From NCBI GenBank assembly GCA_010015585.1, contig ML975171.1: a DNA stretch of 64,000 nt; one strand, 5' to 3'. Every line of letters begins with the position of its first letter. The first letter of the stretch is position 1. Position numbers and translations under genes: made by a program. The notes beneath the pieces were generated by a model, which saw only the letters and a list, made by a program, of their open reading frames with translations, searched no databases and was not told where the DNA came from. Below are positions 1 to 64,000 of the stretch, one piece after another. The stretch comes from Eremomyces bilateralis CBS 781.70 (taxonomy: Eukaryota).

Positions 1-1
1 G

Positions 2-94
2 GCGTCCTTGGAGCTCGAGGAGTGGATGAAAGAACAAGTCATGAATTTATTGGAAGGGTTGCTTATTCGATTGGAGATTATCTTCAGGTCTTGA
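2..94 (+). CDS. Possible 3' end of a gene entering from the left edge (ASLELEEWMKEQVMNLLEGLLIRLEIIFRS*)
   Basis: Open frame from base 2 to TGA at 92-94 with an amphipathic-helix-like sequence; too short to identify. Confidence 0.3.
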   Translation, partial: ASLELEEWMKEQVMNLLEGLLIRLEIIFRS

Positions 95-276
95 TATATG
101 GAAATCTGACGAACACCTTTCCCTTGCGGGTTTCGGCTGAAGCATATCCAAATCGGAATGGTATTCCATATACATGTTTACCGCGCCTTCGAAACCCCCT
201 GTAAATGGATTTTATTATAGCAACCCGTTCCGAATGTATCCTTTCCCCCTCCTGCGTTCTGCTGGGGTGTCTCCAC

Positions 277-1051
277 CTACTTGTTCATCTGGTTCTCTCT
301 GTGCTTTTGGTACAGTTGCTGGTACTCGGGCGTCGTATCCCCAATCAAATTACTCGCTAGACTCAAGCCACTCCATTTGGGGAGCCTATCATTGATATCG
401 ACAGCCCGAGCGCCGTAGAACATATGGCACCTATGTGAGTGTTAGCCCCTCCCTGGTCCGACAGCATTGGACGGCATATACCTTGGCCTAAAGTTGGGTC
501 TGTCTTTCTCGTCCATCTTGATCAAGGATGGGAACAAGAGGATCATGTTTCGGCCCTCGTCCATAATGGGAGTGTGGCAGAACGCGCAGCGGACTTTGCA
601 GGGGAGTTTGTGATCGGCGGTCTTTGTGCTCGGGTCGTACCATTCGAGGTTATGGTGGCCGTGGACGAAATTGATGTCGTCCTTATGAAAGATTGCCGCC
701 CATTGAAAGGGTGCCCCTGCATCGCTACGATTAGTTTGAGTCGCAGCTCTCGGCGGGCGAGCACTTACCGTGCTGGGTCTGGCAGGTGCTGCAATGACAG
801 AACTTGACATCCAACGGCTTCTCTCGTGACAGTTGGTATTTCACTTCTCCACAATGGCATTCCCCCTCGTAGCGGGCAATGAAGTTCTCGCTTGGTTCAC
901 GGGCTCGATATGGTGTCTTCTTTTTCCAGGCATTGATTCCCTCTGTGTTTTTGTCCGCTGAAATAGCATGCTGCATAGCCGTGGCCTCCGGTCGCTCGTA
1001 GTTCCCTAGCTCTAGGTGGTGGTCACTCCTGTCCGATCCTCTCGGTGCCAT
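277..1051 (-). CDS. GFA / Mss4-like (CENP-V family) zinc-binding protein, 3 exons
   Basis: Motifs YEGECHCG, FCHCSTCQ, VRCAFC and CHMFYG..LPKW; introns 717-768 and ~431-481 with GT/CTAA(C/T)/AG; stop TAG at 277-279. Confidence 0.85.
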
Positions 1052-1865
1052 GGTAGTAGAGAAAGTGCACTGGTTTTAGATCTGGGATGGAGCAGTACCG
1101 CGAGAGACCGAACCGAAGAAGGGGATGACGTCGGAGGGCTGAAGTAGCTAGCGGATCTGTACGGACGTAAGCCGTTTCAGGGTAGCAGTTCAGTCTGGGC
1201 AACAGTATTGAGAAAGCAAATGATTTGAAGAAAATGAAAACCTTTCGGCCATTCGAATCATATGAGCTAGATCAACCATGGTCTTGCTTTTCTGCACAGC
1301 ACACCGCGTGTCGCTGCGATGACTCCCCGCACTTCAGCAGGGCTGCAGGGGGTGAGGGCACACGCGAATGATACGACGCGAGGAATCACGCTGGCACGTG
1401 ATATCCTCCCCTAATTCCGGCCTTCCAGGTGCCCCGAATACGAGCGGGATGCTATGCTGATTCGGAGCGCCGATATTCGGTGCATGCGAAGTCCAGTGAC
1501 GGCAGCCATTGCATGCAAGGACGCAAGGAGCCTTGTTTGATACTGGAAGACAGGTCGTGGCATGACTAAGATCTACTTAGAATGTCTGTTTCAGGAATTT
1601 GAGACTGAGTCTACTGCATATTAAGGTGCTGGTGTATTTACCAGGTAAGGAGGTATGCCTGTGCTACGGCGGCCGTCCACATGAAACCACGCTCATCCAA
1701 AGTCGTAAGAATGCCCACAGTATGCTGCCGGTTATGCTGCTTTTGTAACGAATCAATATCCAGAACCCTATCTCCCCTGCAAATCCCGGTATCGCAACCT
1801 GACCGGATATCCCCTAATTGCGAGGGTTTCCACTACTGGCCACGTAGAACGATCGTATGTTCTCA

Positions 1866-4800
1866 TTACCTCAACAGGCGCTCGGCTTCTTTGGTCGGAA
1901 GACCGAAGACATTCATCAAATAATCAAGTCTGTCATAAGCATCAGTAACAGTCGACAGCAAAGGGAGAAGGGCCGTACTTCGTATCACGCGCGACTCGTT
2001 CGTACACCTCCTCAAATCGAGCCTCGCATTGCTCCATCACCACCTTTTTCTTCGGCGGGATTATCGTCTTCACTCGTAGCTTGAACAAGCCACTCACAGG
2101 TCGGTGGTCCGACACCCGGATTTCATGCCGTTTGTAGTTGACCTGCTTCATATTCCCAAGCCCGCGATACAGAATCCGATCGCACCAGGCGGGCGACCGC
2201 TTCTTCTCCGAGGTGTCGTAGCTGTCGGTACCCACATCATATTTGTATGTGGGCGCAAACGTAATGGGCAATTCGTTGAATGCACGAAGCCGGAACCTGG
2301 GGTTTTTCTTCCTCGAGAGAAGCAGCTGATCCCGTTCCAGAAGTTTGCCGATGTTGTTGGCCTGGACTGCGGCGATGACGGCGTCGCGGCTCATGGTGTC
2401 GATACGGTAGTTGAGATCGCCGTTGAGGATGCAGATTTCGTGGTCGAGGATCATCGATCCATCACCGCCGCCAACGAATATATCGGATTTCCGTTCAGGG
2501 TCGACCTCGACTGGGAGAGATGTGGATTCCATGATGCCGGCGACGTGGTTGTTCCTATGGACCGTCTGAGACTGACCCGCGGCCAAGTGGCAATTGACGA
2601 AACACAAGGAAGTGTCGTCTAGAACGAATCGAACGATAAGAGAACCCTGGACTACGGTTTAGCAACGACCAAATAGTTGCCGGGACATAGACTCACCTTG
2701 TTTCCATGGTATCCGCCCATTCCAAGCTTCACCTCCGACGCGCCAAAGTAACTGATGCGTTGCCGCTCAGTGTCTTTGACGAAGATGCAAGTAAACAAGC
2801 CGATAAGATTACAGGTGTGCAGTAGCACATATGTATGATCTGGGATATGCTCTTGCAAGCACCGAGCAAGATGATCCCTCCATTCTCGGTATCGATGGCT
2901 CATGTGCTCCTTCTCATTCGAGTCTTTCTTCTTCTTGAAGAAGCTCTTAGCGGTCACCTTCTTGTCTTCCAGGTCCACGAGCTCTTGAAATCCGAAGATC
3001 AGGATATCCGGAGGCTCTTGGGCCGTGAGGTGCTCCTGGAAGAAATTCGCGTCTCGTTGATCGTGTCGGAGTGCGGTGGGCTTCACGGCCCCGGCATTCC
3101 ACGTTGTGACAAGCGCGCTCACCTCGCGGAAGTCGCAAAACTCCGTATCACGCTGTTGCATCTCGCTTTCCAACCAGTCCGTCGAGAGCATCCCGTCCCA
3201 TAAGCGCGCCACATTGTCCGTTCCCAAGGACACCACCTGCAGCCGGTTCAGGTGCCACAGGCTCGTTCGGTCGGCAACGATGCCTGCGATTGTGGACTCA
3301 TGTGCATGCCAGTCTTTCTTGACCATCCAAGGCTGCACTGAGGTATCATAGATGTATATCATCCCCGTATTATACCCAGCCCAGAGATAATCCCCAACGC
3401 CAACCAATGTGCTGAGCTTGTAGAGACTGACACTAACGACACTGATGCAGGAATAGTCCTTCCGGGAATATACGGAAACTTTCCCATCGATGTGGCCAAA
3501 GTATATGCGATCGGCTTGGGAACTGATGATGGCGCCAGAAGTGACATCGCCGGCCCCAGCCTGAGCGAGCGGATTCCTGCTGGTGACATCTTTCGTCATA
3601 TTAGTCGCGCTATTGTGCTCGTAGATGCGAATTTCTCGGCCCGTCGCTAACCAGAGTTGTTTTCCCGCCATCATGGAAAACGTATGGCCCGGAAAGACGT
3701 TGAAGCTTTGCGGCATCATAGTTAGGTTAGGTGTTCCCGTTTCGTCCGGCGGCCAGACGTTTACCCTTCCAGAAACATCAAGCGACCACAAGTCACCCGC
3801 GTGCCGGTAGATTTTGATAACCTCGCGGCGGCTATGCGCGCTGGATTTCGTTGTAATCACCGTCTGGGACGGGATATCAATTTCCTGGATCTCGCCTGTC
3901 GTCGAGCCCACCCAGATCCGCTTTCCTTGGTCTTCGATATTCTGCGCAGGCTTAAATACCAAGGCAGTCATTTTGGTATTTTCCCCGTGGCTGATGCTCA
4001 TCAGGAGCTCGCCGGTTCGAAGGCTCCATGCGCGGGTGTAGTACCCGGCCGTACAAAGGAACTCACCAGCCACTGCGAAGAGTTTGGTATCGTACTTCGT
4101 CGCGATATCATAAGGGCGCTCCCGAAACCTGGGAGGCCGTCGATTTGATTGAGATGAATCGGGATAATCGTTCAAAGTGGGTGTCGGCTTAGCGTTCATC
4201 ACCTCGACCTCCTCGTCGGAGTCGCTTGGAACGAACGGGCTGCCGTCAAGCGCTCCGGAAGGGCGCCTAATATCTATCGATGCGCGAGAGGAAATCTGCG
4301 AAGAGGGGAGAGGCGAAGCAACATGTAATGCTCCAGGAGGAATTGTTGAGGCCCGTTTTGGAGGTGGCATAAACTTTGAATCGGCGTCCGCTACTTTCCC
4401 CGCTGCCTGCGCCAATATATCCATCGATCTAGGGGGTGGATTAGATAGAGTCAGCTGCCGTGTGAGCCCACGAGGTTCCAGGCGTGCATCTCGCCGCGGG
4501 GGAAGTCCCGGTCGATCTTCCGGTTTGTCGCCAGCTACAGCGATCGTCTGCGGTCGTGGCGGCTGCTCAGGAGGTTTCTCTTCGTCAATGCCAAACGACC
4601 GAATTGGTTGCCGTGCATTTGGGGGGGGCCTGCCTGTTTGAGGTGGAAAATGGCTCTCTTTGCTTGTAAGCCGCACGGGGCTCTTCTTGAAGCCCTTTGC
4701 CTTGGTTCGAACGTCGTCTTCTTCGCTGCTTGGAGGCGTACTAAAAGGCGATACGGCATCCTCTGATACCCTCGCGACGGGCGCAAGAGAACCATGAGAG

Positions 4801-5581
4801 GTGGGTTGGAGGGATAGAATTGGGATTGTCGGCTTCGGTTTCGCAGATCTATTGATAGGTGGAGGTTCGGAATGCGCTGTCTGAAGAGGAGTATTGGGCC
4901 GACTAGCCACAGGAGAAGCATTGAGGCTTTTCTTCGGTTCCGAGCCTCGGGGTGGCGGTGGAGCTGGCGGTTGCTTCGTGTCTAATCTAGGAGCGGTTCC
5001 AATAAGAGGCCTATTCGGAGAGGGTCGGCGTATAGTAGGAGAGGGCGGTCGGGAAGACGTTGGAGATTGCTGGCGTAACCCATTCGGAAACCTAGGAACG
5101 GTAGCGGATTGCGAAACCGCTTCGGATAACTTCGGCGAGCTTTTTGGAGAGTCTATCTTCACCTGCAGCGGTGTCTTCGGTGGAGAGTAGTGGCCATGGA
5201 CCGACATTGGGCGAGGTCTCCTGCCTGGCGAAGGCGAATCCCTTGGCCGGAAGGCGCTGCGCCAGCGTTGTCCGTTAGTTCCATTTCCAGTGCTTGTGCT
5301 CGATTCAGAAAGTGTGTTGTCGCGTGGGATGTCTAGGGACACTCTTCCGTCGTCTCGCAATCTCGGGACACTCGGCTCTTCAAGGAATCGCTGCGAGACG
5401 GAACTCGGCTTCTTTGGGATCGGAGGAGCGGGTTTGCTAGTGGTAGTTCCTATGCTCTCGAAGTGGGATCTAAGGGACGACACTGGTTTCTGGAGATATG
5501 TTAGGGTCTTGCAACCGGTTCCAGGTTCAAGAAACATACAATAGAGCTTTCGTCCTTGCTCTCCCCGGTATTGCCTCCCAT
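1866..5581 (-). CDS. Inositol polyphosphate 5-phosphatase with Pro-rich N-terminus and WD40-like beta-propeller region, 4 exons
   Basis: Catalytic motifs TWNAG, FGFQE, FVNCHLAAG, GDLNYRI, PTYKY, PAWCDRIL, SDHRPV; first exon MGGNTGESKDESSI (5540-5581); introns 5490-5539, 2647-2696 and ~1930-1978. Confidence 0.92.
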
Positions 5582-6472
5582 GATGTACCCAATCCTACAC
5601 CCCGAAACGGGGCAATGACCACACTTCGCAAGCGCCAGCCAGAGGTGTATGGTGAGTCCCCTATAACTCCATGGAAATCAATATAGCGGATGCGGTAGAT
5701 GTCGGATGTATAAGGGCAGAGGGAAATTCGCGAACTCGGAATGTACAGGGTCTGTTCTCTTGATCCAACATGTCAGACTCTAGGCATATAGGAATTCCCT
5801 TCCCTTGGATTCTTCAAAGATTGGCCTGCCACCCAGATGTTCCCGACGTCGAGCGCTCTGGGGAACAGCCCTTGGCCATGGAGAACGCCCAAACCGTCCT
5901 TCGTCACCGTACCGGATAGCTGGGGGAGAAGGCTGCTCCGAGGGAACAATGACGAGCAGAGCAGCGGAATTGCCGTCGGGAAGGTCTAAGTCAGGCTGAC
6001 GATTTTGAGGATGGAATGGCAGTCAGCGGAAGGACTTGGGTTGAAGGAGCCAGTCTGATGGAGCGGTTTAGAAACGGGATCCGATATTTTACGTGTCAAG
6101 TGTTCGAGGTACCTGGGCAGCCGACCAATCTGCCATAGATGTATTCCGTCAGGTGGTAGTATGGCTAGCCGTTATGTTAATGCGCCAGTTTCACCTGCAA
6201 TCCAACGTCTCAAGTGCACAGTGAGCTCACGTTGGTGGCGATGGGATCTGCTGTGTGGGGTACTTGCAGGGCGCAGGCGGACTGGTGAAGCTGCCACCGT
6301 CATCTGTCGCAAAAGGAAAAAGCTCATAATAATAACTCTCCCTCTGGAATCCTCCTGGCACATCGACAAACATTCCGATATCCTGCAGCTCCAAGATCTG
6401 CCGGTTGACACCTTAATGTGCTACATCACCGAGGATACTATTTCGGACTTTCTGCTGATTTAGCTGGTCACC

Positions 6473-7042
6473 ATGTGGTAGGCCTGCCCCCTTAAATTAA
6501 GGGACATCCATATATTGACGAGGCCACAGCAAACATGTCTTGAACGCCCAGGTGTCCATTCGATCCCCTTGCTGTAAGTCCATGTCACTTGGTTGTCGAT
6601 CGCCGTATTAATATCCATAGGCAAGAAATGGTTCGATTGTGCCGAGTGCCACCACGAGAAGGAGACCCATCCGTTATTGCAGCGATATGAGATGATTTTT
6701 GGGTGCAAGAAGTGCAGCAAGGTCTTCCGCAAAGATGCCAGAGAGTTCGAAGACAGGTATGGAACGTGGGTGCCGTTGAAAATATTCTTACGCTGATCAT
6801 TACAAGTGATGAGTACTGCCCTCATTGCGATAATCACTTCGTTCTGGATGCCAAAACCCCTCAAGCGGCATTGAATGTGGAGAGTGAAGATCCGCGGAAA
6901 GATTCCCGGTGGGTACAATGCTATTATGCACTTGTAGAACGCGATCTAATTGTATTACAGGATGCTCAAAGACAACAGGGTGCGGGAAGCTGACAAGCAG
7001 ACCATCTTCGACGTCAAAGAAGCCGCAGAGCGGTTAGGTTAG
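6473..7042 (+). CDS. CHY-type zinc finger protein, 5 exons
   Basis: Spliced product MCKHVLNAQVSIRSPCCKKWFDCAECH...CKKC...YCPHCDNHF; four canonical introns; stop TAG 7040-7042. Confidence 0.88.
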
Positions 7043-7232
7043 GTCAAGGCGACACCATGGCCTAAGGCGCGGCTGTCGGGAATGAGGATCATGATGTTGT
7101 TATGCGATTCCTTTTCGTCCGATACCAAATACCATTTGATGCCCTGACTTTGCATTCTATGAACGAAACGCCAACGCTCCATATATGACACCGTCCGTGA
7201 TCCTCCACGTCTCCATGCCTGTGTCTGGCATC

Positions 7233-8197
7233 TCATGCGCCGGATCCTTCGCCCGACTGCCTCGTAAGGATGGCCGCGGTGCCACTGCCTGGTGCACGGC
7301 CAGGTCTTCGATTCGCCGCCTCCTCCTGCTTCTCCGTGTCGATGCTCTCCACGTACTTTTCGATCGCGTCGTCCGCAAGCATTTCGACCGGCTTCCCAGG
7401 GGCCATAATAGCGATTTCGATGTTTTTCGCCCCGGTTTGCACCACCTCCAGGAGAGACTTGACGGTCAGCTTGATAGTGTCCTCTCGGTTCATATCTGGC
7501 TTGTGGTTTCGCTCGAGGAATTCTCGGACGGTCTTGCTCGACCTTCCAATGGCGTTTGCTTTCCTATATGACGTTTAGCCCCAGTCCGTTCTAATGCGCA
7601 ATATAATGTTACCAGGCTGAATAGATCCCCGATGGCTCCGTCTGATACAGAAACGGGGTCTTGTCATTCTTGTCAAAGCCCACAATCAGCGTGCTGATTC
7701 CGAACGGCCGGACACCACCGCTCTGTGTGTATCGCTGCTGCACTCCGGCGATATATTTCGTGATGTATTCTATTGATACCGGGTCCTCCACGGTCAGCCT
7801 GTGTGATTGCGCTTCCAGCCGTGCCTTGTCGACCAATATCCGCGCGTCCGCGTGCAGCCCGGCAAACGCGAGGGCGACGTGATTGTCGACGAGACATATC
7901 TTCGATGGAGTGATTCGTGTGTCTTGGAGTTTCATCGCCGACCGTTTCTCGCACCCAAGGACAACTATATCTTGGCCCTTGACCCCAACGGCGCAGGTTC
8001 CTGCCAAAGTTTAGTATAGGAACCGATGGAGGGTGTGTAGTTGAACACACCTCGTTTCACGGCTTCAAGAGCATATTCGACCTGAAAGACGTGTCCATCG
8101 GGACTGAATACTAATAACTTGTCAACAAACCTATAGCACAAGATGGTCAATAGCGGAAAGGCATACCAGAGAGTGCTCGATCGTAGCCAGATGCCAT
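7233..8197 (-). CDS. PRE6: 20S proteasome subunit alpha4, 4 exons
   Basis: [65 protein letters not shown]. Confidence 0.96.
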
Positions 8198-8699
8198 CGT
8201 GACGGTGAAGGCAAACTAAGCAGGTATTCCGAAAGGCTTCAACAAGGTAACGTGAATAGGAGGGAGCGAAGTTCAAATGAGAACCAGCAGGATTTAAGAC
8301 AACAGTTTGAGTATTCCGAGGTGTTGGGAGGTTGTGGAGAGCAGTTGGTGTGAGATGATGCTTTGCGCGTTCAGACTGAAGCCTTCCTGAGTCCTGACAC
8401 CCTGAGGAGTGAGGTCGGCGAAGCTTGAGCTCTGGCCAATCAGAGCTTTGTGGTGGTTGGAGGTTGTGCAGGGGGGAACTTGAAATTCAGGACACAAGGC
8501 CATAAGGCTTACAAAATGGCATCATATCAGCATCCTTAACCTCAATATGGCAACCCGAGCCCGCGAGTAGAATACTTACCCGACCACTACAGATTAGTCC
8601 AACGGGCGATAGCTGGGGGTTTGAATACACTCGTTATTGTGACAGTCTTCTCTTTTTTTTTAGGCGATCAGCCAGATCCAAGCTGACATCACGGCCTCA

Positions 8700-10484
8700 A
8701 TGGCGGCAGCAATTCCTCGCCGGGCACTCCGTTGCCCAAGAATATCAAATCTCGGCTCAAGAGCTGCTCAACAATTTCCCACCGGACGACCTGGTCAGTT
8801 ACCTGGATGCATATGGCAACGGCACTTCTCCATTCAGGCACCTCGATGTGTCAAATTGACCTCTGAAACGTGCATTTTCCCGAATTGAAATCCAATAGCT
8901 GTATCACGAACTAACATTGGCTAGATATCCGAATCTGAAGAGAGATCCCAGGTTCGCGACGATAACCGAGGACCATGTATCCTTCTTCAAAGGGGTCCTT
9001 GGATCCGAAACTGCTATTATTGATGGAGTCTCAAAAGATGCTTCGGATGAGCTTGTAGCGTTCAACCAAGACTGGATGAACAAGTATCGTGGCCAGTCCT
9101 CTTTGGTCTTGAAGCCCGAGAATACCAATCAAGTCAGCAAAATCCTGAAGTATTGCAATGAGAACAGCCTTGCCGTTGTCCCACAAGGGGGCAATACCGG
9201 CTTGGTTGGGGGCTCAGTTCCAGTCTTCGATGAGATTGTCGTCAGTACTCAGCGAATGAACAAGATCAAGTCATTCGACGAAGTCTCGGGATCGCTGGTT
9301 CTTGAAGCCGGCGTCGTTCTAGAGGTTGCGGATGGCTACTTGGCTGAACGGGGTCATATTTTCCCCCTTGACCTGGGAGCAAAAGGTTCCTGCCATGTTG
9401 GTGGCAACGTCGCAGCGAATGCTGGCGGTCTTCGGCTCCTACGATATGGTTCTCTTCACGGAAGCGTTTTGGGTATTGAAGCTGTTCTTCCGGATGGAAC
9501 CATCGTGGACGACCTAGGCACCCTGCGTAAGAATAACACAGGCTACGACATCAAGCAACTCTTCATTGGAGGCGAAGGGACAATCGGCATGATCACCGGC
9601 ATTTCCATTCTCTGCCCCCGGCGATCTGCGGCCATGAACGTCTGCTACTTTGGTTTGGAGAGCTACGAGCAGGTGCAGAACGCGTTCCAGGAAGCGAAGA
9701 AGCAGCTCTCGGAGATCCTCTCGGCGTTCGAAATGATGGACGGCCACACCCAAAATCTTGTTTCCAAAGTCTCCGGGAAGCCACTCCCGATTGAGGGCGA
9801 GTACCCATTCTACTGCCTGATCGAGACAAGTGGGTCCAATAGCGAGCACGATAGCGAGGTACGTACAGGACGAATGGGCTCCAAGGAATGCTGCTAATGA
9901 CTACTTAGAAATTGCAAACATTTTTGGAGGATGTTATGGAGAAAGGCATTGTCCAGGACGGTACAATGGCGCAAGACCAGACCCAGATACTGAATCTCTG
10001 GTCGTTCAGGGAACGTATCCCCGAGGCCCTGCAACATTGGGGAGGTGTCTACAAGTACGACGTCTCCATCCCAATCCAGGACATGTACAAATTGGTGGAA
10101 GACACTCGGGCTCGCTTGACGAAAGCGGGGCTTCTTGGAGATGACGACAGCTATCCCGCCATCGACGCTCTTGGCTATGGCCATATCGGTGATTCGAACT
10201 TGCATCTCAATGTGGCCATGAGGAGATACGACAAGCGTGTGGAGAAAGAATTGGAGCCTTTCATCTACGAATGGATCGCCGGCCGCAAGGGGAGCATCAG
10301 CGCAGAACATGGCCTCGGACTGCAGAAGAAACCATACATCCAGTATAGCAGAAGCGAGACCATGGTGGGATTGATGAAGCAGATCAAGAACCTCTACGAT
10401 CCTGTAAGTGCAGCACACCTCATATTGGTTTCCTCGCTGACATCTCTTCAGAATGGGATCATGAACCCGTACAAATATATCTAG
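8700..10484 (+). CDS. DLD2: Mitochondrial FAD-linked D-2-hydroxyglutarate/D-lactate dehydrogenase (DLD2/AIP2 type), 4 exons
   Basis: Arg-rich presequence-like N-terminus; [64 protein letters not shown]. Confidence 0.92.
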
Positions 10485-10580
10485 CTTCGATTCAATCCTT
10501 GCATAGATACCCGGATATCGAGTACAATAGGTTTATCTTAAAAGCTCATTCGCCCAAATCGCTTTCCACTACGACGTGTT

Positions 10581-11773
10581 CTATTCAAGAACGATATATT
10601 TCGTGAGATGCTCAGGAATAGCACCGAGGAGCTTCTTCTCTGTCAACCACTTCCGTGAGAACAGGCGGTCCGCATATCGATACGCTCCGTCAGCGAGCAC
10701 CGTGACAACCGTATGGCCGGGGCCCATTTTCTCTGCGACTTCTTGCGCTGCCACCACATTGAGACACGAGCTCGCACCGAGATACAGCCCCTCCTCATCC
10801 AAACATCGGTATACCATGGTAATCGTCTTCTCATCGCTGATGTGCACCGAGTCATCAACAAGGTCGATATCCGGCTTCAAGTTATCCGTAATCCGACCTT
10901 GTCCGATTCCCTCCGTGATTGAGCCACCCGCTCGCTCGGCCAGCTTCCCACCGCTCTGGATGTACGAATGTAAAACGGAGCCTGGCGGATCGGCGAGGAA
11001 GCTCTTGACCCGGCCTCCCGATTTCTCCTTCAAATAACGCGTGACGCCCGCGAGAGTTCCACCGGTTCCAGTCGCACAGGTGAAGGCATCCACTTTCCCC
11101 TCCGTCTGATACCAGATTTCCGGACCCGTCGTTTCGATGTGGGCTTGGCGGTTGGCGACGTTATCGAACTGGTTCGTCCACACCGCGTTGTCCAGGCTGT
11201 CCGCATGTCTCTTCGCCTGATGGTTATAGTTCTGCGGGTTGTCGAACGCCACGGCTGGGACGGGGTACACTTCCGCCCCTAATAGCCGCAGTAGATCAAT
11301 CTTTCCCTGGGATTGTGTGTTCGGCATGTAGATGACCAGCTTGTATCCTTTCGATCGGCAGACATGGGCGAGCCCGATGCCGGTGTTGCCGGCGGTTCCT
11401 TCGATGACGGTCCCGCCAGGTTTTAGAAGGCCTTGCTTTTCGGCGTTCTCGACGACATATAGGGCAGCGCGGTCCTTGACGGAGCCTCCGGGGTTCTGGA
11501 ATTCGGCTTTCCCAAGGACTTCACAGCCGGTCTGCGCGGAGATCTTGTTCAGGCGGATCATAGGCGTGTTGCCAATGGCTTCGGCAGTTAGTTGGGACGC
11601 ATGCTAGTCGCGAGGCTGGGGGAGATACCATCGACGAGGCCTCGTTTCGCGACTCCTTGCGCTTGCGACACCCGGATTGAATGCTGCTGTCCGGCTTCTA
11701 TGTCGCCCACTATGGAGGAATAACACCGTCGCCCGGCTCGGACGGCGAGCCGCCGTGAAGCAACTCCGATCAT
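10581..11773 (-). CDS. cysB: Cysteine synthase (O-acetylserine sulfhydrylase, PLP-dependent) with mitochondrial-type presequence, 2 exons
   Basis: [19 protein letters not shown] (PLP lysine), [19 protein letters not shown]; intron 11579-11628. Confidence 0.93.
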
Positions 11774-12102
11774 TTTGGTTGCAATTACAAGACCTAGAGT
11801 TTCAAAGTAATTCGGGATGCTCCAATCCAAAACTGCTTCAAGAAGAGAATGTCATAAGTACCAATTAGCAATACTGGTACGTATCGCTAGGGCGTGAATT
11901 TCACCAATGGCGCGGGTTAACGACTTGACGTGATGGCGGTTCGGTCCCGCCGGAATCGCTCCGTCGGCAAATCTTCGGTCTGAGGTTTGTTTACACACAT
12001 GCACTACAATGCTCTTCGATCAGCGACAGGAAGACCATTCGATGAGATGAACAACCTCTCACTTTGCTACAAGCATAAACTGTTCCTTTGATTCTTTCAG
12101 AC

Positions 12103-15100
12103 ATGCCTGGCCGCGTATCGGTGCGGAATTCCCGCCAATCGGCGGTTTCAAACCGAACATCGACCCAAGTACCCAGGTCCCGCGCCCCCTCCGCAAGAAC
12201 CTCTGCGCTTGCGACCGATATCCCAGATGAAGGCGCCTCGACCGATCTACGAGTACACATTTGCAGTATCTTCTCCGATGCGCAAAAGGGCACTGCGACC
12301 CAGAGAAAACTGGCCGTCAATCTGAGAAAGGTGCAGGAAGTTTGCTGTTACGAGGATGCCAGCTCGAAGCGGCACGGAGATCTGGAGGAGTTCGACGAGG
12401 AACAGTTCAATCAAGAGGTTGGGCGATGTGTCCTGCGGGTAATGGTAGTCAAGAAGAGCGAACCAATCGGGGATCGAATAGTCAGGTTTTTGACATTGTT
12501 CCTGAAATATGCGTCTGATAAAGGTATGGCTGTCTTCACTCCTCGTTGGCGCTGCTAATGAGGTATCTCAGACAACGCAATCGCACGGGGAGAAGATGGG
12601 GACGAAACCGTCTTCATGGAAACCCCAACGAGCCGCCTCGTATCACACATCATCTCACTCATCCTCCCATTACTCCTGACTAAGGACAAGGTGGTCCGCT
12701 TCCGCGCAACACAGATCATTGCACAGATCGTGAATACTCTCGATTCAATCGACGACGAATTGTTCCAGCTTCTGCGAATGGGCCTATTGAAGCGACTACG
12801 AGATAAGGAAAGCACAGTTCGAGTCCAGGCCGTACTTGGCCTCGGGCGACTTGCAGATGAGTCCGAAAATGGGCAAGACGATGAAGACAGTGACGACGAC
12901 TCTGCAGGGGGCGTGCTTGAGAAACTTTTGGATGTACTTCAACACGACCCCAGCGCAGACGTTCGACGTGCCTTGCTGCTCAACCTTCCATTTACCCCTG
13001 GGACACTTCCATATTTGCTAGAACGAGCGAGAGATTGCGATACTGGCACCAGGCGAGCCCTCTACTCTAGACTCCTCCCGGCACTGGGTGACTTCCGCCA
13101 TCTCTCACTCACGCATCGCGAAAAGCTGCTTCGATGGGGCCTGCGTGACCGAGACGAGAACGTCCGGAAGGCCACGGCGAGACTCTTCCGCGAGCGCTGG
13201 ATCGAAGACTGTGCAGGCCTGCAAGACGCGGCCGAAGCTGGGAATGGAGATCAAAACAAAGCAGCCGAACCAAGTTATGACGCGTTGCTAGAACTGTTGG
13301 AACGAATTGATATCATCAATTCCGGCGTTGAGGGTGGCATCGCCTTCGAGGCGATGAAGGAGTTCTGGGACGGGCGCCCTGACTATCGAGAACACATACG
13401 ATTCGAGGACAATTTTTGGGACGAGCTGACCCCCGAAAGCATGTTTGTTGCGCGAACATACAACCATTACTGTCGTCTAAACGATGACCGAAAGCTTATA
13501 AGTATGGTTGAAGACCGGATGCCCGAGGTGACCAAGTTCGCCTTCATCTTACAGAAGCATCTAAACCTGCTCTTAGAGAATGTCCAGCAGGTCGCGCTTG
13601 CTGCTGAAGAAGACGCCGACGTTGAAGATGATACAGTGCAGCAAGAGTTCTGCGTTGAGCAACTCCTACACATCGCCCTCACTCTCGACTACACCGACGA
13701 AATTGGACGGCGAAAGATGTTTGCGGTTATGAGAGAGGCGTTGGCGCTGGCAGAACTTCCGGAGGAATGTACCCGACTGGTGGTCGAGGTCCTTCGAGCC
13801 ATCTGTGGCAGCAGGCCGGAAGGGGAACGCGAATTCTGCGGTATCGTCCTCGAAGGTGTAGCCGAAGTCCATGACACGATCATGGGGGATGACGATGCGG
13901 ATGCATCTTTCCACTCTGCGCGATCTGCGCTCAGCGGTGACTCGACGCCAAAGGGGAAGAAATCGAGCGATGCTGGTTCAGACGTGGTTGATGAAGATAA
14001 GGCTATTCGGGAGATCATGGTGAACATGAAATGTCTCCACATTGCACAATGCATGCTTCAAAACGTGCAGTGCGATTTGGAGCAAAATGCCCATCTTGTC
14101 ACCATGTTGAACAACCTTGTGGTGCCCGCTGTCAGAAGCCAAGAGGCTCCAATCCGTGAGAGAGGCTTGGTCTGCCTTGGGTTGTGCTGCTTGCTTAGCA
14201 AGGTTCGTAGTCCCATTCAAGATATCGGAATCTCTACTTACATTCTCCAGGACTTGTCGGCCGAAAATTTGACATTATTCCTTCACTGCTTTACGAAGGG
14301 CCATGAAGCGCTTCAGACAATAGCGATCCAGATCATCTCAGATATACTGATGGCACATCCGTCACTACTAGGTCCCATGGCATTGACGGTCTCCCCATCA
14401 AAGAATGGGGACCCATCAGAGGACGCAAGCCAGCCCGTAAACCCCTTGTTGAAGCCCATCTACAAGATGTATTCACGGTCGCTAAAATTGGTGGACGCCG
14501 AGGTGCAGACCACCGGCGCTATCTCCCTTTCAAAGCTGATGCTTGCCTCAAGCATCACCGATATCGATCTGCTAAAGCAAATTGTTTTGGCGTACTTTGA
14601 TCCGGACACCCAGGCCAACCCTTCACTTCGTCAAGCTTTAACATACTTCATTCCGGTCTACTGCCACAGCCGACGGGTCAATTCGGAACGCATGGCGAAG
14701 ATTGCCGTATCTGTAGTCCATTCAATGGCTGAGCGCGCCGACGATCTGGATGAAGAAGAGGAGATGGTTGGCTTGAGCGTGGTGATCGCGCAGTTGGTGG
14801 ACTGGACCGATCCACGGAAGCTTGTCGATCTCAGTGGTCGCACTGATGACAAGGATAGCCAGAGTGGCAGTGCTCATGCGATCCTAGCAGAGGAGATCCT
14901 CGAGAAGGTCCTTACGCCAGGATGTAGTAGTAAGTGGCCTTTATCCGGGTATAATAGATTTGAAGGCTAATCCGGGAAACAGGGGAAGAGAAGAAATCCT
15001 TGTTTTCCATGCTTGGGAAGTTATATATCAACCCGGGCACGCCAGCAACGACGGCACAAGAACTGTCTGACCTCGTGAACGAGGCGTTGGAGATGCGCTC

Positions 15101-15410
15101 ACTGGAGACAACGGCGAAGAACGCACTGAACAAGCTCCAAACTACCCTTGGCAAGATCCTGGCACGCGCCGAATCCTCGTCTGAGGAGCGAGCCGATGGA
15201 GGGATCGATTTCGTCGAGGCATCCACAATCACCCCTCAGCAAGGGACCTCCCCTCAGCAAGGGACCCCCCCCCAGCAAGGGACTCCCCCTCATGAAGGGA
15301 CTTCGATTGTAATGGAGATGGATGAACCGGAAGATGCAACACGGCAGCTTGAAGAGGACTCGGTTTTGGACAGTCTTCTTGAAGATGAGGGGACCGTTCA
15401 CTTTGATTGA
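12103..15410 (+). CDS. YCG1: Condensin HEAT-repeat subunit Cnd3/Ycg1 (CAP-G), 4 exons
   Basis: HEAT-like helices, KDKVVRFRATQ, LQHDPSADVRR, LLERARD, DYTDEIGRRKM, QALTYFIPVY, LVDWTDPRK; introns 12524-12571, 14203-14250 and ~14930-14982. Confidence 0.9.
15231..15302 (+). repeat. 18-bp coding tandem repeat, ~4 copies (TPQQGTSPQQGTPPQQGTPPHEGT)
   Basis: Unit cc(t/c)ca(g/t)(c/g)aagggac repeated directly in the sequence. Confidence 0.9.
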
Positions 15411-16668
15411 TGGGCTAATGGCTGACTGGCAACAAACCACAACTGGAATATGGCGTTGGAATGGGCTGATGACGACATGTATTTCTTGGTCACATATATT
15501 GTTCGGCATAAACCTAGCTGGCAATGGTATGACTTGTTCGTAACGGAGTGCATTGCCCCAGTCTTCTTGTATCTTAATACTTCATCTTTGCCGGATTGAC
15601 CGACGGGTTCAGATCCCGGTTTTTACTTCTATCCGGACGAATTCCCCGACCCCGGATCAATAAACTAGGCCTCCTGGTCGTGTCACGATCGGAAGAAGCT
15701 CGGCAGCGGCCTCGCAGACGTCAAGCCGCATTCCTTGTATGGGGAGCTCTGAAGCTAATGGAGGGGAATTGCTGTCTGATCGTGCCATGTCTTTGCCATC
15801 CATATCCTGGTCTGCGGATGTACTCCACGGCATGTACTCCCATCAATTCACCCGGAACTTACTGAATACGGCACGGTGCTGATCCCCCGGTCACGGGATT
15901 GGTACTCACTAGGTACTCAAACATAGCAAACAGCGGTACCAAAGACACCAGAAAGATGAACGTTGAAATGAGGCGGATACTTAGGGAAGGGTATTTGCAT
16001 CATCAGTACGGGGGCCTACAGCTTGGGTGATCATCACATGCCAACAATAATATTAATATTAATGTCAAGTAGATAGGTAGTCCTCTAACGTCCTCTCCCC
16101 TTGACTAGACCTACACTGGGCACATCTGGATGGAGATCTTCCGTTCTCCTCCTAACAACTCAATTTTTCCGACAATAAGCCGCAGAATCGCCTATTGTAT
16201 GGAAAAAGTGCTTGCTACCTGCGGCTAGAATGCAAAAGTGCAACATGGTTGATTTGATTCCTACACCCGTTCGGGCCAACCTCGGTCGGCCCACGTGGGG
16301 AGTGCAACATAGGCATGGTCTTACCCCAGCCGGCGATTTTTTATCCATGTTCCCTTCGACAGATAGGTGGGAAGGACTGCAAATTGACCTGGAGCAGCGA
16401 ATTGTATTGCCCAGTTCTAAAATGTTCCCGACATTCAACCGGCTTGAGGGGTTGGGATCGTCAACGTGTCACAAGAGCACTTTCAGGAGTGTTTGCTGCC
16501 AGCGACTGCGTTGAGCCGCTCCTAATGGACAAGGCGGTGTCATGCAGTAAATCGCGGCATGCCTCTTTAAAAAGCTAATTAAATGGGTTGTCGGCCGCCA
16601 GGACTGGATGGTTGGCATTTATCCACGCCTTGCTGGTTGTTTCTTCGTAATTTAGATCCTGCCTTTCA

Positions 16669-16676
16669 TATAAAAG
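16669..16676 (+). promoter_or_regulatory. Putative TATA box of the GH1 gene
   Basis: TATAAAAG about 80 nt upstream of ATG 16752. Confidence 0.5.
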
Positions 16677-16751
16677 CGTGAGATTTCGCTGCCTTCAAGG
16701 CAGAGATTCTGTCCTTGTCAGCTCATTTCCAAACATTACAACTTTATCAAA

Positions 16752-18410
<1,659 letters not shown>

Positions 18411-21400
18411 ATCGGTGACAAATGGCTGAATGAGGACAATGATAGCTATTTGATGGCCCTGGCTTTGGAATCCACCAATAGTCATGCCAGAATAGCGTAT
18501 TAACATATGCGTTCCGGGGTTTTGGAAATGTGGTACAGAGGAGGTGGCGTAAAGCCCCCTTCAGGTTGGAACAAAGAATCGTCGTTAGCGAAGTGAGATA
18601 TCTAACCCTTATGACAGGGCGTCAGCTCGTTTCCAATCGAATTATCGAACAGATGGATTACGAGAGAATCGGACCGGTGTGCAGGACCATGACCATGTGA
18701 GCGGCCATCAACCTCGTCTACGTAATAGTTTCCTGGTGACATCCTCTCGTTACAGTTACGAACTTACAATGTCTCATTGTGGCTTCGAGGTATGACCGCC
18801 ACTACTGCACATCATTGGCACAGCAGCTCGCTCCTCGCGTGGCGAACGGACAACCTGGGATATCAACATGAATCAACCATCCTTCCGGTATGAAGGGTTG
18901 CGATCCCCATTGGCAGTGGCAAACAGTCCTCCGCTCATGACACAACACCCTTCAGTGTATCCGGGACCTGCCGCCGTGCCGAATCCGATCCAAGGTGCAT
19001 AGGATTTCTCTACGATGGGTGAGCTACAAGGTCCAAATTTCTGTCGGGCCGATTCCTCATTTTATGTTGTCACTTTGCCTGTTGTTTCCATGCTTTTTTT
19101 GGGCGCTATCATATATTGAACTTTGAACCAATGAAATAGAGAAGGATACGCATGTACTCCGATTTCCGAACATATTAAAGTGGCGTCCGTGAGGCGTGAA
19201 TGAATGATGGTTGGGTATGGTCCCGGGAGATTGGACCCAGGCGCCAGGCCTTTGGTTGTTGGAATTCGTATAAATTATATTGTAGTTACCAGTAATACCG
19301 CTCTGAACCTATCTGATAGGCAGTGGCCAGTATCGTAGCCACAACCCAATGCACCGGTACAGTGGGGGGCGGAGATTTATCATCCTTTCAGGTTCTCCAT
19401 GAAGACATTTGTGATTTGACAAACAGGTTTGCCAGTTGATGACTTGATCCCAACATGTGCAAGTATAGGCAGTGTGCCACTCCACTAAGGCCTCGTACTT
19501 ACTCTTTTTAACTAGCGAGAACCCTTGGTAGATCATTCCAATTGATGATCTTGCATCTCAAATTGTCAGCATCTGGTGGAAGGTAGGGATGATCTGTGAA
19601 TTCCTGCAGGTGCACGATTAGAGACGCCCTCATATCAGGGGGCAATGGTCAGCATAGCCAATAGGCTATTGGGGCAGGTTATTTTCCTGAGTTGGTATTT
19701 AGGCCCGAATACATGACAAATCATGGAATCTGAGGTAGAGATCGTGAGGCGAACAGAGGACTCTGCCGTCGTTCAGTATGGTGAAGAAGTGAAGATCTCT
19801 TGCCGAAAATTAGACTGGACGCCCAAGTACGGTAGAACCATCAACAGGCCATGATTTCGAGGCTCCCATCTGGGGTGCCTTATGCAACCTGGATGTGTTT
19901 GCTCGTTTCCCAGCCCCAGACCAATGGAGTGCGCTTCCATGAATCTGGAGACTGGGAAGGATTGATACGATGATGTTGCGTTGGGAGAACGAATAGTGCA
20001 TACAACTGAGACTGTTGAGGAAACAAAGAAAACTTGGTCCTAGGTTGTCGTTGCGAAAAGAGTAAAGAAGAATTTTGGGATGGAGAAAATTCCGGTACAC
20101 CAACCCAGTGAACAGGATGGCCCGAAGCGCCTCTTAGGCCGCTTAGCCGCACCCATAAGACGATCGCTAAAGCCTAAAACTGCAGAGGAGAGACGCCCAC
20201 AGACCTGATTATTGCCCCGCTTGCTGCAAAGCTGCACCTATGACCTATCGCCGGTGACGTGCATAATTTCTGTCAGTGCTGTCGGTGCTTTTGATTAACC
20301 TTCGTCCCTCACCCTATCGGTAGCTTTACACACCACCCGTCCATCATCTTTACTACCACATGAATGATGACGGAGGAGAGACATGGCCTGATCTCCAGCT
20401 GCATGGCTTGATTTTCAGGCTTGATTTGCACCGGAGGCGGACGCTGTGACAATATCTGTAATTACGGAGTACGTATCCAGGTGTCATCGCTCCATCGTAT
20501 GCGCAAACGACGCAAAATTGACAACGGCGAAAGGATTCCTGAGTTAATCAGTACGTACAATTCCTTTGATTGCCTCTGGTGCCTGGAACCGGTCATTCTT
20601 ATGCTGATGCGGGATAGTCATGGCTCTAGACATTCAGCATCTGGCTTCAGATTCGTGAGGTTGTTCATCCGCTCCTCTGATTCGTTCACACCGAAATCCT
20701 GCTTCTTCCTCACCACCCTTTGAACAATTTCGAATATTTGAATCAAAGCTACCGATTGATTGAGTGCTACCTAACCATCTTTTAACATTCCCTCGAATGT
20801 ATGTGATGATCATTCGGCCCACCGCTCTAACGGTTTACCGGAGGTTGTGTAAGAGTAGATTGTGAATTGCATTGTTGAATGCTGGTGTAATTATATGGAG
20901 TATCATTCACGTATCTTGCCTCCTGCCACAATCGCCTGAAGCTAGTGGTCGCGTGGTCGCCCTGAGGACGCCACAGGAAACAATCGACTGATATATCACG
21001 AATGGCATCTTTCTGGACTCCGTACTGATAAATGCATGGTCACTAGGTTCGGGCTACGGAGAGGTATGGGCCGAAAGTGCGGATTGGCAAACAGTCTGCG
21101 ACCAAATCAAGAGCATGGGAGCACGAAACACGTTCTCGATCTGGGGGCAGCGTTATTCGTTGGGTTCGCAAGGTTAGCAGATGGTGAGTTGAGAACTTGC
21201 TCGATTCTTCTTCCACCATGGCCAGCAGGACATAATGCCATGTTGATTCTGGCTCTGTGCTTCAACTTTCTAAAGAAAGTTGATTCCATAGTCCATTGGG
21301 GGATTGTTTGCCGTTTAATATTGGATGGAACCGCGCGTCCACAGGTTTTTCTACCTAGGGACTGGTCACCAGTGAGGCGAAGATCAATTGGCATTTAGTC

Positions 21401-24400
21401 TATGAGGCACACTCCAAAGGAATGGGATCATGCTCAAGTTTCCGAGTAAGATGCTAAAGGCCTGATATCAGGACTCAGGACTCAGGAACAACCCAATAAT
21501 CAAAGATGACCCGCATGGCTGCATTGTACCTAGCGGTGCCTGGTGAGTAGTAATCTGATAGTGCTGAAATTCCTGTCTTTGTCGATCGATCATCAATTAG
21601 GGAGCTCCTGAATCCTGCGTCCTGGCCCTGGGGAACTATCTAACTATGCACCCCTAGTTAGGCCCTAACCCAGCTAAGGTCAAAGAGCGGCAGATCGACT
21701 ACGGTCTAACCAATTGCCCCAATTCTCCACTCCACCCCTCAGAAATAGAGGTAAAGGATCATGGAGAATCTTGTTGCATACTCCGCAGTGAGTTGAGAGA
21801 TTCAGCTTTCTGAGGGTCAAGACAATAGGTCTCGGATCTTTGCTGGCGACTGTGCCGTACAGATGCGTTCGGCAATCGGCATGGGCAGCGGCTGTACAAT
21901 CAAAAGTCATCCTATCTATGCTTTCAAATTTGAACCGGTGAACGGCAATCCAAAAAACCCAAATATTCTGGATCCCCCGGATAGCGTGGAATCGACCGTT
22001 CGCGCTAATATTACACATGTGCGAGAAATCCACTGGCATCAACCGTTAGGACTTCAGCATCAGCATTCAGCCTTCAGCAAGTGCACCCGATCTGAGCCAC
22101 GACGAGAAGAGGATCGGCCAGACGAGATCGCCGAAAGATGCCGATTGGATTACGGTTCGTCGCAATGCAAAATGTCTTCATTATCTAAGCGCAAAGACGA
22201 CTAAGTCATTCCCACTCCTCGACTAGAAGCATTGAAAAGGGCACGGCGTGAGGGTTCGATTTGCTGCGTTGAACCGGAATTGGCATGGAAAAGGAAGCAT
22301 ATAGAGTCTTGAACATGTTGGTGTTACTACTAATACTATTTGGTGCGCGGCTCAACCCACGAAGTATCAAGTACCGCAGACCGCCGGAACTGAGCCCGGA
22401 ATTTTTAGCCCGTGAGCAATTCGCAATGCGGCAAACCACGAAGCCTCTGGACTGGTGGAGTAAAATCGAGGCCGAAACTCCGACACTGGTCTTCGGTCTT
22501 CTAAAATTCACTAAAAGCGCGGAACAGCATCCCCGAGGTGGATCATACCAGGTACAGGCTACAGCAGCGAAGTGTGCTTAACTCGTACCAGGTATTAGGC
22601 TATTAGCGGAAACATTTAGTATCATAAATTCATAAGGTGAGGCGCACCGGACCGTCTCAACAATGGGCACCTTGTTGAAGGAATTGCTGACCAGTGCTTG
22701 CGATATCCAGACCTCTCCACACTTTCGTTCTGGGTAATTCTATCCTGATTCCTGCAGATACTCTGCCCCAATGTCGCTCTAGAAACTTTGGATGGCGTCC
22801 GGCGGCCAAGAGAAGCGCTGGACAGACTCACTCAATTATCTTCCCTAGAACCACAAAATGGAATCCCTTGAGGAAATGGAGATGGACGCACTGGCCCGTT
22901 TTCTCTTACCCGGTGTTTTATGCTTAGGAATGTCAGCAATCAGTTGTTCTCATTTCTCAAATCGCATCGAATCCTGGTTCCTCGATTCAGCCACGACTCC
23001 CACGAGCCGTCGAGCCCTGTTCAAGACACACCGGAGTTCGACTCGTCCACGCGAGCTGCTGGGAAACGATCAACAACCTGAGCAATGACGCAGCGTCTTC
23101 CAACTTCACATCCGAGGTACCGCATACTGCGTACAACCCGCACCTCGCAAAGCAGAGTCGGCTCCAGCAACAGTGTGGGAGATGATGCCTGAACCTATTG
23201 GACCTCAGTTGAGTTTGAACTTAATAGTACAAAAATATTGCCTGATGGTCGATAACCTACCTAAACGAGGGGACCAGACCCCCTCTGATCGCCGAGAAAG
23301 ATCCAAAATGAGAGTTGGTCGAGAAACAGCCCGAACCCCCCAAATCCCAGTGTCGAGAATCGAGATACCAGGACTTCAGGTGGTGGACGCAAGAGAGCCA
23401 GCGGCAGGGGTGGGCGTTGGGGGTGCGTCAGTCGAGGCCTCGTAGTGGCCCGGGCAGCGTCAGGGAGAAGCCAGTAATTTGGCACCTGGTACCCCGAGGC
23501 CATGGAGAGGGAGCTGCCGCAAGCCCGCCGTAACCGCATCCTGGAGTCATGGCCATCCCCCGGCGGTCGCACGTCGTACATACCATACGGCGGACAGCAG
23601 TTTACGCTCCCTCAGAATTCACACCTTCACAAGTTCACAGTTCATGCATCCACGATACTACTGGTCTACGGATGACGGGGTAAGTCCCGGGTCATCGCCT
23701 CCGAGCAACTCTAGCTTCTGTCGGAGGTAAATAGGTTACAGTGCTATTACCCAGTATGTCCAAGGCTCCAAGCTAACCTTTCCGTGGACCGCCTCCCTGG
23801 GGCCTTTGGAAGTCAGTACTCTATTTGTCTGCCCGCAAGAAATCTCCTAGTCCCTAGAACCGCGAGTGCTATTAACTCCACGCTTGTGGCCTGCTATGGT
23901 GCGGCATCTCCATTCCCTCCCTGTTAGTGCTCCTTGGCGCTGTCAGGGACTCAGGGCATTTCCAGGGCGACAACCCCACCCCAACAGTGGGAGTCAGCAT
24001 GGATGACTCTGCATTAATAATTCACGATGCTAGGTATTATTATTGTGTGAACCAAAGCTCCATGAATGTTAGGGCCGTCCCTCCTCTGTTACATCTAGTC
24101 CTCCTGGTTCTTAGTTCGTAAGGGACATCCGGCCAGAAAGTGTAACCTCCCTCGACATCATTATTCCTTATCATGGCGCTGAGCAATCGCTTCGTGGATC
24201 TGCGATGATCTGCTCCTGAGTCCTGAGGACCCAGGCCTGTTTCGAGGTAAATATGGCCAGCCTTGAATCTTGATGCATAATTTCTCTCCAGACTCGGGAT
24301 GCATGGCGGCAATAGCGCACAAACCTCCTGCTAACTTAGTGCGCCCCTCACCCCCGCAGGTCTTCTGGATGTCTCCTCTACGGCTCTACCGTTGGACTCA

Positions 24401-25338
24401 GATCCTTGTCAGTATCCTCCTTGAACCCAGGACTGAATACAGTTTAGGGTCCGGCATTTTCTATCCATGGTTGCGGCATCATCGATGGCGGTCTGTCCTG
24501 CGGCCCGTCCGTCTCCTGTGTCCCACACGGGAGTCTTATCAAGTTCCTTAATCCTTGGCTCTATTCAACAGAGGACTGAGGTAATTAAGGGTGACCGACT
24601 GACCGTATTTACCTGGTCAATACGGAATACCCATTACCCAGTATCATTCTTGACAATGCTAACATTACCCCAATGGATGGGCCCGACCATCAGTGTCTAG
24701 CGTCCACTGTCCAGGGTTCCAGACATGTACACAACCTTCGATCAAGCCTAGTTCATACAATCTCCCACCAGAACAAGCCATCATACCTCGTACCTCATTC
24801 TTTCGACCAACACTGGGCTTCACACCTTCACGGCTTCACCCCACCCACATTTGAGTGACATTCCACACTCGCTACCTCTCATCAACACTGACTCTGATCA
24901 TGTATTTGGTGGTGTGGTACTCCTTCGACGGTTCGACATTCGTATCCCATCGGTTCATATATCTCCGCCTCGTCCCCTATGTATCGATTTTGCATTAATC
25001 TCGATCACCCTTCGATACCGGGCGAACTGTTGATTGAACCCAAAAGTGCCAATCTTGTCAAAGTTGTCAGACATTGAGACCTAGCGCAGCCATTGATCAG
25101 ATCCCTACCCACTTTACATGGTGATACTGCCTTCCCACGTTCCCATATTAAGGTTCTCGCTTCCAGCAGTTTGGAACGGGAACAGCCAGACCCCATCAGC
25201 AGGCTCACTGCTTCAGCTTTGTTATTTCCCTCGCTTCTGACCTTCTATCGCTCATCTACCAACTTTACCGACGTTCCACTACTCCACCTCCACCTCCCAC
25301 CCACACGGTAACCCTCTTGTCTCGTCGTCTTTCTCCTC

Positions 25339-26924
25339 ATGCTGTCCATACAGCTTCCGGGTCCTCCGAGCAACCATTACTACGGCTTCAGCATGGATAT
25401 CCCTCCGCTGTCGAACGTATCCGCTCAACCCCTTCGGAAACCCGTTTACACCCCAAGTTTTGGTCGTTCCACCGCTTCCGCCGACTCTGAATCCAGAGGT
25501 GCTTCGTTTCCTCCTCGCGGGAACAGCAGACCGATTTCTACGACTCCCGGAGCCAAACGCCGTGCTTCTCGCGCTGGGACTCGTTCTGTCTCGACATTGT
25601 CGGCGGCCCAGCTCGAACGCAAACGCGCAAACGACCGGGAAGCCCAGCGTGCCATCCGCCAGCGTACCAAGGACCAACTTGAGAGCTTGCAGCGCCGTAT
25701 CGATGAGCTTACGAGCGGCGACGACAACAATGCGAAGTTCATGCAAGCACTACGACGAAATGAGGAGCTAGAGCAAGAAAACGTGATGCTTCGAAGAAGC
25801 CTAAACCAGGCGGTAGGGGCTTTGCAAGACCATGGAGGTGAGTACTTTACTGCTTGCGAATTTCATTTATAAACGTTCTAGAAGTTGTTCTTTTGACCAA
25901 AATTCCCGAATGCACTGGTTCGACTGAAGTTTGTTGCTCTTGCAGGTTGCTTTTGGCGGGTGCTGTGTAACGTCGCGCCAGTGGCGGCTCGATACCAGTG
26001 TGTCGGTTTTCGTATGTCGTGTAACCACGGGCGGTCCGATCCCCAAATTGCGTCTCCGCATTCTCATATATTACTGGGAACAACTGTTCTTTAGTTTTTC
26101 TAGAAGTGCTGTTTACTTTTTCGACAATTTCCATTCCTATCCTCTCCTGAATCAGATGAATTCACGATGTTCTCCACACTTTCTGTCCGTCCCTAGCGTT
26201 CCCGCTTCCGCTCCGCTCACATTGAACAGGTATCCCGACTGATGGAATGCTCACTCCCGGGGGACACACTCCAACCGAGCGAATTCCGCCGAATATCCAT
26301 TCTCGGACCTCTCCAACCGCTTCTCAGCAATCCCCCCCGTCTTCGACAACAACCAGTGCTGGTCCACCTCCTCTCACCACCCAACCGGAACCATGGCCTA
26401 CCCATCACGCTCCCGCCTACCAACCACAAACCCCCTCCAGTATCGCAAACTCCCCCGCTGTCCCTTCGCTCACGGCCGCGTCGCACTCCGTCGGTCACCC
26501 TCAGCAGCACCAACCACCCCCAAATGCTCACCCTCACCCCTCATGGCCGATGGTCCCGGCACCCGTGTGTACGCCGGACGACAGGCCCCTCAATCCCAAC
26601 CCCGCCGCTGGCTATCCGTACGCGATGGATCCCTCCACGACGACTATGCACTTTCACCCACCCCATCCGGATCAGCAGCCACTACCCTACCACGACAATC
26701 CACCTCCCCCACCAAACATCGCCCCTGGCCAGGAGTACCAGCAACGACCCCCACCTATGAGTGGCCCTTTGCCCGGTCCCTATGCTCAGTATCAGGGTTA
26801 TATCTCGCCAGTGTCCCATCCCGCAGAGGCAGCCCAAGGGCTATCGATGATGGGAAGGGCGGGTGGTATGAACAACGGACACATGATGTATAATGGAATG
26901 GGTGGCGACGTCAAGCAAGAGTAG
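25339..26924 (+). CDS. bZIP transcription factor with Pro/His/Gln-rich C-terminus (start may be 25339 or 25393)
   Basis: Basic region QLERKRANDREAQRAIRQRTK followed by a leucine zipper; phase-compatible intron 25838-26229 joins to the frame of ORF 26247-26924. Confidence 0.85.
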
Positions 26925-27362
26925 TGAATCACTACGGGCAAGAATTAGCATCACTGACACAATCGAGGTGCTCGGTCCATCGCCATGTTCAGATGGGACA
27001 GTCGGTCGGCAGGCTCAGTTCCGGTGGAGAAGAACAGGATTGTCACGACGGGATGAACATGACAAACACTCAGCAAGGGGAGCGATTCGGGTTGCAACGA
27101 CATCCCGCACATGGGATTGCTTCACCCGTACGTATGTAACAAAACGTACATACCGTTGATGGAGCTGTGGGAAGAAGACTACCTACACCATAGGTATAGT
27201 ACTGTGTGGGCAGGGAGGGAAACTGGTGCTTGTAGAGTTGCTTGGAGAATCGACACTCATAACGCGTTTGATTCAAGCTCTCGTCAGAGCGAATCTTCCG
27301 AATGCCTATGAGAGCTCCATCTGCGGCAACTTTCCTTCACAGCGCCGGTCGTGGCGAGGAAT

Positions 27363-28970
27363 TTACTGTACAGTCTGGGCAGTCCTCGCATCAAGGGCCT
27401 GCTGTTCACGAATCTGGGCCAAGAGCTCGGGATACTACACGCATGGAATCGTTAGTCATCCTCCTTAGTCATCTTGAAATTGAAAAAGCATAAAGACAAG
27501 TCCGTCCTCAAGATGAGGAAAGAACCACTCACCCATCTTTCCCCAACATCGGGATGGCTTCTCACGCGATTCGCCAGCGTGGCTTCCCCAAGGTGTCCCC
27601 ATCGCCCCTTCTGGAACGTGAACTCGACGTCATCCTTCCGTCCGCCCTGCGCCCTCCTCAATTCCTCCCTGAGCACCCGTACGTCTGTCGGGACATCCAT
27701 TTCTTCGAACCGCGCATCATAACTGACGCCTTGGAAGAAGGGCACGCTGAATCGCGGCCCCGATCCCTTCAAGGGGCTCAGCACCCGATGCGTCGTGCTC
27801 GCACAGACGCCCGCCGTCATGGCCTCGAGCCCCTGCCCGATCGCCACCACCAGCGTCCCAGGGATCGGGGTCGCGTCGATCCACTGGCCGGCCTGGTTCT
27901 GCGCCTGGAGGCCGCGCTGCCCGCTCGCCTGCAGTAAGTACGAGGTTAACATGCTGTCTTTATGCGGGCCGACGCCCTGCCGTAGGGCGACCCTCTTCGG
28001 GTCGCTGAGGTTCTCGGCGTCCGGGTCGGCGGCTTCGATGGTGCATTCGGGATACTTGACGATCTTCAACTTGTGCTGCTGGTTGGCATCGAAGTAGCGG
28101 TCGAAGGCGTCGGCGGGGAGGCCGATGGCTTCCGCGATCAGGGAGGTGAAAAAGGTGGCGATAGAGGTCATGCGGGTGATGTATTCTTCGAAGATGGGGC
28201 GGAAGGTCGGGAGATGTTGCTCGGAGGGCCATTGGTTTGGCGCGAGTAGGTTGTGGTAAAGGGGTGCTTCGGGCCCCGGGATCGGATGTGGTGTGGAGAG
28301 GTCGAGCTGTTCGCGATGATCGGGGAGACGGGCGGTGGTTTCATTGTCGACCTGGAGATTGGAGTTGGTTATCCTGGGGGTTCAATTATATATCCTTGGT
28401 TATGAATAGCGTCTGGTCTTCGAATACATTCAAAGGGGGCGATATGCATGTAGCAGGGTTGGCTTTACTTTGTAACTATTCGGGCGGAAGGTGGATGTTT
28501 GACACCGTTCCTCATATTGGGATCAACAAGTGGACTCAATATGTAATGTACTTTGTATCCTTCGTTGACAGACAGTATTCTTTGGGTGAGTCCATAGGAC
28601 TACTTCCACCCGCTTACTCACGACGGATGACTTCAAGCATATCGAATAGGACAAACCATACGCGAAAACCAAAAATTGAAACACATGTCTGAAACAACCA
28701 AGAACTTACCCTACTCCAACCCAAGAAGCTCTTCTCATTCTTCATCTCGATCTTCTCCTTCTCCTCCAGCGGCAAGGCATCCTCGTCGAAGAACCGATGC
28801 GTCTCCTCGATCACTCGATCTACCAACTCCTGCGGAAGGCCGGTTTCCGACAGGTAAAGAAATCCGACGGTGATGAGGGCGGACCTTAAATCGGCCAGGA
28901 ACGTCGGCTTGGTGGAGGGATCCCGGGCCGCGGAGAGGGGAAGAATCGGGATGCTGGTGAAGGTGGACAT
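27363..28970 (-). CDS. 2-oxoglutarate/Fe(II)-dependent oxygenase (isopenicillin N synthase/DIOX family), 3 exons
   Basis: SIPILPLS..GFLYL, PNQWP, KIVKYP, GVGPHKD (HxD), STTHRV, RFSVPFF; introns 28352-28709 and ~27435-27532. Confidence 0.9.
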
Positions 28971-29479
28971 GGTTAAGGAAAGGGCGAAATGACTGGGAGA
29001 TTCGTAGAGTATACAATGTAAAGAAAAGAAAAGAACGATTCAGGTAATTTCAATATTCTACAATGCTAGGAGGGAGGGAGAAAGCCGAAAGGGCGTGAAT
29101 AAATATATGTAGTTACCTAAGGTGGGGGGTGGGGTCAATAACTGATATTGCGCCATAGAGGAATTCGGTGGCGCTGTCATGAATCGGAGTAGGCGTTGGA
29201 GTTAGGTTCACTATCATGGAAGTATTTTAGTGGAATCAGTGCAGCTAACGAACGATTGTACTCCTGGTGTTTTATACACATAATGGACAAGAGGTAAATG
29301 CAGGTCGAATTTCCAACTTGTCTGATATCCAGGATCCATATCGAGAAACGACTAGAAGAAGAAGTACCGAAGTGCCGCATTTTCGACACTCAATGGACAA
29401 TTGTTACCAAAATCAGAGTATGGCATAGGTGGGAACTCCAGGTAACTATCAGAGAAAGACTGCATTCCCATTTTAGATC

Positions 29480-31498
29480 TCAATACTCCGGAAAGTCTTT
29501 ATCCACATGTGTCCTCCATCCTCTCAGGCCATTTTTGATATCACCAACCCATCTCCTGCCGCTCAAATCCAACCCAGCCTCCTTGAACTTCTTCACCGTC
29601 ACTTGCGAATCGTTCCCAAACCGACAAACCACGTATATAGGCTTCTCCAGTGCCGCCTTATGTATGAAATGTACCCACGGCATCACCAGCTCGTTCCTCT
29701 GCCCCTCACTGACTTTCCCATCCACTTCCATCGCATTCTGATCCGGATTCGTTGACGGCGACGATGACGACGCGACTGATTGCTCTCTTGTCGAGGGATT
29801 CGACCGCACTGGTGCGTTGATTTGCGAGAACGGGATGTTGATACTCCCCTCAATACTGCAGAGGTCGAACTGCACGCGCTCTCGCACGTCGATCAGGACG
29901 TGATCTTTCGGGAGCCCGCGATCCAACACCGACCGTGTGGTTACGAGCGTCTTGGCGTATTCTCGTGGTGAGACGCGTTCGCGTGGATTCAAGATATTGG
30001 CCGGATTGGCAATGCCGCAGAACAGTTGGTAATCTAATGAACCCGAGCTCAAAGAGGCGAGCGAGACGGACGGCTGCTCAGAGCAGCAGGCGCAGCGTGG
30101 GCGGCGCGAGCGGAGGCGGATGGAGCGGAACGGTGGGGTTCCATATGCGGAAAATAGGAGTAAAGAAGGTGTCTCGGATTGAGAGGACAGGAGATGCGAA
30201 TCGTCGCTACTCGAGCCAGCGTGGCTGCCGCCGCTGTTACTCGGGCTGTTGCTGCTGCTGTACGCCGAATCCGAGCCCTTGCCTGGCTTGGAGACCCAGA
30301 AGAGGTCCGACACGATGACTTTAATGGCTTCGAGCGCCTGAAGGACGCCCATGACGCCCACCACTGGGCCCAAGACACCGCCCTCTCCACAGGTGACCAC
30401 GGTCTCGGCGGGAGGGGGCTTGGGGAAGACGCATCGGTAGCATGGACCGCCGGAGGAGTCGCCAGGCGCTCGAGGCGGGTAATTGAGGATCAGGAGTTGG
30501 CCCTCCATGCGGAGTGCGGAGGCCGAAACAAGGGTTTTGCCTAGGAGGACGCAAAGGTCGGATATCAGATATCGGGAGGCTGGGTTGTCGGTGCAGTCTA
30601 GAACCAGATCGTAGTGGCGGAAGATGTCCGGTGCATTTTGCGGGTTTAGATGAGTTCGGTGGGAGACGTATTTGATGGTTGGGTTCAAGCTACGCGATTG
30701 TCAGTATCCAGATCATGCAGAGTCCAGGTTGATGGTATACGATTTGAGGTAGAATGTGGCGCTGTCAACCTTCGACATGCCCACCTTTTCGGTCGTATGG
30801 AGGGTTTGGCGATGAAGGTTTGATTCTTCAACAATATCTCCATCCACGAGCCCGATGGTTCCAACTCCAGCACCAGCGAGATATGCTGCTGCTGGGCATC
30901 CCAGGCCTCCGACGCCAACGATAAGAACTGAGGTGTTCTTCAATCGTAATTGACCTGTTTTTTCATTTTAGCTGCTGAAGCGCAAACGTAACGGCTGTTT
31001 TCATGGAGATTTCATCTCACCATTGAGCCCAATTTCCGGTAAAATGAGCTGTCGACCATATCGCTTGTACTCCTGTGGCATTAACGGCCATGCGTTCTTC
31101 CTGGGGCTTTCATGGCCCAACACGCCCAGAATTTCCATCTGCCACGCATCCTGCCCGCCGCCGCTCAGGTCGAACGACATCTCCGGCTTTGCTTGCGCTT
31201 CCAGAATCGCCCTCTCCTCGGCATTATTCAATTGCACCTTCAATGCATGCAACTGTCTCTCACAGAGGGAGATCTGCTCCCGCAAATTCCTGATCGTCTG
31301 ATCCATGGTGTCGGAATACGCGGAATGGAACGAAGCAGCCTCTCCTGCTTTCCTGTAGCCACTATCTACTGGTTCTTGCAGGTCAAGATGGTCAAAAACT
31401 TCAGCAATCGTGTTGGGAGCGGGTTCCAGAGGGGGAAGGGGAGTCGGCTCTCTGTCCCCAATAATGTTTTCACCTTCCTCCAGGCCGTTGAGGGCCAT
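29480..31498 (-). CDS. UBA4: Adenylyltransferase/sulfurtransferase Uba4/MOCS3 (ThiF + rhodanese), 3 exons; alternative start at 31306
   Basis: [46 protein letters not shown]; rhodanese loop [11 protein letters not shown]-terminal DFPEY. Confidence 0.93.
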
Positions 31499-32978
31499 GA
31501 TTTGGTAGCCGCCAATATATTCTCCCGGCCGTTCTCGGTAACCAAAGGCCCTCAGGAGGCTTGGAGCTACTCTGCGGGCAGACTACCTAGGCTTTTCGAC
31601 CTGTTTGGGAATCCTGTTCCACCGCCCACGCTGACCTGCTGAGTGTTGGCGACTCGACGTGTCGCTACCCCACCACTCCGGAGTGATACGCAGAAATTTT
31701 GCGCGTCTGCGTTAGCCAGTGGGGAAGGATTTGGTGCTCCAGCCTAAGGGCTATGACCTAAGTACTGCCGGTGGCGCCTGGCGGGAGTGTGGTTATTACC
31801 GGTAGTAGTATTGCGGCTTAGACTATGGACGGTGTGGATGGTGTAGACTGCGGGGCGAATCTTAAATCGTTGGGTTCTGGGTTCTGGAAAGAGATTTGAG
31901 AAGATTGAGAGATTCAGAATGCACGAGTCAAGGGTTTCTCATATCAAAGAGGCGATGAATCATGATCCGCAACGCTAAAGTCGAGGCGAGTCTCCGACTC
32001 TCCATCATCCGCGCCTCCGAGTGCGGGGGATTCGCCAATGTTACGTTCTCCTGGGACCTGGGCCCCGGAGCCCTGCAGTCCTGGCTCCTGGACCCTCTTC
32101 CTTTCATCCGGTGATATCCCCCCAAGTCCCAAGTCTCCAGCCCGGACTTTCCCTGGTTGCTGCGGCTATATCGGTGGAATGCCAGCATATTTGGAGCGAA
32201 AAGCATAGCTATCGGATATTCGGATGGTTAGGTAGTAATTACTGAGCGGAATACTCCGTAATGATCGCTCCTTCGCATCTCCGTCTAATTCCCGCGAGGT
32301 ACTACTAGATCAAAACGGACCTTGTTAGGGGAAAGTGTGTGATGGGAAACCCCTCAGTATGAGCCCAGGAAGCCGAAGACGAGAATCTTCGTTCCATTGG
32401 TGATAGATCATCGACCCGAGACCTCCGAAGTCACGCCGTTGGAGGCTTGGAGTCTTGGACTGCTCTACGGCAACGGGCTACGGCTTACACTGGACGGACG
32501 GGCTGTAGTCATAGGACATTCGCTTTATCACCTGTTCCTGGACCAGGTCTACGGCCATTTACCCGAGAATGTGAAGCCACCAGAACCTCGAGTCGACACT
32601 CTCGAACTACTGAGCGACTAGACCCTTCTACAAGTTTCAAAGGAATTGCTCTATCTGTTAGGTGCAGCAGCCGCGTCAGGGCGGAAATTAGGAAATGCAA
32701 CTATGCAAGTGCTCGCTCGCCTAAGCTAACCGGAATGCCCTAAAAAGTGTGCTGTAGCCGATTATGGTATTACCCCACCCCGCATTTGCATATTTTGGCA
32801 CATACATAGTAGTACAGTTCTAGGCCTGATCAATTGGCCAAACCATGCAATGGTGCAGCTCACAACGCCGTGAGACCCGGCCATCTGCGGCCCTGGCCGG
32901 CCGTTGTCGGCAGCTTCCCCAATTCCCATGCATCAAGAAATGGACAACCCATCGTACACCCAAAACACGATCGTCGAT

Positions 32979-35900
32979 TTACCGCTTCGTCGAAAAGATC
33001 GAGACCGCGTCTCCGTCGCCTTGCGTCCACGCTCTAGCAACCTCCTTCCCCAATGCTATCCGGAGCAATTGAACCACTTCCTTCCCGCCCATCCCTCGCT
33101 GCAGTCCCGTCCGCCAGTCCCAACCTCGCCGGACGTTCGACTCATCGTCCTTCTTCGGCCCTCGGACGAGGACGCCGCTGGCTTCGGCGCTCGGGTTCAC
33201 GGAGTCGGGTGCGCTGTCAGTCATCTCTGAGCTGCCGGCGAAGGAGAACTGGCTGGAGCCGGTGGTGAGGGCGGAGGTGGATTTGGCGAGGGAGGGGACG
33301 GATTTGGAGGCGAGAGAGCGGCGGGAGTGGGCGCGGTAGTCTTGGATGGCGGATTGCAACAGCTCCTCGTTCTGGGAAAAGATGCGGGAGGAGACGGTTT
33401 GCAGGTCTTCGGCGACGCGGAGCAGCACGAAGATCTGGGCGGTGATTAAGACGCATTGCGACTCTACGACACGGGTTCCTCGTTAGCTGCGGATGTCGGG
33501 TGCGGGAACGTGGGAAGTAGAACTTACGATTGACGAATGCCAGGGCTTCTCCCAGGAGCGTAAGTAAGCAGCCAACCTGAACGACGACGTCGATATCAGG
33601 ATCGAACAGACCGCCCCGGATAGGATCCGCCGCACTCTCGATGACCGCGATCAATGCAGCCGCAGCCTGCCGTCTCCTTTCCAAGGGCCGAAGTCGAGAT
33701 CTCCCTGAAGTCGGGTCGACGTCCTGGTCGCGTAACACGTAGAATCGCCGCAACGTCGCATAACCGCTTAAGTACTTGGACAACACTTCGGCGGCATCCG
33801 GGTCGATCCGGGCGAGCTGGGTCAGCGAGGTTTTCGGGGTATCGATGAAAGCCTTGAGCTGAGGATCTAGAGACTCGGATGGCGGATACGCTCTGGATTG
33901 CACCAGGCACCGGCTTATAAGAGTGTGGAGCACTTCCTTGATCTTGTCTGGATTTCGAGCTCGAGCGTAGTAGAGGAGTGCTTGGCCGAACTCTTCGCCA
34001 GACGCAGCAATGTTATCCGCAAAACGCTGGAATATGATTAGTCTCACTCCTAGATCTTCTTTCAACTTTACTGACCTCTGTGATCGACTTTGAGTAGTCA
34101 GGGAGCTCAAGTTTCTGGCAGAGATTGAGAAGCTTCTCCACCCGAGCAGGTGTCGTGATCGAAAGGGTCTCGAGCAATTTCGTGATTTCCATGTCCGCCT
34201 TCTCTCCATCGTTGAGCCGGCTGAGGACCTTCACTGCAATTTCCCAGCCTTCGACCACATCTTCTCGGCGTTCCAGCGTCTCCTCCTTCGAAAGGAGGTT
34301 GGCGTATTGCCGCAAATACTGATCTTTTACCGAGAAATCCGTTGTATCGTCGGCATTATCCATATCAAGCACCATCAGGTCACTCTTGTCAAATGTCTTC
34401 ATCAAATTCCCCGGTTTGTTGCGCCGCGAACTCAGCCATTGGCCGGCATCTGCCAGCTCGGCGACGGCGGAGGCAACGGTGATGGACCATCCCTTGATGA
34501 TACCCAACACCCCTTCAACGTCACCCACGAGGATAGACGCCAACCCCACCTCATTCGGGTTCAAGGTGTTCAGGGCGAGTTGTGTCTCGTTCTCCCCTTC
34601 GCGAAGGGCGCGGGTGAGCGCGGAGAACAGTCGCTTTCGGTACGCCAACGCCGGCGTCACATCTACCGTACGACTGCGGCGCTCCAGTCTGTTGACATAG
34701 TAACTCGACCCATACGTGTCTGCCTCGACATCTTCTTCGTCGCCATCCCACCAAACGGCAAGGCCGATAACAGCCTCCACCCAGTCGCATGAGGCCTTCA
34801 AGACCTCGTCTGGGACGCACATAAACATCATGAGGATGTCAATCAGGTATTCGGCAATTTCGATCGGCAGCAGCGATCCCGCGGCGCGTGAACTTCGCAA
34901 ACTATCACCGGCATCAAATTCCTCGTCACCCTCTGGCGTTTCATAGTTTCCCATTACGCGCATGTCTCGAATTGCCTGCTGAATTCTGCGTCGATAGAGC
35001 GCCCACTGCGCCCCTTTCATATCCCAATCTTCCGAGGTAACGGCAGGACACTGCTCGAGGACAGACACCGTCGCCGCCACAGCCTCATTGACGGCGACAA
35101 GCTGTGCGCCGGTATACCCTGACTCGGTAGCATAGCCGTCCTCCCCTGCGGTGTATGCGTTCCGGAAGTTGGCGCCGTTGAGTAGCTTGAGCACAGTCCT
35201 AAATTTCCCGCGTAGCAGCGATGAGAATATGACGTCCCAGAAGCTAGGGTTGGTAGAGTAGCCGGATTTCTCGGCTAGGACTTGTTCGAGTTCGGGGGCG
35301 CTTGGGTCATGGTAAGTGTTGAGCCATTCCAGCAGCAGCATTGGGATGGCAGCCTTCTTCGGCGGGAGTTTCTGTCTGAGTGAGCTTTGCGAACGGCGGA
35401 AGCTTGACGTCAACGGTTCTGGCCGAGCATAGCCGCTTGAAGGAAGGTACAGGTTAATTAGGATGCCCACTAGAAATGAGCATTTTTGGACCCAGGAATC
35501 CTCGTCGGTTGGGCCGATATGGTCTGCGGATGTGGTTCGCGTAGTCGGAATCCCGGCAGCATTCTCCCATAGCGTTTTGAGCTGATGAGCGACCAATGTG
35601 ACCTCCTCGTGTGATCCAGACGCGGACTCGGTATGAAGGAGCTTGGAGACCAGGTCTTCTGTCGAAATAATGAAGTCGCTGGGTTCATGGAGCGATGGTT
35701 CCGGCATAGACGCTGCAATGTCCTTTGCGATGCCTGTCATGTCGAGATCGCGCGGGAGTTTGCTCAGGGACATAGATTGGTTTGGATGTTCTTGTCGCGT
35801 CCGCTTTACACCCCTAGAATCAGCGACGCTGTTCTTCAATAGGTCATGCATGCCAAATGCCTTGCGGGTGCCCGGTTGTGCTAGAAGGTCGTCCATCGTC

Positions 35901-36418
35901 ATTTCTCGCTCATCCTCTTCTATCGCTTCATCACCGTCCATATCCTGCTCCTCATCCTCATAGTCATACTCATCCTCTTCGGCTCCATCGTCATATTCTG
36001 CGCCGCCTCGCCTTGATGACGCCAAATCGATTAGCGGTGGGCTGCTTTGCGGAGGAGGGTATCGGGTCGGTTGCGCCGAAGGGATGGCGGGATAATTGGT
36101 GTTGGCGCCAGAGAAGAAGGTTCGCGTCGTTTGGGGTCCTTGATTTGGAACGGAGAAGAGGGACGGAGCATCGCTAGACGGCTTGACAGCAAAGAGAGAG
36201 CCTTGGCTTGGTTTGAAGCTTGTTCCGGCTTGCGAGCTCCCGAAGACAGACGTCGGCGGAGGGCCAGCAGGAGTAAATGAGCCGGCGGTGTTGAGGTTGA
36301 AGGTAGGCGGAGGGCCGGCTGGTGTCGTTGACGGGTTGTCATTGAAACTGTCATTGAAGAGACGCGACCCCGGAGTGGACGGAGGAGGCGACGAGGACAG
36401 AGGTACTTGAAAGGACAT
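32979..36418 (-). CDS. NUP85: Nucleoporin Nup85-like protein, 3 exons
   Basis: Low-complexity S/P/T N-terminus then helical region LLEWLNTYH, FWDVIFSSLLRG, WVEAVIGLAVWWDG, EFGQALLYYARA; family recognised from recall only. Confidence 0.75.
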
Positions 36419-37537
36419 GATGTCGAGTCAAGGAGAGTCGGAGAATGGTTTGGTTACGAGAGGTTGAGTATTATGTGGTTCCTGGCGACATTCATGATGA
36501 TCCAAAGGATATGTAACCAAACACAGGGTCGTCTTTGTATGTATAGAGGATGTGATGGCAGCAGAGGCCTTCGGCGCAAATGCAGTGATGATGATATGAG
36601 TGCAGGACGTGAAGGACGTGTTGAAGTGTTGGCATTTGGCGTTTGGCAATAATAATCCACCCACCAATCAGACACTCAATTGTCTAAGGTGCTTGTCTTT
36701 CTATGGAGATAAGATTCAAGACACGACATCTTCGGCTTCAGTTCTGGGCCATTCAAGAGTCGTACATATACAGTGAGACCTGAGAAATAATATATGCTTT
36801 CCTATATGTCGATTCTCTTTAATTGCATAAAGTTCTACCGCGTCTATACCTCAACAATATACTGTTCTACTGTGCCTGTCGTTGAGAGCATATCCAAGAT
36901 CTTCCAGAGTCCCAGTGGGTTTCACTCAACATTCAAGTATGTTCAGACATCAGAATGACCAATTGTCAGTGGATCGGCTCAACCTCGAGCCTCTCCACGT
37001 GTTTATATACCTAATGACCGAAACACGGATATCCTGGTTCCTCAACGCGTGGACATGAGAACTGAGAAACGGAACGGATTCGGTGCAGGGATGAGAAGAC
37101 GGTTCATCTGATGATTGGAGGGTCCAGTCATGCCACTCCGATCAGTCATTGTTTAAGCGGTGGCTGAACGGAAGAGGGTAAGCTTTTCACGGTTCCGTGG
37201 TGAGTTGGTGACGTGGGAGTCCAGAGCCACCGCTGCCAGTATCGCCTCCTCCGCAACCACCACCTCTTCGTCAGCCTTCTACCTGTCTCTTACCGTGCTC
37301 ATCCGAGCAGAATCCGTTCATGAATTTATAACCATATCTTTATCGACAAATCCCTCCTACTTTTACTCCTAGAACTTCCAATCTTATGCTTCCTTGCTCT
37401 CGCTGCAAAGTCCGGCGCAATCCCCGAGATCCACTTCCATGCGATAGTACTCCCCGCGTTGATGGCGGAACCCCTCAGCTTACCACCTTCAAGACATTGA
37501 GTGCGCTATTCCGCGGCACAAGTGCCTAGATTACGAT

Positions 37538-39713
37538 ATGTCGAGCGACAGGTCCTCTGGGGTATGGCAGAAGACCAAATCGTCGAGTAAGGCCGGATTT
37601 GACAAGGTTTGGGGCTGGGCGGATAAGCTCGGCGCTCCTATAAACCGACTGTCTAACAAGGTCGGATCCGAAGCATTCTGGCCGACAACCTTGGACAAAG
37701 AGAGCGACAAGGCAGCTCGCATCCTCAAAAGCTTCTGCAGTATGTGGACTTCGCTCCGAATCTTCTGTTCTTACTAATGGCCGAACAGAGGATGGCTTTT
37801 ACCAAGAAGAGACTAAACCACCGGTGGACGGGCCGAAGCAGAAGCAGAAAGTGTTGAAACGGATACCTACCGAAGTTATCAAAAATGCGAAGGGCCTCGC
37901 GATATTCACGACCATGCGTACGGGGTTATGGGTATCTGGAGCAGGCGGAAGTGGTGTTCTGATCGCACGGAAACCCGACGGGGGCTGGTCGCAACCCTCT
38001 GGCATCATGCTCCACACTGCTGGACTGGGCTTCTTGATCGGAGTGGACATATACGACTGCGTGGTGGTTATCAACACTCAGGAGGCGCTGGAAGGCTTCT
38101 CAAAACTTCGAGCCACGGTCGGAGGCGAGATCAGCGCCGTGGCCGGCCCAGTAGGGATGGGCGGATTGATGGAGAGCGAGGTCCACAAACGCCGGGCTCC
38201 GGTATTTACGTACCTCAAATCCAGGGGCTTCTACGCGGGTGTCCAGATTGATGGCACCGTGGTCGTCGAGCGAACGGACGCGAATGCCGAGTATTACGGA
38301 CAGGAGAAAATCTCCGTGAAAGAAATCCTAGCTGGAAACGTCCCCGTACAGGAGGGAAGCAGACGGTTAATAGCCACATTGAAAGCTGCGCAAGGGGATA
38401 ATGACGTGGATGAGTCTCTTCTGCCGGATGAGGCTCCCCCAGGCGACTTCGAGATCGAGAATGAGGCCCACATATTCGGAGTCCCGGACCAGCAGGATCC
38501 AGACCCCTACGGTGTTCTTGCCCTCCAAAGCCAAGGCCTGGATATCCGAGAAGCCGGTTCCCGCCAACGACCCTCACTCGACCACTTCAGCTTCCGACCG
38601 AGCCCTTCCAGCCCTGTTTTCGAAGCGTTCAACCGGCAAAGTATGGACACTAGCGGGAGCCGACGAAGCAGTTGGCGGACATCGACGCTGAGTAGCATCG
38701 GCCTCCCACGCCGCATTTCGGCCATGGTCGACATGTCGACGCAGACGGATGAGGAGAGTGGGAGTAATACCTCCCCCGGGGTGGCTAGCCCATCCAGCAG
38801 CAAGGTGAATGGTACGCCGGAGAAGGTCGACACGGAGGTGGCCTCTCCGAAACGCGAGGCGAGTCCGCTGCCAACTCTGCCTGGAAGCTACCGACGATCG
38901 ACAGCTGCAGGCGCATCCCCACCCCCGTTGGAGCCTTCCCCTGCGTCCGACTCAAACTTAGAAGCTGCTCCCTCTGCCTCTTCAAAGGACACTTCCCCTG
39001 AAACGGCCGACTCTCCCGCCAACCACAAGCCCACTGATGCCTCTAAAACAGCCGAATCAGCATTAACTGAACACTCCGAACACTCTGAGCTCTCTAAGCC
39101 CGCTGAGCCCACTAAAGACGACGACGACTTCGTCATTCACGAAGTCCACCAGGCCCCTGCCGCGCAAGCCATCCGCGCCCGCCTCGTCAACGTCCCCAAG
39201 CGCCCCACCCCCCAACTCCCTCCCCGTAACCCGATCCGGGACCGAAAGCCGGTCCTCGCCCAGAACGATGTCCTTCACGCCGACCTGAACCCCAACCGGA
39301 TCAAGACACCCGCCTATGACGACTCGCCGCCCAACACTGACTCGATCCCCGACCATAACGCCTCGCCGCCCAACGCCGCCTCGATCCCCGATCGGACGAG
39401 GCCGCCCGCCCACTCGCCCCGCCACCAGAAAACGAAGGTGCCCACCCCGAACGACGAGCCGCTCACCGCCGCGTCGATCCGCTCGTCACTGTCCACGGAA
39501 GATCCGGACGACAACGATGAGGGGGAGTTCATCGACGCGCCCAGCGAGCGGTCGCTGCCGTCGTCGAGCTCGGTGGTGAGCTCGGGAGTGACGCGGGGGG
39601 GCAGCTCGGGGCGGAGTTCGGGGAGGAGCGTGGATAGTGCGTCGTCGGGGACGCCGGTGGGGTTGCATGCGTTGGAGACGGTGAAGCCGCATGGGGGGAT
39701 CGAGGAGGTGTAG
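37538..39713 (+). CDS. Ysc84/SYLF (DUF500) domain protein with long disordered tail, 2 exons
   Basis: WPTTLDKESDKAARILKSF, AKGLAIFT..GAGGSGVLIAR, YLKSRGFYAGVQIDG..ERTDAN; intron ~37740-37788. Confidence 0.88.
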
Positions 39714-40149
39714 GGAAATAGATGAGGAGGATTGGAAGGCGTGTCTCTCTCGATTGTGAGTAATGAGGTGGAACATATATTGGATGTGCGAGATCTTGTC
39801 CAAATCTGCACATACTCAAAAGTCGTGCAAAGGGGATAGAGGGATGTCGAGTTCAGGCTTTGTCCTTGGTTGCATTTCACTAGATGATATCACGAGCAAT
39901 GATTAGAGGTGTAAGTTATGAACGCGACATGTTTGGGGGAATCATGGTCATGGACCTTCTCATTTAATCATTCAAATGCCTAGTTCTAATGCATGTCTGA
40001 TCTCCGTCCCCTTGGCAGAGCATCTTGCCTGCCTAAGTATCCGCATCTTGCGTCCACGATACATCGTGGCCGTAGAAAGCGGAATGGAATCGCCATAGCG
40101 GCAACTCCGTTCGTCATCGCCCCCGTTCGTCATCGCTCGTCTAGGAATA

Positions 40150-40666
40150 CTAATTCGAGCCGAGGGCCCCTCCGTTATTCGGGTTAGTGTCACCTTGTTT
40201 GGGAGATCCCTGTATATGGTTAGCTTCAATTCACTGGCAGTTAAGCTAGAAGACATAAAACATCGTTAAAGGATGGAAGCGGAGAGATGACGTACCTTCA
40301 CTTCCTGTACTGCGCCGCTCTCTAGGATCTTCTGCACCACCTCTGTGTCATCATGTGTTCCGAACTCGTTCTCCAAGCTCGCATTTGATGCACGGTCGAA
40401 ATGGCCTTGGCTGCCTTGCCTAGATTCCATCATCGTTAGCGAGCTCTCGACACGGAAGAGGTTGGGATGGTTGGAGGGGTAGGGACCAAAGGGAGCACTC
40501 ACTTGTGCGAGACGAAGATCTGGAAGCTGTCGACTACGCTGACGAGCGGTGTCGACTTGTCCTCCTTCCACTTCTGCAAGGCTGCCACACTCTCGGCGTA
40601 GACAATGAAGTCATCCACGCGGCCCTGGTAGTGGACCTTGGTCTGATAGCCGTCTGCGCGAACCAT
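40150..40666 (-). CDS. RTC3: Rtc3 (SBDS N-terminal-like domain) protein, 3 exons
   Basis: Spliced MVRADGYQTKVHYQGRVDDFIVY..WKEDKSTPLVSVVDSFQIFVSHK-QGSQGHFDRASNASLENEFGT..KILESG; stop TAG 40150-40152. Confidence 0.85.
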
Positions 40667-40810
40667 TGTTGCGGTGGTGGGTTGCTGGGGTTTGGAGTCG
40701 GTGGAATTTGGGTAGGGAATGTCGTAGATTTGGAAGATCGTGATGAAAGAGGTTTTCTGGTGTGTGTATTTGATGAAGATATGATATGCAAGATTGGGTG
40801 GACGGGGAAT

Positions 40811-40880
40811 TTTATAGAAGATTCAATTGGAGCCCGCAAGGTGCTCTGGTGCTGGTCATCCTGGGATCGTACTACGTCAT
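40811..40880 (-). promoter_or_regulatory. Putative RTC3 promoter elements: TATAAA (40811-40816) and CRE/ATF-like ATGACGT (40874-40880)
   Basis: Motif matches 145-215 nt upstream of the ATG; function inferred only. Confidence 0.35.
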
Positions 40881-40975
40881 TGCCTCGTCCATGGCAACTG
40901 CTCTCCGCCTTTCGAGGAGCTTCTGCAAAGGTGCCTCAGGCTCCACTCCAAGATGCAAGGTTGATGCCTGACCAG

Positions 40976-41004
40976 TGACCCAGACCCTGACCCTGACCCA
41001 GACC
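40976..41004 (+). repeat. Degenerate 6-bp microsatellite (GACCCT/GACCCA) x~5
   Basis: tgacccagaccctgaccctgacccagacc. Confidence 0.75.
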
Positions 41005-41370
41005 ATCCACAATTGCGTCAATTGTATCCACATTCCACACGATGTTCACGCGTACTACACCATGAAGCCACGATTTGGAATACGATACGTCTATTAATCT
41101 TGTAGATCGCTAGGTATTCTATTCTATCTAAGGTATGGACTCGGGAAATGCTACCCCCATAACAATTGACAAGTGTGACGAACCACTACCCACCCAACGA
41201 CACCAACGCGTCCCTTGCATCATGATGCTTCCCGGTCGTGTTGCTGTTCATTCCGGCTATCGCCATCCCACAAACAGTAATTAATAGAGTGCCTTGTGAA
41301 TGATATCTGTGTATTGTGAACCCTTACTCTTCAAAATCCGTTCTCCAAAGCTAACATTGACGATGGTCGG

Positions 41371-44300
41371 CTATTGGTCTTCAGACCGTTGATGGTGCCA
41401 GAACTTGAAGATCTTCCCTCGAGCTCTCTGACCTTTCGCGCTGACCTTGTTCGTGAGATTGCTGAAGATCGCCGGACCGGGTGTTCGCGATAGAATCCAC
41501 CGCTTAGGCTCTGAATGACCGAGCTCCTTCGCACGCTGGGGGCAAGCCTCCAGCTTCTCCTTGGCACGATCCGAGGGAGATTCTCCGTGGAGCGTTGGGT
41601 GCCGAGTCGCAGGGTTTGGTTGTGCCAGCAGATCATCCTTTCCAGGTAATCTATCCTCTTTAAGTGCTTTTCGGCCACGGTTAGACAGCCTTTTGCGTGT
41701 GGGTACCCGATCGGGCTCGAAGCCGCCAGGGAGAAATGTCGTTGGGGTATTGTGAAAGCCCACGACCCTCGGGGCTCGATGATTCCCAGTGGCCGCTCTT
41801 GACTTCTTTGAGGTAGTGTGCACAGTACGGTGTGCGGGTGGCTCCTCGACTGTACACATGGGACTGTGCCTTCCGTGACTTGTCAAGCGCTTGGAGATGT
41901 TGCTCGAGATACTCGCCATGCTGAGCTTCCTCATGACCGAGTTTGCCGAGGCGCGAAGGGTGTTCTCCTGGCGTCTTCCACTCATTCCCGGGAAAGGTAA
42001 TGCATCTCGCGTCCAGACGTCCGCAAGTGCGTGCTCAAGTCGGATCCGCTCAGATCTCCGCGGTGCTAAGATCGGTATTGATGCGGAGGAAAGATGAGAC
42101 TTGGAGCGTCCAATCGAAGCCTGAACCTTAGCCTCCCCTGTAGTGCTCTGTGCGTATGTGGTTCTGATGATCACTTGATGTGGGCTAGATCTCGGGCCCA
42201 CCGTCGCTGCTCGCTGAATTGGAACTCGTGTTCCTGTCTGCGGAGGCTGTTCGAAGCCGTCGAAGATCGAACTGAATGGTTTCAGGCCACCGATGAGCTG
42301 AGAGAAGATGTCTCCAGCGGAGCCAGTGCCTGATGCCTCAGACGATTCAGAAACGATTTGAGTTTCCAGATGTCTTTTCCAATCTTCTTCCTCATTCTCA
42401 GAGCAAGCGGACAGGATGAGTTCGTACAGCTTGCTCTGGTGTTCGAAAACAAGTTTCCATGAAAATGGCGCCGTGTGACATTGGAGGCCCATCCCGTTGT
42501 CCACGGCTTCAAGCGTGCACTGTGACAGATGGATAACCGCCCAAACACTGTACGAAGAACTGTGTTTCATCGGCACGGCAAAGAGAAAATAAGACTTGAA
42601 CAGAACACAGACAGCATACGTTCCCTTGACCTCTGCAGGAGTTTCGAAGGCCATGTGGAGCACGCCGCATACCATAACATGGCCAAGGAGCCGCAGAACC
42701 ATCCCGGCAGGAAGATGGTGCTCTTCGGTGAAGACTAAACGGTCCTGCAGCTTCCAGGTAGTCTCGATCATCTTTCGCTTTTTGGCATCGTCGCGTGCTT
42801 TGTTGACTGCTTGTGCCATCTCTTGCAGCCGGGAAAGCGCCTTTTGGATTTGCTCATGGGATTCTGGATCATCGCAGACGGGTGTCTGTCTGCAGAGCTC
42901 GGCAAAGAACAACGGGTACTTGCAAATTCTCTGGACAGGCTACTCTCCGTCAGCGTTGTATCCGACCATTGTAGAAACCTATACTGACTTTGATCAGCAG
43001 GTCTGCAAAGGTCAAGGCCTTCTTGTTGCCCATCTCCCGGTGGTTGAGCGAGCTTAGGGATATGGATAACACTTCAATGCCTCGTTCATAACTGTTCCAG
43101 CCTGGAATGGATTTATTCGTCGAAGACACGTCATGATTCATGATGTCGAGGTGAGATGCGTAAGCCTCATAGGTAAAGAATCGATGCATCTGTCGAATAT
43201 TCGTCAATAATATCCCAATCAGCAAAACAGTATCCACAGATGCTCACGAAGATGTTGAAGACACGTGCCACAGCTGCTGCTTGGCGACCATCGGCAATCG
43301 AACCTTGGAAGCGAGGATCCGTTGTATCATAGGAGTCGAGCGAGTATCTGCCATGCTTTCTGAAATGCAGATGACGGACACGATTTGGCAGCCCGTCGTC
43401 ACTACGCCAACGAGTGTGGCGAGGCCTTCGCGGCCTATTTGAGTCGGATGACTTTCCTTGCCCCGTGTCAGAATAAGGGAAAATAAGCTGCAACTCCCTG
43501 AATAGGTCCTGGTGAAGTTGTTGAAGTTCAGCCAAAGTCCGCTGGACCGAGCCCTTCGTTTTGGCAGACGTCGTATGAGTCGAGGCAAGAAGCGTGAAGT
43601 AGACCTGTTTGCTTTAGCCCTAGCCAAATTCAGAAACCTCACGAGTTCTGATGATATACGTTTGTCAATGCCTTCAAGTCGTCAATGTAGCTTTCTTCTG
43701 AAGAAACAAGTTCCTCCAAAATCTTTCTCCTCTGGACAGCGCGGGACCAGGCCGCTTCATCGATCCGGTAGTTCATGGACATGGTGTTACTTTCGGTTGA
43801 TATCCGAGGTTCGGTGCCACTGCTCCTCCCCTGAGTGCGTCTTCGGCTGGGAGCGAGACTATGTCTCCTCGAGTGTGGCGCGGCGCTGGCACTTGTCATG
43901 GTAAACGACGCTGAATTTACCCTTGCAACAAGCCCAAGCGATGATGTGATAGACAAAGACTGGCGGTGACCATGAGACAGTGGGCCGTAATATTCATGAC
44001 GATGGAAACCCGAGTGTGAACCGCCTGCGATGGGGCCATGAGTATGGTGAAAAAGGATTGGCATTCGCCGATTCGCACTTCGCTTTCGCAAGGTATTGAC
44101 CCAACGCCGAAAAGGCGCCCGTGTGGTCTCGGTCACTCTATGTTGTTTCTCGGCCTCCAAGTCGTCGCCCGATGGAGAGACGGTCAACTCGATATGCAGT
44201 TGCTCCAGGGGGCTCGTTGCTGCAATTGCCACTGGCTCTGAATATACGGTCGGCTCCGGAGCATCCCGGTCGACAACTTTTGAGTCTGGTGCCACGTCGC

Positions 44301-44715
44301 CAGTATGGAAAATCTCTGACCCTCGTTCATAATGAGCTTGGACTGAGGGCTCGCTCTCGGGCCCACGACTCGAGATGTCTAGGCTAAGCTGGGCAATATT
44401 GGAGAATGGTGCTGTCGCCGAAGAGTGTCTGCCGTCCGCTTTCGGAAACGAAAATGATCTCGAGGATGCTATAGGAGCTATGTTCTCCTTGCCGGGATCC
44501 TGTCGTAGAGATTCGGGCTGCCATGAGCGTCCACCCAACGATATGGCCGACGAACGAGAACCGCCCGACGTATTGTGTGGAGAGAAACGGCGTACCGTAC
44601 AGATGGAATCATGGTCACTCGGAGGAGTATATGACCGAGCGACAGGTGAATCGGTGAAGGCTCGCTCGGATGGAAATAGACCTGGGATAGGACAAACAGA
44701 CAGGATATCGGCCAT
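41371..44715 (-). CDS. Rho guanine-nucleotide exchange factor (DH + PH domain), 4 exons
   Basis: RRKILEELVSSEESYIDDLKAL, LTFADLLIKPVQRICKYPL, PH-like GHVMVCGVLH..WKLVFE..ELILSACSENEEEDW. Confidence 0.9.
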
Positions 44716-45320
44716 GACGCTTGGGTTGTTACAACTGGATTATTAGAGGCTACCAAGTCCATTGGTGATGCAGAGAAACCATGAGCCAAAGAATGGCAAG
44801 ACTTTTGAGAGGTATATACCGGTAATGGAGAGTAGAAAACATAATGGAGAAACAGGAACTTGACAGAAATCATTTGACTGCCGCTTGCCAGCACTGGGGA
44901 GCGGTTCCGGCTTCTAACAACGGCGTCATGAGCCGACCATATCAGATGTGATACAGGAAGGCAGGAACCAAGGGAAAATCCCAAGATCGTACCTCTCGCC
45001 TGAAACACTAAGTGCACAACCAAGGGCATTTATGTTGCGTTCATTCATCATCCCCAGACTGTAGGAAGCAAGGAGATTATTTACACCCACATATCGACGC
45101 CTACCTATATGACTCGAGTCTCCAGATCCCGAGGAATTTTTCTCACTGCTCTATACTGATATGATACACTGCGCATGGTGTAATTTGAGCAGATTGTAGA
45201 GAATGTGAAGATTCGGATTAGGAATGGTAGAAAGTTGTCGAGAATCGCGAGATGGATTCCAGAACACTTCGCGTCGTCCTCATTTCGTCTGCCTTGCGAT
45301 CACGTGGACATCCCCATACT

Positions 45321-45329
45321 TTTGCCATC
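45321..45329 (-). promoter_or_regulatory. PACE/Rpn4-like site GATGGCAAA upstream of NAS2
   Basis: One mismatch from the yeast PACE GGTGGCAAA, ~160 nt upstream of a proteasome chaperone gene. Confidence 0.25.
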
Positions 45330-45488
45330 AAAGATTCATGTTTCATTCCTTTGAAAACACAGCTTTATTAGGGCACTTGAACTTCGGACTTACGAAGGGT
45401 TGAGAACAAATTCTAACCCAATAAACTCCAGAAGCTTTCAAATACAAACAATCTCCACTGGACGGGAGAACCTCCCAGCGCCCTAACC

Positions 45489-46336
45489 ATGGACGATATA
45501 CATACCCCCACGGTCGAATCAGGTCCTACGTCCAACGGCGTTCTTAATGGGCAGATACCAGCTAATCTTTCTCTCCTCGAACTTATGGACCGAAGAGACG
45601 CAGTAGAAGCGGAACTCAAAGCACTCAGTAGCGTACTTCAGTCTGTTAGTGACGGCCGTGTGCTTGTGGATATCATTTGGATACTGATCAGGAGAGCAGC
45701 ATGGAGTCCACATGAGTACGGGTCTTACGACTATTGACGGATTTCCTAGAAGTGATATTGACGTGGCACAAAGTACGTTGTAAGGGGCTCAAGTGGATAG
45801 AATCGCGTCCTGATGATTTGTCTAGTACGGACGACACGGGTTCGAATCATACACCTGCGAAACGATTACAAAGAACTTATGGGACGCATCGAGAAGGGTC
45901 TCCATGCCCACCATGCAGCGATACGAGAACGCGGTGCCCAAGACGCGTCGACAACAAGTGGTCTCTCGGCTTCAAGTCCAGCTGGAATAAGCGAATCTTC
46001 TTTGGAGGCGCCATTTGCGAAAGTCAACAGTGTGGCAGACGGCAGTCCCGCTCATACCGCTGGATTGCGAGCTGGCGATAAGATCACCAACTTTGGCATT
46101 GTCGACTGGACGAACCATGAGCGACTGAGCAAGGTGGCCGAAGTGGTCCAGCAAAACGAAGGGGTAAGCCAGCTAATACAATGTGGATGAGGTGCAAGAG
46201 ACACAAGGCTAATACCAACCAGCGTCCATTAGTGGTCAAGGGTATTAGAGGCGTGTCAGGCATGACTTTCACGTTAACACCACGTCAGAACTGGGGAGGA
46301 CGCGGGATGCTAGGCTGCCACTTGGTTCCAATATAG
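45489..46336 (+). CDS. NAS2: 26S proteasome assembly chaperone Nas2/p27 (PDZ), 4 exons
   Basis: MDDIHTPTV, DGFPRSDIDVAQ, RIIHLRNDYK, PFAKVNSVADGSPA..AGL, C-terminal LTPRQNWGGRGMLGCHLVPI. Confidence 0.92.
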
Positions 46337-46685
46337 AGCCGCTTTGTGTGACCGCAGTAGAGGCAGAAGTTATGTCTCTGGTTGCCTGACTCCTCCTGCG
46401 AGTTGACAGCAGGATGTCGATGCTTGATGGAACATGGTTCGCAAGGATAGTGACGATATCACGGGTACTTGGCCGGGAGAACTTATCTTCCAAATAAAGA
46501 CTCTTTCATGAGGTAGAATGAAATTGGTCCAGACAGAGAATCTGCTGTGGTGAAATAATCCGTAGTGAGTTGAATGATCTGCTCATTGGCTGAAGTGAAG
46601 GCTGTCGAAGCGTTGAGCGCCCTGCGGCCTGCGCCACAGCTCGTTCCCTCTGCAACGCAGCGTGACGTTAGACTTGGCGCATTTA

Positions 46686-46693
46686 TCACGTGA
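46686..46693. promoter_or_regulatory. Palindromic E-box TCACGTGA (Cbf1/SREBP-type bHLH site) upstream of Ran
   Basis: ATCACGTGAC about 235 nt upstream of the ATG, just before a pyrimidine-rich leader. Confidence 0.4.
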
Positions 46694-46927
46694 CCAGTGC
46701 CAGCACTGCACAGCAGATCGTCGTCAACACACCGAAAAACCTCAGGTCATTGCCTTCTGGATCACTTTCTTCTCTCCCTCTCTTCAACACCACCAAACCC
46801 CACCGACATCATCTATCATCAAGCCCCACGGACCTTCTTGATTACATATATCCCGTTCAGTACCGGGTTTCCCAAGTCGTACATCCAACATTCCCTCCTT
46901 TCGATAATCCCAACAAAGTCGCGAATC

Positions 46928-47858
<931 letters not shown>

Positions 47859-48090
47859 ACGGGTCGCAAGCTTGCTTGGAATAGACGAGGGGCGAGGAAC
47901 CGAGCTCCTGCATCCCTTAACGGTACAGACGCTATGAAGGTGCTGAGTCGAGAGTGGGACGCGGTTTGCATGGAACGAAAGGTTTAGATAGCGAAAATAT
48001 CGGTGTTCAGACTTCACTTGAACGTCTTTCGGGGGTTCACTTTGCTGCGTAAGAACCAAGCAGATAGAAATGAGCATAACTTATGAATCG

Positions 48091-48140
48091 GCCGTCTGCC
48101 GCGATGCCGTCTGCCGCGATGCCGTCTGCCGCGATGCCGT
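48091..48140 (+). repeat. Perfect 15-bp tandem repeat (GCCGTCTGCCGCGAT) x3.3
   Basis: Read directly from the sequence. Confidence 0.95.
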
Positions 48141-49709
48141 TGTCCAGATGATATTACCCACCGTGGCCTCGTGCATAAGCATCAACCATTGCCCCTAGCT
48201 GATGCTCTCCATCATCGCCCATGGTATATACAAGGCCTGGCTATTTTTGCCTGGTCAGCAGCTGTGCAGTCAGTAATAAATATAATGTGCGCTAGGGATC
48301 AATTTGGAGGAGAACCGGCTCGCGATGCCGTGCGCCGGTGCAAGTCTTACCCAGAATATTAAAGTATCCGTCAGCCTGAAAGTCGCAAAGTATCTGATAT
48401 TCTTCTCACTCACATCTTTAACCTGTAGGAGGGATTGCCTCCGTTTAGGTCGATGGCAGATTCAGAAAGTCGAGTGTTCTGGTCCCATTCGAGAGCGGGC
48501 GCTGATTGGTCAGGTTGAACAGCCACATCTCAAGTTCTCAACCAATGTTGTGACAGCTGGGGCACAACACCGCTTCAGTTGATCGTCACTTCGAACTGAT
48601 TTCATCTGGGGAAAACGATATTTTAATAATCGTCTGCGTATGATCGAGCATTGTATTCCCTAGGACCTAGTTTACCAAGCACTTCTTTGCTCGCAACTAG
48701 CCGGCACTGAGGTGGTACGTGTATTTGGTAGTACTACCTAAGTAACCCACACCTTCCATCGTAGTCAAGCCAAAACACTATGTCCGGGCGGTGATATTTG
48801 TTGTGCCGTGTGCGTCAGTACATATGTAACTACCCGTCCTGAATTGATTCGTCTCAAACTCTCAATTAATCTCACTGCCTTTGAGGTACACGCTAGGTAC
48901 TCTTGGGAATCTTTGCCGCCGTGTGGGGGCTTCCAGCGATGGACTGTGGACCAGCTAGTCTTGCGTGATTGCCTTCACGTTGAAACAACCCCGCCAAAAT
49001 CGATGCTCAGGAAGGATGACGGAGTTCATGCCCCCCCTTAGTCCTACTCATGCTGTACATCAGGACCAAATGCGATGAAACATCATTCAGCGTGGCGATG
49101 ATCATTCACCGCTAAAGGATGGTCACTATCAGCACTTGAACGAAAATGATTCGATTGTTGTACTATTCGGTTGAGTAATCCTTTGATTCTCGACGGCACG
49201 ACCTATATTTGGGTAATAAAATCAGTGGGATGTTCGTAAGCATATCCACAAGGCGTCCATCACGGATATCGACAGGCTGGAACAACCACTACTGTGGACT
49301 CCTGGATTACGAACATTGCGCATCTAGGCACCCGGAACGCCTCCATAGATCCTCCGAGGTGGAGGTCGGCCTGCACAAAGGCGGGGGAGGGGTTCTCCCA
49401 CGATATCAGAATCGCGGAGAGGGCGTTTGCGATCTCGAACTAACATTACCCCTCACATGGATCGTCTGGGCTAACGGAGTTGACGTGACAGTTTGGGTCC
49501 TGCTGTCCTTGTGTAGACCGTATATCCGCCCCAATAAAAGTATTCAAATAGAAGGTGGAGCTTGGAGTCCTCTTGCTTCCGAGTGTCGTTTTAAAAGTCG
49601 CTGGCCCTTCCGACATCTCGGTTATTTGACCTTCAATTCCTATCTTCCTTCTTTTCTCCTACCTATCATTCCTACTTGAAAATATACGTCCATTGGAAAT
49701 TTCGCAACC

Positions 49710-51497
49710 ATGTCTCCCTCCAAAGTCAGTGTCGACTTCACCAAGTTCTACAATATCGTCGACGGCCAGAAGAGATCGGCAGCGACTCAGCATCAAGGTA
49801 TCAACCCCGGCACGCAAGAATCCCTTTGGGACGTCCCCATTGGAACTCAGCAAGATGTCGACGATGCTGTCGCCGCTGCCCAAAAGGCGTTCAAGAGCTG
49901 GTCGGCTACCTCAATCGAGAAGAGGACGGAGTTGATCAACAAGTTTGTCGAGGTCTTTGCCCAGTATACGGATGAGATGATCCAGCTTGTGCAAAAGGAG
50001 ACCGGCAAACCCGTAAGTATTCCCCCTTGCTAGAATTTCCCGACCAAATTATGGTTGGGTTGTTCGTGATCCTCGATACTAATTCTCATATCTGGATATA
50101 GAAACAATTTGCCGCTCAAGAAGTCTCGGGCGTTGGCATATGGGCCGCAACCACGGTGACCCATAAATTGCCAGAGGAGAAATTTGAAGATGCTGAAAAA
50201 GTCGTGACCACTCGCTATACTCCGCTGGGCGTCGTCGGCGCCATCTGCCCTTGGAACTTCCCTGTCCTCCTCGCCGTCGGAAAGGTTTTTGCGGCAATCT
50301 TCACGGGAAATACCATCATCGTGAAGCCTTCGTAAGTTGGGAATATCAGGTCTTTGTTTGGTTTCGGCCTACTGACGATCCAATCCAGTCCATTCACTCC
50401 ATACAGTGCCTTGAAGATCATCGAGATCGCACAGCAGGTCTTCCCCGCCGGTGTTATCCAGGTTATTGGTGGCGACGACAAACTCGGCCCAATGCTGACC
50501 ACCCACCCTGGTATCGCTAAGATCTCCTTCACGGGATCCATTGCTACGGGAAAGAAGGTTATGGAAGCTGCTTCCAAGACCTTGAAGCGTGTCACCCTTG
50601 AACTGGGCGGCAATGACGCTTCTATCAGTATGTGATGGTGCCTCAGAAGGGCAAGGTGCAGGGAGCTAACGCTTGGTAGTTCTCCCTGATGTCGATATTG
50701 AGAAGGTCGCTCCGCAGGTTGCATTGGGTAGGCAATAACACCCCTTTTGTGATAGATAAATACTGATCGATGGCTTAGGTGCGTTCGTGAACTCCGGCCA
50801 AGTCTGCGTCGCTACCAAGCGTATCTACATCCACCAGGACATCTATAAGCCGTCAGTATATCCAATCCTCGAAACAGCCACGCGTGCTTACATTAGACCT
50901 ACAGGTTCGTTGAGGCCATGGTCAAATTCACCCAGTCCCTCAAGGTCGGCAAAACCGACGACGAGGGTGTCTTGCTCGGCCCCATTCAAAACGCGATGCA
51001 GTACGAGAAAGTCAAGGGCTACTTCGAGGACTCGAAGAAGAATGGCTACAAGTTCGCTGTCGGCGCCGACACCGTGGCGACCAGCGAAGGGTACTTCGTC
51101 CAACCCACCATCATCGACAACCCGCCCGCGGATTCCCGTATCCATAACGAGGAGCCGTTCGGTAAGTTTCGACATGAATGATGTGCGTATCATGCGCTAA
51201 CTATCGATTCTAGGCCCGATCGTCCCGACCCAGCCATGGACCGACGAGGAAGAGGTTATCGCTCGTGCCAACAACACGAACACCGGCCTCGGCGCTTGCG
51301 TCTGGGGGAAGGATGTCGCTCATGCCGAGAACATCGGCAGGCGCCTGGAGGCGGGGAGCGTGTTCATCAACTCGTCCGAGAAGCCGACGCCGCTAGCGTT
51401 CTTCTCCGGCCATAAGGAGTCGGGCCTTGGCGGTGAATTTGGCGCCGCTGGTCTCCTTCCATACTGCAACGCCCATGTGATGCACGTATACAAGTAG
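49710..51497 (+). CDS. NAD(P)-dependent aldehyde dehydrogenase, 7 exons
   Basis: PWNFP, IVKPSPFTP, SFTGS, TLELGGND (catalytic Glu), NSGQVCVATKR (catalytic Cys), EEPFGP, FSGHKESGLG. Confidence 0.95.
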
Positions 51498-54400
51498 GGG
51501 CTGCAACTCGCAACGATGAAGACGAGACAATAGCAAGATGGCTCTTAATGACAGGGAATAGCTCTTCTACTGTATATTTCCATAAGGAACCAAAGAACTA
51601 TGATTCGCCACGACGACGCTCACACGCTTGATCAACCGTGATATCTGACATTAGCTGGCTCTGAGTTTTAAGGAACCTGACCCCCAATATCAGCGTATGC
51701 TTGGCCACCGAGGCACCGACCCTACACAGTGATTCGAATTATAAAGGATTGATGCGGTGGGACAGGACGTCAATCGATGAGCGTATTCAAGCAAGGTGAC
51801 CCCGTCACGTTCATCTGTGGTTGACTTAACGTGTTTACTCATCTTTCAGATGGAACGGGCCATCCACATGAGGCTGATTGATGTCGGCTTATCCTGAACT
51901 CCCGCCTTAGTTACCGGCTTACCCATTTTCCACCTCATGTACCTAATTGGGTTCCCAAGCTTTACCAGTTCGGGATTGTATTACTAGGATGGAGGCACCA
52001 TTGATACGTACTTATTTTGTCTACGGCTTACCAGTGCGCTGGGCCTGCGCCCTACAACAATGTGAGTTCCAGGCTTCCAGCAGTCGGAATACTGTGCCCA
52101 ACGTAATTACTCCGGACACACTACTTACTGAATCTTTGTGTACTGCCGATAGTCCGAGCGATGGCCGAGCCAAGCCTGGCCAGTTGAGTGCTTGTCGCCA
52201 CCGCTTTCAGCACCTGTTGTGAAGCATTTCCCAAGAATTCCAGTGGCTTGTCCCTCGTCTGCGATCAGTCAACGCGTCGACGGTGGCGTAGCAAGGACGG
52301 TCCCATCTAACTAGTTAGTCCTCATCATTAACTTAGGTTACTGTTCGTGTTGCGAATAAATGGGTTGAAAACGTGTAGCTTCGGGGATTTGGGGTAGTAA
52401 GGGTCCAGAAGAGCCGCCACACGTGGCAATCAGATGCCGGGTTCCAACTTCCAACTTCCAAGCAAATCAGGCTGAGCGTCCATCATCACGGATGTTATGT
52501 TAGGTAAAGTAAAACCGCGTCAAGTTTGACGTTTTTCGTTGAACTTCTAATTTGTTGTGACTTGTGAATCTGTCGGGCCACGGATCAAGCGGGACCTTGG
52601 CTCACTGCCTTCGACGTTCTAGCCGCATGCCGGTCTGCCGGATTGTAGCCCGAGCTGGGCTTCGACAATTGACGGTGAAGACCGAGCCCGGCCACGCGTA
52701 GGGCAGACCGGCAGATGTGTTTGAACCCATCCGTGTGCAATATGTATTACCTTTTGAAAGAGCCAAGAATACCCAACATTCGCTGTGCTATTCCTAAATT
52801 GAGCTTGTTCGAGGCGGCGCTGTCTCGGCGGATTAACCATGGTTCTTTGGGTCTGGTCTCTCAAACTCTCGATTGCTGCCGAGCCGGTAGATGTTAGGGT
52901 TCCGAAACCCGACTAAACCGAGGTGGAACTATCCAACATGCCTTACGGAATATGGAAATTAGGATTTTTTACGGAGTATTAAGGCAGAGTATTTGGGGAT
53001 AGCAAAAATAACGCTGTTGCGCTCAAGCTTGGAGAGGAGCTATTAAGCGCTGACGGGAATAACACGGTCATACCAGGACTCGTTGCTAGTATGCCTCCTG
53101 GTACCCGAACACCAAACGCCAACATTGCGGTTCTAAACGATGAACGAGTCCGAGAAAACCAAGTTCGATGTTGTATTAGGGATGATACCGTACGGAACAG
53201 AATAGATTAAACAATTCCACAGATGACAGAGGTGAGGCCCCTTTGCTCCAATACATCCTACGTACCAACAACCAGTCAGACGATAGCAAGCTAAAGCGCT
53301 TAGTGTACTGCACGTGCGCAATCATCCATAAGGGGCATTGTTCTGGAAGCCTGTGAATAGACTGTCAGTTGGTCAATGATCGATCTAAACAACATTGATA
53401 TTCAGGACCTTTGGGTCCTCTCGCGGATATCCGTGCCTTCAGGGTTCCTGAGTCCAGTCCAGTCGTCTTCCTTGTGGTGAGAGATCGAACCACAACAGCC
53501 AGCAACAGATCCAACGCCAGCTCAGGGGCGGCTTTGTCCGACGATCGCTTCAATCCGATCTTCCGAGTTGAGGTGCGAAGTCAATGCAACGTGCAAACAA
53601 GGAAGGTCGATCATTCGGCCATGTGTCAGTGACCGCATACAAGGAACCGCAGTCATCAACTCATCATTTCGAGAGAGCGGGATTGGCTTGTAGAACGCTC
53701 AGTTGAAGGGTGACGTTTCAGCTAAGTCTCGAAAGTCGGAGGTCAATCTCATTTTGTCATTCCAATTCAGGAGATCGTGCATTGCATCTCCTGCGAATAC
53801 TGGGAATGCTACACGCAACCTACGATGCGTCGAGAGTCGAGACGGGAGGGCACCAGGTCTCCCGTTTGTAGCTTGGTGGTGCAGGCAATAGACATTGTGT
53901 GGCATTCCTGAATGAGAAGCTGGACGTTTGTATACTGGAGTACACGCATCTACGTATCAATTACAAACGCGGAGACGGCTCTGGACGCGCGGGAATGATT
54001 CGACCAGGGATGATCCAGTCAACCAGAAGGACGTGGGCATTGACGAGCGTGTTATGCGAATATATGTGTAATGGCAACGCCGCTCGTGGGTTGCCTGCGG
54101 GATGAGGCTTGATGGCGGGATGGGACGACATTATGATGCATGGAGTGGCTGGCATCCCTTTCGTACGGTACCGTAGATGTTGGACTGTGATGTTCAATTG
54201 CTCGCTCGTTCGATTCTCAATAGAAATAACGCTATACAGTGACCTGCTGCTTGCGAGGACTGGGTAGGAATTAAGGAGCTGCAAGCCTGTAACGTTGCCA
54301 TCACCGATCGGGTATGGGTCGGACAGATCCGGTTCGTAGATCAGTGATACACATGATACATGAATCTTGATGCCGGTAGGTAGGTATTCCGTACCGCAAC

Positions 54401-55652
54401 GTACCAATGACAGTGAATAGGACGCGATGTTGTTCCTACCAGTCGGAGCCTCTACGACGGTGACATTAAGCGTTCAACATCGATCTTTTGACGTGCTCCA
54501 GGTTTAAACGTTCCGAGGGTTGATGTCTGGGCTCTGGAGTACTGGTATGGAAGTGCTCTAGAGCATGCTGTGTCGAGTTTAGAGCCTAGTGATTACTCTA
54601 TGGCACAGTAATATTGATGATATTAGGTGTGAGGGACGTAAGTTAGCGGCGTGTAGCGGCGGTCGGCGGTCGGCGGCGCAGGAAGTTCGGCAGTACCAGC
54701 GGGATCACCAGTGGATGATAGGCGACAGCTCGCTGCACTGCTGCCGTTCTGCGGCACCGCCTGCAGCGCTGCACCAGAAACCACCTAAAGTCCACGATGC
54801 TTTCCCTGGGCCCGCTGGGCCGCTCGGCGCGTTGGGCGAGCGAGTTGGCGGGCTAATCCACTAAAGGCCATAGTCGGTAGTAGTTAATGGTAGCAATGTA
54901 TTCGACGAACTGGTTCCGTTTCTCAATTCCACTCCCAAATGTCTCCAAGTCTCCCTCTGTCTTCCCATTGACCATTTCGTATTTCCATCCTCATCTGTCA
55001 CCAGGTTGTCTGTCAGATTGAAGATTTCCACCTCTTCTCTCATCCTTATCCGCCGCATCAACTCGACATCTCTGCCTCTCGCCCACTGGCCTGCTCTCCC
55101 TCCCCACGTCATCTCTTAACCCTCTGAGCACCCTGATCGCTAATTCCACACCCACCTGGCTGAACTTCATCGTCATCACTCGTCCTATATCTAATACCTC
55201 TATATCCCATTCCATCGAACCCATTAGAGCGGAATTACCTTTCAGTTCGCCGCCGTGATACTAGATTCTCACTTGGGACCCCCGACTCGCTCCAGCATCG
55301 TCTCGAATTTCGCAAACTGGAGTCCTCCGACACCCCACCGCCTCTAACATACTCTCCCCTTGCCACTGAACGGGGTCGAGAGTCAACCGCCGATAACACT
55401 CCTGTGTCGACGCCAACATATTCCTCGACATCCTGCCCTCCTCCGAGGCATCGTAAGATCTTCGGCAAGCCGAAGAACCGAGATCTTGCTTCGTGGCATC
55501 GCAAGGTTGGTGCCGAGGCCGCGGGCGGTCCGTCCACCTCGAGCCCGTTTCTCGAGTCCGAACCCCTCTTCGACCATCCTGGAGCCAGCACCTTCCCGCT
55601 GTTCGCAGCCGACGACGACGAGGCACAGCTTGCGCCAGAGTCCGGCAACGCC

Positions 55653-57573
55653 ATGACCAGTTCGAGCTCTCCGATCGACATCGCAACCCCTCAGCGAGTC
55701 AGTTCGACAAGTCCGCGAAATCACACTTCGAACCTTACGTCGGCGCTGCGGCAAGAGGCGAACGCCGGCATGTCGCAACCCAGGCAGATCCGACCGAATG
55801 AGCGGACGGGGGCGGAACATGGCATGAACATGTTCGGGCGGCAAGATTCGATAGGAAATGGCACGGGTCTTCTGCAAGATTATTACCTCGGAGCACGTCC
55901 AATCTCAGTCGCGGAACGAAATCGTCGAGAAAGCGCTGTAGGGAGTTTAGGGAATGGAATGAGCTGGGGCGGCATATCGGTCGGAAGTTATATTCCCAAT
56001 GAGTAAGTCCTCTCGTTGGTTTCGTGTGGAAAAAGTATTGACGATCCAAGTACCATGATGGCCGGAACATCGCCATTCGGAATGTTTCAATCACCCTCAT
56101 CCTTCCATCACTCCTCGTCGTATCTACCGAAAGTCGAAGCGACCATGTTGCGGAACTACACATGCTGCGATATCCCCATCGATTCGTTGCATGATCTCCT
56201 CCAGCACTATGAAGAGCATCACTCCAATCAATCGGATCTTATCACGTCACGACCTTCGCAATCGGGTCAAGGAGGGTTCGGTCCTGGGCCTTCTCGGTTA
56301 GCGATGCAATCTGGAGGTATGACTGGTCACCGGCAACCATCGCTTCAGGGTTATAATCAATCTCAATTTGATGCACGATCCCAAGCGCCTTACACCGGGA
56401 CTCCACTATCTCCGGTTCAAGATCGAGATCCGCTAGAAGAGATGGATTTCGATGATGCTGGAGCACCTGTCACCCCGATGCAGCAGCACTTCAATGTCTC
56501 AGATCTCCGGCAACCTAGGGTGAACATGAACAACTCTCAGCAATTCCACCCTGGACTTCGAACGACCAGTCCTACGATCCCTGCGGGTGTGCAAGCCTTT
56601 TCAAATCTACAGAATAACCCGACCGTGTCTTCGGTAAATACTCCTACCCTTGGTACCAGGTCAGCGCAGCAGCCTCAGTCGCCCGATTATTCGAACGCTC
56701 CGTCCGGCGATCAATCGACTCAAAGCGCCATGGGCACCGACTACGACATTGGTAACTTCAATATGAGCGGCTTTGGTGACTCGCAATCGAACGATAGCGG
56801 TACTGTAGATTGGGGAAACATGAACGTCAACAACATGAACATTGGAGGTGGGATGTCAGGCTTAACCATCGATGAGCCGGCGAGGAACCTCAATGCGCTC
56901 GAAGGCATGACACCCCAGCAAATGCAGCAGGCACTGGCAATGCAATATGGAATCCAGAATCAGCATATGATGGCTGGCGGAGGACGAAACTTTACCACTG
57001 CTCCATCAGGACTGCAGATTCCAGAGAAGGATCCTAAGCCGTTCAAATGCCCGGTGATCGGGTGTGAGAAGACTTACAAGAACCAGAACGGGTTAAAATA
57101 TCACAAACAGGTAAGCAATATCAAGGTCCCTTATCCACACACCATCAGCTAACATGTCCCAGCACGGCCATCAAAACCAGCAACTCAGGAAGAACGAGGA
57201 CGGCACCTACTCCATCGTCGATCCCGAAACCTCGATCCCATACCCAGGCACGCTCGGAATGGAGAAGGAGAAACCATACCGGTGCCAGATTTGCGGGAAG
57301 CGATATAAGAATCTCAACGGCCTCAAATACCATAAACAGCATCAACCCGGCTGCAATCCGGACCTGCAACCGCAGATCAACGGCCCGACAAACAACAACA
57401 ACAATAGCAACGGCCCGTCAATAGCGGGAGGAGGCAACATGGGCTCGAATCCAGTGATGCCAATGGGCGTGTCCGGGATGGGCAGCATGGATTTTGGGAA
57501 TTTGGAGGCGCTGTCCTCCGGTATGGGAGACCCGAGAATGTTCATGCCTGCGGAATACCCAGCCGGCATGTAG
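55653..57573 (+). CDS. SFP1: Split C2H2 zinc-finger transcription factor Sfp1, 3 exons (possible CUG-initiated extension from 55317)
   Basis: GMSWGGISVGS, SYLPKVEA..NYTCC..LHDLLQHYEE, PFKCPVIGCEKTYKNQNGLKYH, EKPYRCQICGKRYKNLNGLKYH; introns 56003-56050 and 57111-57162. Confidence 0.93.
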
Positions 57574-60348
57574 TCAGTGACATCTCCTCGACTCGTTCGT
57601 TCTCGCATTGGATGGCACCCACACTCCTACCTTTTATCATGACGAGCCCTCTACCCGATCATCTCAAAATCCATATCCAGCGGATTATCGACACCACCGT
57701 TTCTCGTCCGCTACACCCGTATTCCACCTGACACCTCCTTTCGTTTGTCATAACCCGCACCAAAAATCCGCTCGTCTTTCACTCCATCACTCTACCTCAT
57801 TTTTGCTGCTTAGAAACGAACGGAACCACGGCTGAACTAGATCCTTGGAATACCTCATGCCCTCTGTTTTTTTCTCTCTCTTTCATTTTTTCCGAATAAA
57901 GGACCCAAAAAAGTTTGCGTATCTCCCATAGCTCAGCTCCTGCTCGGGGGACCTGGGTGTGGTTTGCTTTTTTCTCCCTTGCCGTTGCAACTTTGCCGTG
58001 TGGATTTTTATGGGGTTTTCGAACCACGGCGGCATGCGGGGATGGGGATTTGAACCCCCTTGAGCGGCGTTCATTCGGGTATCATTGTTGGTGTTGTTTT
58101 TGCATCGGCTGGTGTTTCGGAGGGGAAATTCATCGCTTTGATGTGCTACAGGAAGGATTTGCCAGTTCCTTTAATATACTCGGGCGGGTGAGGTGTTTTG
58201 CAAGACCAGGAAGGAAATCCGCATTGCAAGAGTTTCAGGAAGGGCGGTTGTTACATAGATATCGCTACTTTGGTGGAGGACGGGAGGCAGATCAGCTCGT
58301 TGAATCAAGCAATGATTTGTACTACTTGATGTTTTGCTGGCGTTCTTGCATAGTGATCGTGTCTCGTTACTCCATGAACATTCTGATTAAGAGCCCGGCC
58401 TTTCGTTTATTATCCGAAGAAGCAACGGAAGAAATACAATCCTTAGAAACCCCCGCTCCGAGGATTCCGTACCTTCGTGATATCCCAGACGGTCTATGTC
58501 CGGCAGCAAATCAAGAGGACGTGGTGCAGGGGTCGTACCAACCAAGACCCGTGCTAGCAGTTCAGACTCTCGAGGGCGGCCTTCCTGCGGCATCCCAATC
58601 ATCCAACGACATCGCTACAAGAACACGGGCGAACTGGTCCAGGTCAGCTGAGAGGTTGATAGATGGGAAGATGATTCCGGGATCTGCTCGTTGATCAGAG
58701 GGTGGGCTTATCAGGCAGGTCGAAGGGATTAGCTAGCGGGGTGAGGGCCTGAAGGGTGACTTTGCCTGCAGATGATGCAACTCCATTATTACTGCATTGT
58801 CCCAGATCAGCAACGTAGGCCTTGTTGTGCTCCCTGGCTGGAATCTGGAGGTGAGTGGGTAAGTTAGCATTTCCGGACAAAATGACATGCTCAGTTCCAA
58901 GACCAGGCACTCAACGGCGCCAAAGAAACGAAGAGTGACAGCTATGAAATGACAGTCGAATGAGAGACAGTGGGAGGAATTAGTGACGTCGATAGAGGCC
59001 AGTTTCAGGCGGTATTGCTAGCTGTGGCCGATTGGCGTAAACGGAGTCAATCCGGGGACCCGGGAGATTGAGGGTTGGAGGAACAACGCAGCAATAATAC
59101 AGTCCAGTGGCATCATCAAAACGGGAATTGGACTGAAAGAGGAGTCGTGAAGGTATTCATCCGATCCATAGGAATCGGTAATAAGAGGAATAATTAATAG
59201 GGTGCACATGCTTCTAAGGAAGGGCCAATAGACCTGCACTCCTCCATCATGAATCCTGTACTGTTTTCCATGAAGCATGTAATTAGCCATCCATTCTGAT
59301 CACAATCCCTGAATCATCCACACCCGTCACCACTTGCACCTCCACTGTACCTTACCTCTACCTTCGGTTGTAGCAAACCAGAAAGCAGCAACGGGAAAGA
59401 GGAGAGTGAGAGTGACAGAAAGCGAGAGCTTCCCACGCCACCTATGGCATTCATTGCTTCGCAGCGCTACTGACCTCCTCCCACTTCCTCCCACTCCATG
59501 TCCGACGTCCGTGCTACTACATCTTTACTGCTGCGAACATTCAACTGAACGACTGCAGTTCGTATACTGTCCCTACTCATACTATACGTAACTATTATCA
59601 CTGCTGTTCCCTCTCTTTCCGCTTCCTGAAATCCGTGTTAAATCACCATCTATCTATAAGTTCCTCGCTATCCTTTTATAAACCCCAAGCCGGAGGAAGC
59701 CTGCAATACGATACGCTGGTTCCACGTGCACTTCCACGGGCGCCTCTCCCACCGGACCATCGTATCCCCACTCACACCCGGTCGGCATCAACGAGCTCCT
59801 CGAGGACAAGATAGCATACCAACACCGAGGACGACAAAGCCGTTCGTGACATTTGACCGCCTATCATCCCCAGCGGGAGCTTTCAAGGCACATCATCCGT
59901 CCTCACATTTCCCCCGGCCACCGGAGGCAAGCGTGAATGTCGATGCTGTGAGTAGCTGGATCAATACTGATCAGCTTACTCCCAGCGACATTCAGCTTCT
60001 TTCCCACGGCTCGGGACCGTCCAGAGATCCATCGATCTGGCCGATCAACGCCATCCAAACCCTTCTGCCCCATCCGCCTCCGACCACCCCGACCCTTCTC
60101 CTCCACAGACGTCCGCCTCCCTCTCGTCCATCCCACCACCACCTCCCACCTCTTCTACCCAACCCCCTCCCTCCGAACCCGGTTCCTCGACCTCTCCAAC
60201 GACCCGTCCCAAACGCCGCCGTCGCTCATCCTCCCCCGACCTCCTCTCGCTCCCCAATTCCCCGCACGACAGAGGCCGGTCCTCCCGCTCTACCCACAAG
60301 CGCCGGCGAGCAGACGCAGCGGCGGCCGGAGCCTCCGAAGACGGTGAG

Positions 60349-62470
60349 ATGCATCTCGACTCCGACGCCGCCCGACGAGCCCAATCGCCTTCCTTCCCGC
60401 TCCAGAAGAGCCTCTCCCCGGTCCGCAGCTCCGCCGCCGCCAAGTTCACCAATGGGAAAGGTCACCCCCGGACCGACAGCAACGGTTCCGCCGAGTACAC
60501 CAACGGGAATAGCTCGCCGACCATCGCGAAGCCGCTGCCGGCCCAGTGGCATGGTCACGATCGGGAGGAGGTGACGAGGATCTTGATCCAGAGCCTGTCG
60601 GACTTAGGGTATCCGGGGGCGGCGAACCAACTAGTGAAGGAGAGCGGGTATGAGCTGGAGGCGCCGACGGTGGCGAAATTCCGGAGGGCAGTCTTGAGCG
60701 GGCAGTGGGGAGATGCAGAGACATATTTGTTTGGCAATTCTGCAGGAGACACGGAAGGGGGCGGGAAGATGGCGTGGGGATCAAGACTGCAGAGCGAGGA
60801 GGGGAGAAGATCGCATCCCTGGAACTCTCCAGGGCCGTCGAACGGATTGACGTTGGGGGAAGGGGTAAATCGGTGTGAGATGATGTTCTGGATGCGGCAG
60901 CAGAAGTATCTGGAGCTGTTGGAGTCGAGGGATATCAGTGCTGCGCTGATGGTCCTTCGCAACGAGCTCACTCCATTACATCAAGACATGGCAAGGTTAC
61001 ATTCATTATCCAGGTACCGCAGATCACTCAAAAAACTAACGTTCGGGTTGCTGACGACTCATCTAGTCTTATGATGTGCAAATCGGCCGAGGATGTGAGG
61101 CGTCAAGCACAGTGGGATGGAACAAACGGGCAATCAAGAAAACTGCTCCTGTCAGAACTGTCGAGTAAGTCCTGTATACCCTCTCTTTTGTATTGTCCCT
61201 AACAATGGAGCAGAATCAATATCGCCAAGCCAAATGATCCCAGACCATCGTCTAGCCATTCTGCTGGGCGAAGTCAAGAGCGGCTGGATTGACAAGTGCT
61301 TGTACCACAATACCGCCGAATCGCCCTCGCTATATCTGGATCATATGTGTGAGCGCGAAGACATGCCCCTAAACACCGTCACAACGCTATCACATCATTC
61401 GGATGAGGTTTGGTTCCTTGCCTTCTCCAATGACGGGACACGATTAGCCACAGCAAGCCAAGACAAAACGGTCATCATATACGAGACGGCCACTTGGCAT
61501 ACTCTGCTGACGTACACTGAGCACGATGCAGGAGTATGCTACTTGGCTTGGAGTCCCGATGACAGGAAAATAATCTCCTGTGCAAGAGAGACGGACAACA
61601 CCGCTAGAGTCTGGGACTCAAGAGTAAGTCACCCGATCATGCCAGCCAAGGTGGCCAATCTGATTTCTTCCAGACCGGTAACACCCTCATCAACCTTGAC
61701 CGTTTCACCTACGCCGTCACGGCCGCCGCCTGGGCCCCCGATGGGGAGACCTTCGTAACCGGCGCTCAAGACACCGACTGCGCCCTCTGCGTCTGGAACC
61801 TGCAAGGCGAGCGCCTCCACATGTGGACGGAAGACAACTTCCGCGTCTACGATCTCAGCCTCTCCCCGGACGGCCAACGCCTCGTGGTCCTCCTCGAGAT
61901 GCGGATCCAGGTCTACGATTTCGCCAGCCGCAAGAAGATCTGCGACTGGAACCAGAGCGACTACAAGCTGACGTCAGTGAACATCAGCCAGGACTCGCAG
62001 CATATGCTGGTGAGCATGAACGACGATACGATAAATCTGATGGTCATCGACACGGGGGAGGTGGTGCAGGGGTTTTACGGGCATAAGCAGTCCAAATTTA
62101 TGATCCGGAGTGCGTTTGGGGGAGCCAATGAGAACTTTGTGGTCAGCGGCAGTGAAGGTATCATGGGCCCTCCTCTGCAGATCCAATGAAGTCACCTAGG
62201 CTAACTGTGTGTTACTTAGATTCACGGGTACTCATTTGGAGAACTAACGGCCAGTTGGTCGAGACACTAGAGGCCCATCAACCTGCATGTGTTAATTCCG
62301 TGGTCTGGCATCCGACCAACCCACACCTATTCGCATCGGCCGGAGACGATAAGGTGGTACGAATGTAAGTGGCTTCCCATCTCCCATTTCATCAACAAAT
62401 CGTCTTACGAATACACAGATGGTCAATTCCGGGCACGAACTCCACGCACTCCAACGGCTTCGGCACCTAA
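60349..62470 (+). CDS. LisH/CTLH + WD40 protein, WDR26/Gid7-like subunit of the GID/CTLH E3 ligase; true start probably upstream
   Basis: LisH DREEVTRILIQSLSDLGY, CTLH FRRAVLSGQW, QQKYLELLE, WD repeats HSDEVWFLAFS..LATASQD, GHKQSKFMIRSAFGG, FASAGDD; stop TAA 62468-62470. Confidence 0.88.
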
Positions 62471-62898
62471 GTTTTCTACATCCTTCGATCCAAGATTCCC
62501 CTTCACTCAAGCCTGTTTCGTCGGCATTCTGAGCATTTCCCATCCCTGGTACTTGCATGATAGACTGGCGCTTTGATATCACCTTCGCACGCGTATTGGA
62601 TTGGACACATGGTCATTTATGGGACAACCGAGGGTTTCAGCTGTTCACTTGCAGAAGGTGTGTGGTTTGCGGACAGAACGCGGTCAATTCGTAGATATCC
62701 CGGCGGTTCTAGGAGCGGGGAGACAGCAATAATATTTTATCGCTCCATTCATGAGCCCCATGATAGTCTTTGATAATGTAGTCCATTTGTCTGGAAATGG
62801 TGTATCCCATAATCGACTAAGATGGATGATCCGACCCTCCCTTCGAAATAACAACAACAGCCATCATCCGTCAACAACCCAAACATGCCGAATCTGAC

Positions 62899-63492
62899 CT
62901 ACTCCGACTTGATCGACCCCATGAAGCTTGGTCGTTTGTGCTCAAATACCTCCTGCAGGGTTGGCTTCAAAGTCTCGAGCCTATTCCATTCCGATTAGTA
63001 GCCCCTCCAATAGAACGGTGCTCAGCGCGCGACTTACGTCCGATCCAGAATCGGTCCCCTGATACCGTACATCCGCCCTTCCTTTGGTCCGCCCTCCGAA
63101 TAGACGTGACACCCGCATGTCCCACAGAATATTCTGCGAAATCCAATTAACGCCGGGCCGCCTCGAGTTGGCAATCGTCCCATGAACTTACTTCGTCTTC
63201 GGGTTCCCACTCATCGTGTCCTCCATCGTATACCCCTTCCGCACGGAATCCGGATCCTCGATCTTGACCTGCTCGGACGTATAGAGGACTGCCTACATCA
63301 AATTATTAGCAACGGTTGCCAATGCAGGAATCCGCGTATCGTTGGACTTACCACCTGGCTCGACCCCCCACTGTTGATGCGGCAATGGCTGCAGAAACAC
63401 ATGTTTACACCGATTGGAACATCGGTCACGGTGACCTTGACAGCGCCACAGTCACAGCTGCCTGACATAGTTTCGGGTACTGAGGTCGACAT
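62899..63492 (-). CDS. Second GFA / Mss4-like zinc-binding protein, 4 exons
   Basis: GSCDCGAVKV, MCFCSHCRINSG, SGNPKTKIFCGTCG; three GTAAGT..AG introns; stop TAG 62899-62901. Confidence 0.8.
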
Positions 63493-64000
63493 TCTTCTTG
63501 TTATTATAGCTGGATGCTTCTCGAAATGAACCTAGATCGTGGAAAGTAGCGACTCTGGTGATGATGGGATGTCGAAGGGGGGAGTGTGGTGTGCTGGCTG
63601 ATTGGCATGCTTAGCCGTGTGATAATGGCGGTTTATATATGCGAATGAAAGCCATCCTGAGTCGGGTCGGGCGGTGATAGCAATTCGCCGACCAACGCGC
63701 CCTATGCAGGTACTTGTAGACGCGTGGATAATGGCGTTGGGGAGCATCTTGAAATGGTCGAGATGTCGGCGTTTGGAAGAGAAATACACCGATATATGTA
63801 CAGGAACCTTACTTACCCCTTGTGTGTTCCAGGTGCAGATCACCCAAAAGAGGACTAAATAAAGCGATTGATGACAGATAAATTCGCTGATGAGACCGCG
63901 GCCTTTTGAATTCACATCGTCGTGGTTTTTATAATCGTGTCTAATACCGTATCCACAGGACGGAGATTCAGCTTATTTGCATCCGATGTGTCGGTGCTCT

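Follow-up and report, generated by a model that had tools for sequence, protein, structure and literature searches.

A conserved CUG codon as the probable start of a 112-residue N-terminal extension in an Sfp1-like transcription factor of Eremomyces bilateralis

The window analysed here, a stretch of 64,000 nucleotides from Eremomyces bilateralis CBS 781.70, carries a gene for an Sfp1-like C2H2 transcription factor in which a CUG codon at position 55317 is, on comparative and cDNA evidence, very probably used as a start codon. Initiation at this CUG, combined with leaky scanning to the AUG at 55653, would in all likelihood produce two isoforms of 718 and 606 amino acids, the longer of which carries an additional 112 N-terminal residues. 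Such an extension of Sfp1 had been proposed in a preliminary description of this DNA, and the comparison with relatives as well as the cDNA now lend support to it. We infer the use of the CUG and the existence of both isoforms from the anatomy of the locus, the colinearity of cDNA and genome, the conservation of the start site, coding-type evolution of the extension and depletion of ATG.

Gene identity and transcript structure

The 765-aa protein deposited for E. bilateralis CBS 781.70 (P0001) was retrieved with 100% identity across the whole query; this Dothideomycete, whose placement is uncertain, belongs to the order Eremomycetales. Close homologues, e.g. from Diplodia seriata and Exophiala dermatitidis, are named 'Transcriptional regulator of ribosomal biogenesis proteins' by their source, a name that yeast Sfp1 bears as well. 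Via these source names, we refer to the gene as Sfp1-like. The pattern C..C...H...H of two putative C-terminal C2H2 fingers is visible in the protein sequence, and the Pfam model zf-C2H2 yielded two weak matches, one in exon 2 (residues 331-352, E=0.043) and one in exon 3 (residues 39-59, E=0.0031), both below the gathering score. When the extension was scanned together with exon 1, no Pfam family was matched.

Transcript data were taken from one public run (X1), which is labelled 'RNA?' and kept as contigs from which neither strand nor expression level nor transcription start can be read. A contig of 2419 nt spans positions 54960-56002, 56051-57107 and 57160-57478 and is devoid of the two GT..AG introns, indicating that the run contains cDNA. 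The resulting three exons (Table 1) provide 718 codons when counted from the CTG and 606 when counted from ATG 55653, and the 718-codon product matches positions 48-765 of the database protein without a difference. Throughout 54960-56002 the contig is colinear with the genome, with no joint inside, which shows that 357 nt of the mRNA or more lie ahead of the CTG. A transcription start downstream of 55317 and an upstream AUG exon spliced into this frame, two findings that according to the preliminary description would speak against the extension, are accordingly both absent from this contig. Positions 54872-54959 are left uncovered by the X1 contigs. Because transcription starts are not visible in contigs and rare splice forms may be missing from them, the mRNA may begin before ATG 54939, in which case it would contain a short uORF, or a minor isoform may carry an upstream AUG exon.

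Table 1. Positions of the features discussed (numbering of the window)
Feature	Position	Strand	Evidence
10-nt micro-exon ('CEG') of the database model	54628..54637	+	without support in cDNA contigs
ATG-free stretch, leader plus N-terminal extension	54942..55652	+	ATG positions; shuffles
5' leader portion in cDNA contig, 357 nt, 0 ATG	54960..55316	+	colinear contig; true transcription start beyond contig evidence
In-frame TGA closing the Sfp1 frame, 51 codons before the CTG	55161..55163	+	
Start context CGCAAA-CTG-G (C-4, A-3, G+4)	55311..55320	+	
Proposed CUG initiation codon, long isoform	55317..55319	+	CTG in 38/38 distinct loci
112-codon N-terminal extension, no Met	55317..55652	+	homologue coverage, codon-position pattern, predicted disorder
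Exon 1 (long form)	55317..56002	+	contig joint 56002 to 56051, GT..AG
Internal AUG, putative short-isoform start, AACGCC ATG A	55653..55655	+	Met113 invariant, strong context
Exon 2	56051..57107	+	contig joints 56002/56051, 57107/57160
Exon 3, putative second C2H2 finger and stop codon	57160..57573	+	contig joint 57107/57160

An ATG-free stretch with an in-frame CTG

The plus strand has an ATG at 54939 and the next one at 55653, which bears out the 711-nt run without ATG in any frame (54942-55652) noted in the preliminary description. This spacing of 714 nt is the longest in the window, the runners-up being 439 nt on the plus and 444 nt on the minus strand; in total, the plus strand of the window contains 1146 ATGs at a mean spacing of 56 nt. 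Shuffling of 54942-55652 (5000 shuffles) yielded 6.4 ATGs on average and none at all in 0.14% of the cases (P(0)=0.0014). The other elements of the preliminary description were likewise recovered: upstream of ATG 55653 its frame stays open as far as 55164, with the TGA listed in Table 1 closing it, the peptides quoted at that time are present in its translation, and CTG 55317 is in frame and embedded in the favourable context CGCAAA-CTG-G, with C at -4, A at -3 and G at +4. Further in-frame near-cognate codons between 55164 and 55317 are limited to ATA 55194 and ATT 55209, both preceded by C at -3.

The CTG codon and its context are invariant in relatives

A metagenome scan provided 80 loci, which together with the window make 81 sources. 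The N-terminal motif was found within the exon-1 ORF in 63 of the 81, and 50 of these were distinct, comprising 38 loci without AUG at the site (CUG-type) and 12 loci of AUG-type. Clustering at 70% amino-acid identity resulted in 11 CUG-type, nine AUG-type and no mixed clusters. Alignment of the leaders across relatives, as suggested in the preliminary description for detection of a conserved near-cognate codon, revealed that the homologous Leu codon is CTG in all 38 distinct CUG-type loci, in each case with A at -3 and G at +4, and that G occupies position -6 in 37 of them. For comparison, CTG is used in 9/38, 9/38 and 16/38 loci at three other invariant Leu columns and accounts for 25% of all Leu codons of these ORFs. 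The codons neighbouring the CTG vary synonymously (GTG/GTT/GTA/GTC, AAA/AAG). Conservation of the CTG and its context thus exceeds what amino-acid conservation explains, which applies to the 38 loci and to all 11 CUG-type clusters. A hairpin downstream of the CTG gave no signal, as the folding energy (MFE) of positions +4 to +63 was similar to that of shuffled sequences in the 38 loci (mean z +0.18).

The region upstream of the CTG provides few other entry points into this frame. In 14 of the 38 distinct loci, including L043, L033, L018, L026, L017, L023, L025 and L010, the frame is closed by a stop at a distance of 21-57 nt before the CTG, and the interval between the two is free of in-frame ATG. 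Within the sequence covered, no in-frame ATG open to the CTG was detected in 37 of the 38 distinct loci. The exception is L014 (223-375), which retains the CTG with A-3 and G+4 and has in addition an in-frame ATG 45 nt upstream, not separated by a stop; this ATG may represent a third way to start the long form. Among the 25 CUG-type loci for which at least 800 nt of upstream sequence are at hand, 12 have an ATG 178-332 nt before the CTG, and such ATGs may fall within the leaders of these genes.

The same ORF lacks the extension in 18 of the 80 loci. Some of these are cut by contig ends, while in others the match does not begin before the region of the inner Met, several of them having a stop shortly ahead of it. 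Such a stop, in frame and only a few codons away from the inner Met, is seen in L070, L073, L076/L078 and L066-L069, where the N-terminal domain is located outside that ORF. In these loci, either an intron separates the domain or only the short form is made.

The extension evolves like coding sequence

When the extension was used together with exon 1 as query, 22 proteins were matched with 97-100% query coverage and 35-47% identity (self-match 100%). In 21 of these 22 homologues, similarity sets in at [K/T]-L-[D/E/A]-S..TPPPL; the annotated N-termini upstream of this point vary in length and look dissimilar on visual inspection. The remaining one, a Setomelanomma protein, looks mis-spliced. 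The K or T in front of the Leu implies A at -3, and D, E or A behind it implies G at +4. A full HMMER scan extended the set to 138 relatives, among which many exon-1 ORFs start within two to three residues of the Leu and others at the inner Met. As the first residue 'M' or 'V' of those exon-1 ORFs may stem from prokaryote-type gene calls, it was excluded as evidence. A cluster look-up with ten of the M-starting exon-1 ORFs returned none with a name, and a word-based homologue search with the extension alone (residues 1-112, against longer proteins) retrieved only the query itself and Aulographum, being too insensitive to widen the taxon range. Conserved elements within the extension include TPPPL.YSP, RESTA..TP.STP, a basic patch, which the preliminary description regarded as NLS-like, and, embedded in an acidic stretch, S/TFPLF.

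To describe the type of conservation, pairwise differences were counted by codon position. At positions 1, 2 and 3, these amount to 0.40, 0.375 and 0.60 in the extension, closely resembling the 0.37, 0.33 and 0.63 of the downstream coding part, with no in-frame stop in 37 loci in either case. For the 40 codons upstream of the CTG the values are 0.64, 0.55 and 0.67, and 32 stops are present in 35 loci. At the nucleotide level, conservation is lost ~9 nt before the CTG. By these sequence measures, coding-type conservation begins at the CTG codon. The extension frame is kept open over 92-112 codons in 37 distinct loci. Hence, the coding-type evolution upstream of the AUG that was expected from the preliminary description is observed, and the frame-disrupting changes that it considered as counter-evidence are found in none of these 37 loci.

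Structure prediction for the first 228 residues of the long form returned a mean pLDDT of 50.6 and a pTM of 0.16, without secondary structure in residues 1-112; the extension is therefore predicted to be disordered. Further downstream, in the part of exon 1 that would be shared by both isoforms, an RRES motif (55923-55934; residues 203-206 of the long form) is invariant in 28/28 sequences. In our view, this R-R-E-S motif presumably resembles a basophilic kinase site of the PKA/Sch9 type.

The path to the inner AUG is depleted of ATG

In the window, the 336 nt between CTG 55317 and ATG 55653 contain no ATG in any frame. The corresponding corridors of 37 CUG-type loci, 276-336 nt in length, harbour seven ATGs in total, all of them out of frame, and 30 of the 37 hold none. 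Shuffling of the codon order within the corridors led to an expectation of 53.5 +/- 6.1 ATGs, and none of 1000 shuffles was as low as seven, a statistic that overstates significance because the loci are related (~11 CUG-type lineages at 70% identity). Sequences of equal length after the inner ATG contain ~175 ATGs (174 and 177) in the 37 loci. The corridors of seven AUG-type loci with a clear inner Met are likewise free of ATG, as compared to 10.6 +/- 2.7 expected. As judged from these sequences, the depletion holds in every lineage, with the reservation that the statistics overstate independence since the loci are related.

The inner start itself is well preserved. Met113 is invariant in 28/28 aligned sequences, and a purine at -3 and a G at +4 each accompany the inner ATG in 34 of 37 loci. 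The seven ATGs within the corridors are in frame +1 and occur one per locus, namely in L030, L038, L039, L045, L050 and L052 (+253 to +265 from the CTG) and in L006 (+181). Six of the seven are positioned ~20-30 nt before the inner ATG, and the six loci concerned form one cluster at 70% identity. An ATG in the corridor could open a short overlapping ORF and thereby lower use of the inner AUG.

Orthologues that start the same domain with AUG

Among 27 proteins listed, 17 begin with M[F/L/W], which places their first residue exactly one position before the Leu. They derive from Chaetothyriales, including Exophiala, Cladophialophora, Capronia and Rhinocladiella; the protein of Penicilliopsis zonata, a further row, begins with MLDS. 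Because these proteins start there with M, the domain represents a real N-terminus that is AUG-initiated in Eurotiomycetes. This fits the proposed CUG-initiated extension, as the same domain is started by an AUG one codon upstream in the Eurotiomycete orthologues. The 12 AUG-type loci of the scan agree in this arrangement: in all of them the ATG is located one codon upstream of the Leu position, -3 is a pyrimidine (T or C) and +4 is T, A or C, never G.

On the tree, AUG-type sequences fall into a single clade of 15 rows, with the exception of L048, which lies inside the CUG-type set; the labels of three M-L-starting proteins (Cladophialophora, Penicilliopsis and 'Elasticomyces' per source) were corrected by eye, and P0008 and P0170 were left out. 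Judging from this topology, the start type appears to have changed at least twice. L048 (1372-1524) is AUG-type and groups with Dothideomycete-like CUG-type loci, which indicates a second, independent change of start type. Its ATG is in a weak context, with C at -3 and T at +4, and a CTG is located two codons upstream.

Alternative readings of the locus

The deposited 765-aa model translates the extension from an ordinary AUG in spliced upstream exons, and contigs can indeed miss rare splice forms. To arrive at its ATG, this model runs through at least four upstream pieces (window 54441-55246), which add a 47-aa N-terminus. It joins the 10-nt micro-exon (Table 1) to an acceptor just before 55246 and recruits the first five residues from yet another piece. 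None of its junctions is present in either cDNA contig: the contig covering 54960-56002 runs straight through, with no joint entering 55246, and a second one covering 53800-54871 is also colinear with the genome, so that the upstream introns of the model are not seen. The 47 extra residues are without counterpart in any homologue compared. In addition, relatives have the in-frame stops 21-57 nt before the CTG described above, and an AG directly before the CTG is missing in 7/38 loci, arguing that the CTG site is not a conserved splice acceptor. We conclude that the upstream exons of the database model, unsupported by the cDNA contigs, are contrived to reach an ATG, and we regard translation of the extension from a spliced AUG as highly improbable. 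Artefacts of the same kind are found in annotated relatives, whose models have unrelated N-termini of up to ~240 residues, start at the inner Met or are flagged 'partial'.

The 606-aa protein could also be the sole product, in which case the upstream frame would be untranslated leader or the relic of a lost AUG start. Models of some relatives do start at the inner Met (Coniosporium P0191, Exophiala xenobiotica P0186), and a stop is found just upstream of this Met in some loci. However, a relic would decay, yet 92-112 codons are open with a coding-type pattern and without a stop in 37 distinct loci. Moreover, the CTG is fixed in 38/38 loci while synonymous sites of other invariant Leu codons are well mixed, its context is fixed at A-3/G+4, and in Eurotiomycete orthologues this domain begins with an AUG, all of which makes an exclusive use of AUG 55653 quite unlikely. 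As to the identity of the first start, a different or additional near-cognate codon close to the CTG might be employed, i.e. GTG at codon -2 or AAG at codon -1 in relatives, or ATA or ATT further upstream in E. bilateralis. Codon -2 is GTG in 9/38 and codon -1 is AAG in 31/38 loci, and prokaryote-type gene calls start there (P0002 with MKLD, P0013 with VKLD). In E. bilateralis, however, these two codons are CGC and AAA and thus not near-cognate, ATA 55194 and ATT 55209 are both preceded by C at -3 within unconserved sequence, and the CTG alone is invariant. There is accordingly very little to expect from these codons, and the CUG at 55317 is retained as the likely start of the long form.

A putative two-start mechanism and its relation to known systems

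In the mechanism that we propose, ribosomes scanning the long leader of the Sfp1-like mRNA, which is free of AUG in its known part, would meet CUG 55317 first, in the best context. A fraction of them would initiate there with Met-tRNAi and synthesize the 718-aa protein with its putatively disordered, motif-rich extension of 112 residues. The remaining ribosomes would scan 336 nt without encountering an AUG and would start at the strong-context AUG 55653, giving rise to the 606-aa protein. Dothideomycetes, Lecanoromycetes and Coniocybomycetes appear to share this two-start layout. Eurotiomycete-type orthologues would use as their first site the AUG one codon upstream, in a weak context. A CUG in strong context or an AUG in weak context would thus by either route place the first site at intermediate strength.

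Yeast Sfp1 controls ribosomal-protein and ribosome-biogenesis genes and is subject to TORC1-dependent localisation. Two C-terminal C2H2 fingers, putative in the protein studied here, are a trait of S. cerevisiae Sfp1 and the homologues FgSfp1 of Fusarium graminearum (PMC11603076) and AFUA_1g14750 of A. fumigatus (PMC10542180), the tie to yeast Sfp1 being made through homologue names. For FgSfp1, the functional properties named above for yeast Sfp1 are partly known, according to the passages of the respective paper that were searched (PMC11603076). The main-text passages searched in both papers (PMC11603076, PMC10542180) make no mention of start codons or N-terminal isoforms. A literature search for Sfp1 in connection with a non-AUG, near-cognate or CUG start retrieved no description of a CUG start either, in agreement with the preliminary description, which knew of none for Sfp1. 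As far as this search shows, the proposed CUG start of Sfp1 has no earlier description, and the type of mechanism, a conserved non-AUG N-terminal extension coupled to leaky scanning, is already known.

As far as the passages searched tell, the closest described case is cpc-1 of Neurospora crassa, the GCN4 homologue, for which conserved N-terminal extensions initiated at near-cognate codons have been reported (Ivanov et al. 2017, mBio, PMC5487733). Both genes encode Pezizomycotina transcription factors with a long leader and a class-spanning in-frame extension upstream of the annotated AUG, both have a conserved near-cognate codon in good -3/+4 context (the cpc-1 set includes CUG), and in both cases the start is left unresolved by annotations (PMC5487733). 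In contrast, cpc-1 has two AUG uORFs, several candidate near-cognate codons and an extension that bypasses uORF control (PMC5487733), whereas the known leader of the Sfp1-like gene is free of AUG, its CUG is single and invariant, and an ATG-free corridor connects this codon with a second start that is invariant as well. The cpc-1 case is moreover backed by in vitro and ribosome-profiling data (PMC5487733), the Sfp1-like case by comparative and cDNA evidence. Sfp1 is not mentioned in the passages of the cpc-1 paper that were searched. The Discussion of the same paper, in the part seen, refers to mammalian C/EBP alpha, with an AUG in poor context, and C/EBP beta, with a near-cognate codon in good context, from which leaky scanning leads to shorter isoforms (PMC5487733). 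A similar alternative between weak AUG and strong near-cognate codon is met here between fungal classes; however, the C/EBP factors are unrelated bZIP proteins, and they are paralogues within one genome rather than orthologues in different lineages.

If the two isoforms are made from one mRNA through the choice of start codon, work on this factor in Dothideomycetes and lichen-forming fungi has used wrong or incomplete proteins, as the database models examined either contain invented upstream exons, begin at the inner AUG or carry the flag 'partial'. A simple rule for re-annotation of these genes follows. The gene offers an uncommonly clean case for studying non-AUG initiation, since its CUG is single and invariant and its known leader lacks uORFs, and the lineages with a weak AUG provide a natural swap experiment. 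The names given to Sfp1 homologues mark them as regulators of ribosome production and of cell growth, and with this layout a connection of initiation fidelity to ribosome biogenesis becomes testable. Given a first site of intermediate strength in every lineage and an ATG-free corridor leading to a strong AUG, the ratio of long to short form would report the fidelity of initiation (eIF1, eIF5 and eIF2 status). Tentatively, and with a distinctly smaller chance of being right than the CUG start itself, Sfp1 might in this way serve as a sensor of start-codon stringency that feeds translation status back to ribosome-making genes. Such feedback would operate if the putatively disordered extension altered localisation, stability or activation of the protein.

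A neighbouring transcript

The contig that is colinear over 53800-54871 has a total length of 2744 nt, extends below 53800 and represents another transcript, which adjoins the Sfp1-like gene. Within the region of this neighbouring transcript, a frame of 170 codons is open on the minus strand at 53961-54473.
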